Of a DNA stretch of 64,000 nucleotides, positions 1-64,000 are shown one piece after another (within the stretch, counting starts at the first letter, position 1; every line of letters begins with the position of its first letter). The stretch is from positions 7,068,001 to 7,132,000 of the forward strand of contig OZ059895.1 of assembly GCA_964057225.1 (NCBI GenBank), in the 5' to 3' direction. Made by a program: the position numbers and the translations under genes. The DNA comes from Auanema rhodensis (lineage: Eukaryota > Animalia > Nematoda). Under the pieces are notes generated by a model. It made no database searches, was not told where the DNA came from, and worked only from the letters and a program-made list of their open reading frames with translations.

Positions 1-3000
1 ATCTCAGTCTAGAGTTTTGAAATTTCTTCTGAACAGGAATACGGTGCACGTGCCATTTGCCTTGGGGTATTCATCTTCATCTTTGGTTTAATTACCCAAG
101 TTTGAGGTACTTTGATGATTCAACAAGGGTTACACCTGATGTTGAACTAAATTTTGGAAAGCTCACTATATGTGAGCAACATTGATATTTCATCTTTCTG
201 AAGATTCTGAAGCTTGTCTATCCCTTGACCGAAAATGTTCATTGTTCAGTCAATCACAGTCTAGAGTTTTGAATGTTCTTCTGAACAGGAATACGGTGCA
301 CGTGCCATTTGCCTTGGGGTATTCATCTTCATCTTCGGTTTAATTACCCAAGTTTGAGGTACTTTGATGATTCAACAAGGGTTACACCTGATGTTGAACT
401 AAGTTTTGGAAAGCTCACTATATGTAAGCAACATTGATATTTCATCTTTCTGAAGATTCTGAAGCTTGTCTATCCCTTGACCGAAAATGTTCATTGTTCA
501 GTCAATCACAGTCTAGAGTTTTGAATGTTCTTCTGAACAGGAATACGGTGCACGTGCCATTTGCTTTGGGGTATTCATCTTCATCTTCGGTTTAATTACC
601 CAAGTTTGAGGTACTTTGATGATTCAACAAGGGTTACACCTGATGTTGAACTAAATTTTGGAAAGCTGACTATATGTGAGCAACATTGATATTTCATCTT
701 TCTGAAGATTCTGAAGCTTGTCTATCTCTTGACCCAAAATGTTCATTGTTGAGACAATCTCAGTCTAGAGTTTTGAAATTTCTTCTGAACAGGAATACGG
801 TGCACGTGCCATTTGCCTTGGGGTATTCATCTTCATCTTCGGTTTAATTACCCAAGTTTGAGGTACTTTGATGATTCAACAAGGGTTACACCTGATGTTG
901 AACTAAATTTTGGAAAGCTCACTATATGTGAGCAACATTGATATTTCATCTTTCTGAAGATTCTGAAGCTTGTCTATCTCTTGACCCAAAATGTTCATTG
1001 TTGAGACAATCTCAGTCTAGAGTTTTGAAATTTCTTCTGAACAGGAATACGGTGCACGTGCCATTTGCCTTGGGGTATTCATCTTCATCTTCGGTTTAAT
1101 TACCCAAGTTTGAGGTACTTTGATGATTCAACAAGGGTTACACCTGATGTTGAACTAAATTTTGGAAAGCTCACTATATGTGAGCAACATTGATATTTCA
1201 TCTTTCTGAAGATTCTGAAGCTTGTCTATCCCTTGACCCAAAATGTTCATTGTTGAGACAATCTCAGTCTAGAGTTTTGAATGTTTTTCTGAACAGGAAT
1301 ACGGTGCACGTGCCATTTGCCTTGGGGTATTCATCTTCATCTTTGGTTTAATTACCCAAGTTTGAGGTACTTTGATGATTCAACAAGGGTTACACCTGAT
1401 GTTGAACTAAATTTTGGAAAGCTCACTCTATGTGAGCAACATTGATATTTCATCTTTCTGAAGATTCTGAAGCTTGACTATCTCTTGACCGAAAATGTTC
1501 ATTGTTCAGACAATCTCAGTCTAGAGTTTTGAATGTTCTTCTGAACAGGAATACGGTGCACGTGCCACTTGCCTTGGGTTATTCATCATCATATTTGGTT
1601 TAATTACCCAAGTTTGAGGTACTTTGATGATTCAACAAGGGTTACACCTGATGTTGAACTAAATTTTGGAAAGCTCACTATATGTGAGCAACATTGATAT
1701 TTCATCTTTCTGAAGATTCTGAAGCTTGTCTATCCCTTGACCCAAAATGTTCATTGTTGAGACAATCTCAGTCTAGAGTTTTGAATGTTCTTCTGAACAG
1801 GAATACGGTGCACGTGCCACTTGCCTTGGGTTATTCATCATCATATTTGGTTTAATTACCCAAGTTTGAGGTACTTTGATGATTCAACAAGGGTTACACC
1901 TGATGTTGAACTAAATTTTGGAAAGCTCACTCTATGTGAGCAACATTGATATTTCATCTTTCTGAAGATTCTGAAGCTTGTCTATCTCTTGACCGAAAAT
2001 GTTCATTGTTCAGACAATCTCAGTCTAGAGTTTTGAATGTTCTTCTGAACAGGAATACGGTGCACGTGCCACTTGCCTTGGGTTATTCATCATCATATTT
2101 GGTTTAATTACCCAAGTTTGAGGTACTTTGATGATTCAACAAGGGTTACACCTGATGTTGAACTAAATTTTGGAAAGCTCACTATATGTGAGCAACATTG
2201 ATATTTCATCTTTCTGAAGATTCTGAAGCTTGTCTATCTCTTGACCGAAAATGTTCATTGTTCAGACAATCTCAGTCTAGAGTTTTGAATGTTCTTCTGA
2301 ACAGGAATACGGTGCACGTGCCACTTGCCTTGGGTTATTCATCATCATATTTGGTTTAATTACCCAAGTTTGAGGTACTTTGATGATTCAACAAGGGTTA
2401 CACCTGATGTTGAACTAAATTTTGGAAAGCTCACTATATGTGAGCAACATTGATATTTCATCTTTCTGAAGATTCTGAAGCTTGTCTATCTCTTGACCGA
2501 AAATGTTCATTGTTCAGACAATCTCAGTCTAGAGTTTTGAATGTTTTTCTGAACAGGAATACGGTGCACGTGCCATTTGCCTTGGGGTATTCATCTTCAT
2601 CTTTGGTTTAATTACCCAAGTTTGAGGTACTTTGATGATTCAACAAGGGTTACACCTGATGTTGAACTAAATTTTGGAAAGCTCACTCTATGTGAGCAAC
2701 ATTGATATTTCATCTTTCTGAAGATTCTGAAGCTTGTCTATCTCTTGACCCAAAATGTTCATTGTTGAGACAATCTCAGTCTAGAGTTTTGAAATTTCTT
2801 CTGAACAGGAATACGGTGCACGTGCCATTTGCCTTGGGGTATTCATCTTCATCTTCGGTTTAATTACCCAAGTTTGAGGTACTTTGATGATTCAACAAGG
2901 GTTACACCTGATGTTGAACTAAATTTTGGAAAGCTCACTATATGTGAGCAACATTGATATTTCATCTTTCTGAAGATTCTGAAGCTTGTCTATCCCTTGA

Positions 3001-6000
3001 CCCAAAATGTTCATTGTTGAGACAATCTCAGTCTAGAGTTTTGAATGTTTTTCTGAACAGGAATACGGTGCACGTGCCATTTGCCTTGGGGTATTCATCT
3101 TCATCTTTGGTTTAATTACCCAAGTTTGAGGTACTTTGATGATTCAACAAGGGTTACACCTGATGTTGAACTAAATTTTGGAAAGCTCACTCTATGTGAG
3201 CAACATTGATATTTCATCTTTCTGAAGATTCTGAAGCTTGACTATCTCTTGACCGAAAATGTTCATTGTTCAGACAATCTCAGTCTAGAGTTTTGAATGT
3301 TCTTCTGAACAGGAATACGGTGCACGTGCCACTTGCCTTGGGTTATTCATCATCATATTTGGTTTAATTACCCAAGTTTGAGGTACTTTGATGATTCAAC
3401 AAGGGTTACACCTGATGTTGAACTAAATTTTGGAAAGCTCACTATATGTGAGCAACATTGATATTTCATCTTTCTGAAGATTCTGAAGCTTGTCTATCTC
3501 TTGACCGAAAATGTTCATTGTTCAGACAATCTCAGTCTAGAGTTTTGAATGTTCTTCTGAACAGGAATACGGTGCACGTGCCACTTGCCTTGGGTTATTC
3601 ATCATCATATTTGGTTTAATTACCCAAGTTTGAGGTACTTTGATGATTCAACAAGGGTTACACCTGATGTTGAACTAAATTTTGGAAAGCTCACTATATG
3701 TGAGCAACATTGATATTTCATCTTTCTGAAGATTCTGAAGCTTGTCTATCTCTTGACCGAAAATGTTCATTGTTCAGACAATCTCAGTCTAGAGTTTTGA
3801 ATGTTCTTCTGAACAGGAATACGGTGCACGTGCCACTTGCCTTGGGTTATTCATCATCATATTTGGTTTAATTACCCAAGTTTGAGGTACTTTGATGATT
3901 CAACAAGGGTTACACCTGATGTTGAACTAAATTTTGGAAAGCTCACTATATGTGAGCAACATTGATATTTCATCTTTCTGAAGATTCTGAAGCTTGTCTA
4001 TCTCTTGACCGAAAATGTTCATTGTTCAGACAATCTCAGTCTAGAGTTTTGAATGTTTTTCTGAACAGGAATACGGTGCACGTGCCATTTGCCTTGGGGT
4101 ATTCATCTTCATCTTTGGTTTAATTACCCAAGTTTGAGGTACTTTGATGATTCAACAAGGGTTACACCTGATGTTGAACTAAATTTTGGAAAGCTCACTC
4201 TATGTGAGCAACATTGATATTTCATCTTTCTGAAGATTCTGAAGCTTGTCTATCTCTTGACCGAAAATGTTCATTGTTCAGACAATCTCAGTCTAGAGTT
4301 TTGAATGTTCTTCTGAACAGGAATACGGTGCACGTGCCACTTGCCTTGGGTTATTCATCATCATATTTGGTTTAATTACCCAAGTTTGAGGTACTTTGAT
4401 GATTCAACAAGGGTTACACCTGATGTTGAACTAAATTTTGGAAAGCTCACTATATGTGAGCAACATTGATATTTCATCTTTCTGAAGATTCTGAAGCTTG
4501 TCTATCCCTTGACCGAAAATGTTCATTGTTCAGTCAATCACAGTCTAGAGTTTTGAATGTTCTTCTGAACAGGAATACGGTGCACGTGCCATTTGCCTTG
4601 GGGTATTCATCTTCATCTTTGGTTTAATTACCCAAGTTTGAGGTACTTTGATGATTCAACAAGGGTTACACCTGATGTTGAACTAAATTTTGGAAAGCTC
4701 ACTATATGTGAGCAACATTGATATTTCATCTTTCTGAAGATTCTGAAGCTTGTCTATCTCTTGACCCAAATTGTTCATTGTTCAGACAATCTCAGTCTAG
4801 AATTTTGAATGTTCTTCTGAACAGGAATACGGTGCACGTGCCATTTGCCTTGGGGTGTTCATCTTCATCTTTGGTTTAATTACCCAAGTTTGAGGTACTT
4901 TGATGATTCAACAAGGGTTACACCTGATGCTGAACTAAATTTTCGAAAGCTGACTATATGTGAGCAACATTGATATTTCATCTTTCTGAAGATTCTGAAG
5001 CTTGTCTATCTCTTGACCCAAAATGTTCATTGTTGAGACAATCTCAGTCTAGAGTTTTGAAATTTCTTCTGAACAGGAATACGGTGCACGTGCCATTTGC
5101 CTTGGGGTATTCATCTTCATCTTCGGTTTAATTACCCAAGTTTGAGGTATTTTGATGATTCAACAAGGGTTACACCTGATGTTGAACTAAATTTTGGAAA
5201 GCTCACTATATGTGAGCAACATTGATATTTCATCTTTCTGAAGATTCTGAAGCTTGTCTATCCCTTGACCGAAAATGTTCATTGTTCAGTCAATCACAGT
5301 CTAGAGTTTTGAATGTTCTTCTGAACAGGAATACGGTGCACGTGCCATTTGCCTTGGGGTATTCATCTTCATCTTTGGTTTAATTACCCAAGTTTGAGGT
5401 ACTTTGATGATTCAACAAGGGTTACACCTGATGTTGAACTAAATTTTGGAAAGCTCACTATATGTGAGCAACATTGATATTTCATCTTTCTGAAGATTCT
5501 GAAGCTTGTCTATCTCTTGACCGAAAATGTTCATTGTTCAGACAATCTCAGTCTAGAGTTTTGAATGTTCTTCTGAACAGGAATACGGTGCACTTGCCAT
5601 TTGCCTTGGGGTATTCATCTTCATCTTCGGTTTAATTACCCAAGTTTGAGGTACTTTGATGATTCAACAAGGGTTACATCTGATGTTGAACTAAATTTTG
5701 GAAAGCTCACTATATGTGAGCAACATTGATATTTCATCTTTCTGAAGATTCTGAAGCTTGTCTATCCCTTGACCGAAAATGTTCATTGTTCAGTCAATCA
5801 CAGTCTAGAGTTTTGAATGTTCTTCTGAACAGGAATACGGTGCACGTGCCATTTGCCTTGGGGTATTCATCTTCATCTTCGGTTTAATTACCCAAGTTTG
5901 AGGTACTTTGATGATTCAACAAGGGTTACACCTGATGTTGAACTAAATTTTGGAAAGCTCACTATATGTGAGCAACATTGATATTTCATCTTTCTGAAGA

Positions 6001-9000
6001 TTCTGAAGCTTGTCTATCTCTTGACCCAAATTGTTCATTGTTCAGACAATCTCAGTCTAGAATTTTGAATGTTCTTCTGAACAGGAATGCGGTGCACGTG
6101 CCATTTGCCTTGGGGTGTTCATCTTCATCTTTGGTTTAATTACCCAAGTTTGAGGTACTTTGATGATTCAACAAGGGTTACACCTGATGCTGAACTAAAT
6201 TTTCGAAAGCTGACTATATGTGAGCAACATTGATATTTCATCTTTCTGAAGATTCTGAAGCTTGTCTATCTCTTGACCCAAAATGTTCATTGTTGAGACA
6301 ATCTCAGTCTAGAGTTTTGAAATTTCTTCTGAACAGGAATACGGTGCACGTGCCATTTGCCTTGGGGTATTCATCTTCATCTTCGGTTTAATTACCCAAG
6401 TTTGAGGTATTTTGATGATTCAACAAGGGTTACACCTGATGTTGAACTAAATTTTGGAAAGCTCACTATATGTGAGCAACATTGATATTTCATCTTTCTG
6501 AAGATTCTGAAGCTTGTCTATCCCTTGACCGAAAATGTTCATTGTTCAGTCAATCACAGTCTAGAGTTTTGAATGTTCTTCTGAACAGGAATACGGTGCA
6601 CGTGCCATTTGCCTTGGGGTATTCATCTTCATCTTTGGTTTAATTACCCAAGTTTGAGGTACTTTGATGATTCAACAAGGGTTACACCTGATGTTGAACT
6701 AAATTTTGGAAAGCTCACTATATGTGAGCAACATTGATATTTCATCTTTCTGAAGATTCTGAAGCTTGTCTATCTCTTGACCCAAATTGTTCATTGTTCA
6801 GACAATCTCAGTCTAGAATTTTGAATGTTCTTCTGAACAGGAATACGGTGCACGTGCCATTTGCCTTGGGGTGTTCATCTTCATCTTTGGTTTAATTACC
6901 CAAGTTTGAGGTACTTTGATGATTCAACAAGGGTTACACCTGATGTTGAACTAAATTTTGGAAAGCTCACTATATGTGAGCAACATTGATATTTCATCTT
7001 TCTGAAGATTCTGAAGCTTGTCTATCTCTTGACCCAAATTGTTCATTGTTCAGACAATCTCAGTCTAGAATTTTGAATGTTCTTCTGAACAGGAATACGG
7101 TGCACGTGCCATTTGCCTTGGGGTGTTCATCTTCATCTTTGGTTTAATTACCCAAGTTTGAGGTACTTTGATGATTCAACAAGGGTTACACCTGATGCTG
7201 AACTAAATTTTCGAAAGCTCACTATATGTGAGCAACATTGATATTTCATCTTTCTGAAGATTCTGAAGCTTGTCTATCTCTTGACCCAAAATGTTCATTG
7301 TTGAAACAATCTCAGTCTAGAGTTTTGAAATTTCTTCTGAACAGGAATACGGTGCACGTGCCATTTGCCTTGGGGTATTCATCTTCATCTTCGGTTTAAT
7401 TACCCAAGTTTGAGGTATTTTGATGATTCAACAAGGGTTACACCTGATGTTGAACTAAATTTTGGAAAGCTCACTATATGTGAGCAACATTGATATTTCA
7501 TCTTTCTGAAGATTCTGAAGCTTGTCTATCCCTTGACCGAAAATGTTCATTGTTCAGTCAATCACAGTCTAGAGTTTTGAATGTTCTTCTGAACAGGAAT
7601 ACGGTGCACGTGCCATTTGCCTTGGGGTATTCATCTTCATCTTTGGTTTAATTACCCAAGTTTGAGGTACTTTGATGATTCAACAAGGGTTACACCTGAT
7701 GTTGAACTAAATTTTGGAAAGCTCACTATATGTGAGCAACATTGATATTTCATCTTTCTGAAGATTCTGAAGCTTGTCTATCTCTTGACCCAAATTGTTC
7801 ATTGTTCAGACAATCTCAGTCTAGAATTTTGAATGTTCTTCTGAACAGGAATACGGTGCACGTGCCATTTGCCTTGGGGTGTTCATCTTCATCTTTGGTT
7901 TAATTACCCAAGTTTGAGGTACTTTGATGATTCAACAAGGGTTACACCTGATGCTGAACTAAATTTTCGAAAGCTCACTATATGTGAGCAACATTGATAT
8001 TTCATCTTTCTGAAGATTCTGAAGCTTGTCTATCTCTTGACCCAAAATGTTCATTGTTGAAACAATCTCAGTCTAGAGTTTTGAAATTTCTTCTGAACAG
8101 GAATACGGTGCACGTGCCATTTGCCTTGGGGTATTCATCTTCATCTTCGGTTTAATTACCCAAGTTTGAGGTATTTTGATGATTCAACAAGGGTTACACC
8201 TGATGTTGAACTAAATTTTGGAAAGCTCACTATATGTGAGCAACATTGATATTTCATCTTTCTGAAGATTCTGAAGCTTGTCTATCCCTTGACCGAAAAT
8301 GTTCATTGTTCAGTCAATCACAGTCTAGAGTTTTGAATGTTCTTCTGAACAGGAATACGGTGCACGTGCCATTTGCCTTGGGGTATTCATCTTCATCTTT
8401 GGTTTAATTACCCAAGTTTGAGGTACTTTGATGATTCAACAAGGGTTACACCTGATGTTGAACTAAATTTTGGAAAGCTCACTATATGTGAGCAACATTG
8501 ATATTTCATCTTTCTGAAGATTCTGAAGCTTGTCTATCTCTTGACCGAAAATGTTCATTGTTCAGACAATCTCAGTCTAGAGTTTTGAATGTTCTTCTGA
8601 ACAGGAATACGGTGCACTTGCCATTTGCCTTGGGGTATTCATCTTCATCTTCGGTTTAATTACCCAAGTTTGAGGTACTTTGATGATTCAACAAGGGTTA
8701 CATCTGATGTTGAACTAAATTTTGGAAAGCTCACTATATGTGAGCAACATTGATATTTCATCTTTCTGAAGATTCTGAAGCTTGTCTATCCCTTGACCGA
8801 AAATGTTCATTGTTCAGTCAATCACAGTCTAGAGTTTTGAATGTTCTTCTGAACAGGAATACGGTGCACGTGCCATTTGCCTTGGGGTATTCATCTTCAT
8901 CTTCGGTTTAATTACCCAAGTTTGAGGTACTTTGATGATTCAACAAGGGTTACACCTGATGTTGAACTAAATTTTGGAAAGCTCACTATATGTGAGCAAC

Positions 9001-12000
9001 ATTGATATTTCATCTTTCTGAAGATTCTGAAGCTTGTCTATCTCTTGACCCAAATTGTTCATTGTTCAGACAATCTCAGTCTAGAATTTTGAATGTTCTT
9101 CTGAACAGGAATACGGTGCACGTGCCATTTGCCTTGGGGTGTTCATCTTCATCTTTGGTTTGATTACCCAAGTTTGAGGTACTTTGATGATTCAACAAGG
9201 GTTACACCTGATGTTGAACTAAATTTTGGAAAGCTCACTATATGTGAGCAACATTGATATTTCATCTTTCTGAAGATTCTGAAGCTTGTCTATCTCTTGA
9301 CCCAAATTGTTCATTGTTCAGACAATCTCAGTCTAGAATTTTGAATGTTCTTCTGAACAGGAATGCGGTGCACGTGCCATTTGCCTTGGGGTGTTCATCT
9401 TCATCTTTGGTTTAATTACCCAAGTTTGAGGTACTTTGATGATTCAACAAGGGTTACACCTGATGCTGAACTAAATTTTCGAAAGCTGACTATATGTGAG
9501 CAACATTGATATTTCATCTTTCTGAAGATTCTGAAGCTTGTCTATCTCTTGACCCAAAATGTTTATTGTTGAGACAATCTCAGTCTAGAGTTTTGAAATT
9601 TCTTCTGAACAGGAATACGGTGCACGTGCCATTTGCCTTGGGGTATTCATCTTCATCTTCGGTTTAATTACCCAAGTTTGAGGTATTTTGATGATTCAAC
9701 AAGGGTTACACCTGATGTTGAACTAAATTTTGGAAAGCTCACTATATGTGAGCAACATTGATATTTCATCTTTCTGAAGATTCTGAAGCTTGTCTATCCC
9801 TTGACCGAAAATGTTCATTGTTCAGTCAATCACAGTCTAGAGTTTTGAATGTTCTTCTGAACAGGAATACGGTGCACGTGCCATTTGCCTTGGGGTATTC
9901 ATCTTCATCTTTGGTTTAATTACCCAAGTTTGAGGTACTTTGATGATTCAACAAGGGTTACACCTGATGTTGAACTAAATTTTGGAAAGCTCACTATATG
10001 TGAGCAACATTGATATTTCATCTTTCTGAAGATTCTGAAGCTTGTCTATCTCTTGACCGAAAATGTTCATTGTTCAGACAATCTCAGTCTAGAGTTTTGA
10101 ATGTTCTTCTGAACAGGAATACGGTGCACTTGCCATTTGCCTTGGGGTATTCATCTTCATCTTCGGTTTAATTACCCAAGTTTGAGGTACTTTGATGATT
10201 CAACAAGGGTTACATCTGATGTTGAACTAAATTTTGGAAAGCTCACTATATGTGAGCAACATTGATATTTCATCTTTCTGAAGATTCTGAAGCTTGTCTA
10301 TCCCTTGACCGAAAATGTTCATTGTTCAGTCAATCACAGTCTAGAGTTTTGAATGTTCTTCTGAACAGGAATACGGTGCACGTGCCATTTGCCTTGGGGT
10401 ATTCATCTTCATCTTCGGTTTAATTACCCAAGTTTGAGGTACTTTGATGATTCAACAAGGGTTACACCTGATGTTGAACTAAATTTTGGAAAGCTGACTA
10501 TATGTGAGCAACATTGATATTTCATCTTTCTGAAGATTCTGAAGCTTGTCTATCTCTTGACCCAAAATGTTCATTGTTGAGACAATCTCAGTCTAGAGTT
10601 TTGAAATTTCTTCTGAACAGGAATACGGTGCACGTGCCATTTGCCTTGGGGTATTCATCTTCATCTTCGGTTTAATTACCCAAGTTTGAGGTACTTTGAT
10701 GATTCAACAAGGGTTACACCTGATGTTGAACTAAATTTTGGAAAGCTCACTATATGTGAGCAACATTGATATTTCATCTTTCTGAAGATTCTGAAGCTTG
10801 TCTATCCCTTGACCCAAAATGTTCATTGTTGAGACAATCTCAGTCTAGAGTTTTGAATGTTTTTCTGAACAGGAATACGGTGCACGTGCCATTTGCCTTG
10901 GGGTATTCATCTACATCTTTGGTTTAATTACCCAAGTTTGAGGTACTTTGATGATTCAACAAGGGTTACACCTGATGTTGAACTAAATTTTGGAAAGCTC
11001 ACTATATGTGAGCAACATTGATATTTCATCTTTCTGAAGATTCTGAAGCTTGTCTATCTCTTGACCCAAAATGTTCATTGTTCAGACAATCTCAGTCTAG
11101 AGTTTTGAAATTTCTTCTGAACAGGAATACGGTGCACGTGCCATTTGCCTTGGGGTATTCATCTACATCTTTGGTTTAATTACCCAAGTTTGAGGTACTT
11201 TGATGATTCAACAAGGGTTACACCTGATGTTGAACTAAATTTTGGAAAGCTCACTATATGTGAGCAACATTGATATTTCATCTTTCTGAAGATTCTGAAG
11301 CTTGTCTATCCCTTGACCCAAAATGTTCATTGTTGAGACAATCTCAGTCTAGAGTTTTGAATGTTTTTCTGAACAGGAATACGGTGCACGTGCCATTTGC
11401 CTTGGGGTATTCATCTACATCTTTGGTTTAATTACCCAAGTTTGAGGTACTTTGATGATTCAACAAGGGTTACACCTGATGTTGAACTAAATTTTGGAAA
11501 GCTGACTATATGTGAGCAACATTGATATTTCATCTTTCTGAAGATTCTGAAGCTTGTCTATCTCTTGACCCAAAATGTTCATTGTTGAGACAATCTCAGT
11601 CTAGAGTTTTGAAATTTCTTCTGAACAGGAATACGGTGCACGTGCCATTTGCCTTGGGGTATTCATCTTCATCTTCGGTTTAATTACCCAAGTTTGAGGT
11701 ACTTTGATGATTCAACAAGGGTTACACCTGATGTTGAACTAAATTTTGGAAAGCTCACTATATGTGAGCAACATTGATATTTCATCTTTCTGAAGATTCT
11801 GAAGCTTGTCTATCCCTTGACCCAAAATGTTCATTGTTGAGACAATCTCAGTCTAGAGTTTTGAATGTTTTTCTGAACAGGAATACGGTGCACGTGCCAT
11901 TTGCCTTGGGGTATTCATCTACATCTTTGGTTTAATTACCCAAGTTTGAGGTACTTTGATGATTCAACAAGGGTTACACCTGATGTTGAACTAAATTTTG

Positions 12001-15000
12001 GAAAGCTCACTATATGTGAGCAACATTGATATTTCATCTTTCTGAAGATTCTGAAGCTTGTCTATCTCTTGACCCAAAATGTTCATTGTTCAGACAATCT
12101 CAGTCTAGAGTTTTGAATGTTCTTCTGAACAGGAATACGGTGCACTTGCCATTTGCCTTGGGGTATTCATCTTCATCTTCGGTTTAATTACCCAAGTTTG
12201 AGGTACTTTGATGATTCAACAAGGGTTACATCTGATGTTGAACTAAATTTTGGAAAGCTCACTATATGTGAGCAACATTGATATTTCATCTTTCTGAAGA
12301 TTCTGAAGCTTGTCTATCCCTTGACCGAAAATGTTCATTGTTCAGTCAATCACAGTCTAGAGTTTTGAATGTTCTTCTGAACAGGAATACGGTGCACGTG
12401 CCATTTGCCTTGGGGTATTCATCTTCATCTTCGGTTTAATTACCCAAGTTTGAGGTACTTTGATGATTCAACAAGGGTTACACCTGATGTTGAACTAAAT
12501 TTTGGAAAGCTGACTATATGTGAGCAACATTGATATTTCATCTTTCTGAAGATTCTGAAGCTTGTCTATCCCTTGACCCAAAATGTTCATTGTTGAGACA
12601 ATCTCAGTCTAGAGTTTTGAAATTTCTTCTGAACAGGAATACGGTGCACGTGCCATTTGCCTTGGGGTATTCATCTTCATCTTCGGTTTAATTACCCAAG
12701 TTTGAGGTACTTTGATGATTCAACAAGGGTTACACCTGATGTTGAACTAAGTTTTGGAAAGCTCACTATATGTAAGCAACATTGATATTTCATCTTTCTG
12801 AAGATTCTGAAGCTTGTCTATCCCTTGACCGAAAATGTTCATTGTTCAGTCAATCACAGTCTAGAGTTTTCAATGTTCTTCTGAACAGGAATACGGTGCA
12901 CGTGCCATTTGCCTTGGGGTATTCATCTTCATCTTCGGTTTAATTACCCAAGTTTGAGGTACTTTGATGATTCAACAAGGGTTACACCTGATGTTGAACT
13001 AAGTTTTGGAAAGCTCACTATATGTAAGCAACATTGATATTTCATCTTTCTGAAGATTCTGAAGCTTGTCTATCTCTTGACCCAAAATGTTCATTGTTGA
13101 GACAATCTCAGTCTAGAGTTTTGAAATTTCTTCTGAACAGGAATACGGTGCACGTGCCATTTGCCTTGGGGTATTCATCTTCATCTTCGGTTTAATTACC
13201 CAAGTTTGAGGTACTTTGATGATTCAACAAGGGTTACACCTGATGTTGAACTAAGTTTTGGAAAGCTCACTATATGTAAGCAACATTGATATTTCATCTT
13301 TCTGAAGATTCTGAAGCTTGTCTATCCCTTGACCGAAAATGTTCATTGTTCAGTCAATCACAGTCTAGAGTTTTGAATGTTCTTCTGAACAGGAATACGG
13401 TGCACGTGCCATTTGCCTTGGGGTATTCATCTTCATCTTCGGTTTAATTACCCAAGTTTGAGGTACTTTGATGATTCAACAAGGGTTACACCTGATGTTG
13501 AACTAAGTTTTGGAAAGCTCACTATATGTAAGCAACATTGATATTTCATCTTTCTGAAGATTCTGAAGCTTGTCTATCTCTTGACCCAAAATGTTCATTG
13601 TTGAGACAATCTCAGTCTAGAGTTTTGAAATTTCTTCTGAACAGGAATACGGTGCACGTGCCATTTGCCTTGGGGTATTCATCTTCATCTTCGGTTTAAT
13701 TACCCAAGTTTGAGGTACTTTGATGATTCAACAAGGGTTACACCTGATGTTGAACTAAATTTTGGAAAGCTCACTATATGTGAGCAACATTGATATTTCA
13801 TCTTTCTGAAGATTCTGAAGCTTGTCTATCCCTTGACCCAAAATGTTCATTGTTGAGACAATCTCAGTCTAGAGTTTTGAAATTTCTTCTGAACAGGAAT
13901 ACGGTGCACGTGCCATTTGCCTTGGGGTATTCATCTTCATCTTTGGTTTAATTACCCAAGTTTGAGGTACTTTGATGATTCAACAAGGGTTACACCTGAT
14001 GTTGAACTAAATTTTGGAAAGCTGACTATATGTGAGCAACATTGATATTTCATCTTTCTGAAGATTCTGAAGCTTGTCTATCTCTTGACCCAAAATGTTC
14101 ATTGTTGAGACAATCTCAGTCTAGAGTTTTGAAATTTCTTCTGAACAGGAATACGGTGCACGTGCCATTTGCCTTGGGGTATTCATCTTCATCTTTGGTT
14201 TAATTACCCAAGTTTGAGGTACTTTGATGATTCAACAAGGGTTACACCTGATGTTGAACTAAATTTTGGAAAGCTCACTATATGTGAGCAACATTGATAT
14301 TTCATCTTTCTGAAGATTCTGAAGCTTGTCTATCCCTTGACCGAAAATGTTCATTGTTCAGTCAATCACAGTCTAGAGTTTTCAATGTTCTTCTGAACAG
14401 GAATACGGTGCACGTGCCATTTGCCTTGGGGTATTCATCTTCATCTTCGGTTTAATTACCCAAGTTTGAGGTACTTTGATGATTCAACAAGGGTTACACC
14501 TGATGTTGAACTAAGTTTTGGAAAGCTCACTATATGTAAGCAACATTGATATTTCATCTTTCTGAAGATTCTGAAGCTTGTCTATCTCTTGACCCAAAAT
14601 GTTCATTGTTGAGACAATCTCAGTCTAGAGTTTTGAAATTTCTTCTGAACAGGAATACGGTGCACGTGCCATTTGCCTTGGGGTATTCATCTTCATCTTC
14701 GGTTTAATTACCCAAGTTTGAGGTACTTTGATGATTCAACAAGGGTTACACCTGATGTTGAACTAAGTTTTGGAAAGCTCACTATATGTAAGCAACATTG
14801 ATATTTCATCTTTCTGAAGATTCTGAAGCTTGTCTATCCCTTGACCGAAAATGTTCATTGTTCAGTCAATCACAGTCTAGAGTTTTGAATGTTCTTCTGA
14901 ACAGGAATACGGTGCACGTGCCATTTGCCTTGGGGTATTCATCTTCATCTTCGGTTTAATTACCCAAGTTTGAGGTACTTTGATGATTCAACAAGGGTTA

Positions 15001-18000
15001 CACCTGATGTTGAACTAAGTTTTGGAAAGCTCACTATATGTAAGCAACATTGATATTTCATCTTTCTGAAGATTCTGAAGCTTGTCTATCTCTTGACCCA
15101 AAATGTTCATTGTTGAGACAATCTCAGTCTAGAGTTTTGAAATTTCTTCTGAACAGGAATACGGTGCACGTGCCATTTGCCTTGGGGTATTCATCTTCAT
15201 CTTCGGTTTAATTACCCAAGTTTGAGGTACTTTGATGATTCAACAAGGGTTACACCTGATGTTGAACTAAATTTTGGAAAGCTCACTATATGTGAGCAAC
15301 ATTGATATTTCATCTTTCTGAAGATTCTGAAGCTTGTCTATCCCTTGACCCAAAATGTTCATTGTTGAGACAATCTCAGTCTAGAGTTTTGAAATTTCTT
15401 CTGAACAGGAATACGGTGCACGTGCCATTTGCCTTGGGGTATTCATCTTCATCTTTGGTTTAATTACCCAAGTTTGAGGTACTTTGATGATTCAACAAGG
15501 GTTACACCTGATGTTGAACTAAATTTTGGAAAGCTGACTATATGTGAGCAACATTGATATTTCATCTTTCTGAAGATTCTGAAGCTTGTCTATCTCTTGA
15601 CCCAAAATGTTCATTGTTGAGACAATCTCAGTCTAGAGTTTTGAAATTTCTTCTGAACAGGAATACGGTGCACGTGCCATTTGCCTTGGGGTATTCATCT
15701 TCATCTTTGGTTTAATTACCCAAGTTTGAGGTACTTTGATGATTCAACAAGGGTTACACCTGATGTTGAACTAAATTTTGGAAAGCTCACTATATGTGAG
15801 CAACATTGATATTTCATCTTTCTGAAGATTCTGAAGCTTGTCTATCCCTTGACCGAAAATGTTCATTGTTCAGTCAATCACAGTCTAGAGTTTTGAATGT
15901 TCTTCTGAACAGGAATACGGTGCACGTGCCATTTGCCTTGGGGTATTCATCTTCATCTTTGGTTTAATTACCCAAGTTTGAGGTACTTTGATGATTCAAC
16001 AAGGGTTACACCTGATGTTGAACTAAATTTTGGAAAGCTCACTATATGTGAGCAACATTGATATTTCATCTTTCTGAAGATTCTGAAGCTTGTCTATCCC
16101 TTGACCCAAAATGTTCATTGTTGAGACAATCTCAGTCTAGAGTTTTGAAATTTCTTCTGAACAGGAATACGGTGCACGTGCCATTTGCCTTGGGGTATTC
16201 ATCTTCATCTTTGGTTTAATTACCCAAGTTTGAGGTACTTTGATGATTCAACAAGGGTTACACCTGATGTTGAACTAAATTTTGGAAAGCTCACTATATG
16301 TGAGCAACATTGATATTTCATCTTTCTGAAGATTCTGAAGCTTGTCTATCCCTTGACCGAAAATGTTCATTGTTCAGTCAATCACAGTCTAGAGTTTTGA
16401 ATGTTCTTCTGAACAGGAATACGGTGCACGTGCCATTTGCCTTGGGGTATTCATCTTCATCTTCGGTTTAATTACCCAAGTTTGAGGTACTTTGATGATT
16501 CAACAAGGGTTACACCTGATGTTGAACTAAGTTTTGGAAAGCTCACTATATGTAAGCAACATTGATATTTCATCTTTCTGAAGATTCTGAAGCTTGTCTA
16601 TCCCTTGACCGAAAATGTTCATTGTTCAGTCAATCACAGTCTAGAGTTTTCAATGTTCTTCTGAACAGGAATACGGTGCACGTGCCATTTGCCTTGGGGT
16701 ATTCATCTTCATCTTCGGTTTAATTACCCAAGTTTGAGGTACTTTGATGATTCAACAAGGGTTACACCTGATGTTGAACTAAATTTTGGAAAGCTGACTA
16801 TATGTGAGCAACATTGATATTTCATCTTTCTGAAGATTCTGAAGCTTGTCTATCTCTTGACCCAAAATGTTCATTGTTAAGACAATCTCAGTCTAGAGTT
16901 TTGAAATTTCTTCTGAACAGGAATACGGTGCACGTGCCATTTGCCTTGGGGTATTCATCTTCATCTTCGGTTTAATTACCCAAGTTTGAGGTACTTTGAT
17001 AATTCAACAAGGGTTACACCTGATGTTGAACTAAATTTTGGAAAGCTCACTATATGTGAGCAACATTGATATTTCATCTTTCTGAAGATTCTGAAGCTTG
17101 TCTATCTCTTGACCCAAAATGTTCATTGTTGAGACAATCTCAGTCTAGAGTTTTGAAATTTCTTCTGAACCGGAATACGGTGCACGTCCCATTTGCCTTG
17201 GGGTATTCATCTTCATCTTTGGTTTAATTACCCAAGTTTGAGGTACTTTGATGATTCAACAAGGGTTACACCTGATGTTGAACTAAATTTTGGAAAGCTC
17301 ACTATATGTGAGCAACATTGATATTTCATCTTTCTGAAGATTCTGAAGCTTGTCTATCCCTTGACCGAAAATGTTCATTGTTCAGTCAATCACAGTCTAG
17401 AGTTTTGAATGTTCTTCTGAACAGGAATACGGTGCACGTGCCATTTGCCTTGGGGTATTCATCTTCATCTTCGGTTTATTACCCAAGTTTGAGGTACTTT
17501 GATGATTCAACAAGGGTTACACCTGATGTTGAACTAAATTTTGGAAAGCTCACTATATGTGAGCAACATTGATATTCCATCTTTCTGAAGATTCTGAAGC
17601 TTGTCTATCCCTTGACCCAAAATGTTCATTGTTGAGACAATCTCAGTCTAGAGTTTTGAATGTTTTTCTGAACAGGAATACGGTGACCGTGCCATTTGCC
17701 TTGGGGTATTCATCTTCATCTTTGGTTTAATTACCCAAGTTTGAGGTACTTTGATGATTCAACAAGGGTTACACCTGATGTTGAACTAAATTTTGGAAAG
17801 CTCACTATATGTGAGCAACATTGATATTCCATCTTTCTGAAGATTCTGAAGCTTGTCTATCCCTTGACCCAAAATGTTCATTGTTGAGACAATCTCAGTC
17901 TAGAGTTTTGAATGTTTTTCTGAACAGGAATACGGTGCACGTGCCATTTGCCTTGGGGTATTCATCTACATCTTTGGTTTAATTACCCAAGTTTGAGGTA

Positions 18001-21000
18001 CTTTGATGATTCAACAAGGGTTACACCTGATGTTGAACTAAATTTTGGAAAGCTGACTATATGTGAGCAACATTGATATTTCATCTTTCTGAAGATTCTG
18101 AAGCTTGTCTATCTCTTGACCCAAAATGTTCATTGTTGAGACAATCTCAGTCTAGAGTTTTGAAATTTCTTCTGAACAGGAATACGGTGCACGTGCCATT
18201 TGCCTTGGGGTATTCATCTTCATCTTCGGTTTAATTACCCAAGTTTGAGGTACTTTGATGATTCAACAAGGGTTACACCTGATGTTGAACTAAATTTTGG
18301 AAAGCTCACTATATGTGAGCAACATTGATATTTCATCTTTCTGAAGATTCTGAAGCTTGTCTATCCCTTGACCCAAAATGTTCATTGTTGAGACAATCTC
18401 AGTCTAGAGTTTTGAATGTTTTTCTGAACAGGAATACGGTGCACGTGCCATTTGCCTTGGGGTATTCATCTACATCTTTGGTTTAATTACCCAAGTTTGA
18501 GGTACTTTGATGATTCAACAAGGGTTACACCTGATGTTGAACTAAATTTTGGAAAGCTCACTATATGTGAGCAACATTGATATTTCATCTTTCTGAAGAT
18601 TCTGAAGCTTGTCTATCTCTTGACCCAAAATGTTCATTGTTCAGACAATCTCAGTCTAGAGTTTTGAATGTTCTTCTGAACAGGAATACGGTGCACTTGC
18701 CATTTGCCTTGGGGTATTCATCTTCATCTTCGGTTTAATTACCCAAGTTTGAGGTACTTTGATGATTCAACAAGGGTTACATCTGATGTTGAACTAAATT
18801 TTGGAAAGCTCACTATATGTGAGCAACATTGATATTTCATCTTTCTGAAGATTCTGAAGCTTGTCTATCCCTTGACCGAAAATGTTCATTGTTCAGTCAA
18901 TCACAGTCTAGAGTTTTGAATGTTCTTCTGAACAGGAATACGGTGCACGTGCCATTTGCCTTGGGGTATTCATCTTCATCTTCGGTTTAATTACCCAAGT
19001 TTGAGGTACTTTGATGATTCAACAAGGGTTACACCTGATGTTGAACTAAATTTTGGAAAGCTGACTATATGTGAGCAACATTGATATTTCATCTTTCTGA
19101 AGATTCTGAAGCTTGTCTATCTCTTGACCCAAAATGTTCATTGTTAAGACAATCTCAGTCTAGAGTTTTGAAATTTCTTCTGAACAGGAATACGGTGCAC
19201 GTGCCATTTGCCTTGGGGTATTCATCTTCATCTTCGGTTTAATTACCCAAGTTTGAGGTACTTTGATGATTCAACAAGGGTTACACCTGATGTTGAACTA
19301 AGTTTTGGAAAGCTCACTATATGTAAGCAACATTGATATTTCATCTTTCTGAAGATTCTGAAGCTTGTCTATCCCTTGACCGAAAATGTTCATTGTTCAG
19401 TCAATCACAGTCTAGAGTTTTCAATGTTCTTCTGAACAGGAATACGGTGCACGTGCCATTTGCCTTGGGGTATTCATCTTCATCTTCGGTTTAATTACCC
19501 AAGTTTGAGGTACTTTGATGATTCAACAAGGGTTACACCTGATGTTGAACTAAGTTTTGGAAAGCTCACTATATGTAAGCAACATTGATATTTCATCTTT
19601 CTGAAGATTCTGAAGCTTGTCTATCTCTTGACCCAAAATGTTCATTGTTGAGACAATCTCAGTCTAGAGTTTTGAAATTTCTTCTGAACAGGAATACGGT
19701 GCACGTGCCATTTGCCTTGGGGTATTCATCTTCATCTTCGGTTTAATTACCCAAGTTTGAGGTACTTTGATGATTCAACAAGGGTTACACCTGATGTTGA
19801 ACTAAGTTTTGGAAAGCTCACTATATGTAAGCAACATTGATATTTCATCTTTCTGAAGATTCTGAAGCTTGTCTATCCCTTGACCGAAAATGTTCATTGT
19901 TCAGTCAATCACAGTCTAGAGTTTTGAATGTTCTTCTGAACAGGAATACGGTGCACGTGCCATTTGCCTTGGGGTATTCATCTTCATCTTCGGTTTAATT
20001 ACCCAAGTTTGAGGTACTTTGATGATTCAACAAGGGTTACACCTGATGTTGAACTAAGTTTTGGAAAGCTCACTATATGTAAGCAACATTGATATTTCAT
20101 CTTTCTGAAGATTCTGAAGCTTGTCTATCTCTTGACCCAAAATGTTCATTGTTGAGACAATCTCAGTCTAGAGTTTTGAAATTTCTTCTGAACAGGAATA
20201 CGGTGCACGTGCCATTTGCCTTGGGGTATTCATCTTCATCTTCGGTTTAATTACCCAAGTTTGAGGTACTTTGATGATTCAACAAGGGTTACACCTGATG
20301 TTGAACTAAATTTTGGAAAGCTCACTATATGTGAGCAACATTGATATTTCATCTTTCTGAAGATTCTGAAGCTTGTCTATCCCTTGACCCAAAATGTTCA
20401 TTGTTGAGACAATCTCAGTCTAGAGTTTTGAAATTTCTTCTGAACAGGAATACGGTGCACGTGCCATTTGCCTTGGGGTATTCATCTTCATCTTTGGTTT
20501 AATTACCCAAGTTTGAGGTACTTTGATGATTCAACAAGGGTTACACCTGATGTTGAACTAAATTTTGGAAAGCTGACTATATGTGAGCAACATTGATATT
20601 TCATCTTTCTGAAGATTCTGAAGCTTGTCTATCTCTTGACCCAAAATGTTCATTGTTGAGACAATCTCAGTCTAGAGTTTTGAAATTTCTTCTGAACAGG
20701 AATACGGTGCACGTGCCATTTGCCTTGGGGTATTCATCTTCATCTTTGGTTTAATTACCCAAGTTTGAGGTACTTTGATGATTCAACAAGGGTTACACCT
20801 GATGTTGAACTAAATTTTGGAAAGCTCACTATATGTGAGCAACATTGATATTTCATCTTTCTGAAGATTCTGAAGCTTGTCTATCCCTTGACCGAAAATG
20901 TTCATTGTTCAGTCAATCACAGTCTAGAGTTTTGAATGTTCTTCTGAACAGGAATACGGTGCACGTGCCATTTGCCTTGGGGTATTCATCTTCATCTTTG

Positions 21001-24000
21001 GTTTAATTACCCAAGTTTGAGGTACTTTGATGATTCAACAAGGGTTACACCTGATGTTGAACTAAATTTTGGAAAGCTCACTATATGTGAGCAACATTGA
21101 TATTTCATCTTTCTGAAGATTCTGAAGCTTGTCTATCCCTTGACCCAAAATGTTCATTGTTGAGACAATCTCAGTCTAGAGTTTTGAAATTTCTTCTGAA
21201 CAGGAATACGGTGCACGTGCCATTTGCCTTGGGGTATTCATCTTCATCTTTGGTTTAATTACCCAAGTTTGAGGTACTTTGATGATTCAACAAGGGTTAC
21301 ACCTGATGTTGAACTAAATTTTGGAAAGCTCACTATATGTGAGCAACATTGATATTTCATCTTTCTGAAGATTCTGAAGCTTGTCTATCCCTTGACCGAA
21401 AATGTTCATTGTTCAGTCAATCACAGTCTAGAGTTTTGAATGTTCTTCTGAACAGGAATACGGTGCACGTGCCATTTGCCTTGGGGTATTCATCTTCATC
21501 TTCGGTTTAATTACCCAAGTTTGAGGTACTTTGATGATTCAACAAGGGTTACACCTGATGTTGAACTAAGTTTTGGAAAGCTCACTATATGTAAGCAACA
21601 TTGATATTTCATCTTTCTGAAGATTCTGAAGCTTGTCTATCCCTTGACCGAAAATGTTCATTGTTCAGTCAATCACAGTCTAGAGTTTTCAATGTTCTTC
21701 TGAACAGGAATACGGTGCACGTGCCATTTGCCTTGGGGTATTCATCTTCATCTTCGGTTTAATTACCCAAGTTTGAGGTACTTTGATGATTCAACAAGGG
21801 TTACACCTGATGTTGAACTAAATTTTGGAAAGCTGACTATATGTGAGCAACATTGATATTTCATCTTTCTGAAGATTCTGAAGCTTGTCTATCTCTTGAC
21901 CCAAAATGTTCATTGTTAAGACAATCTCAGTCTAGAGTTTTGAAATTTCTTCTGAACAGGAATACGGTGCACGTGCCATTTGCCTTGGGGTATTCATCTT
22001 CATCTTCGGTTTAATTACCCAAGTTTGAGGTACTTTGATAATTCAACAAGGGTTACACCTGATGTTGAACTAAATTTTGGAAAGCTCACTATATGTGAGC
22101 AACATTGATATTTCATCTTTCTGAAGATTCTGAAGCTTGTCTATCTCTTGACCCAAAATGTTCATTGTTGAGACAATCTCAGTCTAGAGTTTTGAAATTT
22201 CTTCTGAACCGGAATACGGTGCACGTCCCATTTGCCTTGGGGTATTCATCTTCATCTTTGGTTTAATTACCCAAGTTTGAGGTACTTTGATGATTCAACA
22301 AGGGTTACACCTGATGTTGAACTAAATTTTGGAAAGCTCACTATATGTGAGCAACATTGATATTTCATCTTTCTGAAGATTCTGAAGCTTGTCTATCCCT
22401 TGACCGAAAATGTTCATTGTTCAGTCAATCACAGTCTAGAGTTTTGAATGTTCTTCTGAACAGGAATACGGTGCACGTGCCATTTGCCTTGGGGTATTCA
22501 TCTTCATCTTCGGTTTATTACCCAAGTTTGAGGTACTTTGATGATTCAACAAGGGTTACACCTGATGTTGAACTAAATTTTGGAAAGCTCACTATATGTG
22601 AGCAACATTGATATTTCATCTTTCTGAAGATTCTGAAGTTTGTCTATCCCATGACCGAAAATGTTCATTGGTCAGACAATCTCAGTCTAGAGTTTTCAAT
22701 GTTCTTCTGAACAGGAATACGGTGCACTTGCCATTTGCCTTGGGGTATTCATCTTCATCTTTGGTTTAATTACCCAAGTTTGAGGTACTTTGATGATTTA
22801 ACAACGGTTACACCTGATGTTGAACTAAATTTTGAAAGCTCACTATATGTGAGCAACATTGATATTTCATCTTTTTGAAGATTCTGAAGCTTGTCTATCC
22901 CTTGACCCAAAATGTTCATTGTTCAGTCAATCACAGTCTAGAGTTTTGAATGTTCTTCTGAACAGGAATACGGTGCACGTGCCATTTGCCTTGGGGTATT
23001 CATCTTCATCTTTGGTCTAATTACCCAAGTTTGAGGTACTTTGATGATTCAACAAGGGTTACACCTGATGTTGAACTAAGTTTTGGAAATCTCACTATAT
23101 GTAAGCAACATTGATATTTCATCTTTCTGAAGATTCTGAAGCTTGTCTATCTCTTGACCGAAAATGTTCATTGTTAAGACAATCTCAGTCTAGAGTTTTG
23201 AATGTTCTTCTGAGCAGGAATACGGTGACCGTGCCATTTGCCTTGGGGTATTCATCTTCATCTTTGGTTTAATTACCCAAGTTTGAGGTACTTTGATGAT
23301 TCAACAAGGGTTACACCTGATGTTGAACTAAATTTTGGAAAGCTCACTATATGTGAGCAACATTGATATTTCATCTTTCTGAAGATTCTGAAGCTTGTCT
23401 ATCCCTTGACCCAAAATGTTCATTGTTCAGTCAATCACAGTCTAGAGTTTTGAATGTTCTTCTGAACAGGAATACGGTGCTCGTGCCATTTGCCTTGGGG
23501 TATTCATCTTCATCTTCGGTTTAATTACCCAAGTTTGAGGTATTTTGATGATTCAACAAGGGTTACATCTGATGTTGAACTAAATTTTGGAAAGCTCACT
23601 ATATGTGAGCAACATTGATATTTCATCTTTCTGAAGATTCTGAAGCTTGTCTATCCCTTGACCCAAAATGTTCATTGTTTAGTCAATCACAGTCTAGAGT
23701 TTTGAATGTTCTTCTGAACAGGAATACGGTGCACGTGCCATTTGCCTTGGGGTATTCATCTTCATCTTTGGTTTAATTACCCAAGCTTGAGGTACTTTGA
23801 TGATTCAACAAGGGTTACACCTGATGTTGAACTAAATTTTGGAAAGCTGACTATATGTGAGCAACATTGATATTTCATCTTTCTGAAGATTCTGAAGCTT
23901 GTCTATCCCTTGACCGAAAATGTTCATTGTTCAGTCAATCACAGTCTAGAGTTTTGAATGTTCTTCTGAACAGGAATACGGTGCACGTGCCATTTGCCTT

Positions 24001-27000
24001 GGGGTATTCATCTTCATCTTCGGTTTAATTACCCAAGTTTGAGGTACTTTGATGATTCAACAAGGGTTACACCTGATGTTGAACTAAGTTTTGGAAAGCT
24101 CACTATATGTAAGCAACATTGATATTTCATCTTTCTGAAGATTCTGAAGCTTGTCTATCCCTTGACCGAAAATGTTCATTGTTCAGTCAATCACAGTCTA
24201 GAGTTTTCAATGTTCTTCTGAACAGGAATACGGTGCACGTGCCATTTGCCTTGGGGTATTCATCTTCATCTTCGGTTTAATTACCCAAGTTTGAGGTACT
24301 TTGATGATTCAACAAGGGTTACACCTGATGTTGAACTAAATTTTGGAAAGCTGACTATATGTGAGCAACATTGATATTTCATCTTTCTGAAGATTCTGAA
24401 GCTTGTCTATCTCTTGACCCAAAATGTTCATTGTTAAGACAATCTCAGTCTAGAGTTTTGAAATTTCTTCTGAACAGGAATACGGTGCACGTGCCATTTG
24501 CCTTGGGGTATTCAACTTCATTTTTGGTTTAATTACCCAAGTTTGAGGTACTTTGATGATTCAACAAGGGTTACACCTGATGTTGAACTAAATTTTGGAA
24601 AGCTCACTATATGTGAGCAACATTGATATTTCATCTTTCTGAAGATTCTGAAGCTTGTCTATCCCTTGACCGAAAATGTTCATTGTTCAGTCAATCACAG
24701 TCTAGAGTTTTGAATGTTCTTCTGAACAGGAATACGGTGCACGTGCCATTTGCCTTGGGGTATTCATCTTCATCTTCGGTTTATTACCCAAGTTTGAGGT
24801 ACTTTGATGATTCAACAAGGGTTACACCTGATGTTGAACTAAATTTTGGAAAGCTCACTATATGTGAGCAACATTGATATTTCATCTTTCTGAAGATTCT
24901 GAAGCTTGTCTATCTCTTGACCCAAATTGTTCATTGTTCAGACAATCTCAGTCTAGAGTTTTCAATGTTCTTCTGAACAGGAATACGGTGCACTTGCCAT
25001 TTGCCTTGGGGTATTCATCTTCATCTTTGGTTTAATTACCCAAGTTTGAGGTACTTTGATGATTTAACAACGGTTACACCTGATGTTGAACTAAATTTTG
25101 AAAGCTCACTATATGTGAGCAACATTGATATTTCATCTTTTTGAAGATTCTGAAGCTTGTCTATCCCTTGACCCAAAATGTTCATTGTTCAGTCAATCAC
25201 AGTCTAGAGTTTTGAATGTTCTTCTGAACAGGAATACGGTGCACGTGCCATTTGCCTTGGGGTATTCATCTTCATCTTTGGTCTAATTACCCAAGTTTGA
25301 GGTACTTTGATGATTCAACAAGGGTTACACCTGATGTTGAACTAAGTTTTGGAAAGCTCACTATATGTAAGCAACATTGATATTTCATCTTTCTGAAGAT
25401 TCTGAAGCTTGTCTATCTCTTGACCGAAAATGTTCATTGTTGAGACAATCTCAGTCTAGAGTTTTGAATGTTCTTCTGAGCAGGAATACGGTGACCGTGC
25501 CATTTGCCTTGGGGTATTCATCTTCATCTTTGGTCTAATTACCCAAGTTTGAGGTACTTTGATGATTCAACAAGGGTTACACCTGATGTTGAACTAAGTT
25601 TTGGAAAGCTCACTATATGTGAGCAACATTGATATTTCATCTTTCTGAAGATTCTGAAGCTTGTCTATCTCTTGACCCAAAATGTTCATTGTTGAGACAA
25701 TCTCAGTCTAGAGTTTTGAAATTTCTTCTGAACCGGAATACGGTGCACGTGACATTTGCCTTGGGGTATTCATCTTCATCTTTGGTCTAATTACCCAAGT
25801 TTGAGGTACTTTGATGATTCAACAAGGGTTACACCTGATGTTGAACTAAGTTTTGGAAAGCTCACTATATGTAAGCAACATTGATATTTCATCTTTCTGA
25901 AGATTCTGAAGCTTGTCTATCTCTTGACCGAAAATGTTCATTGTTCAGACAATCTCAGTCTAGAGTTTTGAATGTTCTTCTGAGCAGGAATACGGTGACC
26001 GTGCCATTTGCCTTGGGGTATTCATCTTCATCTTTGGTTTAATTACCCAAGTTTGAGGTACTTTGATGATTCAACAAGGGTTACACCTGATGTTGAACTA
26101 AGTTTTGGAAAGCTCAGTATATGTGAGCAACATTGATATTTCATCTTTCTGAAGATTCTGAAGCTTGTCTATCTCTTGACCCAAAATGTTCATTGTTGAG
26201 ACAATCTCAGTCTAGAGTTTTGAAATTTCTTCTGAACCGGAATACGGTGCACGTGCCATTTGCCTTGGGGTGTTCATCTTCATCTTTGGTTTAATTACCC
26301 AAGTTTGAGGTACTTTGATGATTCAACAAGGGTTACACCTGATGTTGAACTAAATTTTGGAAAGCTCACTATATGTGAGCAACATTGATATTTCATATTT
26401 CTGAAGATTCTGAAGCTTGTTTATCTCTTGACCGAAAATGTTCATTGTTCAGACAATCTCAGTCTAGAGTTTTGAATGTTCTTCTGAGCAGGAATACGGT
26501 GCACGTGCCATTTGCCTTGGGGTATTCATCTTCATCTTTGGTTTAATTACCCAAGTTTGAGGTACTTTGATGATTCAACAAGGGTTACACCTGATGTTGA
26601 ACTAAGTTTTGGAAAGCTCAGTATATGTGAGCAACATTGATATTTCATCTTTCTGAAGATTCTGAAGCTTGTCTATCTCTTGACCCAAAATGTTCATTGT
26701 TCAGTCAATCACAGTCTAGAGTTTTGAAATTTCTTCTGAACCGGAATACGGTGCACGTGCCATTTGCCTTGGGGTATTCATCTTCATCTTTGGTTTAATT
26801 ACCCAAGTTTGAGGTACTTTGATGATTCAACAAGGGTTACACCTGATGTTGAACTAAATTTTGGAAAGCTCACTATATGTGAGCAACATTGATATTTCAT
26901 ATTTCTGAAGATTCTGAAGCTTGTTTATCTCTTGACCGAAAATGTTCATTGTTCAGACAATCTCAGTCTAGAGTTTTGAATGTTCTTCTGAGCAGGAATA

Positions 27001-30000
27001 CGGTGCACGTGCCATTTGCCTTGGGGTATTCATCTTCATCTTTGGTTTAATTACCCAAGTTTGAGGTACTTTGATGATTCAACAAGGGTTACACCTGATG
27101 TTGAACTAAATTTTGGAAAGCTCACTATATGTGAGCAACATTGATATTTCATATTTCTGAAGATTCTGAAGCTTGTTTATCTCTTGACCGAAAATGTTCA
27201 TTGTTCAGACAATCTCAGTCTAGAGTTTTGAAATTTCTTCTGAACCGGAATACGGTGCACGTGCCATTTGCCTTGGGGTATTCATCTTCATCTTCGGTTT
27301 AATTACCCAAGTGTGAGGTACTTTGATGATTCAACAAGGGTTACACCTGATGTTGAACTAAATTTTGGAAAGCTCAGTATATGTGAGCAACATTGATATT
27401 TCATCTTTCTGAAGATTCTGAAGCTTGTCTATCCCTTGACCCAAAATGTTCATTGTTTAGTCAATCACAGTCTAGAGTTTTGAATGTTCTTCTGAACAGG
27501 AATACGGTGCACGTGCCATTTGCCTTGGGGTATTCATCTTCATCTTTGGTTTAATTACCCAAGTTTGAGGTACTTTGATGATTCAACAAGGGTTACACCT
27601 GATGTTGAACTAAATTTTGGAAAGCTCACTATATGTGAGCAACATTGATATTTCATCTTTCTGAAGATTCTGAAGCTTGTCTATCCCTTGACCCAAAATG
27701 TTCATTGTTTAGTCAATCACAGTCTAGAGTTTTGAATGTTCTTCTGAACAGGAATACGGTGCACGTGCCATTTGCCTTGGGGTATTCATCTTCATCTTTG
27801 GTTTAATTACCCAAGTTTGAGGTACTTTGATGATTCAACAAGGGTTACACCTGATGTTGAACTAAATTTTGGAAAGCTCACTATATGTGAGCAACATTGA
27901 TATTTCATCTTTCTGAAGATTCTGAAGCTTGTCTATCCCTTGACCCAAAATGTTCATTGTTCAGTCAATCACAGTCTAGAGTTTTGAATGTTCTTCTGAA
28001 CAGGAATACGGTGCACGTGCCATTTGCCTTGGGGTATTCATCTTCATCTTTGGTTTAATTACCCAAGTTTGAGGTACTTTGATGATTCAACAAGGGTTAC
28101 ACCTGATGTTGAACTAAATTTTGGAAAGCTCACTATATGTGAGCAACATTGATATTTCATCTTTCTGAAGATTCTGAAGCTTGTCTATCCCTTGACCCAA
28201 AATGTTCATTGTTTAGTCAATCACAGTCTAGAGTTTTGAATGTTCTTCTGAGCAGGAATACGGTGACCGTGCCATTTGCCTTGGGGTATTCATCTTCATC
28301 TTCGGTTTAATTACCCAAGTTTGAGGTATTTTGATGATTCAACAAGGGTTACATCTGATGTTGAACTAAATTTTGGAAAGCTCACTATATGTGAGCAACA
28401 TTGATATTTCATCTTTCTGAAGATTCTGAAGCTTGTGTATCCCTTGACCCAAAATGTTCATTGTTCAGTCAATCACAGTCTAGAGTTTTGAATGTTCTTC
28501 TGAACAGGAATACGGTGCACGTGCCATTTGCCTTGGGGTATTCATCTTCATCTTCGGTTTAATTACCCAAGTTTGAGGTATTTTGATGATTCAACAAGGG
28601 TTACATCTGATGTTGAACTAAATTTTGGAAAGCTCACTATATGTGAGCAACATTGATATTTCATCTTTCTGAAGATTCTGAAGCTTGTCTATCCCTTGAC
28701 CCAAAATGTTCATTGTTCAGTCAATCACAGTCTAGAGTTTTGAATGTTCTTCTGAACAGGAATACGGTGCACGTGCCATTTGCCTTGGGGTATTCATATT
28801 CATCTTCGGTTTAATTAGCCAAGTTTGAGGTATTTTGATGATTCAACAAGGGTTACATCTGATGTTGAACTAAATTTTGGAAAGCTCACTATATGTGAGC
28901 AACATTGATATTTCATCTTTCTGAAGATTCTGAAGCTTGTCTATCCCTTGACCCAAAATGTTCATTGTTCAGTCAATCACAGTCTAGAGTTTTGAATGTT
29001 CTTCTGAACAGGAATACGGTGCACGTGCCATTTGCCTTGGGGTATTCAACTTCATCTTTGGTTTAATTACCCAAGTTTAAGGTACTTTGATGATTTAACA
29101 ACGGTTACACCTGATGTTGAACTAAATTTTGGAAAGCTCAGTATATGTGAGCAACATTGATATTTCATCTTTCTGAAGATTCTGAAGCTTGTCTATCCCT
29201 TGACCCAAAATGTTCATTGTTCAGACAATCTCAGTCTAGAGTTTTGAATGTTCTTCTGAGCAGGAATACGGTGCACGTGCCATTTGCCTTGGGGTATTCA
29301 ACTTCATCTTTGGTTTAATTACCCAAGTTTAAGGTACTTTGATGATTTAACAACGGTTACACCTGATGTTGAACTAAATTTTGGAAAGCTCACTATATGT
29401 GAGCAACATTGATAATTCATCTCTCTGAACATTCTGAAGCTTGTCTATCTCTTGACCGAAAATGTTCATTGTTCAGACAATCTCAGTCTAGAATTTTGAA
29501 TGTTCTTCTGAACAGGAATACGGTGCACGTGCGATTTGCCTTGGGGTATTCATCTTCATCTTTGGTTTAATTACCCAAGTTTGAGGTACTTTGATGATTC
29601 AACAAGGGTTACACCTGATGTTGAACTAAATTTTGGAAAGCTCAGTATATGTGAGCAACATTGATATTTCATCTTTCTGAAGATTCTGAAGCTTGTCTAT
29701 CTCTTGACCGAAAATGTTCATTGTTCAGACAATCTCAGTCTAGAATTTTGAATGTTCTTCTGAACAGGAATACGGTGCACGTGCGATTTGCCTTGGGGTA
29801 TTCATCTTCATCTTTGGTTTAATTACCCAAGTTTGAGGTACTTTGATGATTCAACAAGGGTTACACCTGATGTTGAACTAAATTTTGGAAAGCTCACTAT
29901 ATGTGAGCAACATTGATATTTCATCTCTCTGAACATTCTGAAGCTTGTCTATCTCTTGACCGAAAATGTTCATTGTTCAGACAATCTCAGTCTAGAATTT

Positions 30001-31565
30001 TGAATGTTCTTCTGAACAGGAATACGGTGCACGTGCGATTTGCCTTGGGGTATTCATCTTCATCTTTGGTTTAATTACCCAAGTTTGAGGTACTTTGATG
30101 ATTCAACAAGGGTTACACCTGATGTTGAACTAAATTTTGGAAAGCTCAGTATATGTGAGCAACATTGATATTTCATCTTTCTGAAGATTCTGAAGCTTGT
30201 CTATCTCTTGACCGAAAATGTTCATTGTTCAGACAATCTCAGTCTAGAATTTTGAATGTTCTTCTGAACAGGAATACGGTGCACGTGCGATTTGCCTTGG
30301 GGTATTCATCTTCATCTTTGGTTTAATTACCCAAGTTTGAGGTACTTTGATGATTCAACAAGGGTTACACCTGATGTTGAACTAAATTTTGGAAAGCTCA
30401 CTATATGTGAGCAACATTGATATTTCATCTCTCTGAACATTCTGAAGCTTGTCTATCTCTTGACCGAAAATGTTCATTGTTCAGACAATCTCAGTCTAGA
30501 ATTTTGAATGTTCTTCTGAACAGGAATACGGTGCACGTGCGATTTGCCTTGGGGTATTCATCTTCATCTTTGGTTTAATTACCCAAGTTTGAGGTACTTT
30601 GATGATTCAACAAGGGTTACACCTGATGTTGAACTAAATTTTGGAAAGCTCAGTATATGTGAGCAACATTGATATTTCATCTTTCTGAAGATTCTGAAGC
30701 TTGTCTATCTCTTGACCGAAAATGTTCATTGTTCAGACAATCTCAGTCTAGAATTTTGAATGTTCTTCTGAACAGGAATACGGTGCACGTGCGATTTGCC
30801 TTGGGGTATTCATCTTCATCTTTGGTTTAATTACCCAAGTTTGAGGTACTTTGATGATTCAACAAGGGTTACACCTGATGTTGAACTAAATTTTGGAAAG
30901 CTCAGTATATGTGAGCAACATTGATATTTCATCTTTCTGAAGATTCTGAAGCTTGTCTATCTCTTGACCGAAAATGTTCATTGTTCAGACAATCTCAGTC
31001 TAGAATTTTGAATGTTCTTCTGAACAGGAATACGGTGCACGTGCGATTTGCCTTGGGGTATTCATCTTCATCTTTGGTTTAATTACCCAAATTTTGGAAA
31101 GCTCAGTATATGTGAGCAACATTGATATTTCATCTTTCTGAAGATTCTGAAGCTTGTCTATCTCTTGACCGAAAATGTTCATTGTTCAGACAATCTCAGT
31201 CTAGAATTTTGAATGTTCTTCTGAACAGGAATACGGTGCACGTGCGATTTGCCTTGGGGTATTCATCTTCATCTTTGGTTTAATTACCCAAGTTTGAGGT
31301 ACTTTGATGATTCAACAAGGGTTACACCTGATGTTGAACTAAATTTTGGAAAGCTCAGTATATGTGAGCAACATTGATATTTCATCTTTCTGAAGATTCT
31401 GAAGCTTGTCTATCTCTTGATCGGAAATGTTTATTGTTCAGACAATCTCAGTCTAGAATTTTGAATGTCCTTCTGAACAGGAATACGGTGCACGTGCGAT
31501 TTGCCTTGGGGTATTCATCTTCATCTTTGGTTTAATTACCTAAGCTTGAGCCACTTTGATGATTG
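1..31565. repeat. Tandem satellite array, 252-bp monomer, ~125 copies, continues beyond the left edge of the window
   Basis: ATC(T/A)CAGTCTAGA recurs at 1, 253, 505 and so on. Monomers differ by only a few substitutions. The consensus has stops in all six frames. The last copy degrades at ~31540-31565 into AT-rich unique DNA. Confidence 0.99.
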
Positions 31566-31997
31566 AAGTGCTATTAACTGTGTAATCGAGATATATAAAT
31601 ATTATATAGAAATATGTATTATATTTATTAATAATAAATGATTATAAATAGTTATTTGAGGAACATGTCCAATTATTTCAGTAAATCAACATAGAGGACA
31701 TGCTATAAACTAATCCGACGAGCTAAGGAAACCGTAGGTTATTCCAACATATAAAAAATATTGTTCTAGTTTGAAATAATAATTAATTTAATTTATAGTT
31801 GAACTGAAATAATAATTGTTGATAAAAATAAATTCTATGTTGATATTAAGAATTTCCTTTTGATCATAATTTCATATTTTATTATTCAGTAATTATTAAA
31901 GCTTTTCTCCTTATTATGTTTTTACGAAATATTTTTTTCTTTTTTCCTACTTCAACATAAGTTTTCATATACAGAATATGGTTATTGAGATACATAT

Positions 31998-32018
31998 TAT
32001 ATATATATATATATATAT
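31998..32018. repeat. (TA)n microsatellite
   Basis: Direct reading. Confidence 0.85.
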
Positions 32019-33089
32019 GTTCTATCTTCTAGTAAATGTTTCCAAAAGATTTACATGATCAAATTACCTTCAGAGCGTTATATAATAACCTAGACCATTT
32101 TATAGTGCTATGTATTCTGGTTTTCGAGTTTCAAATTTGTTCTCAACATCTGTTTTCTATTCTTAAGCAATATGAAGCTTAAATAGAAATAACATATTTT
32201 CATTCAAAATATATAATGTATTATTGTTTTTTTCTTTTAATAACAGAAAGTATCAGTTAAAATGGGTTTTATATTGAAGAAGTTATATTTCCTTCTATTA
32301 TTGTCATTGCATTTCTATTCTATAACATACTTTTTCATTCAATAGAGATTATTTGACTGACTGACGATCCGCTGCTTCTCAATCTCAAACTATCCTTCTT
32401 CACTTCTTTGCTCATCTTTCCGTTAATTCGCTATTGTATACGTGAAACAACATCTTCTTTTTGCTGTCGCTATGATGAGAAGTCACTGATGTTATAGTGG
32501 ATAGTTTCACAAACAAAACGAAAGAGGTGAGTGAGAGACATGAAAGCATTATGCGAAATGACTAAGAGCACCAGCTTGATGCAGACATGTAGTTAGAAAG
32601 AGAAAATAGATAGGGGAGGGTGTATGAAGGACAAGAAAAATTTTCTCTCCTTTACCTCTCATCATTTTCATTAGATATACACAGTCTGTGCGACAGACTA
32701 ACTGACACCAGCCAATAGCATGTAGTTCCTTTGGCCCGCCCATTTCCATGGCTCCGCCCACATTTAGCATTTTGCTTAAGACCTTTACCTTTAGATGAGA
32801 TGATGATGATGGCTTATGTTTAGTACTACCTCAATTCTCATCTAATAATTGTCGGAAAATTATATGACAATCCGATGCTCGGGTTCTTGTTTTTCTGTCT
32901 TCTAGGCAATAACCACCAGTCATCTGAGCATAACTTAAGTTTTATGTTATCTATCCATTTCATCTATTTCGATTTTTAGTTATAATAATAATTGCTATTG
33001 AAAGAATATTTGTATTTCATTTACTCAATTTTTCCAGCATTCAATTACGTAAGCTTAAGCTGTAAGCTTAATAGGCTTTCTACGGCTAG

Positions 33090-35399
33090 ATGGTTCTCAA
33101 CTTTTCCATATCTCAACTGGTTGAAAATGCTAAATCCAGCACAACCGGCACGGGTGTCAGCAATTCAATAGCATCAGCAAGCTCTTCCACTTCTACATCA
33201 TCACCATCTTCCACAACTTCAGCAGCTGATCTACTTTCAGCAGCAGCAAATCAACCTTTAACCCAAACGTTATCATATTTTGATGTATTACTCCCACATG
33301 TACAGGTAAAATTTTAAAATATTTCCTTTTTCTTATTATATATAACATAGTTGATCTATAAAATTGTGAAAAGTAATTTCAGATGGCTTCATCCAATCCT
33401 TTCCTATCATCTGGCATAGAAAATGGTGCTAGCAATCATAGCCGACTATGGAGTCAACAATGGTTGGAACTATTACAACAAGCTAATGGAGCAGCTCAGT
33501 TCGGTAAGTAAAACGTATTGAAATCACCTACAGTATATTCTATACATTTGGCTTAGTATATGTTTATACATATTCTCAAATGCCCAATGTTGCTTTTCTT
33601 ATATTAATTTGCTAAGAAAATTACAAAACAAAACAATTTTCTTTCCTTAAAGAATGTCAATGATTCAAAAAACATTTTTGGGAGTTTTTCTATCTATTAT
33701 TCAACCGTACCACGACTTATTTCTAAGCTCTTCACCTAACAATCGCCCGCAATTTCATCTTCGTCTCTGCTTTGTTCGCGTTCAGCGTTTCTCGCTTCTA
33801 TTCCTTCCATGCAGTATCTATCCTTCAATCATTAGCCAGTTGGGTATACGGTAGTCGGCGCTTCGAAAATGCTTAAAGACATATTTTGGCTTCAATATAT
33901 TGAAAAGAATATTATTTGAATTAGATATAGAGATATGAATCAGGAATATATATATTATTACTAATATTATTTTACTGACTATTATTATTATAGGTGATGT
34001 TGCTGCTGGATTATTTTTACAGCCTTTTCGAAAAAATAAAAGAATTCGTACAGCTTTCTCACCAGCTCAACTTGTTCAACTTGAAAAAGCATTTGATGGG
34101 AATCATTATGTTGTCGGCACGGAAAGAAAACAGTTAGCAGCCAGATTAGCCCTTACTGAAACTCAGGTATATTTTTAACATTACATAATATTTAAATATG
34201 AAAACTTTCCAAACTAAATGTTCTCCTGATCGTCAATACTTTTATCATAATAGAACATGTTATATACACATAATACACTCTTGTACCTCGTCATTTATGT
34301 TCGAAAACCTACTTAACAAGCTTACTCTGTATGGTCTCTGATCCAAATCAAATATCCTTTGTTGGCTTGACACAGCTATATATGTAGCCAGATTTTTGCA
34401 GATATTTGCTTTTCGTTTACCAAATTTGGCATTAAAACATCTGTTTTTAATGTAATTAATACAGTATATTGAACAACTCAGTTAAAGTTAGAAATTTCTA
34501 TAACTATTACTATATGTTATATTCAATTGAGCTCTAATGCATACATTCGTATGTATGAATGAATGAAATGGCATTGAGATTCAGTTGATCAAGTGGAATG
34601 AAGATGACAGGCTGAAGACCGGATAACTCAGGTCTCATATACTCATCTGATGGCAACAATAGCTTTTCGTCAGATACCACAACGTCTTCATATTCATTTC
34701 CTAATGGAAGAGAGATATTGCGAGAGTATAAGAGAGTTTAGAGACTATGAAATGATGATCCATTTATTGACACAGAGTTTGTAGTTGTGGTGTGAAGACA
34801 CGGCATTCAGGTCTCAGAAAGCCGGAACAGAAATATAAGAAATTGAATGAAAGCGAAGAAAAATAGAACAAGAGAAACATTTAAATAGATTAAATACTGA
34901 TGACTTGCTGATTGAAGCAATTCTCTTTTTTATTCATCTTTCACTATAACAAACAATAGGTTTTATCCAGAAAAGTCAATATAAATTTATTAAACTTATT
35001 ATTAACTATAATCTAAAAGAAGAAATATTTATGAATAAATAGGATTTTCTTTCGAAATCAATATGATTTCAGGTCAAAGTATGGTTCCAAAATCGTAGAA
35101 CAAAGCACAAACGTGTACGCATCGAGGGATCGGACAAGCGAGCAAGCGATTCTCCTACATCATCCCGACAACGAAGCCCGTCTCCTACATCATCCATCAG
35201 TTCACTTACTCCATCTCCTACTCCAACTCTACCTGCAACTGCTTCCAGTACTGATTTCGGATCATCTGCTTCAAACATTGAATCAGATAGTCTAGTACTT
35301 GCGAACGCAACGACACCCCCAAAAGCTGCATCGCTAAAAGCCGAAAATCATCTGGAAATTACTCCGTCAGCTATCAGCTTGTCATCAATTTTATCATAA
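33090..35399 (+). CDS. ceh-2: Emx/empty spiracles-class homeobox protein; exons 33090-33305, 33383-33503, 33994-34166, 35073-35399
   Basis: Spliced translation gives an N-terminal eh1-like FSISQLV and the homeodomain [59 protein letters not shown], typical of the Emx family. All introns are GT-AG with matching phases. Confidence 0.93.
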
Positions 35400-35610
35400 T
35401 CATTTTTTCTATTTTCTTAATTTTGAATAATATTTATTCAGAATTAGGTTTAAGATTTACTTACCAACTTAAGTTGGAATCATTTGATTTACTTATCTGC
35501 CAAGCAAGAAAACTGTTTTTATAAAGTTTAGTAAATTGAGGGTTTAGAACTTTTATACAATAATCAAACTATATTTTGTTTTTCATATTGATTAGATATG
35601 ACATTTTTCA

Positions 35611-35641
<31 letters not shown>
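35611..35641. repeat. Compound (CT)n(AT)n microsatellite downstream of ceh-2
   Basis: Direct reading. Confidence 0.85.
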
Positions 35642-38600
35642 CTATGTTATAATGTTTTTTTTTCTATTCTTCCCCAGAATTTTCTTTAACTATTCAATTT
35701 TTCGTGTTCATTGTTTCATTTTTTTTTCTCAAAAAAAAGAATTGTTGCAATGTGTGCCATAGATCCTAGTATTCGTTCAGTCATTACTACCAGTATTTCC
35801 TTCTTCTTTCTTTTTTTTAATTCATTTCGTTTATACTGTATTCTATTTTTATTAGTTTAATTTATATGTTTTTCTTCATCTTTGTCTTTAATATATAATA
35901 AGAGATTTCTATGCTAAAAAGTATTAATTTATCTTTGGTCTTTCCATTTGAACTATAATGAATTAAGAGAGCATTAGAAAAAACTTCTTTTTTTTTTATT
36001 TCGTTGTCAACATGACCTGAGAGATGACTGGCGGTAACTGTCTTGACTGGTTAACAATCATAATTCATACATTACATTTCCTATAAATGACATTTGTCAA
36101 CATAGCACTTAGTTTTCAATTCTTTCGAAACCAAGATGGTTGATTATCAACTATAATTTATATAAAAATTATAATTCTTTGAACAAAGTTTTCGACCTAT
36201 ATATGAGGCACTAATTTATTCTTTCTTCAATTTCTACTAATTATATTTCAATTCTAAATTACATATACACTTCTTTTTCTTTTCTTTTCCCTTTTTTCTG
36301 TATAATTCACAAAGTTTCAATTACTCGCCAGTATAGCATATATGATGAGACTTTTTATCTACCGTATCCAATTATGATTAGTTTTCTCGCTAAGTCACTT
36401 GCACAGACATACACGTACATATATTCATATCTACATTCATATATGCAGATACATAGCAAACTAATCAAAAAGACGTCAAGGACGTAGACAGGTTGAAACA
36501 TGGATAATGGTCTGTTCAATACGAACGTGAATAAAAAACTTTATACGGCTTAGGACAACGCTAATTGTAATCTTTATAACTTGATGACGATAACACGAAA
36601 AAGAGTCAGAAGAATACTAAGAACTTAACATATAGAATGTTTGAAATGAATTCATTCTTAAATCTTAAAATGGATATAGCGGACTTAAAACAAGGTATTT
36701 CAACTGGTTGAAGAAGAGAGGGAAAATACAAACTATCTGGGAAGGTAGTATGATACCACAGATACACAATTGCCAACAGCTTGATGACGAGCCATTTTAT
36801 TCATTTAAGATTGAAAATTGTCATCTTAAAAATCTATAACTAACTTCAAACATCAAACGAGTACATTTTTTTTGTGAAGAAAAGGTTTCAACCTTCAAGG
36901 TAAGTAATCCACAATGTCGCCATTCAAGATACATGTCAACCAGGTGTATGAAGGATAACAAATGGTTCACACATATAAAACCCTATTTTGGAAATTATAA
37001 TTATAACGTATAAGTGAAAGAGGGTCTCAACACAATCTCGAACGACGACAACGACATCATTAACAGACATGAAACGATCACGAGCTGGAAACGAAAAAAA
37101 GACAAAAAGGAACGACAGCTGAGAAAAGCCGTGTCGTTCATTGAAATCGTTACATTTGATTGCTACCACAATGTTGAGTTGTAACGGATTAATGGTCCTG
37201 AAAATGTGCTAATGATAGTCGAATAGCAATTGGCAACAAACTACTGACGAGAGCTCTCAAATGAAATGAAATCGACAAATTCTTATTGAAGATAGTATCG
37301 GTCAAACAGTTTAATTTATTTAAAATCAGATTTGGTGTCTTCTTTTCCAACAACTCATATTTCTCCCATAATAATTCTGACAATGACCTTAGGATGTGGA
37401 TTTTATAAGCAAACTTTATACAACAACTGATTACAAACCATACTACACTCAGTAGAACTATTAGAAAATAGTTACGGTAGTATTCAAATCCTTTATGTAT
37501 TCAATGGATACAAAACATTAATCAACAACCTACGACGTACCTCACTCTACAATAAGCCTATAGTTGCTTTGTATAAACTCTTCTCTAACCATTTTTTCCC
37601 CTCTAATATGGTAAAGAAGATAACAAACTCTCATCGTCTTCACACCTCAGTCCGCTCGATACTGTTAGATGACCGTGTAGATTTACAACGCTACATAGCT
37701 GTGAAGATGTGCCGGCGTTTAGCCGTCGAGCAAACACACAGCTTGTCATCGTTACCTGTTAAGAGGCATTGGACGATGAGTGTAAAGGTCTATTAAAGGG
37801 ACGTTCAATCTAATGCCGACATCATAAAAGAAAATTTGAGCTACTTCTACTAGTCCTTAACAGACAGATATCTGCACCCACCTCCTTCCTATGGTAATTA
37901 TTCCCATTTCTAACTAAAGTAATTCGAGACACTGGTGAAAAGGATGGAAAAACGGAGAGATGGTGTTAGAAGGAAAACTCAGTATTAGTTCAAGAGCATA
38001 ACCGGTAGAAAAACTTCATTTGATCTAAGCCGACCGACCCAATATTATGGTATAGAAGTATGAGATGTAAGTGAATAGCTCTTGTCTTTCCACAGCATTG
38101 GCGCTCATAGTCAGACTCTTGTAAGGTAAGCTTTTTGGAAATACGAAAAGCTTATGTTGTAGATAGACAATGACACTCGAACCATTGCTAACTACATACA
38201 ACAAGAGGATTAGCAGAGTCAGATGAGAAACCAAACAAGATTGATCAACTATTGAAAGTTGATTGGGAAGGTAAGAGTGAATAGAACAGTAAGGTTGAAG
38301 AGAAGACGATGCTACTGGATATATATGAGAAACTGTTTATGTAACCAACATCTCTTCAAATAACTCAAAATATGTATAAAACGTTCATATAGACAATAGT
38401 CAGCTAGCTTCTTTCTGCTGTGAAAACCAACATAACTTACATAATAGCATAGCAATCTATTGCTATTGTTTATATTTGAATCAGTTAGTCAATATGGGAT
38501 GACAGTCCAATATTCTGTTCTAAGAATAGTGTCAAACATAATTCAGATTGTCATCAGATGAGATTAATCTTATTACAAATATTCTTAATTCCACTTGTTA

Positions 38601-39942
38601 TACGATGTAAACACTATATTCATGATAAATCATTGTTGTTATAAAAGACAGATTGCTTCCTACTGTGTGAAGAACTCCAACTTGAGCTTTACGGTCATTC
38701 ATTCAGGTCATTATTATATTCAAACAGATTAGTATATAATCTATAGATATTTTTAAGTTTAAACATATATACTTCATGAGAGACATTGGAAATAAAATAT
38801 ATTTTCTATCATCCATTTCAAAAAGCTTTAGGTGTATGAGAAGTAGATTCAACAAACTGCCAGATAGTATATTTCAATTGGAAACAGATGCTTGTCTAAT
38901 GATGGAATGGCGGATTTTAGTAACGTGAGAAGGTAAATGAATATCAATTTGCAATTAAACGACGTCTATCCGTTTTTCGTGTAGGTTTCCATCCCGTTTC
39001 TCAGTATCATCATTCAGATTGTCAAATATGGACAGGTAACAGGTAAATACCAGAAAGGGAGCCAGGCATCTGTTCCCAAACTAATAGATAGATGAGCATG
39101 TTATATCCTGATATCAAATATTCAAATAATCAATGAAATAAATATTTTAATTATCTTGAGAAAAGAAAAAGAAAAAAAGAATTATAGACTTCAAGCAAAT
39201 ACAGTTAATATCATATGCGATTTCCAATAGATTTTTCATTCAGAAATTGCATATTATTAGATTAGAATATATAAAATTATAATGAGTATTGAAAGCTTAA
39301 TTCATAGATACAGCCGTGCTGTACATTATTCCAACATCTTTCTTTCGATTCTTGAAAAAAACTGAAAAAGAATAATTGACAATACCAATTTCAGTTATTT
39401 TTTTTTGTTCTTGTTCTGAAAATAAAATCACCTAATTTTCAATTTTTTCGTATTTCAGAAAGCAATTATTTGTAATTTTCACCTTCAGCAACCTCAGCTG
39501 CCATGTTTGTAATAAGTACTTTTGCTTCATTTCAGGTTTGAATCATCATCATCTGTTTTTGTATCTATGTTTCTCTAGATCTCTTTTTATATCCATCTAC
39601 AATCTTCTTCACATCATGTCAACAGGTGTTTTGCCACCATTCCATATTTGTTTAACAGAAAAGACAACGACTGGCAGAGGTAGATTAATGGAGCGGATAA
39701 TGGGCGTAACACAATACTAAGCTCCCATACTCCCATCGAGTTCCTATGTATCAACATACAAATAGCTGACAAATGTATATTAAGCCAGATATACACACAA
39801 ATATTTTATAACAATAAGTTGTCTAGTTAATTGGTATTAGTAATGTAAACATCTATCATATGAAAAAGTTTCCAATGAAACAAAATAATAAAAAATGTCT
39901 AAGTAGTGCTCCTATTTTTATTCTAAAAGAATAAAAGAAAGT

Positions 39943-40013
39943 TGCATCGGCCGGGAATCGAACCCGGGTCGCCCGCGTGGCAGGCGAGCATTCTACCACT
40001 GAACCACCGATGC
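39943..40013 (-). tRNA. tRNA-Gly (anticodon GCC)
   Basis: Minus strand reads GCATCGGTGGTTCAGTGGTAGAATGCTCGCCTGCCACGCGGGCGACCCGGGTTCGATTCCCGGCCGATGCA (71 nt). Cloverleaf, A and B boxes intact, T-rich terminator downstream. Confidence 0.98.
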
Positions 40014-40478
40014 TACGTAATAAGTGACAACGAAGTGGTACCCACAAATAATAATTGCATGTATCGAATTCAGAAATTGTTTTTCCAAACTAGATGGAGC
40101 TATGCGAAACTATAAAACTCCTTAAACTATATTAATCTTTTGGAGTACTTTTTGATAGCCCGAAGAAGTTAGACCTGCTTTTGATAATTAATGTCGTTAG
40201 GGGAAGTGAAGATAGTTCTTAATTCATATATTCGAAAAAACCTTTCTTATTAAGAATATTAATATGAATATAAAATATAAACCAATGAAATGTGAATAAT
40301 TGAAGTAATAAACAGAATATATTCAGTTTTTTACATTTTTTTAGAAAGTATCACCTAAATTATCATTATTGTGGTAACTGTATTTATTCTTAATCTCAAC
40401 AAACTAACCAATGATTTAAATTAATTATCAGAAAAGAACAAGATTGCGTCTTTAAGGTCATAACCCATACAAATATGC

Positions 40479-40488
40479 TCCCTTGGGA
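40479..40488. promoter_or_regulatory. COE (EBF/UNC-3) consensus site TCCCTTGGGA
   Basis: Exact TCCCNNGGGA match, 1.36 kb upstream of the zinc-finger gene. Function is inferred. Confidence 0.5.
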
Positions 40489-41453
40489 TTACTTCCCATG
40501 TATTCAAATAATGCATGTTGTTATCCGAATGAGGAAGAGGTTCACGATCTCTCCTGAAGATGATACAACCGAGACACGTCAAATCGTCAAGACTTTATGT
40601 TCGACGGCACGGTGGCTCGTAAATATCCTACTCAAAGCAGAAGTTTTTCAATACAAAACATCAGATGTCTACTGTGGTCTTGACGTCGTTCAACCTTCTA
40701 TATTCCCTTGAGATGAGAAGATTTGCTTAAATAGGCTATTGCCCACCGTACCCAAGGGGAAGACGATGAGAAAAACCACCTCTTTCGTATTTATAATTCA
40801 TGATATTCTCATTATGACCTACAACTCTACTAATAGTTAGTACTTCTAATGAAAAATCATCGTTTCTTATATGTTATAGAATATAGAGATACCTATATGT
40901 TTTATTTTTGCATGAGTTACTAAGAATATTTTCTTCATCTTATGTCAACTTATGATGTAAAGACTTAGCAAGCAATTTTCATATTATACATTGGTTTATT
41001 GAAATTATTATTCCTTGTTGATAGCTTCATCAAATGTCATCCGAATTTGATGTTATTGAAACTTTTAAAGCACAAGCTACAATCAAATTCATGAGAAAAG
41101 TCAGTCTTCATTTTCAGTTAACCATCAAGGATTATCTTTGTTCTCTATTGAAGTCATTCCTCTCTTTAGCTAGTTTAAAGCCAAATGTGCACAAATTAAT
41201 TAATTTGAAGTAAGAAAAATGAAATAAGAAAAGAGGAGAAAAGATGAACAGACACTAAGAAGATCTTTCGAGTGACATCTTTTTTGCCAACTAAGTAGAA
41301 TATTTGGAAAAAATAAAAACTAAAATGTTTATGTCATTATCTTGTTCATTTTTTCTCTTTGGGGTAACAGTTACAAAGAGAGAGAGAGAAGTAAACGAAA
41401 CAGAAAAGTTTGAGGGAGGAAAGAAAGAATGCTCGTCTCCTTTCTATGGAAAA

Positions 41454-41463
41454 TCCCGAGGGA
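41454..41463. promoter_or_regulatory. COE (EBF/UNC-3) consensus site TCCCGAGGGA
   Basis: Exact TCCCNNGGGA match in the GC-rich proximal promoter island (~41440-41690). Confidence 0.55.
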
Positions 41464-41603
41464 GTGGCGACATTGGACCAATCAACTCAGCTCCCCTGAG
41501 GGCCTAAACCGGAGGCCAGGCGCCGCACACACAGCCGGATGGGACGGCCTCCGGCTCATTGCAGTCATCACCATTTGGACTGCCCAGTCAACAGGAATGC
41601 AGA

Positions 41604-41619
41604 CAGACTTGTGGGCGCC
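41604..41619 (-). promoter_or_regulatory. Smad/Schnurri-type BMP response element GGCGCC-N5-GTCTG
   Basis: Minus strand reads GGCGCC CACAA GTCTG, an exact match to GRCGNC(N5)GTCTG. Further GGCGCC at 41519-41524 and 41624-41629. Confidence 0.55.
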
Positions 41620-41844
41620 ATTGGGCGCCAAAGCCTATCACATCAAATTCCCTCTTAACTCCCCAAAGGCGTACAAGTATCGGCATTGATAAGCATTCAC
41701 GTTGTCAACAACATTAACTTTTATTCTGATCTATATATCGTATTGGTTGTAATTTTGAATATTCATTATCAAACATTCCTATTTTGCTCATGTTTTCTTG
41801 AATCGTTTGTTCTTACGAAATCAATCATATTCAGATTCTATAAC

Positions 41845-44800
41845 ATGTCACGGCGAAAACAGCTGAAACCAACACCAGTGAAAGAAGACCACCCAGGTAC
41901 TACGAACTTAACTATATCAGGCATAGTTGATAATATTATTACTGACTGTCCGATGACTAAAAAACGGTATTACATCGGGTTCTGTTAATATTTATATATG
42001 TTTGACAATGTTACAGCAAGTTATCAGATGCTGAATTTCATGTTGAAATTGATGATAAGACATCACTGACTCTCACGTCAACTGGAATTGATGTGGATCA
42101 GCAGACAACTGCTTCTCAACCTTCCAATTTAAGTGAATCGTCATCAAAACTTGATCAGTTTACTTGTCAATTATGTCTTTCACACTTTGACAGTATATCA
42201 AACTTACAAATGCATACGCTCAAACTTCATGTATCACCGGTAAGTACTGTATCAGTTTTACACCAAAGCTTCCATTAGAATTAAACCAAACCAATTTTTG
42301 AGTTTTACATAATTATTCAAAGAAAAACGAAAAAACTAACCCCAGATGGCATTATGTAGTTTTCTGACTCCCATAATGCATAACTAAAATGACTTATATG
42401 TATCCCTTCGAAACTGCTTTCGAGGACATTGCCAATTTCAGCTACAACGAAGCTGTTTTGCGTTCACAAATGAGAAAAATATAATGATACAAATGATGAT
42501 AAATTTTTGGCCATGATGTTGATAGGATACTAAATCTTCATGCTGTCTTTTTCAAATAGAAACTTTTTTGAACAAATTTCGAATCAATTTAAAATTAAAC
42601 AATATATTGAGAAAAAAATAAAAAACAAAAATAATAAAATGTGGATCAATATAATAAAATGATATTTTCTTTCAGTTAAAAGGTAATGAAGTTGTATCAA
42701 CTTCTGAAGCGCAGGAACCTACTGTCACATCCGGTTTTCTTGAATGCCAGCATTGTTCAGCAGTATTCTCGAATTTTGCCAGTTTTGCAACTCATATGCG
42801 TAAGCATATCACCATTGAGAATGGCTTGGAGATGCGAGGTTCACCGATTCAGAATGTTGTGGTAGTCCCCGAATCATTAAGTACATCGTCAGCTATGATG
42901 GCAGCAAGTGCACAAGCTGCAGCTCTTTTACTCGAAGTGCCGCCTTGCTCAATATGCTCAGCCACATTCACAGATAATTTGGTAAGCTCTTTATCATAGT
43001 TTTCCTTCAAGTCACTACAACATCATTTATAATGACAAATTCATAAAGATATAGCTGAGCGTCTGTAAGCTGTCAACACCGATAGTCCCCGACGACGGTG
43101 TTGTCTAACATTCAAATGTAATCCTTAGCGGTCTCATGGGAAATATAATGTGCACTCTTTCATCCATTTTAGTAGCATATAATTTTGTTACTGGTTGGGA
43201 AGAAAGGCATTTTCTCTTTGGCGTTGTAGCCTGCTTTCTCTATTCTTTTGCATTTCGTTAATTTACTTTCACGAATGATTCCGAAACGATTCCCCAGTGA
43301 CTAAAAATAGCTATGCATCAACTAAATATAGTTCTTATTATGCAATACCTATTTTCAAGCCATAATCAATAGGGTAATGCTCTAACTCTTTACTAGCAAC
43401 ACTGACTCAAGCATAATTAGTTGTTCTGTAGAGCACCACACATATACACAACCAGCCAATACGACTAATCAACAAGAACCGTCGACAGCTTCCCATGAGG
43501 ATTCTATCAGCTGCAGGACTGAAGACCAGATGATCACCATCAGATAGAAAGCATTAGAAAACGTTATATGCGGAAAGAAATCAAAGATATCTAATGAGAG
43601 ATGAATTTAATTAAAACTAATCTTTAAGATATGTTGTATATGGAATTGTTTGCAACACAATTCTCAGCATAATGTTAGCTTGACTTTTCAATTTGAATGC
43701 AGATTGAAGTTTTGATTAATAGCAAAAACATTCGAGTCGCTTTATAAACTAGCTAAAAAGGAGTGCTACCAAGAAATCTTAAGCTGTAACAATCATTTGA
43801 TTAGGTTTTTAAAATTTGTATATTCCAGAGCCGGTTATCACATATTGTAACTCATTATGAAACAAAAATCGCTAGAGTTGTCTGTAGTACATGTTATGAA
43901 GTTCTTCCGACGGCCACAGCGTTGAAAGATCATTTTACTGAGCGTCATCTAAGTATTCGTTTCAATTGTACAATTTGCAATCTGACAACTAACACCCAAG
44001 AAGAATATCAAGTAAGTTACTAACATATGTATATAATAGTACGCTTTCTTCGTTGTTCCGCTCTTTTTTTTTTGCACGAAACGACGCAAACACATATTGC
44101 TTAGTATTCTGCAATATTCCGGATCACCATTGCTTAATCTCAAGGGAAATGTCCATAATTGGAATGCTGTTAGACGTACCATTCTCCTGAGAATTTAAAA
44201 CGAAATAAAGCAATCTAAAACTAGCATTTGATGCACGCTTATATGATCGGTTCTACAGGAGCACTGTCTGCTACACTGTCAAGAAAACAGCGTATCAAGA
44301 TGCAAAATTTGTCAAAAAACAATGGAAACACGGGAATTACTAGCTATACATATTCAACTTGATCATGATAGGTAATTGAGAGTGCAAAGGTCTTAATGGA
44401 ATCTAAATTTCAGGGATTCAAAGTCATTTGAACAGCATCGTCTTACAGCTGCCGCCGCAGCGGCAGCTTCTTTGATTGCACAAGCATCCCTTAATCCTTC
44501 TTCGAAACACAGTCTTCATTCGGTCGAGAAATCCCCCGATAGAGAAGTAAATTTTAAAAAATATACCTTATTATATCCTATAATCTATTCTCTTTTCAGT
44601 CACGAATATTACAATGTTCTGTTTGCGATGAACGCTGCCAAGGTGAAGATGCTCTTGATGAGCATCGTCTATTTAGTCACTGTAAAGTAAGATATTATAA
44701 TACAGATAAATCAAAATATTTTTCTTCTATTTGATTATTTTGAAAGCAAATATTTCCTTTTAAACGAAGAAACATACCTCAAATAGTTATTTCAATTTTT

Positions 44801-45852
44801 ATGAGCCAGATTACGGTATTTGAATGATTTAGATTCCTCGCTCAGATGCATGCGCGGAGTGCTCTAGTCCACTTAGAAATACAGATGATTTTGAAAGACA
44901 TACTAGGATGCATACAAGAGATATGTATATGCATTGTGCTGTCTGCAGGTATCTTTGTAAAAATAATTTTTTTTCAAAAATATTTACAGGCAATCGTTAC
45001 GTAGCGAAACTCAGTTGCTTCTACATTGTAGATTTCATATGACACAAGCACCAAGCACTTACCGAACTAATGCAAAATCTCCAGGACAACACACAGAACA
45101 GCAATGTGAAATATGTTCAAAAGTCTAAATTTAAAATTTTATAAACGTAATTAAACTTCCTTTAGGTATTAATCTCACATGATCAACTAATGCTTCATTT
45201 ATTGGAGCATGATATTTACAAATCATGTCCTCATTGCAGCCTTAGTTTTTCTTTAGCTCATCAATTACTTAGTCATGTTTCAGAATTGCATTCATCTGTA
45301 AGTATTATATTGATTAAAATTGTTTCCAATCAATAATATCTTACAGGAATCTCCATTTTATAAATGTGATATATGTGAGGAAAGTTTTCAATTTAATATA
45401 CAATTAGATCATCACAAGCTCCGTCATGGTCAAGACATTGATAGTTCTGATTCTGACAGTAGTTCTTATGCTTGCAATCAGTGTGACAAAGTTTGAAACC
45501 TTATATCGATAGAATAATATAAATATACTTTTAAGAGTTTTCAATCAATTACCTCATTGCAATCTCATTCAGCAAATCATAAAGAAGGTGCAATTAGAAG
45601 ATGCCCAATATGTTGTCTTTCTTTCAATACTGCCTCAAGATATGAGAATCATGTAAGGAAGCATGTAAATACAAGCTGTTGTGTATGTCAGATTTGTGGA
45701 CAAGGTTTCAATCGGTACGTCGTCCTGCTCTAGAACATTGCATATAAGCATTTCCTATAATCTTTTACAGAAGAGATGAACTAGAACAACATATGATGGT
45801 ACACAAAGGAAATCTTGAAATAGGATCACGGTTTCAGAAAATATCATCATGA
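41845..45852 (+). CDS. Multi-C2H2 zinc-finger protein, ZNF423/ZNF521 (OAZ/EBFAZ)-like, about 12 exons
   Basis: Starts MSRRKQLKP (NuRD-binding motif of the FOG/SALL/BCL11/ZNF423 type) after acceptor ATTCAG. More than 12 C2H2 fingers across GT-AG exons (e.g. FTCQLCLSHFDSISNLQMHTLKLH, CQHCSAVFSNFASFATHMRKH). Ends RFQKISS* at 45850-45852. Subfamily assignment is by resemblance. Confidence 0.85.
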
Positions 45853-46218
45853 ATATTATATATGTTATAAAGGAGAAAATAATAACAAAATATAAGACTA
45901 CATATCAGAATATATCATATAAAGAATTTTTTAATAATTTGTTACTTTATAATGCTCACAAACTCGTTCAGTAAATTAAAAAAGAGAAATAATTATACAT
46001 TAAATTATATACAAAGTGCAGCCAAAGAGTTAGAACAATGGTTTGGAAAGTGCCACGCTATACAATATTCAAATTTTTGAAACGTAATGGCGCGTTAAAC
46101 CAGATCGTTTATGCTAATTTATCATCAATGAATATATTGGTTTATTTAAACCGGCTTTATCTTATCAAGTACTTTTTTAAAATTTAGTGTTTCTTTTTTT
46201 GAGTTACAACTGGCAAAT

Positions 46219-46516
46219 ATGGATGAAGAAATGACTGTATTACAATCTAATACAAAAAGTCAAATTGCAGCTTATTACTCAGATGCTATGACGGTTAATT
46301 TTCAATAGCTATAATTTTATTATTTACTAGTTTTAGGCTTTTAACAAGATAAACATTAAATTTATTGATATGTTAAGTAATCCTACTAGCGCTAAAGTAG
46401 AAGAAGCTCATCATTTATGTGAAATAATTAAGCTTGCAGCAAGTATGCTGCCAGACACAACCGAAGGAGCAGAATTGGTTGGTCCAAGACACTTATACAG
46501 AGGACAACGTTTATAA
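46219..46516 (+). CDS. Small two-exon protein (~84 aa), unknown function
   Basis: ATG at 46219 and a ~43-nt GT-AG intron in phase 0 give MDEEMTVLQSNTKSQIAAYYSDAMT/AFNKINIKFIDMLSNPTSAKVEEAHHLCEIIKLAASMLPDTTEGAELVGPRHLYRGQRL*. AATAAA follows at ~46560. Confidence 0.6.
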
Positions 46517-46614
46517 AGTTTTATTTTAAAATTTGTCATGTCTAACTTTGTTCTCATAAAATAAACCCGTAAATATTGATTTTGTTTTAAACAAGCAGAA
46601 ATATCTATTCTAAT

Positions 46615-48358
46615 CTACGTGAGACATTTCAATGGTCCTTCCCAAAAGGCAGATCTTCCTCCTCGCTGGATTCGAAAAAAATCCACGATTTCGCTAGAGT
46701 AAAAGTGGCGATCATACCAAAATTGGTTTGCAAGTAGGATATTAACAACAGATTGATCAAATCTGCAATGCCAATAATACTATAGAAAATCATTAAAACA
46801 GAGATGGCAAAAACCTATGGCATCCAGCATACGTTGAGAACCGATCGGCTCCGAAAGAGCAACCTAACTGTGATCCAGGAGGAGCCATACATTCTGGTTC
46901 TAAGGCGCACATGACATACCTGGGAAGAAATCAATGCGCAACTTTAATTAGAATGATATACCATTTTAGGACATATTCCACTATTTCTTTTGTTCGAGCT
47001 ACTAAAGCAAATCCGGCTTCGTACATTTTTGCTTTTGGTTTTTTGATTTCAGCAAAATTCGTAGGAATATAATTATATACACCTGTCAATTTAGGTTTAA
47101 TTTTGAGAATATCTAAATACCTTTAGAAGTTGCAGCGTAAATACCATGTGACGTATAGCTATGAAGCAGATAAGGCGCCTGATCATTCACAAGTATTTTT
47201 ATATATTTAGTATAACAGTACCTTTTTACATTCTGCCAGGTTGCTTTTCCATACAGTTTGATTCCATCCTGATTCATGCGGTTGAATTGCTTCTCGATGA
47301 TCCCGTTCTTCAGATGATGAGACATTGTTACTAAACAATTATATATAGTCACCTTTTTATAAATTTATTCTTACTTAGGGTTAGAGTTTATATGGCATCT
47401 CAGCAGATCGTAAACATGACTCCAATCATTTCTGAGAAAAATTACGGAGCTATCCATGTAGAATACAGATTTATAGTCTTTCAAAGCTTCCTAAAACATG
47501 TATTTAAAACCCTAAATTTAACAAAAAACAATTTACAGCTATAAGAATAGGCTTCCATCTATATTCTTGTAAAAATTTAACTCTCTCTCCAAATTTGGTA
47601 AAATTAAAAGATCGGATTTCTACATTGCATGCACCCTGGATAACTTATTTGTAATATTTCTATAAAATTATTAACATACTATAAATTTAACCAAATCCTT
47701 TCCGAGTCCTAAATCATATAAAATTACTTTTTGATGAGGGAAATATTGCCGAATTAAATCAATCTGAAATACTTATAACTTACATTTTCAAGTGTTGTCT
47801 TACCAGCCGATATCCTTCATGAACATGAGAACGCGAAAACGCCGTCACGAAGACAGGATCTGGCATGTCATCTTGACTAAGATCAAGTAAATTTGTGTCA
47901 TCATAGTCTAGCAGGTCTAAAAATAAACATGTGCAGCTTGATGTTCTTAACTAAAACTACCTAAATCTTGTAAAATTTCGATTTGTTGACAGTTAAAGCG
48001 CTTGCCAGTTACTGTTCGATTCTCTGGTAGTCGATAACAAAAATCATAACGAGTATAATCAGATCCAATACATTCACATTCCGGATCAACGGATATTTCT
48101 TCTTGTTTCTTATTAATTATTTGTAGTTTAGTCTTAATAGTATAATAATTGTATTATACTATAGAAAATTTTTTGAAAGATATAAACTAACATCTATACT
48201 TCTCCATATATGGGATCTATTGAAAATTTGAATAACCATTGTACCAGATAAAACAAGTATCATATACTTAACAAAATGATATTTTGTACAATTGAAAAAA
48301 TTGTAATATTACTTACTATAAATAGATTAATACAGCGATGACGTAAAAGGAAAACCAT
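46615..48358 (-). CDS. DUF1647 family type II membrane protein (putative glycosyltransferase-like), multi-exon
   Basis: N-terminal hydrophobic anchor. Motifs YFPHQKVILYDLGL, YRWKPIL, CALEPECMAPPGS and RFDQSVVNILLANQFWYDRHFY resemble nematode DUF1647 proteins. The start exon is less certain. Confidence 0.8.
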
Positions 48359-49592
48359 GTTAAAAAATGGTTTTTTCTAATTGAATTTAAATTCAAAAGT
48401 CCTTAAAAATATAAATTATTAACAAAGTTTGGTATTAATATATCTGTTGGATGAACTAAAATGACTTAAAAATTATAAATCAGAGTTAAAATTAAGTAAA
48501 GTAAGCCTCTTTTCTTGAACTGTACAATTTTTGGCAATTCCAACGAAATAGGTTTGTCGATGTTACCATGAGAACTTGAGTATATAAAAAAACCACGAAA
48601 GGAGAAAGAGAATACTTGGAAAGAAATGAAAAATAAAAATTTTTGAAAATTGAAATACTAATAAAGCATTCAAAATTGATAAAGATTATATAATTCCATT
48701 TAATATTTCAGCCACTAACCATTTATTTCACTAGAACAGGAAAATTATTTGAAACACTGTGATTATTCTACCCATCAAATCTTAATAGCAAAATATTAAA
48801 GAAGAAGATAATATTAATAAAAACGAAAGGTTTCTGGGGAACAAATAATAAAAAAAAACACAAACAAGAGAAGAATTGAAGCCGCAAAATCTAATAAAAA
48901 TATCTCCCATGAATATCTCCAACAGCCAGCGATTAAACGAACGAATTTATGTGGCTTGTGAGAATTTTTCAGAAGGAATTCCGTAATACCAATGATTAAA
49001 AGTTTGAAACTCCCATTATAGCTATTCTCCGGAAAATATTTCGAAAATTTCTATTAGCTTTTCTGCCGAAGTGCCCCTACCATACAAAATATTAAAAAGA
49101 AATTCATGTACGAAATTTTTTATTTTGCATATGAAAGTTGTAAAGATCACAAATCTAGTATAAAAATAAAGTGAAGCATGCACAGGAATCTCGGATGTTA
49201 CAGACAGACTTTCCTATCCCATATAAGATCAACTCATATGGAGTGAGGAGATTTGCATTGTTAATTAGAAAAAATAAAGGGTAAAAACGTATAAAACCCT
49301 ATGGCAGGTGCTAATAAATAAATTAGTAAATATGAATAAATAAATACAATGTAGTCAGAAAAGAAATATGAAGAAAAGGCAAGTTATGATTAGTAAGGAA
49401 AATATTATTAGTTAGAGCATTCCAAATTCTATATGTTAGCATTCACATTAGGAGAATAACTAACAAAACAGAAACGTAAACAGTAAAGGTGAAATAGATT
49501 AAAAGATATGACAAGAAATAACAGATGGTCAAACATTTGTTCTGATACATATTAAATAAATATAAATTATAGAACAATTGCTTTGTTTTTTT

Positions 49593-52500
49593 TTATTTGC
49601 TTGGTTCCGAAAGATCCAATAGGTTCTCAATCCTGGCAACCGTTTTAGCAACATCGCTCACTTTATTGTCCGAATCTGCCCTACTGTCTCCATTGCATCC
49701 ATCGTCTTCACTAGTTTCTTCATCTTCATACTCTTCCTCGCTTTCATCTTCTTCCTCTTCATCGTCTTCATCGTCTTCTTCCTCGTCTTCATCGTCATCA
49801 TCATCGTCATCCTCTTCTTCATCTTCATCCTCTTCTTCCTCATCTTCGTCTTCGTCGTCTTCTTCATCTTCCTCTTCTTCCCAATTCAAAGTTTCTTCAG
49901 GGGCATTAGGATCTCTTCGAAGAGAAGGATCAGAGGAAATCTAAAAATAATTGATAGAACTTTAGTACTTTAATTTTCTCATATAGATATTTACATCTGG
50001 AAAGACAGGAAGTTCCTTATATTTGGTGCACTTTTGATTGAGGACGTGTGACAATGATCCAAGCTGAAACTGATCTCTTTCTTTAAAGCTGCTTTGAGGA
50101 GCAGGCGCTGGTTTCTTGTACATGAACATTTCTTCAGCATGTTCAGAAAGAACAGTAGTATTAAAGAGTAAATTTCTCAAAAATCGGCATCTATAAAAAA
50201 AAGAAAAAATCAATCTAGTAATTGAAAACTACATTTACCTGTCTCTAACATCATAACTTAAGTCGAAACGAGCCAGTTGGAGAACATACTGAACAAGCTT
50301 TTCACACTCTTCTCTATTTACCATCCATAGCTTGACGGCTAACTTCAAAGCTTCCAGCTATAATACACAGATAATTCCTATATACAAAGAAAAATTCAGA
50401 CCTTAACAATTTCATTTTCATTGGAGAAATTTTTGGCCAAAATGCGTAGAAAATCTGGAGCCATATGTCCCAACTACAAATCAGAATAAGGGACAATTTA
50501 AGTTTTGAGCTTACCTTTGATACATGTGTTGCCACCAACCAAACTACACAAGCTCTTGCAGCAGGAGCTTGTATGGTGTTTATTAAACGTACAAGTCTAG
50601 TAAGTAAAGGAAGAGGAGCATCAGCATGCAACAGCCTGAACGCAAAATTAATTAATTAGGAATTGGAATGTCTAGTTCACCTTTTTAAAACTACTACGGC
50701 ACAGCAAACGACATTTTCATTCGGTGATGCAATAAGTTGCACAAGTCCAGACATGCACTGTTCACTTACAGCGCCAACACGGACTGCACATCGTCCAATA
50801 GCCTCAACGGCTGGACCAGCCAGATCACTAATCGTCACATACGTCTGAAGCAAAGAAATGTAAGTATTATTATGTTTCATAGGCATACCTGAAGCTCTCT
50901 CAAAATAACGTGTACATTTGCTTCGGAAACCAAGCTTGTAAGTACATGAAGTTTTAACTCCCTCACGAATGAAGGATCCGATGACCGGACAAAAAATGAT
51001 TTCAGAAATGGATCAAACAAGCTCTAAAAAACACAATATTACGAATAAATATCAAACTATTAAACGATAGACGAAGATACAACAATTATACTTGTTGGTC
51101 CTCGCGTCTACAACAGTGAACCTCACAACCAAGATGAGGGTGGATGTCGAGTATGGCGTTTGAAGCAGAAAAAACAAACAATAGATAGAAATAATAAAGA
51201 AAAGTGACTAAGCATGCGCACAATTAACACACCACAACACGCTACTTGATTGATTGAAGAGATAGAACCGAAAGAATAGAAGAAAGCTACAAAAAGATTG
51301 AACGCTATCTCCGCCACCAAACCCCGAAGAGCACCAGCAAACGATACAAGTCTTTCATATATCACAAATAATCCAGTTAGTAAGACTTCTACTGTTAATT
51401 CGTATTAGTGGTTTCTGGGGCTGAGACAACACGAGTACTCCACACTCATCCTGGGATGCGGGCCCACTTTTGATATTGCGAAAGTGCCTGGTTGTACCGG
51501 GTTCCGTTCGCAAATTGTAGCCATATTCAGAAGAACGACGTACTGAACTTCACGAGGTCCTCGAAGAAGACGAACTAGAGCACGAGCAACCTAAAGGAGA
51601 TTATGATATTTTAAAAATTGAAACGATCCTCACTTGTGAAATTTGTGATTTTGGAGCAACGTGATAGAATAGCTGAGTTACAGACATCACAACACTACAG
51701 TTCCGAGACTAAACAAAGAATTAAGTTAAGTTTATTAATTAAGACGCAAAAATACTTGCAACAAAGGTCGAGCTGAACTAAGCAAAAGAGTTATATCAGG
51801 ATCTGGAGCATCACTATTATCAGGATTAGCTAACTCTGAGCGAGCATAACGAGTAAGTAATCCAATCATTATTACCTAAATATTATTTATATTCAGCAAT
51901 AGTACAGGTAAAAATAGACCTGTCCCCATTCATCTACATCTGCTAAAACCCGACACAATGCTCGATAATGTTTATGAATTAAATCAAATCTTGTTGGGCA
52001 AATCTGTAAGCTTAATTTATCAGGAACAATTTTATTATTGTATAACCTCTTCGAATGCATAAACGGCACTTCCAAGAACTAAACTTCGTCGGTCAGCAAG
52101 TAAGAAATCAATGCAATCAATAAGTTCATTTTCAAGATCAGGATCTAGAGAATACAATTTAGGAATTGCATGAGCAGCAACCTGAAAAGATTTAGAAATA
52201 ATATTAGCTACAGATAAATATTTACCTTCCTAACGTATGGACTCATATCTCTTACACAATCTTTAATAGCTAAAAGCATAATAGGAGAGATCATTCCTAC
52301 TCGAATTGAAGACAATACTCGTAAAGCACTGGCCCGAATCAGCTGATTATGATCCTAAAATTATTATAACTCATATAATAAAATTTTTTAAATTTTACTT
52401 TTAAAGCCTTTTGAAATGTAGAAATTGATAAAAGAGCTAAATCTTGTTGCTCTTCAGCATATCGTACTAAATAAACGTACACCAGCTTTTTGAGCTAAAG

Positions 52501-52865
52501 TAGAACCTTCGCTATACCATTCAAAATTATATTCAAACCTCGACATTTTTCGCAGCTACATTCTTCACAACTGCGGGAAAAAGCTCACTTACATCTTTTC
52601 CTTTTGCTATTAACTGAAATATATTCATATCTCGATGCTATACTAAGCCAAAGTACATACATTAATAATTCTTTTCATAGCATCAACTTTCAAACTATCC
52701 TTGCTATTATCTAGCATTGCTCTCAAGTCAGCAAAGCGCCTGAAAAAAACAGAATACAGCGAATTCATAGAAAATATACACTGACGTTCGGTTATCCAGA
52801 ATGACTCCACCTTCCGCTATCTCCATTTCGGGGCTGGTTAACCCCTCAGGAAATGACATTCTCAT
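49593..52865 (-). CDS. apb-3: AP-3 adaptor complex beta subunit, multi-exon
   Basis: Adaptin trunk motifs ([96 protein letters not shown]), an acidic hinge, and a clathrin-box-like NLLDLS before the stop. Start at 52865 or 52859. Confidence 0.93.
49716..49880 (-). repeat. GAN-codon low-complexity tract encoding poly-Asp/Glu in the APB-3 hinge
   Basis: Direct reading; in frame with the last apb-3 exon. Confidence 0.9.
51101..51482 (-). other. Predicted long-range RNA duplex in the 444-nt apb-3 intron (51024-51467) covering the 5' splice site
   Basis: Arms 51439-51482 and 51101-51144 are complementary in the sense transcript, with several G-U pairs. Confidence 0.65.
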
Positions 52866-53285
52866 CTTAATTTAAAATGAAGTACACAATGAAAAAAATT
52901 AAATACATAGGAGAAGGTAACTCCAATTCAAGTAAACATTAAAAAAGCTGTTATTGAAAGAAAAACTTGAGGTATATAACGAAGGTAGAATTATGAAGAC
53001 ACTTGATTAATACTCGTTATGATATGGAATATTACTCGTCAGAGAAAAGAGATACACGAAATAAAATTCAGGAATAAAAACAAATCCACTTTGTGTAAAA
53101 CTGTATGAGCATTTTAAATACAGACTAGATAAGAAACAACAACAACTTGGCTTGTATATGCCATCGAAGTACCTAACATTCTAATTTTAAGGCAGCAGAC
53201 ATCATGAGCAAGGTAGAACGGATTTGAGAAATACAATCGTGCAGATCAATTGAAAGAATCGGGAATTCAAAAAGAAATTAACAAT

Positions 53286-55847
53286 TTACTGACTGAATGA
53301 TCCTACAGCTAAAAGCAAATTTCTTCGAGTGAAATGTAATCCTAGAACAGGAGTTTGCTTTGTGGGGTAATTAAATATGTTAAATCCGGACATATTGATT
53401 CTAAAATAATTAAAACCAATTAAAATCAAATAAGTAATAAAGTACTTAGGATCAAATGTTTGTTCATTTTGATTATTTGTAGCAGCTATAAGATTGTCTA
53501 AAGAATAAATTGAAACAGATGGACCTCCATGTGATACTGCGAAAGCTCCACCATCCCGGGAGAATGAAATAGAAGCCTGGCGAGAAACAGTCAATTATCA
53601 AAAAAAAACAAAACAAACCATAGTAGCAGAAATTGACTTAGTTTCCATTCCTGCAAGGCGATTATAGGCGACATCCCAAACACAGACAGCACCATCGCCG
53701 CCAACCGACACTACATAACGTCCATCTGGCGAAACTTTCACTCCTCGCACACCAGCTTTATGCCCACTAAAGGTGCGAACACATGTTCCATTCAACACAT
53801 CCCAAATCCGAACATAGCGATCGTCACTACCTGTTTATAAATAAATTTATATCATACTTGAAATTTGCTCACCTCCAACGATGTAGTTACAATTCGGGTG
53901 AAAATCAACACAGCTAACTCCACCGTAACTATCAGCAAACAAGCGAAGGGGGTTCATACGATCAGTGCACCATAATGCTGCACATTTATCAGAACTTCCG
54001 CTACAGAAATAGTATCCGCGATTACAGAATTGTACCTAAAGTTAAAACATAAGTACAAACATGTTCTTATCAAAAAAACGAACCTGCCAGGCAGGCATAC
54101 TCAGTCGATAAACAACGACATTTTTTTGAGCATCTGTACTCCACAGCCTGATAGTATTATCTTTGGCTGATGATACGATAAGACGTTTATCAGGTGAGAA
54201 GTTAACTGAATAAACGGGGCCACTATGTCCCTATAAATCAAACACTACACGTACTAACGTAACTTAAGCCTACCAAAAGCATAACGTTAGTAGAAGCTGT
54301 GTTCTCATCATACAACATCTCATGAAAGTTATCGGTTTCAGGATCAATCTGTACTTAGCCTGTGAGTAATATATTTGAAAAATCGAAACCTTCTCTAATT
54401 CTTCTATGTCCTTCAGCTTCTTCAATTTTTGAGCTTCGTCAAAAGCAAAAATGTTAATAGTCGAATCTCCAAACCTGAAAAAAACAATAGCATCAGAATA
54501 AAAATATCTAAATACCCAAGAGCCATTAATGAAGAATCATCTGATATATCGGCACTTGTAACTCCCCCATGAGCATTCAAAGCGGTGAACATGCAGATTG
54601 AAGGAGGGCTCTCCTGACTAACCATCGCCAGTTTGCCAGCATCCTGAAAGAAAAGTGTGAAAACTGACATACTCATTATTAAGAAGTTGAAATATTACTC
54701 GAATAGCTTTTCGCTTTTCTTCACGGTAACTCTCACTCATGGCAGGCAAAGGTATACGATCAGCAATAGGAGCAGTTGCTTGAACTTTCTTGTTATCCTT
54801 GACGTCTTTGCCTTTAGTTTTACGTTTCTCTATGGTTTGCATGAGCTCATCCCGTTGAACTCCATGTAGCATCTACAAAAATAAAAAATAAAATATTCAA
54901 ATAGTCTTTCATACCTTATGTCTTTGAAGATTTCTTCCCACTTGTCCTAAGATACCTCCCATTTGGCATTCTACACTCGATTTCAATTTTGAAACAACAT
55001 CGGATTCTAAATATACATATATGAATATATATTCTAAAATTTAGGCGTTTTACAACTCACGTTCAATCGATATATGGTCTTTAATTATATTCTTTAAAGT
55101 AGGGCTTCTCACCAGTAGTAATTCCAATTGCTTCATACATGAGCGTGACATTTTTACTACGAATGGCATTTTTCTATTTTAAGAATTAGTATTTTGAAAG
55201 AGATGTAAGCATTTACTGTAATAGTTGGGTATACGGATTTGTGTTAGCATGATGTGTGCTTGTGATTCTACTGAACAAATCGACTTGCTCTTCATATGGC
55301 GCAGGAATCCGCATTTTAAATTTCTCAAAAAATTCTTTTGCTAAATAATAATAAAATTGGTAAATAACATTAAACAATAGCTGCAAACCATTTTGAGCAC
55401 CGGCCTCATAAAGAAGTTTTAAAAAACAGTGAGCGAAAACAGGAAACAGTAATAAGCTAAACTCTGCTTGAAAAAAATCATAGGAAGTATCTACTTGATG
55501 TAACAGTGATTCAAATTCATTTACTATACTATCACTGAAAATTGCTAAATATTAAAAAAACAAGACGAGGAAGAGATACTTACTGTGTTGGAAATGTTCG
55601 ACCATTTGCTTCTCCAGAGCGAAGCATTGCTGAGGCTTCTTTCGATAATGATTCTTCTGTTTCCTATAAATTTGAAAAAAAAAACTTATCACCCATCTTT
55701 CGAAAGTTATACTTGTAATCCATTTTTTCTCAAATATGCCATAATCAGTTGTAGATATTCGGGAGTAAGTGGTTTCTCCGATAGATCGTCTGGTAAACCA
55801 TTACCATTATTAAAAGAAGTTCCGTTTGATGAATTTGTTTCCGTCAT
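53286..55847 (-). CDS. taf-5: TFIID subunit TAF5 (LisH-like, NTD2, WD40 repeats), multi-exon
   Basis: [13 protein letters not shown]; NTD2-like [19 protein letters not shown]; DRIPLPAM; [16 protein letters not shown]; WD40 repeats ([32 protein letters not shown]); TAF5-type C-terminus [23 protein letters not shown]. Acceptor TTTCCAG lies 3 nt before the ATG. Confidence 0.95.
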
Positions 55848-56460
55848 TCTCTGGAAAAATATGTATTATAATTTTATGATTTTCATAGAGGAACAATGAA
55901 AGAACAATATTGAAATCAAATGAATAATTATATAAATACATTCTTTGTTAATACACGTCAAAAAATGTCAAAAAAATTGAAGGAAGTCGATAAAAATTAA
56001 ACCAAACACTTCTAAATTTCAATATTCAAAATATTTAGACAAAAGCTGAATATCATTATACTTCAGTACTTTATTACTGACAGTTCATTTTTGTTAGATT
56101 GGATTTGTCGACTTAATACACCTTTTATTATTAAATTAATTTTACAAAACGAATTTAAAAAATTAATGAAAGCAATGTTTGGAATAATTTTACCATAAAA
56201 GCAATCATGAATTAATCCGGATCTTTAAAGTAACTTTTCACGTATTTTACGCAAATTCACGTTGACGAAATACAACATCTTGTTAGATGATTACCTAAGT
56301 TCAAATCATTAAAAAAGGTTGCATGTTGTGAAAATTAGTTTACAATCATAAAATTTCAAATTTAGCATTATGATTCTGCTTTGTATTGACGCTGAATTAG
56401 CTTTATAAATAGTATGCAAAATGAGGAGAGTCGAGACAGTTTGATCGATATCAACGCGCG

Positions 56461-56477
56461 CCCAACCCCCCCCCCCC
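56461..56477 (-). other. G-tract (G12-TT-GGG on the minus strand), potential G-quadruplex in a divergent promoter
   Basis: CCCAACCCCCCCCCCCC on the plus strand, between the head-to-head taf-5 and 56725 genes. Confidence 0.55.
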
Positions 56478-56724
56478 TTATTCGGCTGTGATCGGCCCAC
56501 CATATTGTTCCTGGCAACACCCAATAGCTGATCGCTATTTACGGAGCATTAGTGCCAAGTATTTCGGATAACGATCGGCCGGCTTCTGGCTTGATCAAGT
56601 CAGTCATTTAATATTCAACGGTTCTAGATCTTTCTTCATTACTGCGTTATCTATATTTGGAAGCGTTCTCGTACTAAATTTTCTGCTGTCGTCATATTCC
56701 ACTCGCGGACCAGCATTTTGTGAA

Positions 56725-58466
56725 ATGTTGCCAACACCAGCTGTGCCCAGTTCTTCAAACGTAGTACCAAACAGCCAATCCAATGAATTTTCATCTGATT
56801 CTGTTCCTTCTAATATTCAACAAAATTCTTTATGTGAATCTGCTATTGTGGGTAGTCCTGAAGTGTTTGGTGCTATGCAAGAAAATACTACATCAGCATG
56901 TGCAGCCGGACAATCGGCTATGGAGAATCATGTTCTCAACCCATCACCTAATTTAGGAAAAGAAGAAAGAATGAAAGATGACGAAGCGAACCTGTAAGTT
57001 TTCTAAGACAATCACATTGTTACTGATATAAATTTAGTCGATATATACGTGCCCCTGTACCAATGCGTCACTCTCCTCCAATCGAGGAATTGTTGAATTC
57101 ATTGAACCACTGGCAATGGGTTCAGATTGATGATGTACATCTACCTATAATTCTAAGAGAAGATGAACATTATGCCGCTGTTCATATGGTACAACTAAAA
57201 TTATTAAACAAGTTTCCGTCCGGGTTGCCAGCTGATGTTATGCAAAGGTAATTTTATGAATAACATTAAACATTTTTGTTTTGTTCATTTTTTAGGTTTA
57301 CAATGGTTTCTCATCATATGACTGAAATTGAAGCATGTGTATTCAATGCAGTAAATGTGGTTAGTCGTTCTTTTGATTTGGGCTGTCACGTATACACTGT
57401 AAAAGACGAAGTTGTCCGTCTGCAAGATGCTCTTGCATTCTATTGGCATGCTAAAGAGTATAATTTACACCGAACCTATTTTCTTTATGAAAAGGAAATC
57501 AGCACAAGTCATTGTAACTCCATATGTGCAGTGTTAAGTGTCTTGAAACAAGAATGCGTCAAAGCTATAGAGGTATGCGCCTTTTCTTTATATTGCTTTT
57601 GCATTTCTAATTTTATTCTGATATTTTCTATGTTTTTTTTTGTATTTTAGAAGACTCGTGATGAGATCGCTGCTAATTATTCAATTGCAAAAAGAATCGA
57701 GAATAAACGTAATCAGCTCAAGGATGCTTCTCTATCCATTCCTGCTTGTGTCCAGAACGGCTCACTGCTTATGGTTGCTCCAGCTAGTAACCACATTGAG
57801 GGGCAATCTACTCCCACAACTTCTGCAGCCTCATTACAAAGTAGAGTATCCAATACTCAGCCTTCTATAACCCCTGCACAAAGCCAAGGATTAAATTTAG
57901 CTCAAGCACAAGCTCAGAGATCATCAATGGATAGTCAAACTGCTACACAATCTGTTCCACAGCACTGCTTGAACCCTAGTATTCCTCAAGTTCCTTCTCA
58001 AATTTATTCTCAGGTTACTGTTCAGCCTACTAGCTCTATCCCTTTAGCTTCTGTTGTGCCCGTTCCTATTTCTGTAAATCCGCTCGTATCAAAACCATCG
58101 CTTAGCCCTTCTCAGCTCGCAACTGACACACAATCGTCAATCTTATCTCTTCAGTCATCCTCTTTACCTCCTAGTTCTATAATAACAACAGTTGTACAGA
58201 CTTCTTCACAGGCGAGCTCAATGACTCCAATATCGGAGGTATCGTACCAACCGTCTTCATTGATTCAAAATAAGAAAACACCTGATGAGACTCCTGGAAA
58301 TCAAGCGGAAAATATATCTGAACGTTCTGAATTGTCTGTTAGTACTACTGTTTGCAATACAGGCCCTAAGCAAAATACTGAGTCAATCACTACGCAGGTA
58401 CAAAGCCAAGCTCAACCATCAAATTCAGACTCTATAGATTCTAAAGAGGTAGACACATCTTTCTAA
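56725..58466 (+). CDS. Uncharacterised protein: globular middle domain plus S/Q/P/T-rich disordered ends; exons ~56725-56993, 57038-57247, 57296-57572, 57651-58448 or 58466
   Basis: Four ORF-track fragments join in phase through GT-AG introns. The domain includes HWQWVQIDDVHLPIILREDEHYAAVHMVQLKLLNKFP. The 3' end is uncertain (possible extra exon from 58515). Confidence 0.8.
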
Positions 58467-58907
58467 GTTGTCATGTTATTCACTGAAGAAACCTATATCT
58501 TTCCTCATTATCAGACAGGCAAAGCAAAGTACATATCGATTTCTCAAAAATTTTATTGTTCTGAACAAACTAATAAATATAAAATTTTAATTTTCCTCAT
58601 AGAAAACGTTTATATTGTAAGCTCGCAATAATAATACAATTCCTAATATTTGCAAGTAAAATGCACATGTGATATATTAAGAATTCTATATTTGATACAT
58701 AAATCTACTTTTTTCATATTTCGGTCATTGTTTTGACCTTACCCGATGATTGTAGATAAGAAGTTGCAATGATAACAAAAACATAAGAATAATATGATCG
58801 TGAGTAGAAAAGTGGTTAAACGGCCAAAACTTGTTTAGAAAGCCCTATTTAGGGAGAAAGATAAAAAACATGAGAGTAATTACTCCGAGATTTTAAAAAG
58901 CAGCAGT

Positions 58908-59810
58908 TTAAGAATATGAAAATAATCTACAAAGTTTTTTAATTGGAAAGCAAACAGCTTCTCCTAATAGACGACAGACATTGTTAAACGACATTGGAGG
59001 TCTAGCACCGTTTGTATAACGTACAAAGGTGAAGCCATCACCATAACTACTTTCCAAATGATAATAGTTTCTGAAATTCACAATAGTTTGACTGTACAAC
59101 ACTGTAGCACAGAAAGCTATAGGCTTTATTTGATATTGACAAAATTAATTGGAAAAACTTACAAAAGAGTGTCATGATGTATGAAGCCGTTCGTTTTATA
59201 AAACGAAATTGCAGCTAGATTAGTTGATAATACATGTAAAAATACGGCGCGTGGATACGGTGGGCTTTCAACAATCTTAAGCAATTAATGAAAAATTTTA
59301 AATATGGTCTTAAGATGAACCGTATCCAACAAATGACCAAGAAGTCTTGAAGCTAAACCCGCTCGTCGATATTCATTGTGCACTGCTAGGGATAAAATAT
59401 ATACCACATGCGAACTAGTATCAGACAGTATCTCACGATCCTTAACAGATCATTAGTTTCATAATTGGTGTTCTAACAAACCTCCATGTTACAATGAAGA
59501 ATTTTCTTTGTTTCTGATACCATAATGGCTGCTAATCGATTACCATCAAAGAGTCCGTGACTAATTAATGAGCCTGACACCACTTCTTCATACCTGAAAA
59601 AAAGATATTTCGAATGGTTCTTTCAAAAACAAAGAAAAAAAGATGTGAGACTCACCAGCAATCAGGATATTGAATTGGAAATGATGCTGTACAAATAGCT
59701 CGAACATCAGGCAAGTCAGAGGGCACTAATGGTCTTAGAATAAGTCGACGAACTAAATCGCTTTCAGACCGAAGGAGAGAATCACATTCATCTTTTAGAC
59801 TACACGGCAT
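58908..59810 (-). CDS. NAA60: N-alpha-acetyltransferase 60 (NatF)-like GNAT
   Basis: [75 protein letters not shown], and an amphipathic Cys-containing C-tail typical of NAA60. Confidence 0.88.
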
Positions 59811-60958
59811 TTTGTCCAAGACTTAAAGTCCATTCATATCGTCATCAAATACATTAAATTCTGGGAGAATTGAAGTACAGGGTTCAACGATTGTCAATTT
59901 AGTAAAATAATGTGATTACTCGGAGAAGAAGAAAGACGATGACGAGGCAAACCAGGAATCGAACTTTAGATGGAACATTGGCTCATAAGACCCATGAACC
60001 GATCGAACTGAAAATAATTGCTAGCTGACGATTTATGAGACAATTAATATGGGGTAGCGCTACAAACACTATGACCTCAGGGGAATATATTTAAGACATT
60101 GGGTCCATGTCTTATTTGGTCTATATAGACTTAAGAAGCTAGACACTATACAAACCATATATATGACAAATACGGACATTTTAAACTTACTTTGATCGAA
60201 AATAAAACTGATTTAAACTTGGTCGTGGGCAAAGGCAAGTTCTAAATGAAAACATTATTTCATTATATTAATATGAACTGATAAAATAGAAGAGTTCAGA
60301 CGAACGAAACAAAATAGAAAAATATGTTTAAAATGTTAACTAAAGAGGAGACAACGTGATTCAAAGAAAATTCCCAAGATAGTTATACATTTAACCCGAG
60401 ACTTTACGGGGATTCAAACAAATCAGTGTTGAACAATTCAACAGTGGCAGAAAATAAATTATAGAAACAAAGGGCAGCATTAGATCCACATTTAAAATTG
60501 TAACAGATGGAGTTACGTTTGTAAAAGATGATGGATCGAGTTTCACAGAAACTGATATCAGCATAATCAGTTCATCAAAAGCTTGCTGACTTTATCTCAT
60601 TAACTAATTCAGCTTTTAATTCGAAATAGCTGTGCAATTCAAGTCAAGAACTAGCATGATTCCAGAAAAAATAAAAGAGTCATGTAACATATTGTTACAA
60701 AACATTGCAAATGCAAACAGAAATAATATACTTTTAAGAATGTATAAATATTTTAGCGATCAAACGCTGAGTTTATCATGTTCTAGATTTGAAAAAATAT
60801 TGTTATTGATTTCTAAAAAAACGACAATTGATGAACATAGTATAATCTCTAAAAACATTTCTTCTTTTGATGAATACTTCATAAAGATAAATATAAATAA
60901 CGCAACAATAACAACTTTATAGATTACAAACAACTACTCTTAGAGCTTCCTACTTCAT

Positions 60959-62760
60959 TTACTTTCTGGTATTAAAATATGCAGGAGCTATTAGATACGC
61001 TGTGTTGTTCAGGGACGAAGCTGAATGGTCAAATATATGGCTAAAATGAATAGAAGAAAACATACTCATGCTGACCCAGTCCATTAGTTTAGTCCGGATT
61101 TCCTGATCACTAAGATTGGAATAGTCAAGACGCCGAATGTACATATGCTGTAAGAAAGAACTGCTCAATAAGCATTTGTTATTCATGAAAGAGCACATAC
61201 AAAGAGAAGCTGCCTAGTTGTAAGAGAATCGATGTATGATGGTAATGTTTCATCCAACAAACGTAAAAGCTTGACTCTGTTATTAAGACGTCCTTGAGTG
61301 TTAGGAACTGGATAGAGACCTTGTAACTTGCAGACTTTGTTCTAAATTTCGATCGGTCATTACTAACTAGATGAATACTCTTACAAAAACATCTCCTGAT
61401 AGTTTTTCCACTTTGGGCAAATCTATTTCACTAATCGAAGCAGGCTTAAAATGTTTTCGATGATGTACGTAAATAAACAAATAAAATTGCCTTCTTAAGA
61501 ATTTCGTGCAATTCAGGATATATTGAATTTGAGTTCTGGATTTCCATAGCAAAAAATTTTCTACGTTGCTCATCCGTCCAAAAATGACGAGTCAAAACGA
61601 CTCGGGGAAAGAAAATTCTGAAAAAGATTTGAATGTAACAGTAGGCACAACACTTTCTATTGCTGTTTTCAATAATCAACAATAGAAAAAGTATGCACAT
61701 ACACGCAGAACCCAATGAGATAAAAAGTTGCAGGTAGCGGGAGCAGGACAATAATCATTAAAGCTTTCAACGTTTCCGATGGCGTCTGTAAAATAAATGC
61801 TTCGGTATGTGAACGAAAACTGTAGGTTACTAAGATCATCTATTGGAACACTACATTATAATTATTTCACAGCACTCAATCTATACTAAAAGAACCTCAT
61901 CTGCTCCCGCACCTTTCGATTTATAGTGCCTATGTTTTCTGCTTCTATGAGCTTACACCGCCACCAAACCAAATGGCTACAGAAGAACTTACAGTAGAGC
62001 TATCAACACGTCACCAGGACCCGGAATTTGTAAGACGACAATGAGGAACATCATTTTCATGATTTCGCTACCACTCTAATAAAATGGAAGGTTTAAATAA
62101 GAACTCAAAATACTGTAAATTCAAGAAGCTGACACACTAGCGCAAGAAAAAGTAAGTAGACAACAGCAAATGAGGTTCCTTATTAATTCATATTTGGCAT
62201 ACCTGAACAAGAACTTCTAACTCTGACGTCGAAAGGGTACTTAGACTAGTCTTCCCTGACATTAAACCTCGACGAAGCTTAATATACGTTTTGATATCAT
62301 TTAAACACCATTTGGATCCTTTGAAAGAGAACGTTTATCTTTTTAAGAAAATACACATACATACCTTCAAAAACCAATTTGTTCAAAGCAGCTACTTTTG
62401 GCCATTTCTCTAAAAAGTTTTCCCATTTAAATCGAAGAGAGGTTGGGTCTGGAGGAGCAACCGGTGGAGGACCAGCAGAAGTAAATCTGGAAACAATTAA
62501 ATAAATAAAAAACAAAAACTTTGTAAAGAATGCAACTGCATTCGCATATATCAATCTAGGAATGAGAAGCATAACGATTAGTTGGAAAGCAATTGGATTT
62601 AGGATTCCAGTTCAGTTATGGGTGAACTAACAATTCAAAAACTCGTTCAATTTGCTATTTGCTATGGAAATAGGAAATAATACCTTATAGATGTTCTAAA
62701 TGAAGTCAGAGTAGGCAGGCGTAAAACCACAGTGGGATTCAAGGCTCTTCTTAACGACAT
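60959..62760 (-). CDS. LETMD1: LETM1-domain mitochondrial inner-membrane protein (LETMD1-like) with mutually exclusive exon 4
   Basis: Arg/Ser-rich presequence MSLRRALNPTVVLRLPTLTSFRTSIRF; KLVFEGSKWCLNDIK; LSTSELEVLVQ; TM exon; IFFPRVVLTRHFWTDEQRRKF; RVKLLRLLD; ends APAYFNTRK*. All exons join in phase. Confidence 0.8.
61703..61785 (-). CDS. LETMD1-like mutually exclusive exon B (83 nt, phase 0 to 2): TPSETLKALMIIVLLPLPATFYLIGFC(V)
   Basis: TTTTACAG acceptor, GTATGT donor, open frame, aligns without gaps to exon A. Confidence 0.85.
61993..62075 (-). CDS. LETMD1-like mutually exclusive exon A (83 nt, phase 0 to 2): SGSEIMKMMFLIVVLQIPGPGDVLIAL(L)
   Basis: TTTTATTAG acceptor, GTAAGT donor, open frame, same length and phase as exon B. 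Confidence 0.85.
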
Positions 62761-63279
62761 CCTGCAAGCAAAATCGTATTATTGTAAATATAAGAAAAAG
62801 TATAAATGAGAGCAAATACTGAACAGGTTATAAACCCCACGAACATACCATAACCAAGAAAAAGCGTTTGAGTACAATTTATTATTATTAATGATACAGG
62901 TAATCAGTTAATGAAAGAACAGAACAATTGAGAACAGTTACTATTATGGAGACTAGTAAGAATTAATGAAAAAATAATAAATATCAGGCAAGAAGTTAAT
63001 TATTATGGCAACAATTCTACACCAAGAAATTTAAGTACCCATTTTGCACATATAAATATACATATATACATATATGTATATATATATATTTTTTATTATT
63101 ATGAAAGATGACAGAAGTGCATACACGCTATATTCTTAAACGCCTAATACGTGCTGAAAAAACAAACAAACGGAAATTATGATACAGTCTTTTGTACAAA
63201 ATCAGAACTCTGGAAAATAAATATTCTCTTTTTATATTCGTGTTATTTCTTTTTCTTTCTGTGAACAAGGATGTAAAAA

Positions 63280-64000
63280 TCACAAACGTGTTATTTCGGC
63301 GGCTAACGAATTACCACTATCAGCTCTCTTCAAAGAACAGGCCTTATCAACACAGTATGAATCCGATAGGTCACCGAGAGTAGGTGATGGGTCGTCAGGA
63401 TGGTCAGGCTCTATTCCCTGTGAAATCATTGAATCCCCACCAGGACACAAGCCCGGCAACGAAGAGCCCGAAGTGTTAGCAGAGTCGCTAGTTAAAGCTA
63501 GTTGCTTGGGGGCAAATTCTGTAAACAAGCGGCAATAGGAGTTATATTCAAAAAATAACGATATTACCATATTTATCAACAATTTTCTTTTCTTCTCGTT
63601 CCAAAGCTTCTAGCATTTTTTGTTTTTCTCTCAATATATATTGCAGTTGAAGTGAACGAGCCGACAACTGAATAATTCGAGCAATATTCTGAACCAAAAA
63701 TATAGTTTAAGTTTGAAACTTGGAAGGCCTACTTGGAACAACACTACTAATCTCATTTGTAGCTGAGATGATATTATGCTTACTAGTGATGAATGTGATT
63801 CACCAATAACTGAGACACCATTAACGGCTATTACTACATCGCCTATAATCAATTATCTAGTTTTAAAATTGACAAGGAGTTTTAACCTCTCCTTATACCA
63901 GCTTTCGAAGCTGGGGCTCCATCTTGAACATAATCTACATAAGTAATACGTTCCACGGAATTTGTCCCACGTTTGAAAACGTATGACTGAACAAGATTAT
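63280..64000 (-). CDS. gras-1: GRASP/tamalin/CYTIP-like PDZ scaffold, 5' end outside the window; exons >64000-63887, 63842-63733, 63688-63568, 63518-63280
   Basis: PDZ segment [40 protein letters not shown], followed by the leucine-zipper [32 protein letters not shown]; C-terminal EITRL*. Confidence 0.85.

What the first reader, a model, noticed from the sequence alone, without database searches (positions are those of the whole stretch)
51024..51482. apb-3 intron folds back over its own 5' splice site (splice-site sequestration or ADAR editing-complementary sequence)
Seen: this intron is 444 nt while the other apb-3 introns are about 45 nt, and its donor is weak (AAA|GUGGGC). CAAAA|GUGGGCC-CGCA-UC-CCAGGAUGAGUGUGGA (51439-51472) pairs with UCCACCCUCAUCUUGG-U-UGUG-A-GGUUCAC-UGUUG (51111-51144), about 30 bp over 34 nt. 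It extends by UUCGC/GCGAG (51478-51482 with 51101-51105). Five non-Watson-Crick positions are G-U only on the sense strand, which points to selection on RNA rather than a DNA inverted repeat. The loop holds ACUAAC (51376-51381, STAR/ASD-2 type), GUGUUGUG (51233-51240, UNC-75 type) and GCAUG (51213-51217, RBFOX core). Retention gives [20 protein letters not shown] (premature stop). Inference: either regulated intron retention/NMD of AP-3 beta, or an exon-intron ADAR substrate like the GluA R/G site that could recode the Lys AAA codon beside the donor.
Basis: partly seen in the sequence, partly recalled or inferred. Interest (0 to 1): 0.75.

Follow-up and report, generated by a model that had tools for sequence, protein, structure and literature searches.

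The report
RNA stem hides an alternative splice donor
In a roundworm gene for a vesicle-sorting protein (AP-3 beta), the one long intron folds back over its splice donor, and that donor is one of an ancient pair of alternative donors that add or omit ten amino acids, so the fold probably helps choose between two protein forms.

Summary
The intron is 444 nt, while the other apb-3 introns are 37-47 nt. About 32 bp (4 G-U, no A-C) pair 51472-51437 with 51111-51147 and bury the donor GU. It is the strongest long-range duplex in the 64-kb window (0/1000 shuffles, 0/2824 real-sequence samples) and is much weaker on the antisense strand.

This donor (D2, AAA|GUGGGC) is the distal one of two in-frame donors 30 nt apart. 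The other is D1, CCG|GUACAA, G at 51497. The 10 codons between them ([10 protein letters not shown]) evolve as coding sequence. Public annotations of clade III, IV and V nematodes carry either the long or the short form, and a C. elegans study lists an apb-3 alternative 5' splice site as tissue-regulated.

A helix over D2 recurs in C. briggsae and C. brenneri, where the two arms are the main conserved islands of the intron. It is weaker in C. auriculariae and in a metagenome relative. It is absent in trichostrongylids and unclear in Pristionchus.

Best reading: structural masking of D2 tunes the D1/D2 choice. Intron retention with NMD and ADAR recoding are not supported, though not excluded.

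It is a new member of a known kind. The scan noted a similar architecture in an MSK kinase gene of this genome.

The parts
51498..51590 (-). Constitutive part of exon A of apb-3 (AP-3 beta trunk, ...[31 protein letters not shown])
   Evidence: Pfam Adaptin_N match to profile positions 267-297 ends exactly at this Pro; tblastn to strongylid APB-3
51492..51500 (-). Proximal donor D1, CCG|GUACAA (G at 51497)
   Evidence: In frame with the acceptor. CCG|GUA is invariant at both synonymous sites in all 7 intron-bearing non-Pristionchus species but reads CCA GUG in intronless C. angaria. Short-form proteins are annotated in many nematodes.
51468..51497 (-). Alternative 30-nt segment, 10 codons [10 protein letters not shown], included when D2 is used
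   Evidence: Variable columns by codon position are 2/3/9 among 7 species, Fisher p = 0.001. There is an in-frame 1-codon deletion in L004. It appears as a clean 10-residue insertion relative to human AP3B1, PDB 9c5c_B.
51462..51470 (-).
   Evidence: Ensemble probability that positions -3..+6 are paired is 0.88.
51437..51472 (-). 5' arm of the core helix (last 5 exon nt plus the first 31 intron nt)
   Evidence: Pair list; MFE and centroid fold
51111..51147 (-). 3' arm of the core helix, ending 86 nt upstream of the acceptor
51124..51133 (-). CUUGGUUGUG, a UG-rich (CELF/UNC-75-like) element inside the 3' arm
   Evidence: Unique in the 64-kb window. The same 10-mer lies in the 3' arm of the C. 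briggsae and C. brenneri helices. As a bare sequence match it is not above chance.
51213..51245 (-). UG-rich tract (includes GUGUUGUG at 51240-51233) followed by GCAUG (51217-51213) in the looped-out part
   Evidence: GCAUG is present in all 7 non-Pristionchus orthologous introns, and a UG-rich tract lies upstream of UGCAUG in Haemonchus and Cooperia.
51024..51467 (-). Intron as spliced from D2 (444 nt); from D1 it is 474 nt
   Evidence: Single copy in the 181-Mb genome. No Rfam family.
50889..51023 (-). Exon B ([17 protein letters not shown]...RELQ)
   Evidence: Pfam Adaptin_N profile positions 300-343

Best explanation
The helix is a functional pre-mRNA structure that occludes the distal donor (D2) of an ancient pair of tandem alternative 5' splice sites in apb-3. 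Using D2 inserts 10 residues ([10 protein letters not shown]) into a loop of the AP-3 beta trunk. Using D1, 30 nt upstream, gives a protein of the same length as human AP3B1 at this point. Both donors are weak. When the 3' arm, about 320 nt into the intron, pairs with the D2 region, U1 snRNP is kept off D2 and splicing is pushed to D1, which is less paired. When the helix is prevented or opened, D2 is used. That could happen if U1 binds before the 3' arm is transcribed, or if proteins bind the UG-rich element in the 3' arm or the GCAUG sites. What is shown: the helix and its statistics, the tandem in-frame donors, coding constraint on the 10 codons, constraint on D1, and recurrence of a D2-covering helix in Caenorhabditis. 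What is inferred: that the helix forms in vivo, the direction of its effect, and any role of CELF or RBFOX proteins.
For: Helix: arm -10..+25: z -4.25, 0/400; P paired 0.88, 2/30 shuffles reach it. Strand asymmetry.

Tandem donors. The D1 and D2 pair is present in 9 species of 4 families.

The 10 codons are translated: (third positions 9/10 variable against 5/20 for first and second positions, p = 0.001). There is an in-frame codon loss in L004. C. angaria lost the intron and kept the segment.

D1 is under selection: CCG|GUA is invariant in intron-bearing species and relaxed in C. angaria. The segment starts with Val (GUN) in clades III-V while the following residues vary freely.

Both forms are annotated, sometimes in the same species (C. 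brenneri, Necator). Koterniak et al. 2020 (PMC7706725), Suppl. Fig. [quoted passage not shown]

Recurrence of the helix: C. briggsae z -5.0 (0/400; 0/287 sliding controls); C. brenneri z -5.1; C. auriculariae has a 9-bp exact complement of D2 and P paired 0.90 (0/30); L004 z -2.3. In the C. briggsae/C. brenneri intron alignment the conserved islands are the two arms, a GAAAGCAUG block and the acceptor tract. RNAalifold recovers the helix with no broken pair. Fisher-combined p for relatives alone is 0.0027.
Against: No RNA data were available for the window species. The helix is absent in Haemonchus and Cooperia (z -0.5 and -0.6; D2 P paired 0.10 in Haemonchus) and inconsistent in Pristionchus. 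With real-sequence sliding controls, C. brenneri (70/727), C. auriculariae (89/442) and L004 (9/100) are not exceptional on energy alone. Cross-genus intron sequence similarity is at chance, so homology of the helices is unproven and no strict compensatory-pair statistic could be computed. The loop of about 290 nt is long, and sequestration over such distances may be outrun by co-transcriptional U1 binding (own knowledge: Eperon et al. 1988). The paper's legend gives no coordinates, so identity of the C. elegans event with this site is inferred.
Confidence: 0.5

Rival explanations
1. Intron-bridging helix. The pairing loops out about 290 nt and brings the D2 end of the intron to within 40-90 nt of the acceptor, close to the usual nematode intron size. 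It would therefore help rather than hinder splicing of this unusually long intron, favouring D2.
For: The 3' arm ends 86 nt (window), 41 nt (C. briggsae), 47 nt (C. brenneri) and 37 nt (L004) from the acceptor. In C. auriculariae a second 13-bp helix continues the bridge toward the 3' end (read from the sequence). All other introns of the gene are 37-47 nt.
Against: The GU of D2 and its flanks are themselves base-paired in 6 of 7 species, unlike the yeast bridging boxes, which leave the 5' splice site free. Trichostrongylid introns of similar length lack the helix.
Confidence: 0.18
2. The inverted repeat has no function. It would be a by-product of an old inverted duplication or chance complementarity that happens to include the donor. 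The Caenorhabditis helix would then be an unrelated element.
For: Absent in trichostrongylids. Cross-genus similarity is at chance. Large genomes hold many such repeats, and the C. brenneri and C. auriculariae loci contain stronger duplexes elsewhere.
Against: The defects are G-U and never A-C. The sense strand is favoured by 10-14 kcal/mol in four species. The arms are the conserved islands between C. briggsae and C. brenneri, whose introns are otherwise unalignable. The intron is single copy and not a repeat family.
Confidence: 0.12
3. Regulated intron retention coupled to nonsense-mediated decay. The helix blocks splicing altogether and the retained intron brings a premature stop, lowering AP-3 beta output.
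For: Retention gives a stop after 20 codons in the window species, after 2 codons in C. briggsae and C. brenneri, and after 1 codon in Pristionchus. Both donors are weak.
Against: D1 lies outside the significant part of the helix (P paired 0.53, no different from shuffles) and remains available. The only published event type for apb-3 found here is alternative 5' splice-site choice, not retention.
Confidence: 0.1
4. ADAR substrate. The intronic arm acts as an editing-complementary sequence for adenosines in the AAAA run just before D2. Editing would either recode Lys or turn AAA|GU into AAI|GU, which reads as AAG|GU and is a stronger donor.
For: An exon-intron duplex of about 32 bp covers the AAAA run. 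A deaminase-domain gene is present in the genome. AAA is invariant in all species examined.
Against: No dsRNA-binding domain was confirmed next to the deaminase gene. Synonymous sites of the exonic arm vary freely. Only about 5 exon nucleotides are in the significant helix. From my own knowledge, conserved recoding editing is not established in nematodes.
Confidence: 0.05

Closest known systems
hnRNP A1 exon 7B / CE6 duplex (own knowledge: Blanchette and Chabot 1997)
   Same: A conserved intronic element downstream base-pairs with the 5' splice-site region of an alternative donor and lowers its use in favour of another donor.
   Different: There the choice is between donors of different exons in a mammal. 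Here two tandem donors sit 30 nt apart in one exon of a nematode gene whose other introns are about 45 nt. No experiment has been done.
MAPT exon 10 and SMN2 exon 7 (TSL2) 5' splice-site stem-loops (own knowledge)
   Same: An RNA helix includes the GU of a weak donor and limits U1 access. Isoform ratio depends on helix stability.
   Different: Those are local hairpins of a few base pairs. This is a long-range helix of about 32 bp closing a loop of about 290 nt.
Yeast RPS17B (RP51B) intron complementary boxes (own knowledge: Libri, Charpentier, Rosbash; Rogic 2008)
   Same: Long-range intron pairing shortens the effective distance between the two ends of a long intron in a genome of short introns.
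   Different: The yeast boxes leave the 5' splice site single-stranded and enhance splicing. Here the GU is paired.
GluA2 R/G exon-intron hairpin (ADAR editing-complementary sequence; own knowledge)
   Same: An exon end plus 5' splice site is paired with an intronic complement.
   Different: There is no evidence of editing, the exonic synonymous sites are not frozen, and the loop is hundreds of nt rather than a tight hairpin.
C. elegans tissue-regulated alternative splicing with UNC-75/CELF and FOX-1/ASD-1 motifs (PMC7706725, PMC3627589)
   Same: apb-3 is listed there as a tissue-regulated alternative 5' splice-site event. UG-rich and GCAUG motifs occur in the orthologous introns.
   Different: No RNA structure is described for apb-3 in the papers searched. 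Motif function here is untested.

Membership tests
Structure-occluded alternative 5' splice site (hnRNP A1 7B/CE6, MAPT exon 10 type) | Two competing donors that both yield an open reading frame and are both used | tested here: met
   D1 and D2 are in frame in 9 species. Long and short proteins are annotated across clades III-V, twice within one species. The segment is under coding constraint and D1 under synonymous constraint. A C. elegans alternative 5' splice-site event is reported. There is no direct RNA evidence for the window species.
Structure-occluded alternative 5' splice site (hnRNP A1 7B/CE6, MAPT exon 10 type) | A stable helix that includes the GU of one donor | tested here: met
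   G51467-C51116 and U51466-A51117 lie inside a 32-bp helix. It is in the MFE and centroid folds. P paired is 0.88. No shuffle reaches its energy (0/1000; 0/400), and neither does any of 2824 real-sequence samples.
Structure-occluded alternative 5' splice site (hnRNP A1 7B/CE6, MAPT exon 10 type) | The helix is kept in evolution (conserved arms or covariation) | tested here: inconclusive
   Kept in C. briggsae and C. brenneri. Suggestive in C. auriculariae and L004. Absent in Haemonchus and Cooperia. Homology across genera is unproven. Relatives alone give a combined p of 0.0027.
Structure-occluded alternative 5' splice site (hnRNP A1 7B/CE6, MAPT exon 10 type) | Disruptive and compensatory mutations shift the donor ratio | not testable with these tools
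   Needs a reporter or genome edit.
ADAR exon-intron editing site with intronic ECS (GluA2 R/G type) | Exon-intron duplex covering exonic adenosines | tested here: met
   A51468, A51470 and A51471 are paired.
ADAR exon-intron editing site with intronic ECS (GluA2 R/G type) | The genome encodes an ADAR (deaminase domain plus dsRNA-binding domain) | tested here: inconclusive
   A_deamin exons lie at G000:C7:15772258-15772908. No dsrm hit was found nearby. A candidate upstream ORF has no Pfam match.
ADAR exon-intron editing site with intronic ECS (GluA2 R/G type) | Exonic arm frozen at synonymous sites | tested here: not met
   The Gly, Thr, Ala, Ile and Ser third positions all vary among species.
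ADAR exon-intron editing site with intronic ECS (GluA2 R/G type) | A-to-G differences between RNA and DNA | not testable with these tools
   No transcript data are held.
Regulated intron retention coupled to NMD | The retained intron introduces a premature stop | tested here: met
Regulated intron retention coupled to NMD | Retained transcripts exist and are stabilised when NMD is blocked | not testable with these tools
   No transcript data are held.
Intron-bridging complementary boxes (yeast RPS17B type) | The helix loops out most of the intron and brings its ends together | tested here: met
   The 3' arm ends 86, 41, 47 and 37 nt from the acceptor in the window species, C. briggsae, C. brenneri and L004.
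Intron-bridging complementary boxes (yeast RPS17B type) | The 5' splice site itself stays single-stranded | tested here: not met
   The GU is paired in 6 of 7 species.

The most novel reading that the evidence does not exclude
The helix is one instance of a general nematode device: tandem alternative donors placed next to an unusually long intron whose long-range stem acts as a co-transcriptional timer on the distal donor. The stem would be opened in particular tissues by CELF/UNC-75-type and RBFOX-type proteins binding inside or beside its arms. In apb-3 it would yield a tissue-specific (possibly neuronal) AP-3 beta from a single gene, doing by splicing what vertebrates do with the AP3B1/AP3B2 gene pair. 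The event would have been kept since the common ancestor of clades III, IV and V. A second case of the same architecture was noted in an MSK kinase gene of this genome (s1-419870, not tested here).
Probability: 0.2. Interest if true: 0.72.

Novelty: new member of a known kind. Interest (0 to 1): 0.55.

Why it matters
AP-3 sorts cargo to lysosome-related organelles and synaptic vesicles. Vertebrates have a ubiquitous and a neuronal beta-3 gene, whereas nematodes have one.

A 10-residue loop insertion has been switched by two donors and kept across at least three major nematode clades. That marks a functionally distinct AP-3 beta isoform that has had little attention.

The long-range helix gives a concrete hypothesis for how the choice is set, and it is easy to test in C. 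elegans. It would add a conserved example of RNA-structure control of splicing in nematodes, where I found none described in the papers searched.

It also has a practical consequence. Public gene models disagree at this site in many nematode genomes, including parasites, because both junctions are plausible.

Tried and rejected
- **Embedded ncRNA:** an Rfam scan of the intron found no family.
- **Transposon or MITE origin:** the arms and the whole intron are single copy in the 181-Mb genome.
- **Recent inverted duplication that includes the exon:** pairing beyond the core helix into the exon is at chance level, and a helix at the same place exists in Caenorhabditis.
rejected, because the 10 codons show a coding signature and C. 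angaria keeps them without the intron.
- **A switch in which the 3' arm pairs alternatively with the D1 flank (ACAACCAGG):** present in the window species only, and weak (z -1.7).
- **Cross-genus intron alignment, to get formal covariation:** scores are at shuffle level, including the shared 10-mer.
- **More relatives:** two metagenome pattern scans and one genome-contig scan found nothing. Two protein look-ups had no record. One Logan contig had no DNA.
- **Annotation-based control set of other long introns:** my exon mapper resolved too few introns, so I replaced it with annotation-free sliding controls.
- **UACUAAC as a conserved element:** not found in any relative.
- **Spliced gene model:** All searches used single exons by reference or database proteins.
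Full report
**What is in the window.** The gene lies on the minus strand and encodes the AP-3 beta subunit (Adaptin_N). Synteny with Pristionchus and C. angaria is conserved: a TAF5-like WD40 gene lies upstream. The intron is 444 nt. Every other intron I could map in the gene is 37-47 nt. The genome has 181 Mb in 112 contigs and the intron is single copy in it. Rfam finds nothing in the intron.

**The helix.** The antisense strand does not (z +0.39).
- A pair-by-pair listing gives a core of 32 pairs between 51472-51437 and 51111-51147.
- The core has four G-U pairs, all with G in the 5' arm, and no A-C mismatch. It also has one A.G mismatch, one U.C mismatch and three small bulges or loops.
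- The donor G and U pair with C51116 and A51117.
- Duplex energy for a 65-nt arm is -58.1 kcal/mol against -38.2 +/- 3.7 for 1000 dinucleotide shuffles, and none reach it.
- Among 2824 real-sequence samples taken every 45 nt on both strands of the window, the only one that comes close is this locus itself.
- The same two arms give -46.4 on the sense strand and -32.9 on the antisense strand.

- The Pfam match of exon A stops at residue 31 (profile position 297), and exon B resumes at profile position 300. The last ten codons of exon A are therefore an insertion relative to the family profile.
- They begin with GUA. CCG|GUACAA (G at 51497) is a second donor, in frame with the same acceptor.
- The pair D1/D2 is present, 30 nt apart (27 nt in three species), in the orthologous gene of eight other species. 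These are a metagenome relative (L004), Cooperia (L003, identified through a table in PMC13097308), Haemonchus, C. briggsae, C. brenneri, C. auriculariae, P. pacificus and P. fissidentatus.
- Public protein models split into long and short forms in clades III, IV and V. Twice, both forms are annotated in the same species (C. brenneri, Necator).
- Against human AP3B1 (PDB 9c5c chain B) the long form shows a clean 10-residue insertion, and the short form has the human length.

**Both donors carry signs of use.**
- Among seven species the ten codons vary at 2, 3 and 9 columns for codon positions 1, 2 and 3 (Fisher p = 0.001).
- L004 has lost exactly one codon.
- C. angaria has lost the intron and kept the ten codons. 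The long form is therefore translated.
- Conversely, the two synonymous sites at D1 (CCG and GUA) are invariant in all intron-bearing non-Pristionchus species, while four other fourfold-degenerate sites in the segment vary. In intronless C. angaria those two sites read CCA GUG.
- Across clades III-V the segment nearly always starts with Val, while the next residues are free.
- Koterniak et al. [quoted passage not shown] Fig. S3B legend). The legend gives no coordinates, so that it is this same site is my inference.

**Is the helix kept in relatives?** I used one pre-set arm (D2 -10..+25) against the rest of the intron and compared with dinucleotide shuffles.

| Species | Result |
|---|---|
| Window species | z -4.25 (0/400) |
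| C. briggsae | z -5.0 (0/400) |
| C. brenneri | z -5.1 (0/400) |
| L004 | z -2.3 (13/400) |
| C. auriculariae | z -1.6; with a shorter arm z -2.6 (6/400), owing to a 9-bp exact complement of D2 |
| Haemonchus, Cooperia | not significant |
| P. pacificus, P. fissidentatus | not significant |

- In whole-intron ensemble folds, D2 is paired with probability 0.88, 0.82, 0.88 and 0.90 in the window species and the three Caenorhabditis species. Only 0-2 of 30 shuffles reach these values. The probability is only 0.10 in Haemonchus.
- Combining lineages by Fisher's method gives p = 0.0001, or p = 0.0027 when the window species is left out to avoid ascertainment bias.
- The C. briggsae/C. brenneri intron alignment is essentially random except for four islands: D2 plus 12 nt, a GAAAGCAUG block, the 3' arm (a 20-nt perfect block) and the acceptor tract. 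RNAalifold recovers the helix with no broken pair and three one-sided changes that keep pairing.
- In four species the sense strand is favoured by 7-14 kcal/mol.

**Cautions.**
- With sliding real-sequence controls, only C. briggsae is exceptional on energy alone (0/287). C. brenneri (70/727), C. auriculariae (89/442) and L004 (9/100) are not.
- Cross-genus intron similarity is at shuffle level.
- The 10-mer CUUGGUUGUG lies in the 3' arm in the window species, C. briggsae and C. brenneri, and is unique in the window. As a bare sequence match it is not significant, so I claim recurrence of a structure, not proven homology.

**Mechanism.** The best-supported reading is that the helix masks D2 and so shifts splicing toward D1, which lies outside the significant pairing (P paired 0.53, like the shuffles).
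- Opening or pre-empting the helix would favour D2 and the long isoform.
- GCAUG occurs in every non-Pristionchus orthologous intron, and UG-rich tracts occur in most. In Caenorhabditis and the window species a UG-rich element is part of the 3' arm. This makes protein-gated opening plausible, but it is untested.

The rivals are:
- a bridging role that helps the long intron splice. The arm positions fit, but the GU itself is paired;
- a functionless repeat;
- retention with NMD. A stop follows on retention, but D1 remains available;
- ADAR editing. The duplex and a deaminase gene exist, but no dsRNA-binding domain was confirmed, the exonic synonymous sites are not frozen, and only about 5 exon nucleotides are in the significant helix.

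**Comparison and novelty.** The closest known systems are structure-occluded donors such as hnRNP A1 exon 7B/CE6 and MAPT exon 10. This would be a new, deeply conserved member of that kind in nematodes. The apb-3 alternative donor event itself is on record for C. elegans. In the papers searched I found no description of its depth of conservation or of an RNA helix. Another agent of this scan reported the same architecture in an MSK kinase gene of this genome: neighbouring donors conserved in clade V plus a long structured intron (s1-419870). I did not test that.

Noticed in passing
L012:1779-1808 (C. angaria): C. angaria has lost this intron precisely and keeps the ten alternative codons (VEEGTFAISK) as constitutive exon. 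Both synonymous sites of the former D1 have changed (CCA GUG).
   Followed up: partly
L005:2006-2025 (P. pacificus) and L006:5507-5526 (P. fissidentatus): In Pristionchus the proximal donor D1 sits in a local 7-bp hairpin (GGGUAGA, 6-nt loop, UCUACCC). P. fissidentatus keeps it with one U-A to U-G change. This is the opposite donor to the one masked in the window species.
   Followed up: partly
L014:2145-2165 with about 2280-2300 (C. auriculariae): Directly after the D2-complementary element, a second 13-bp long-range helix (GGAUGCGCGGCAA with UUGCCGUGCAUCC, one G-U) bridges toward the 3' end of the intron.
   Followed up: no
L003 (GCA_036418165.1, contig MU931933.1): The 343-aa protein model P0003 on this Cooperia contig is fragmentary and partly reads through introns. 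It still carries the long-form junction, identical to Haemonchus.
   Followed up: no
Proteins P0171/P0160 (C. brenneri), P0165/P0155 (Necator): Public gene models of the same species disagree at this junction: one uses D2 and the other D1. More generally, nematode AP-3 beta annotations are inconsistent here.
   Followed up: yes
I did not examine it.
   Followed up: no
window 49593-49889 (-): A long Asp/Glu-rich ORF stretch in apb-3 corresponds to the acidic hinge of AP-3 beta. It aligns poorly with relatives (32% identity).
   Followed up: no
G000:C7:15772258-15772908 (-): A gene with an adenosine-deaminase (A_deamin) domain, either ADAR- or ADAT1-like. No dsRNA-binding domain was detected beside it with the quick scans used.
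   Followed up: partly
L013:3400-3480 (C. brenneri intron): The looped-out part of the C. brenneri intron holds short repeated units (variants of GAAACGTCG and CGTTTCG, direct and inverted) that are absent in C. briggsae. The C. brenneri locus also contains much stronger duplexes elsewhere (minimum -61 kcal/mol).
   Followed up: no

What the first reader, a model, noticed from the sequence alone, without database searches (positions are those of the whole stretch)
61637..62181. Crossing long-range RNA stems plus a UNC-75-type element could act as the switch for the LETMD1 exon pair
Seen, in the sense transcript: stem 1 is AAGGAACCUCAUUUGCU (62165-62181) paired with AGCAGAUGAGGUUCUUU (61889-61905), 17 contiguous pairs with two G-U, and loops out exon A. 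Stem 2 is AACAUAGGCAC (61926-61936) paired with GUGCCUA-C-UGUU (61637-61648), 11 bp with one bulge, and loops out exon B. The arms interleave, so the stems cross. The CELF/UNC-75 consensus GUGUUGUG (61646-61653) overlaps the stem-2 arm. A 12-bp local hairpin (61654-61665 with 61677-61688) brings that element next to the exon B donor. Established: competing pairings control mutually exclusive exons in arthropod Dscam1 and 14-3-3. Inference: a docking/selector-like switch in a nematode, with UNC-75 binding opening stem 2 to favour exon B in neurons. Stem 2 is the weaker call.
Basis: partly seen in the sequence, partly recalled or inferred. Interest (0 to 1): 0.8.

Follow-up and report, generated by a model that had tools for sequence, protein, structure and literature searches.

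The report
RNA-pairing switch for two alternative exons
In a nematode mitochondrial-protein gene, a short conserved intron element can base-pair either with a site upstream of alternative exon A or with the inside of alternative exon B, which probably decides which of the two exons is used; this type of switch is known in insects and mammals, but I found no report of one in nematodes.

Summary
Stem 1 (62181-62165 with 61905-61889, minus strand) is real: 17 bp, -24.5 kcal/mol, reached by 0 of 1000 shuffles and 0 of 609 genomic windows. Both arms are perfectly conserved islands in Auanema sp. JU1783, inside introns that otherwise do not align. RNA contigs show that exons A and B (83 nt each) are used mutually exclusively, about 44:56.

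Stem 2 is at chance level. It is not conserved and has zero ensemble probability. The GUGUUGUG site is not enriched, and it is absent from all eight orthologous loci.

The real partner is different. The 3' arm of stem 1 is part of a 21-nt element D (61910-61890). D also pairs with the coding sequence of exon B, S2 (61746-61737; 10 bp, -20.4 kcal/mol). The two pairings overlap on D, so only one can form at a time.

The same S1-D-S2 layout, built from unrelated sequences, occurs in Pristionchus pacificus and P. mayeri. C. briggsae and C. nigoni have a strong D-S2 but only a weak S1. C. elegans and Haemonchus have neither.

Most likely this is a competing-structure switch like the one in human ATE1, the first I know of in nematodes. 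All evidence is computational.

The parts
62203..62318 (-). Constitutive exon 3 (e3) of the LETM1-domain gene. Its donor is at 62202.
   Evidence: RNA-contig joints 62203|62075 and 62203|61785; translation.
62165..62181 (-). S1, the upstream selector and 5' arm of stem 1, in the intron between e3 and exon A, 21 nt after the e3 donor.
   Evidence: 17-bp helix with D, -24.5 kcal/mol, 0 of 1000 shuffles. A 14-nt run, 62178-62165, is identical in Auanema.
61993..62075 (-). Alternative exon A, 83 nt (3n+2). It encodes SGSEIMKMMFLIVVLQIPGPGDVLIAL.
   Evidence: RNA contigs e3-A-e5 at depth about 41-63. An 83-nt orthologous exon is present in six of the seven other loci; in Diploscapter it is split by an extra intron.
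61889..61910 (-). D, the docking element in the intron between A and B. 61905-61889 pairs with S1 and 61910-61901 pairs with S2. The two footprints overlap on AGCAG (61905-61901).
   Evidence: 61910-61890 (21 nt) is the longest perfectly conserved intronic run against Auanema, where background intron identity is 37-46%. Helices.
61703..61785 (-). Alternative exon B, 83 nt (3n+2). It encodes TPSETLKALMIIVLLPLPATFYLIGFC.
   Evidence: RNA contigs e3-B-e5 at depth about 54-81; orthologous exon in all loci.
61737..61746 (-). S2, the exonic selector CUGCUCCCGC (codons Leu-Leu-Pro-Leu of exon B). It is fully Watson-Crick complementary to D.
   Evidence: -20.4 kcal/mol; 0 of 500 shuffles; 1 of 609 genomic windows. 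It is the best sense-strand complement of exon B in the whole 64 kb. Codons 14-19 have no synonymous change against Auanema, while most of the other codons do (13 of 21).
61641..61702 (-). Local hairpin of the 85-nt intron after exon B. The core arms are 61689-61677 and 61665-61653. In this species the base of the hairpin pairs the exon B donor (61702-61691) with 61653-61641.
   Evidence: MFE -20.5, z -2.77. Auanema has a 13-bp hairpin of different sequence at the same place (z -3.13). Caenorhabditis has none.
61926..61936 (-). Not supported.
   Evidence: Chance level; not conserved; pair probability 0.
61637..61653 (-). Not supported as regulatory elements. In the fold this stretch closes the local hairpin against the exon B donor.
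61491..61617 (-). Constitutive exon 5 (IFFPRVVLTRHFW...), followed by a GC-AG intron.
   Evidence: Joints; weak PF07766 match for this piece; full PF07766 hits in the orthologues.

Best explanation
This is a three-element competing RNA structure. The pre-mRNA order is e3, S1, exon A, D, exon B (which contains S2), e5. D can pair with S1 or with S2, but not both, because the two footprints overlap on D.

When S1-D forms, exon A and both its splice sites sit in a 259-nt loop. The e3 donor is brought close to exon B, S2 stays free, and the product is e3-B-e5.

When D-S2 forms, the branch site and 3' splice site of exon B sit in a 154-nt loop and the middle of exon B is double-stranded. Exon B is skipped and the product is e3-A-e5.

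I also infer a latch. S1-D forms as soon as D is transcribed. If the spliceosome still joins e3 to exon A, S1 leaves with the intron. D is then free to clamp exon B, which prevents the frameshifting A+B product.

Shown here: the helices, their statistics, their conservation, their lineage-specific co-evolution, and the mutually exclusive use of A and B in RNA. Inferred: that the helices form in vivo, and which exon each one favours. The direction is taken from the mutational results on human ATE1 R1/R3/R4.
For: 1. Statistics in the window. S1-D is -24.5 kcal/mol (0 of 1000 and 0 of 500 shuffles, 0 of 609 genomic windows). D-S2 is -20.4 kcal/mol (0 of 500; 1 of 609).

2. Conservation. In Auanema sp. 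JU1783 (protein 60-67% identical) S1-D is 20 bp at -31.2 and D-S2 is 12 bp at -23.9. D (21 nt) and S1 (14 nt) are the longest identical intronic runs, in introns otherwise 37-46% identical. RNAalifold recovers S1-D with two consistent one-sided changes. Exon B codons 14-19 carry no synonymous change.

3. Independent recurrence with other sequences.
- P. pacificus: S1 CUCUCACCUUC, D GAAGGUGAGAGGA, S2 UCCUCUCACC (-17.9 and -17.7; 7 of 500 and 1 of 500).
- P. mayeri: -21.2 and -27.9 (2 of 500 and 0 of 500).
- C. briggsae and C. nigoni: D GGUAUGGGCAAA with S2 UUUGCCCGUGCC, -18.9 (0 of 500 and 2 of 500).
- The exonic arm always lies at exon B positions 39-62, on the Leu-Leu-Pro-x-Pro codons.

4. 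Cross-species matrix. Each intron pairs strongly only with exon B, or with the upstream intron, of its own lineage.

5. Shared arm. The two helices overlap on D in all five species, by 5-11 nt. Shuffles reach the observed overlap in 34, 1, 13, 1 and 0 of 300.

6. Predicted folding. One of the two helices dominates every full-length ensemble. In the four species with a strong S1, the nascent RNA up to D gives S1-D a probability of 0.91-0.99. After removal of the first intron, D-S2 has 0.96-1.00 in all five.

7. RNA. Only e3-A-e5 and e3-B-e5 are seen, with the A share at 0.43-0.45 in four runs.

8. Precedent. In ATE1, disrupting R1-R3 raises exon 7a, disrupting R3-R4 raises 7b, and disrupting R3 gives double inclusion (PMC7797038).
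Against: There is no structure probing or mutagenesis; everything is computed.

Within the window's own lineage the helix cores are invariant, so there is conservation but almost no classical covariation. Only one relative was available. The cross-lineage argument rests on analogous elements, not alignable ones.

C. elegans (339 of 500 shuffles, no D-S2 in the ensemble) and Haemonchus contortus (467 of 500) lack the structure yet keep both exons. So it is not required for the exon pair to exist. In C. elegans, exclusion fidelity relies partly on NMD (PMC4165533).

In C. briggsae and C. nigoni, S1 is weak (-5.9, not significant).

Equilibrium folding of the window predicts almost pure S1-D (0.955), but exon A still makes up about 44% of transcripts. 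A kinetic assumption is therefore needed.

S2 lies on pyrimidine-rich Leu/Pro codons, which pair easily with any purine-rich stretch. The conserved synonymous sites could instead reflect an exonic splicing enhancer.
Confidence: 0.6

Rival explanations
1. One reading: stem 1 and stem 2 cross as a pseudoknot, each looping out one exon, and UNC-75 binding to GUGUUGUG opens stem 2 to favour exon B in neurons.
For: All elements exist at the stated coordinates. Stem 1 is significant. Bidirectional upstream and downstream pairings are known for Drosophila srp (PMC4691838).
Against: The stem 2 core is matched by 307 of 1000 shuffles. Its arms are not conserved in Auanema and its pair probability is 0.000. 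The octamer is under-represented rather than enriched (3 against 6.6 expected), and it is absent from the homologous region of all eight loci. In the fold, that stretch closes a local hairpin against the exon B donor.
Confidence: 0.04
2. Stem 1 acts alone. It loops out exon A and brings the e3 donor close to exon B, tuning the ratio. The D-exon B complementarity is a by-product of purine-rich intron sequence meeting pyrimidine-rich Leu/Pro codons.
For: S1-D is the strongest helix in the window and in Auanema. S2 lies in a C/U-rich codon run.
Against: D-S2 is the most widely recurring element. It is strong in five species from three lineages, including C. briggsae and C. nigoni where S1 is weak. 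In the window it is pure Watson-Crick and includes two C-G pairs with C on the D side. The cross-species matrix is block-diagonal. Exon B is frozen at synonymous sites exactly at this spot.
Confidence: 0.12
3. S1, D and S2 are binding sites for splicing regulator proteins (intronic or exonic enhancers or silencers), and their complementarity is incidental.
For: Conserved intronic islands next to alternative exons in nematodes are often protein-binding motifs (PMC1500816, listed, abstract only). C. elegans and C. briggsae share a roughly 55-nt block around D that extends beyond the paired part.
Against: D has unrelated sequences in the three lineages (GCGGGAGCAGAUGAGGUUC, GGAAGGUGAGAGGAGGAG and GGUAUGGGCAAA), yet each stays complementary to its own S2, and in two lineages also strongly to its own S1. 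A conserved protein motif would predict the opposite.
Confidence: 0.08
4. The helices play no part in exon choice. Mutual exclusion comes only from the reading frame (83 nt = 3n+2) plus NMD, and the helices are neutral or serve some other process.
For: Both-in and both-out products are out of frame. For the C. elegans orthologue F30F8.9, exons 4a/4b are scored NMD-dependent (PMC4165533). C. elegans and Haemonchus lack the helices.
Against: Neutral helices would not persist as perfect islands in saturated introns, and would not re-appear with new sequences in other genera.
Confidence: 0.06

Closest known systems
Human/mammalian ATE1 exons 7a/7b: competing R1-R3 and R3-R4 pairings (Kalinina et al. 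2021, PMC7797038)
   Same: Both have two homologous mutually exclusive exons. A central element in the intron between them is complementary to one element upstream of the first exon and to one at the second exon. Only one pairing can form at a time. The upstream pairing loops out the first exon. The helix energies are of similar size, and both isoforms are expressed.
   Different: In ATE1 both selectors are intronic and overlap the 3' splice sites, and they resemble each other. Here the downstream selector lies about 40 nt inside the coding sequence of exon B and constrains its synonymous sites. I found no counterpart of the 30-kb R2-R5 module. ATE1 is proven by mutagenesis and antisense oligonucleotides; this case is not.
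Insect docking site / selector systems (Dscam1 exon 6, 14-3-3 zeta, Mhc, MRP1; summarised in PMC6071210)
   Same: One docking sequence is complementary to alternative selector sequences, the pairings exclude one another, and the arms are conserved while the surrounding intron is not.
   Different: In those systems the docking site lies in the intron outside the cluster and each selector is intronic, next to its exon. Pairing activates the adjacent exon against a general repressor. Here the docking element lies between the two exons, and each pairing is predicted to repress an exon.
Drosophila srp bidirectional pairing model (Yue et al. 2016, PMC4691838)
   Same: A two-exon cluster whose choice is set by competition between an upstream and a downstream long-range pairing, with an outcome that follows relative helix strength.
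   Different: srp uses two docking sites and two intronic selectors that may form a pseudoknot. Here the downstream intronic pairing (stem 2) is not supported, and the competition is for one shared arm.
C. elegans F30F8.9 exons 4a/4b (Kuroyanagi et al. 2014, PMC4165533)
   Same: This is the orthologous gene with the same pair of homologous 83-nt mutually exclusive exons. The exon pair itself is therefore already known.
   Different: That paper gives no cis mechanism beyond NMD dependence. The C. elegans intron between the exons is 683 nt. It keeps a D-like block, but the predicted pairing is degenerate.

Membership tests
Competing RNA structures controlling mutually exclusive exons (docking/selector class, including the ATE1 type) | A cluster of adjacent exons of which exactly one is included | tested here: met
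   RNA contigs of four runs show e3-A-e5 and e3-B-e5 only. Both exons are 83 nt, so both-in or both-out shifts the frame.
Competing RNA structures controlling mutually exclusive exons (docking/selector class, including the ATE1 type) | One element complementary to two or more others, with overlapping footprints so that only one helix can form | tested here: met
   D 61910-61889 pairs with S1 (17 bp) and with S2 (10 bp), and the footprints overlap on 61905-61901. Overlap of 5-11 nt is seen in five species.
Competing RNA structures controlling mutually exclusive exons (docking/selector class, including the ATE1 type) | Helices stronger than chance | tested here: met
   0 of 1000 and 0 of 500 shuffles; 0 and 1 of 609 genomic windows.
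Competing RNA structures controlling mutually exclusive exons (docking/selector class, including the ATE1 type) | Arms conserved or co-varying across species | tested here: met
   The arms are perfect islands against Auanema, with two consistent one-sided changes. The same layout with different sequences occurs in Pristionchus and partly in Caenorhabditis, and the cross-species matrix is block-diagonal. It is not met in C. elegans or H. contortus.
Competing RNA structures controlling mutually exclusive exons (docking/selector class, including the ATE1 type) | Selectors are intronic and lie next to each variable exon | tested here: not met
   S1 is intronic, upstream of exon A. S2 lies inside exon B, at exon positions 40-49.
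Competing RNA structures controlling mutually exclusive exons (docking/selector class, including the ATE1 type) | Disruptive mutations change exon choice and compensatory mutations restore it | not testable with these tools
   Needs a minigene or genome editing.
   Stem 2: 307 of 1000 shuffles, not conserved, probability 0.
UNC-75/CELF-regulated exon | A (G/U)UGUUGUG element in the flanking intron, conserved in orthologues | tested here: not met
   One site at 61653-61646. The window holds 3 against 6.6 expected. There is none on the sense strand of e3-e5 in the eight loci.
UNC-75/CELF-regulated exon | Neuron-specific isoform shift that depends on unc-75 | not testable with these tools
   Only whole-sample RNA contigs were available.
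LETM1-like RBD domain proteins (PF07766; LETMD1-like) | The protein matches PF07766 and is orthologous to annotated Letm1 RBD proteins | tested here: met
   The exon 5 piece alone gives E 3.5e-4, below the cut-off. The assembled 289-aa product is 60-67% identical to the Auanema protein P0041 and about 39-47% identical to the Caenorhabditis proteins, and the matched full-length orthologues carry PF07766.

The most novel reading that the evidence does not exclude
A protein-independent, splicing-coupled latch. Excision of the first intron removes S1, so D is released to clamp exon B. If S1-D persists instead, exon A is hidden. A single 21-nt element would then enforce 'one and only one' exon. This logic would have been kept across several rhabditid lineages (Auanema group, Pristionchus, part of Caenorhabditis) while all three sequences were rewritten together with the codon usage of the transmembrane-helix exon.
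Probability: 0.3. Interest if true: 0.75.

Novelty: new member of a known kind. Interest (0 to 1): 0.62.

Why it matters
Mutually exclusive splicing in nematodes has so far been explained by RNA-binding proteins, introns too short to splice, and NMD (PMC4165533, PMC3585155). I found no reported nematode case of competing RNA structures in the paper searches.

If it holds, this locus shows that the docking/selector logic of insects and mammals also works in a third phylum. It also shows that a selector can lie inside a coding exon and freeze its synonymous sites.

It suggests a simple way for a cell to avoid including both exons: the competitor arm is removed by the first splicing step.

It is easy to test, because Pristionchus pacificus and C. 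briggsae both carry strong versions and can be edited genetically. C. elegans is a natural weak-structure comparison in which fidelity is known to lean on NMD.

The two exons encode alternative versions of the hydrophobic segment of a LETM1-domain mitochondrial protein, so the switch sets which form of that segment the protein carries.

Tried and rejected
1. RNAduplex on whole introns chains helices across very large loops and is a poor statistic. I replaced it with contiguous-helix energies plus shuffles.

2. Orthologue retrieval. The spliced protein has no reference, so I searched exon 5 alone against the representative library. I then built a profile and looked up encoding contigs. Five of the 12 look-ups found nothing: C. 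elegans isoform P0043, C. briggsae P0038, Mesorhabditis, Steinernema twice... more exactly searches failed, and C. elegans was recovered through its other isoform. A search with the Auanema protein found no closer relative of the window's species.

3. Metagenome scans for more nematode loci failed. The protein-pattern scan gave no confirmed relative. A neutral exon A DNA pattern gave 120 unrelated loci, none with the gene.

4. H. contortus. No D-like element on the sense strand, although its exon B would pair with the C. briggsae D.

5. An exon A-intron helix in C. briggsae (-13.9, 11 of 500) acquires two mismatches in C. elegans when inspected in alignment A3. I dropped it.

6. A repeat or transposon origin for the stem 1 arms is unlikely. 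There are no further copies in the window beyond chance.

7. The GC-rich 13-mer region (about 61968-61956) gives a -13.6 helix with exon B but is not conserved in Auanema.

Full report
**Gene and exons**

The finding lies in a minus-strand gene. Assembly-graph contigs from four runs labelled RNA fix the exons:
- e1 from ATG 62760 to 62684
- e2 62486-62365
- e3 62318-62203
- exon A 62075-61993
- exon B 61785-61703
- e5 61617-61491
- four further small exons

Each run holds two 141-nt contigs that differ only in the middle 83 nt. One is e3-A-e5 (depth 41-63) and the other is e3-B-e5 (depth 54-81). No contig joins A to B. The A share is 0.43-0.45 in all four runs.

Both exons are 83 nt (3n+2), so including both or neither shifts the frame. 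The 289-aa product is a LETM1-RBD protein. Its closest hit is Auanema sp. JU1783 P0041, at 60% identity for isoform A and 67% for isoform B. The C. elegans orthologue is F30F8.9. Its homologous 83-nt exons 4a/4b were already validated as mutually exclusive and NMD-dependent, with no cis mechanism proposed (PMC4165533). The exon pair is therefore known. The open question is the RNA structure.

Stem 1 is exactly as described: 17 contiguous pairs, two of them G-U, at -24.5 kcal/mol. No dinucleotide shuffle of the two introns reaches that energy (0 of 1000, 0 of 500), and neither does any of 609 real 207-nt windows from the same 64 kb. It appears in the MFE and centroid folds of the whole 585-nt region, with mean pair probability 0.955.

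Stem 2 exists as written (-12.3 kcal/mol with its bulge) but is ordinary. Its 7-bp core is equalled in 307 of 1000 shuffles and its ensemble probability is 0.000.

GUGUUGUG occurs three times in the window against 6.6 expected.

The local hairpin in the 85-nt intron after exon B is real (13 bp, intron z = -2.8). In the fold, its base pairs the exon B donor with the very stretch that holds GUGUUGUG and the 3' arm of stem 2.

**Orthologous loci**

I fetched the locus from seven other nematodes: Auanema sp. JU1783, Diploscapter pachys, C. briggsae, C. nigoni, C. elegans, Haemonchus contortus, Pristionchus pacificus and P. mayeri... that is eight loci in all, of which six have both 83-nt exons intact. 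In Diploscapter exon A is split by an extra intron.

**Conservation in the nearest relative**

The window and Auanema align at 80-82% in exons A and B. In the introns, away from splice sites and arms, identity is only 37-46%. Against that background the longest identical intronic runs are:
- a 21-nt block at 61910-61890, which contains the 3' arm of stem 1
- a 14-nt block at 62178-62165, the 5' arm

In Auanema the helix is 20 bp at -31.2 kcal/mol, reached by 0 of 300 and 0 of 500 shuffles. RNAalifold recovers it as a consensus helix with two one-sided, pair-preserving changes.

Neither arm of stem 2 is conserved, and neither is the octamer. The octamer is absent from the sense strand of the e3-e5 region in all eight loci.

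Auanema does have a 13-bp hairpin of unrelated sequence at the same place in the intron after exon B (z = -3.1). Caenorhabditis has none, and the Pristionchus intron is only 46 nt.

**The missing partner**

I searched the whole e3-e5 pre-mRNA, exons included. The second-strongest helix joins the 5' half of the conserved 21-mer (GCGGGAGCAG, 61910-61901) to CUGCUCCCGC inside exon B (61746-61737). It has ten Watson-Crick pairs at -20.4 kcal/mol. It is reached by 0 of 500 shuffles of the intron and by 1 of 609 genomic windows. It is the best sense-strand complement of exon B anywhere in the 64 kb.

I call the three elements S1 (upstream intron), D (the 21-mer) and S2 (exon B). S1-D and D-S2 share AGCAG on D, so they exclude one another. 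Auanema has the same arrangement (D-S2 12 bp, -23.9 kcal/mol, 1 of 500).

Exon B codons 14-19, which hold S2, carry no synonymous difference between the two species. Thirteen of the other 21 codons do differ, twelve of them synonymously.

**Recurrence with different sequences**

- P. pacificus: S1 CUCUCACCUUC, D GAAGGUGAGAG / GGUGAGAGGA, S2 UCCUCUCACC. Energies are -17.9 and -17.7 kcal/mol, at 7 of 500 and 1 of 500 shuffles. An extended D-S2 duplex reaches -33.8 kcal/mol at 0 of 500.
- P. mayeri: 12 bp at -21.2 (2 of 500) and 16 bp at -27.9 (0 of 500).
- C. briggsae and C. nigoni: D GGUAUGGGCAAA pairs with S2 UUUGCCCGUGCC at -18.9 (0 of 500 and 2 of 500). The best upstream-intron helix also lands on D but is weak (-5.9, not significant).

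In every case the exonic arm falls at exon B positions 39-62, on the Leu-Leu-Pro-x-Pro codons, whose codon usage differs between lineages.

A cross-species matrix is block-diagonal. Each intron pairs at -18 to -28 kcal/mol with exon B of its own lineage, and mostly at -7 to -16 with the others. The same holds for the upstream intron against the middle intron in the Auanema group and in Pristionchus.

The two helices overlap on D by 5-11 nt in all five species. Shuffles reach the observed overlap in 34, 1, 13, 1 and 0 of 300.

The sequences of D are unrelated between lineages. That argues for RNA-RNA pairing and against a shared protein-binding motif.

**Where it is absent**

C. elegans keeps a D-like block that is conserved with C. 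briggsae (GGCAAACU[C/U]GCAACUAAGAAUC...). Its middle intron has grown to 683 nt, and the predicted pairing is degenerate.

H. contortus has no D at all.

The structure is therefore not needed for the exon pair to exist. C. elegans, the weak-structure species, is also the one in which aberrant products are known to be cleared by NMD.

**Predicted folding behaviour**

In full-length ensembles one of the two helices always dominates:

| Species | S1-D | D-S2 |
|---|---|---|
| window | 0.96 | 0.00 |
| Auanema | 0.16 | 0.80 |
| P. pacificus | 0.28 | 0.71 |
| P. mayeri | 0.99 | 0.00 |
| C. briggsae | 0.00 | 0.99 |

In the four species with a strong S1, a nascent transcript ending just after D gives S1-D a probability of 0.91-0.99. 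In all five, once the first intron (with S1) is removed, D-S2 rises to 0.96-1.00.

**Mechanism (inferred)**

S1-D loops out exon A and leaves exon B open. D-S2 encloses the 3' splice site of exon B and makes half of the exon double-stranded. If e3 is spliced to A, S1 is lost and D clamps B, which blocks A+B double inclusion.

The direction of each effect is taken from ATE1. There, disrupting the loop-out helix raised the first exon, disrupting the second helix raised the second exon, and disrupting the shared element gave double inclusion (PMC7797038).

Equilibrium folding in the window predicts almost pure S1-D, while the observed ratio is 44:56. A kinetic, co-transcriptional competition has to be assumed.

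**Comparison and novelty**

The closest known system is ATE1 R1/R3/R4. Next are the insect docking/selector systems and the srp bidirectional model (PMC6071210, PMC4691838).

The differences are that the downstream selector is exonic, each helix is predicted to repress rather than activate, and the phylum is new. Paper searches found no structure-based mechanism for a nematode mutually exclusive exon pair, and none for this gene.

I class it as a new member of a known kind, with an unusual exonic selector.

**Limits**

- Everything is computational.
- Only one close relative of the window's species was available, and the helix cores there are invariant.
- The RNA evidence comes from assembly-graph contigs, which drop rare isoforms.
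- Tissue specificity could not be addressed.

Noticed in passing
window 61445-61490 (minus strand): The intron after exon 5 has a GC donor (AAG|GCAAUU...AG). All four RNA runs show the joint 61491|61444 with ends GC..AG.
   Followed up: partly
window about 59200-59830 and 63380-63850 (minus strand); L001, L003-L008: Gene order on one strand is PDZ-domain gene, then the LETM1-domain gene, then a GNAT acetyltransferase. This order recurs across the orthologous loci: both neighbours are seen in Auanema, C. elegans, Haemonchus and both Pristionchus, and the PDZ gene also in C. briggsae and C. nigoni. Several databases annotate PDZ-LETM1 fusion proteins (P0025, P0028, P0030, P0032). In the window an RNA contig runs without a break from exon 1 to beyond 63000. 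This may be an operon or read-through transcription.
   Followed up: no
L002 1984-2040 and 2148-2177 (Diploscapter pachys): Exon A is split by an extra intron of about 107 nt at the Gly codon of QIPG|PGD. The best complement of exon B positions 50-60 lies upstream of exon A (AGUGGGCGGAG, -17.0 kcal/mol, 11 of 300 shuffles), not between the two exons.
   Followed up: partly
L007 1864-2546 compared with L003 1541-1718: The C. elegans intron between exons 4a and 4b is 683 nt, against 178 nt in C. briggsae. A block of about 55 nt around the D-like element is conserved between them (GGCAAACU[C/U]GCAACUAAGAAUC...UUUUGG.GUGUCUUUUCUC).
   Followed up: partly
L008 1940-1953 with 2379-2392; L006 1421-1432 with 1869-1880: In both Pristionchus species a conserved block of the upstream intron (…AUACUGU…) is complementary to the 3' splice site of exon 5 (UACAG|UAU). 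The energy is -17.5 kcal/mol in P. mayeri and -11.0 in P. pacificus. This is a possible further long-range pairing that spans both alternative exons.
   Followed up: no
window 62011-62030 (exon A): A 20-nt run, CAAAUUCCGGGUCCUGGUGA (codons QIPGPGD), is identical in Auanema including its synonymous sites. I found no conserved pairing partner for it.
   Followed up: no
window 61956-61968 and 61733-61740: The GC-rich stretch GGUUUGGUGGCGG, noted elsewhere by the scan, can pair with CCGCUACC of exon B, next to S2 (-13.6 kcal/mol). It is not conserved in Auanema.
   Followed up: partly
L005 2371-2381 (H. contortus exon B) against L003 1647-1658: Haemonchus exon B carries GUGCCCAUACC, which would pair at -20.9 kcal/mol with the C. 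briggsae D element. Haemonchus itself has no such element on the sense strand of the locus.
   Followed up: yes

Follow-up and report, generated by a model that had tools for sequence, protein, structure and literature searches.

The window, a stretch of 64,000 nucleotides of the nematode Auanema rhodensis in whose coordinates all positions below are given, carries on its minus strand a gene for a LETM1_RBD-domain, LETMD1-like protein, with a coding region at 60959-62760 that runs from an ATG at 62760 to a stop codon at 60959-60961. Our gene model takes its joints from spliced contigs, with the frames verified exon by exon. It comprises exon 1 (62684-62760), exon 2 (62364-62486) and the constitutive exon 3 (62203-62317), which ends …SELEVLVQ in phase 0 and whose donor joins one of two alternative exons, A (61993-62075) or B (61703-61785). 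Either of these is accepted by the constitutive exon 5 (61491-61617; IFFPRVVLTRHFWTDEQRR…), which is translated as IFFPRVVLTRHFW…, and the gene then continues through exon 6 (61385-61444), exon 7 (61201-61341), exon 8 (61066-61147) and a last exon, reaching from 61020 down to about 60808, that holds the stop codon. Whichever of the two exons is used, the predicted protein measures about 289 residues. The intron after exon 5 (61445-61490, minus strand) is of the GC-AG type (…CTTAAGAAG/GCAATT…TTTTAAG/CCT) and is backed by spliced contigs in all four runs, where it appears as CT..GC on the plus strand. A probable trans-splice acceptor, ttgcttgcag/G at 62764/62763 on the minus strand, lies three bases before the ATG; the contig of run X4 ends exactly there, with depth falling from 151 to about 18-36 upstream, and the contigs of runs X1-X3 continue past the ATG through a short spacer, within 62761-63043, toward an upstream PDZ gene, giving the locus an operon-like look. 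Several public models fuse PDZ and LETM1 sequences (Ostertagia P0041, Necator P0061 and P0069, Nippostrongylus P0076, H. contortus P0060), and these are probably mis-joined operon neighbours.

The family assignment was approached through single exons in both the Pfam and the homology searches. Exon 5 alone matched positions 41-76 of the Pfam profile PF07766 (LETM1_RBD) with an E value of 4.5e-4 and 20.3 bits, under the 25.3-bit cut-off, and exons A, B and 3, scanned singly, gave no Pfam match because they are too short; all full-length orthologues bear PF07766. When the 42 residues of exon 5 were compared by phmmer with a library of 1.84 billion proteins, 22 matches were returned, the named ones being nematode 'Letm1 RBD domain-containing' proteins, and they fell into an A-type group (…VVLQIPGPGDILILL-IFFPR), a B-type group (…LLPLPLT.Y.IG.A.-IFFPR) and a handful of gene models in which both exons are read as one. 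A word search identified orthologues in C. elegans, C. briggsae, C. nigoni, H. contortus, Necator, Pristionchus, Diploscapter, Brugia and others, and the profile word search for the family returned matches from nematodes only. A profile search of the PDB gave a marginal match to the Mdm38 RBD (E 0.039), and no structure there spans the membrane segment. Assignment to LETMD1, as opposed to LETM1 or LETM2, fits the architecture on which it is based, namely a protein of about 289 residues with the RBD only; nematode LETM1-type proteins form separate clusters and are longer.

Exons A and B are both 83 nt long, have GT-AG borders and follow on from exon 3 in phase 0. Read on the minus strand, exon A translates as SGSEIMKMMFLIVVLQIPGPGDVLIAL plus 2 nt, follows the acceptor ttttattag, a weak UAG site, and precedes the donor gtaagt; it is the counterpart of C. 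elegans exon 4a and bears the conserved motif LQIPGPGD. Exon B translates as TPSETLKALMIIVLLPLPATFYLIGFC plus 2 nt, lies between the acceptor ttattttacag, a consensus-like CAG site, and the donor gtatgt, and is the counterpart of C. elegans 4b, with the motif LLPLP..FY. The codon left split by A or B is closed by the first base of exon 5, an A at 61617, which yields Leu after exon A and Val after exon B. Since both lengths are of the form 3n+2, double use or double skipping shifts the frame and leads to an early stop codon: inclusion of A and B together meets a stop 6 codons into exon B, and omission of both meets one at codon 16 of exon 5. The initial annotation, which had proposed this exon pair together with its phases, splice sites and frame argument, was accurate in all these points on the minus strand, including coordinates, lengths and peptides. 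It erred in stating that neither exon appears in the correct frame among the listed open reading frames, for exon B lies in one of the short ones (61669-61839, 56 aa). In register, A and B agree at 7 of 27 residues (26% amino acid identity) and 33 of 83 nucleotides, and their BLOSUM score was reached by 3 of 20,000 column permutations. This similarity is consistent with an old tandem duplication, although part of it comes from a common architecture with a polar start and a hydrophobic end.

Our evidence for transcript usage comes from four public runs, representing four samples of one study, which are stored as contigs and whose RNA nature is a guess and not on record. Over 60400-63100 the contigs were 100% identical to the window, with every intron removed at GT..AG borders (GC..AG after exon 5) and zero depth in the intron bins, including the bin at 61856-61946 between A and B. 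The joints 62203>62075, 62203>61785, 61993>61617 and 61703>61617, which the initial annotation had named as the junctions to look for, were all present in each of the four runs, and all four read CT..AC on the plus strand, that is, GT..AG on the minus. Exons A and B are thus both used, each joined to both flanking exons. Each formed a unitig of 141 nt (29+83+29) within a simple bubble that branches in exons 3 and 5. The k-mer depth of the unitigs, a rough measure, was 48.7, 41.1, 47.5 and 62.6 for A and 60.6, 53.9, 63.7 and 80.6 for B, so that A accounted for about 43-45% of the summed depth and the A:B ratio was alike in all four samples. Joints between A and B (61993>61785) and joints that skip both (62203>61617) were found in none of the contigs of the four runs, a form of storage that loses rare variants and so does not prove that messages with both exons or neither are lacking. 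Given the exact removal of introns, the source of the contigs can hardly be anything but spliced RNA. The labelling of the runs as RNA by guess would leave room for processed pseudogenes in DNA, but this reading is scarcely credible, as it requires two retrocopies, one per isoform and exon-identical in all four samples, together with zero depth in the introns of the source gene and a content of about 35% of the sampled gene words, a figure equal to the exon share of the stretch.

The closest known system is the C. elegans gene F30F8.9 (WBGene00009276), which encodes a Letm1 RBD protein with two isoforms of 288 residues and lies in our comparison locus L001 (chromosome I 7834564-7842227). Its exons 4a and 4b are the first entry in the catalogue of mutually exclusive (ME) exons of Kuroyanagi, Takei & Suzuki (2014, Worm 3:e28459; PMC4165533), where Table 1 lists them as 'Homologous ME', both of 83 nt (3n+2), identical to each other at 41% of nucleotides and 17.9% of amino acids and separated by an intron of 683 nt. 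They were validated by RT-PCR, with NMD dependence given as 'Yes' on the evidence of smg-2 animals, and of the 21 reads that mapped to the exons in L1 larvae of smg-2, 9 belonged to 4a (PMC4165533). The published coordinates correspond to L001:3281-3363, which encodes the A-type peptide SGSELIKMLTLIVILQIPGPGDILILM, and L001:4047-4129, which encodes the B-type peptide MPVEGPKMAIVTAFLPVPLSVYVFAFA. The initial annotation had suspected that the pair might already be annotated in C. elegans, and this is the case: NP_871881.1 (P0046) is the A-type and NP_492165.1 (P0028) the B-type isoform, both under CELE_F30F8.9. The gene lies between an upstream PDZ gene and a downstream GNAT acetyltransferase gene, an order common to the window (59000-64000), C. 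elegans (L001), H. contortus (L003) and P. pacificus (L005). Because the names and isoforms match, the published coordinates give A-type and B-type peptides and the neighbouring genes are alike, the pair in the window is the orthologue of the published and validated 4a/4b pair.

The two systems agree in the position of the exons between …LE.LVQ and FFPR…, in two lengths of 83 nt with the A-type exon ahead of the B-type, in LQIPGPGD within A and LP.P…Y within B, in the weak UAG acceptor of A, in the flanking genes and in the share of A, at 9 of 21 reads there and about 43-45% of unitig depth here. They differ in that the intervening intron (61786-61992, minus strand) measures 207 nt here as against 683 nt there, in that exon B has diverged (30% identity) whereas exon A is 70% identical, and in that dependence on NMD was demonstrated in C. 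elegans and is inferred in A. rhodensis. The exon pairs 6a/6b of coq-2 and 6a/6b of gba-3, which are also tabulated by Kuroyanagi and colleagues (PMC4165533), resemble the LETMD1-like pair as tandemly duplicated exons of equal, non-3n length for which NMD aids fidelity, but belong to different genes. As the same switch had been published for F30F8.9 in 2014, the exon pair of the window is genuine but unremarkable.

The pair is also widely conserved. Besides the window, loci from C. elegans, C. briggsae, H. contortus, B. pahangi, P. pacificus, S. carpocapsae and D. pachys were compared, and an A exon of 83 nt followed by a B exon of 83 nt, with open frames and GT-AG borders, was present in seven of these seven genomes as well as in the window, with an intervening intron of 107-683 nt in the other species. 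Exon A, on whose junctions and conservation the initial annotation had let its reading depend, was both joined in every run and retained at 83 nt in each of the seven other genomes. Since the pair occurs in clades III, IV and V, it is, by this comparison of genomic sequences, at least as old as Rhabditida. Both isoforms are annotated in the protein sets of C. briggsae, C. nigoni, H. contortus and Brugia pahangi, in addition to C. elegans. Further annotated proteins of the A type come from Mesorhabditis, Nippostrongylus, Pristionchus entomophagus (P0084), Aphelenchoides bicaudatus, Loa and Parascaris. By similarity, the species of the window falls among the clade V rhabditids, roughly as far from Caenorhabditis as from the strongylids. 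Within clade V, exon A is better conserved than exon B: exon A of the window is 70% identical to the A exons of C. elegans and H. contortus, and exon B is 30-41% identical to theirs. These data bear on the possibility that one exon alone is functional and the other is a decaying duplicate spliced as noise, a view that could draw on the 26% identity between A and B and on the many annotations that give a single isoform. We regard it as very improbable, since the unitig depths of the two exons are similar in all four samples, both exons have kept their length, open frames and splice sites in eight genomes of clades III-V, and exon A is the better kept of the two in clade V.

Some existing annotations of the family miss or distort the pair. 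In Pristionchus pacificus, an intact A-type exon of 83 nt (SPREVVKMISLITVLNIPGPGDILILL, with Asn for Gln; L005:1544-1626) lies inside an intron of the annotated B-only model. In Diploscapter pachys, exon A is intact and is split into 55+28 nt (L007:1984-2038 and 2149-2176) by an extra GT-AG intron of 110 nt that sits between IQIPG and PGDLLILM, and the exon is missing from the annotated protein. Both exons, or a retained intron, are read through in the models P0016, P0020, P0025, P0030, P0068 and P0085, which come from Steinernema carpocapsae, S. glaseri, C. angaria, Brugia timori and Aphelenchoides besseyi. In the C. nigoni model P0033, additional non-homologous sequence stands ahead of exon B. 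It is the ME pair that has led to these errors of annotation, in P0033 as in the read-through models.

Taken with the C. elegans precedent, we hold with high confidence that A and B form a genuine homologous ME pair, orthologous to F30F8.9 4a/4b, in which exclusivity is mainly a matter of the reading frame. The proposal of the initial annotation that mutually exclusive exons swap a hydrophobic segment just upstream of FFPRxxLTRHFW is borne out by the contigs, by the frame logic and by this orthology. Each mRNA would take either A or B and so encode one of two versions of a hydrophobic segment of 27-28 residues ahead of the invariant FFPRxxLTRHFW. Exclusivity would arise mainly from the reading frame, as messages with both exons or neither would carry an early stop codon. 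Non-3n ME exons are known to give frame-shifted products that are cleared by NMD (PMC4165533), and by analogy with the C. elegans pair the premature-stop mRNAs of A. rhodensis would presumably be cleared in the same way. What tips the choice between the exons is probably the weakness of the UAG acceptor of A next to the consensus-like CAG of B, together with other regulators; the acceptor of A is UAG in six of the eight species and that of B is CAG in six of eight, which fits a competition of a weak proximal with a strong distal site. Steric exclusion of splicing between A and B was also considered and is ruled out, because the intervening intron of 207 nt, like those of at least 107 nt elsewhere, is long enough for splicing, with a limit of about 40 nt.

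A further possibility is that the choice is set at splicing by RNA structure, through a docking-site/selector or looping-out arrangement, rather than by NMD; in its detailed form, intron 3 would pair with the intron between A and B, so that exon A is looped out and B is favoured. Inverted-repeat arms of 17 nt with 88% complementarity (62165-62181 in intron 3 and 61889-61905 in the A-B intron, minus strand) would indeed loop out exon A, and a 12-nt pair joins 61985-61996, over the donor of exon A, with 62111-62122, although an AU-rich match of 12 nt is about what chance would give in 700 nt. The duplex energy between the two introns had a z score of -2.7 in the window and of -3.2 in P. pacificus, with 0 of 60 shuffles as good in either case, against shuffles that preserved mononucleotide composition only and were thus liberal. 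No excess pairing was seen in C. elegans (z +0.5), C. briggsae (-0.4), H. contortus (-1.1), B. pahangi (-0.2) or S. carpocapsae (+1.7). With an excess in the window and P. pacificus only, a conserved structural switch is not supported, and the C. elegans pair visibly leans on NMD (PMC4165533); we therefore consider it unlikely, both in general and in the looped-out form, that RNA structure decides the choice.

Two features of the intron downstream of exon A may be recorded here. The window has two copies of the 13-mer GGTTTGGTGGCGG, at 61958-61970 and 51311-51323, both on the minus strand, with 0.01 occurrences expected, and the flanks of the two copies are only loosely alike. The first copy lies 23-35 nt into the intron downstream of the exon A donor, where intronic splicing enhancers are typically located. 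Inspection by eye also showed a G/U-rich element after exon A in the window, Caenorhabditis and Brugia, but none in P. pacificus, S. carpocapsae or D. pachys.

At the protein level, the peptides of A and B (27 residues) have in common Glu4, Lys7 (in most species) and Pro18 and are similarly hydrophobic overall. They differ in that A has Gln16 (Asn in Pristionchus), Gly21 and Asp/Glu22, and B has Pro16 (seven of eight species) and Tyr22 (eight of eight). When the two C. elegans isoforms were modelled by AlphaFold2 with isoform-specific alignments, both showed the same secondary structure, in which a first helix ends at residue 119, the chain breaks at 120-124 round the common Pro123 and another helix runs from 125 into FFPR, with pLDDT over the alternative segment low for A (46-54) and moderate for B (65-72). 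The initial annotation had contrasted a segment with Gln, Asp and a PGPG turn in A with a more purely hydrophobic one in B. The part of this concerning residues stood, in that Gln and Asp/Glu on one side and Pro and Tyr on the other are conserved, but the contrast of a turn with a plain helix is not supported, because the models show the same helix-break-helix centred on the common proline. The consistent difference is chemical, Gln plus Asp/Glu versus Pro plus Tyr, and it is robust across the predicted peptides compared; we infer that a functional difference between the isoforms may lie in these residues, Gln16 and Asp/Glu22 of A as against Pro16 and Tyr22 of B. A functional difference is known for the isoforms of coq-2; to our knowledge, none is known for those of F30F8.9.

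The LETM1 family offers a possible point of reference for this difference. Mammalian LETMD1 and LETM1 likewise have the LETM1_RBD domain after a single proline-containing hydrophobic segment, and we found no report of alternative membrane-segment exons for them in the literature searched, nor anything relevant on mutually exclusive splicing with LETM1 or LETMD1. Glu221 (E221) in the membrane helix of mouse LETM1 is needed for Ca2+ flux (PMC5037442), which makes the Asp/Glu of exon A worth noting. LETMD1, the vertebrate member of the family, is needed for brown-fat mitochondrial function, and the membrane topology of the family is disputed (PMC11467678 versus PMC10290150). Reasoning from the requirement for Glu221 in the paralogue LETM1, it is conceivable, if rather doubtful, that the exon switch toggles a membrane-embedded polar pair, so that the isoforms could be ion-competent and ion-inert, or differently assembling, LETMD1-like forms kept through the whole history of Rhabditida, with A, not the LETMD1-typical B, the more tightly constrained in clade V.

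The discovery value of the pair is small, as the C. elegans catalogue of 2014 had already listed and validated it, and public protein sets of several nematodes include both isoforms. Our additions are modest, consisting of the presence and use of the pair in this species, its conservation over three nematode clades and the gaps in annotation, where exon A is missing in P. pacificus and D. pachys and is read through together with B in others. What they provide is evolutionary depth, not a new kind of feature, and their comparative value lies in two exons that have each stayed fixed at exactly 83 nt in clades III, IV and V.
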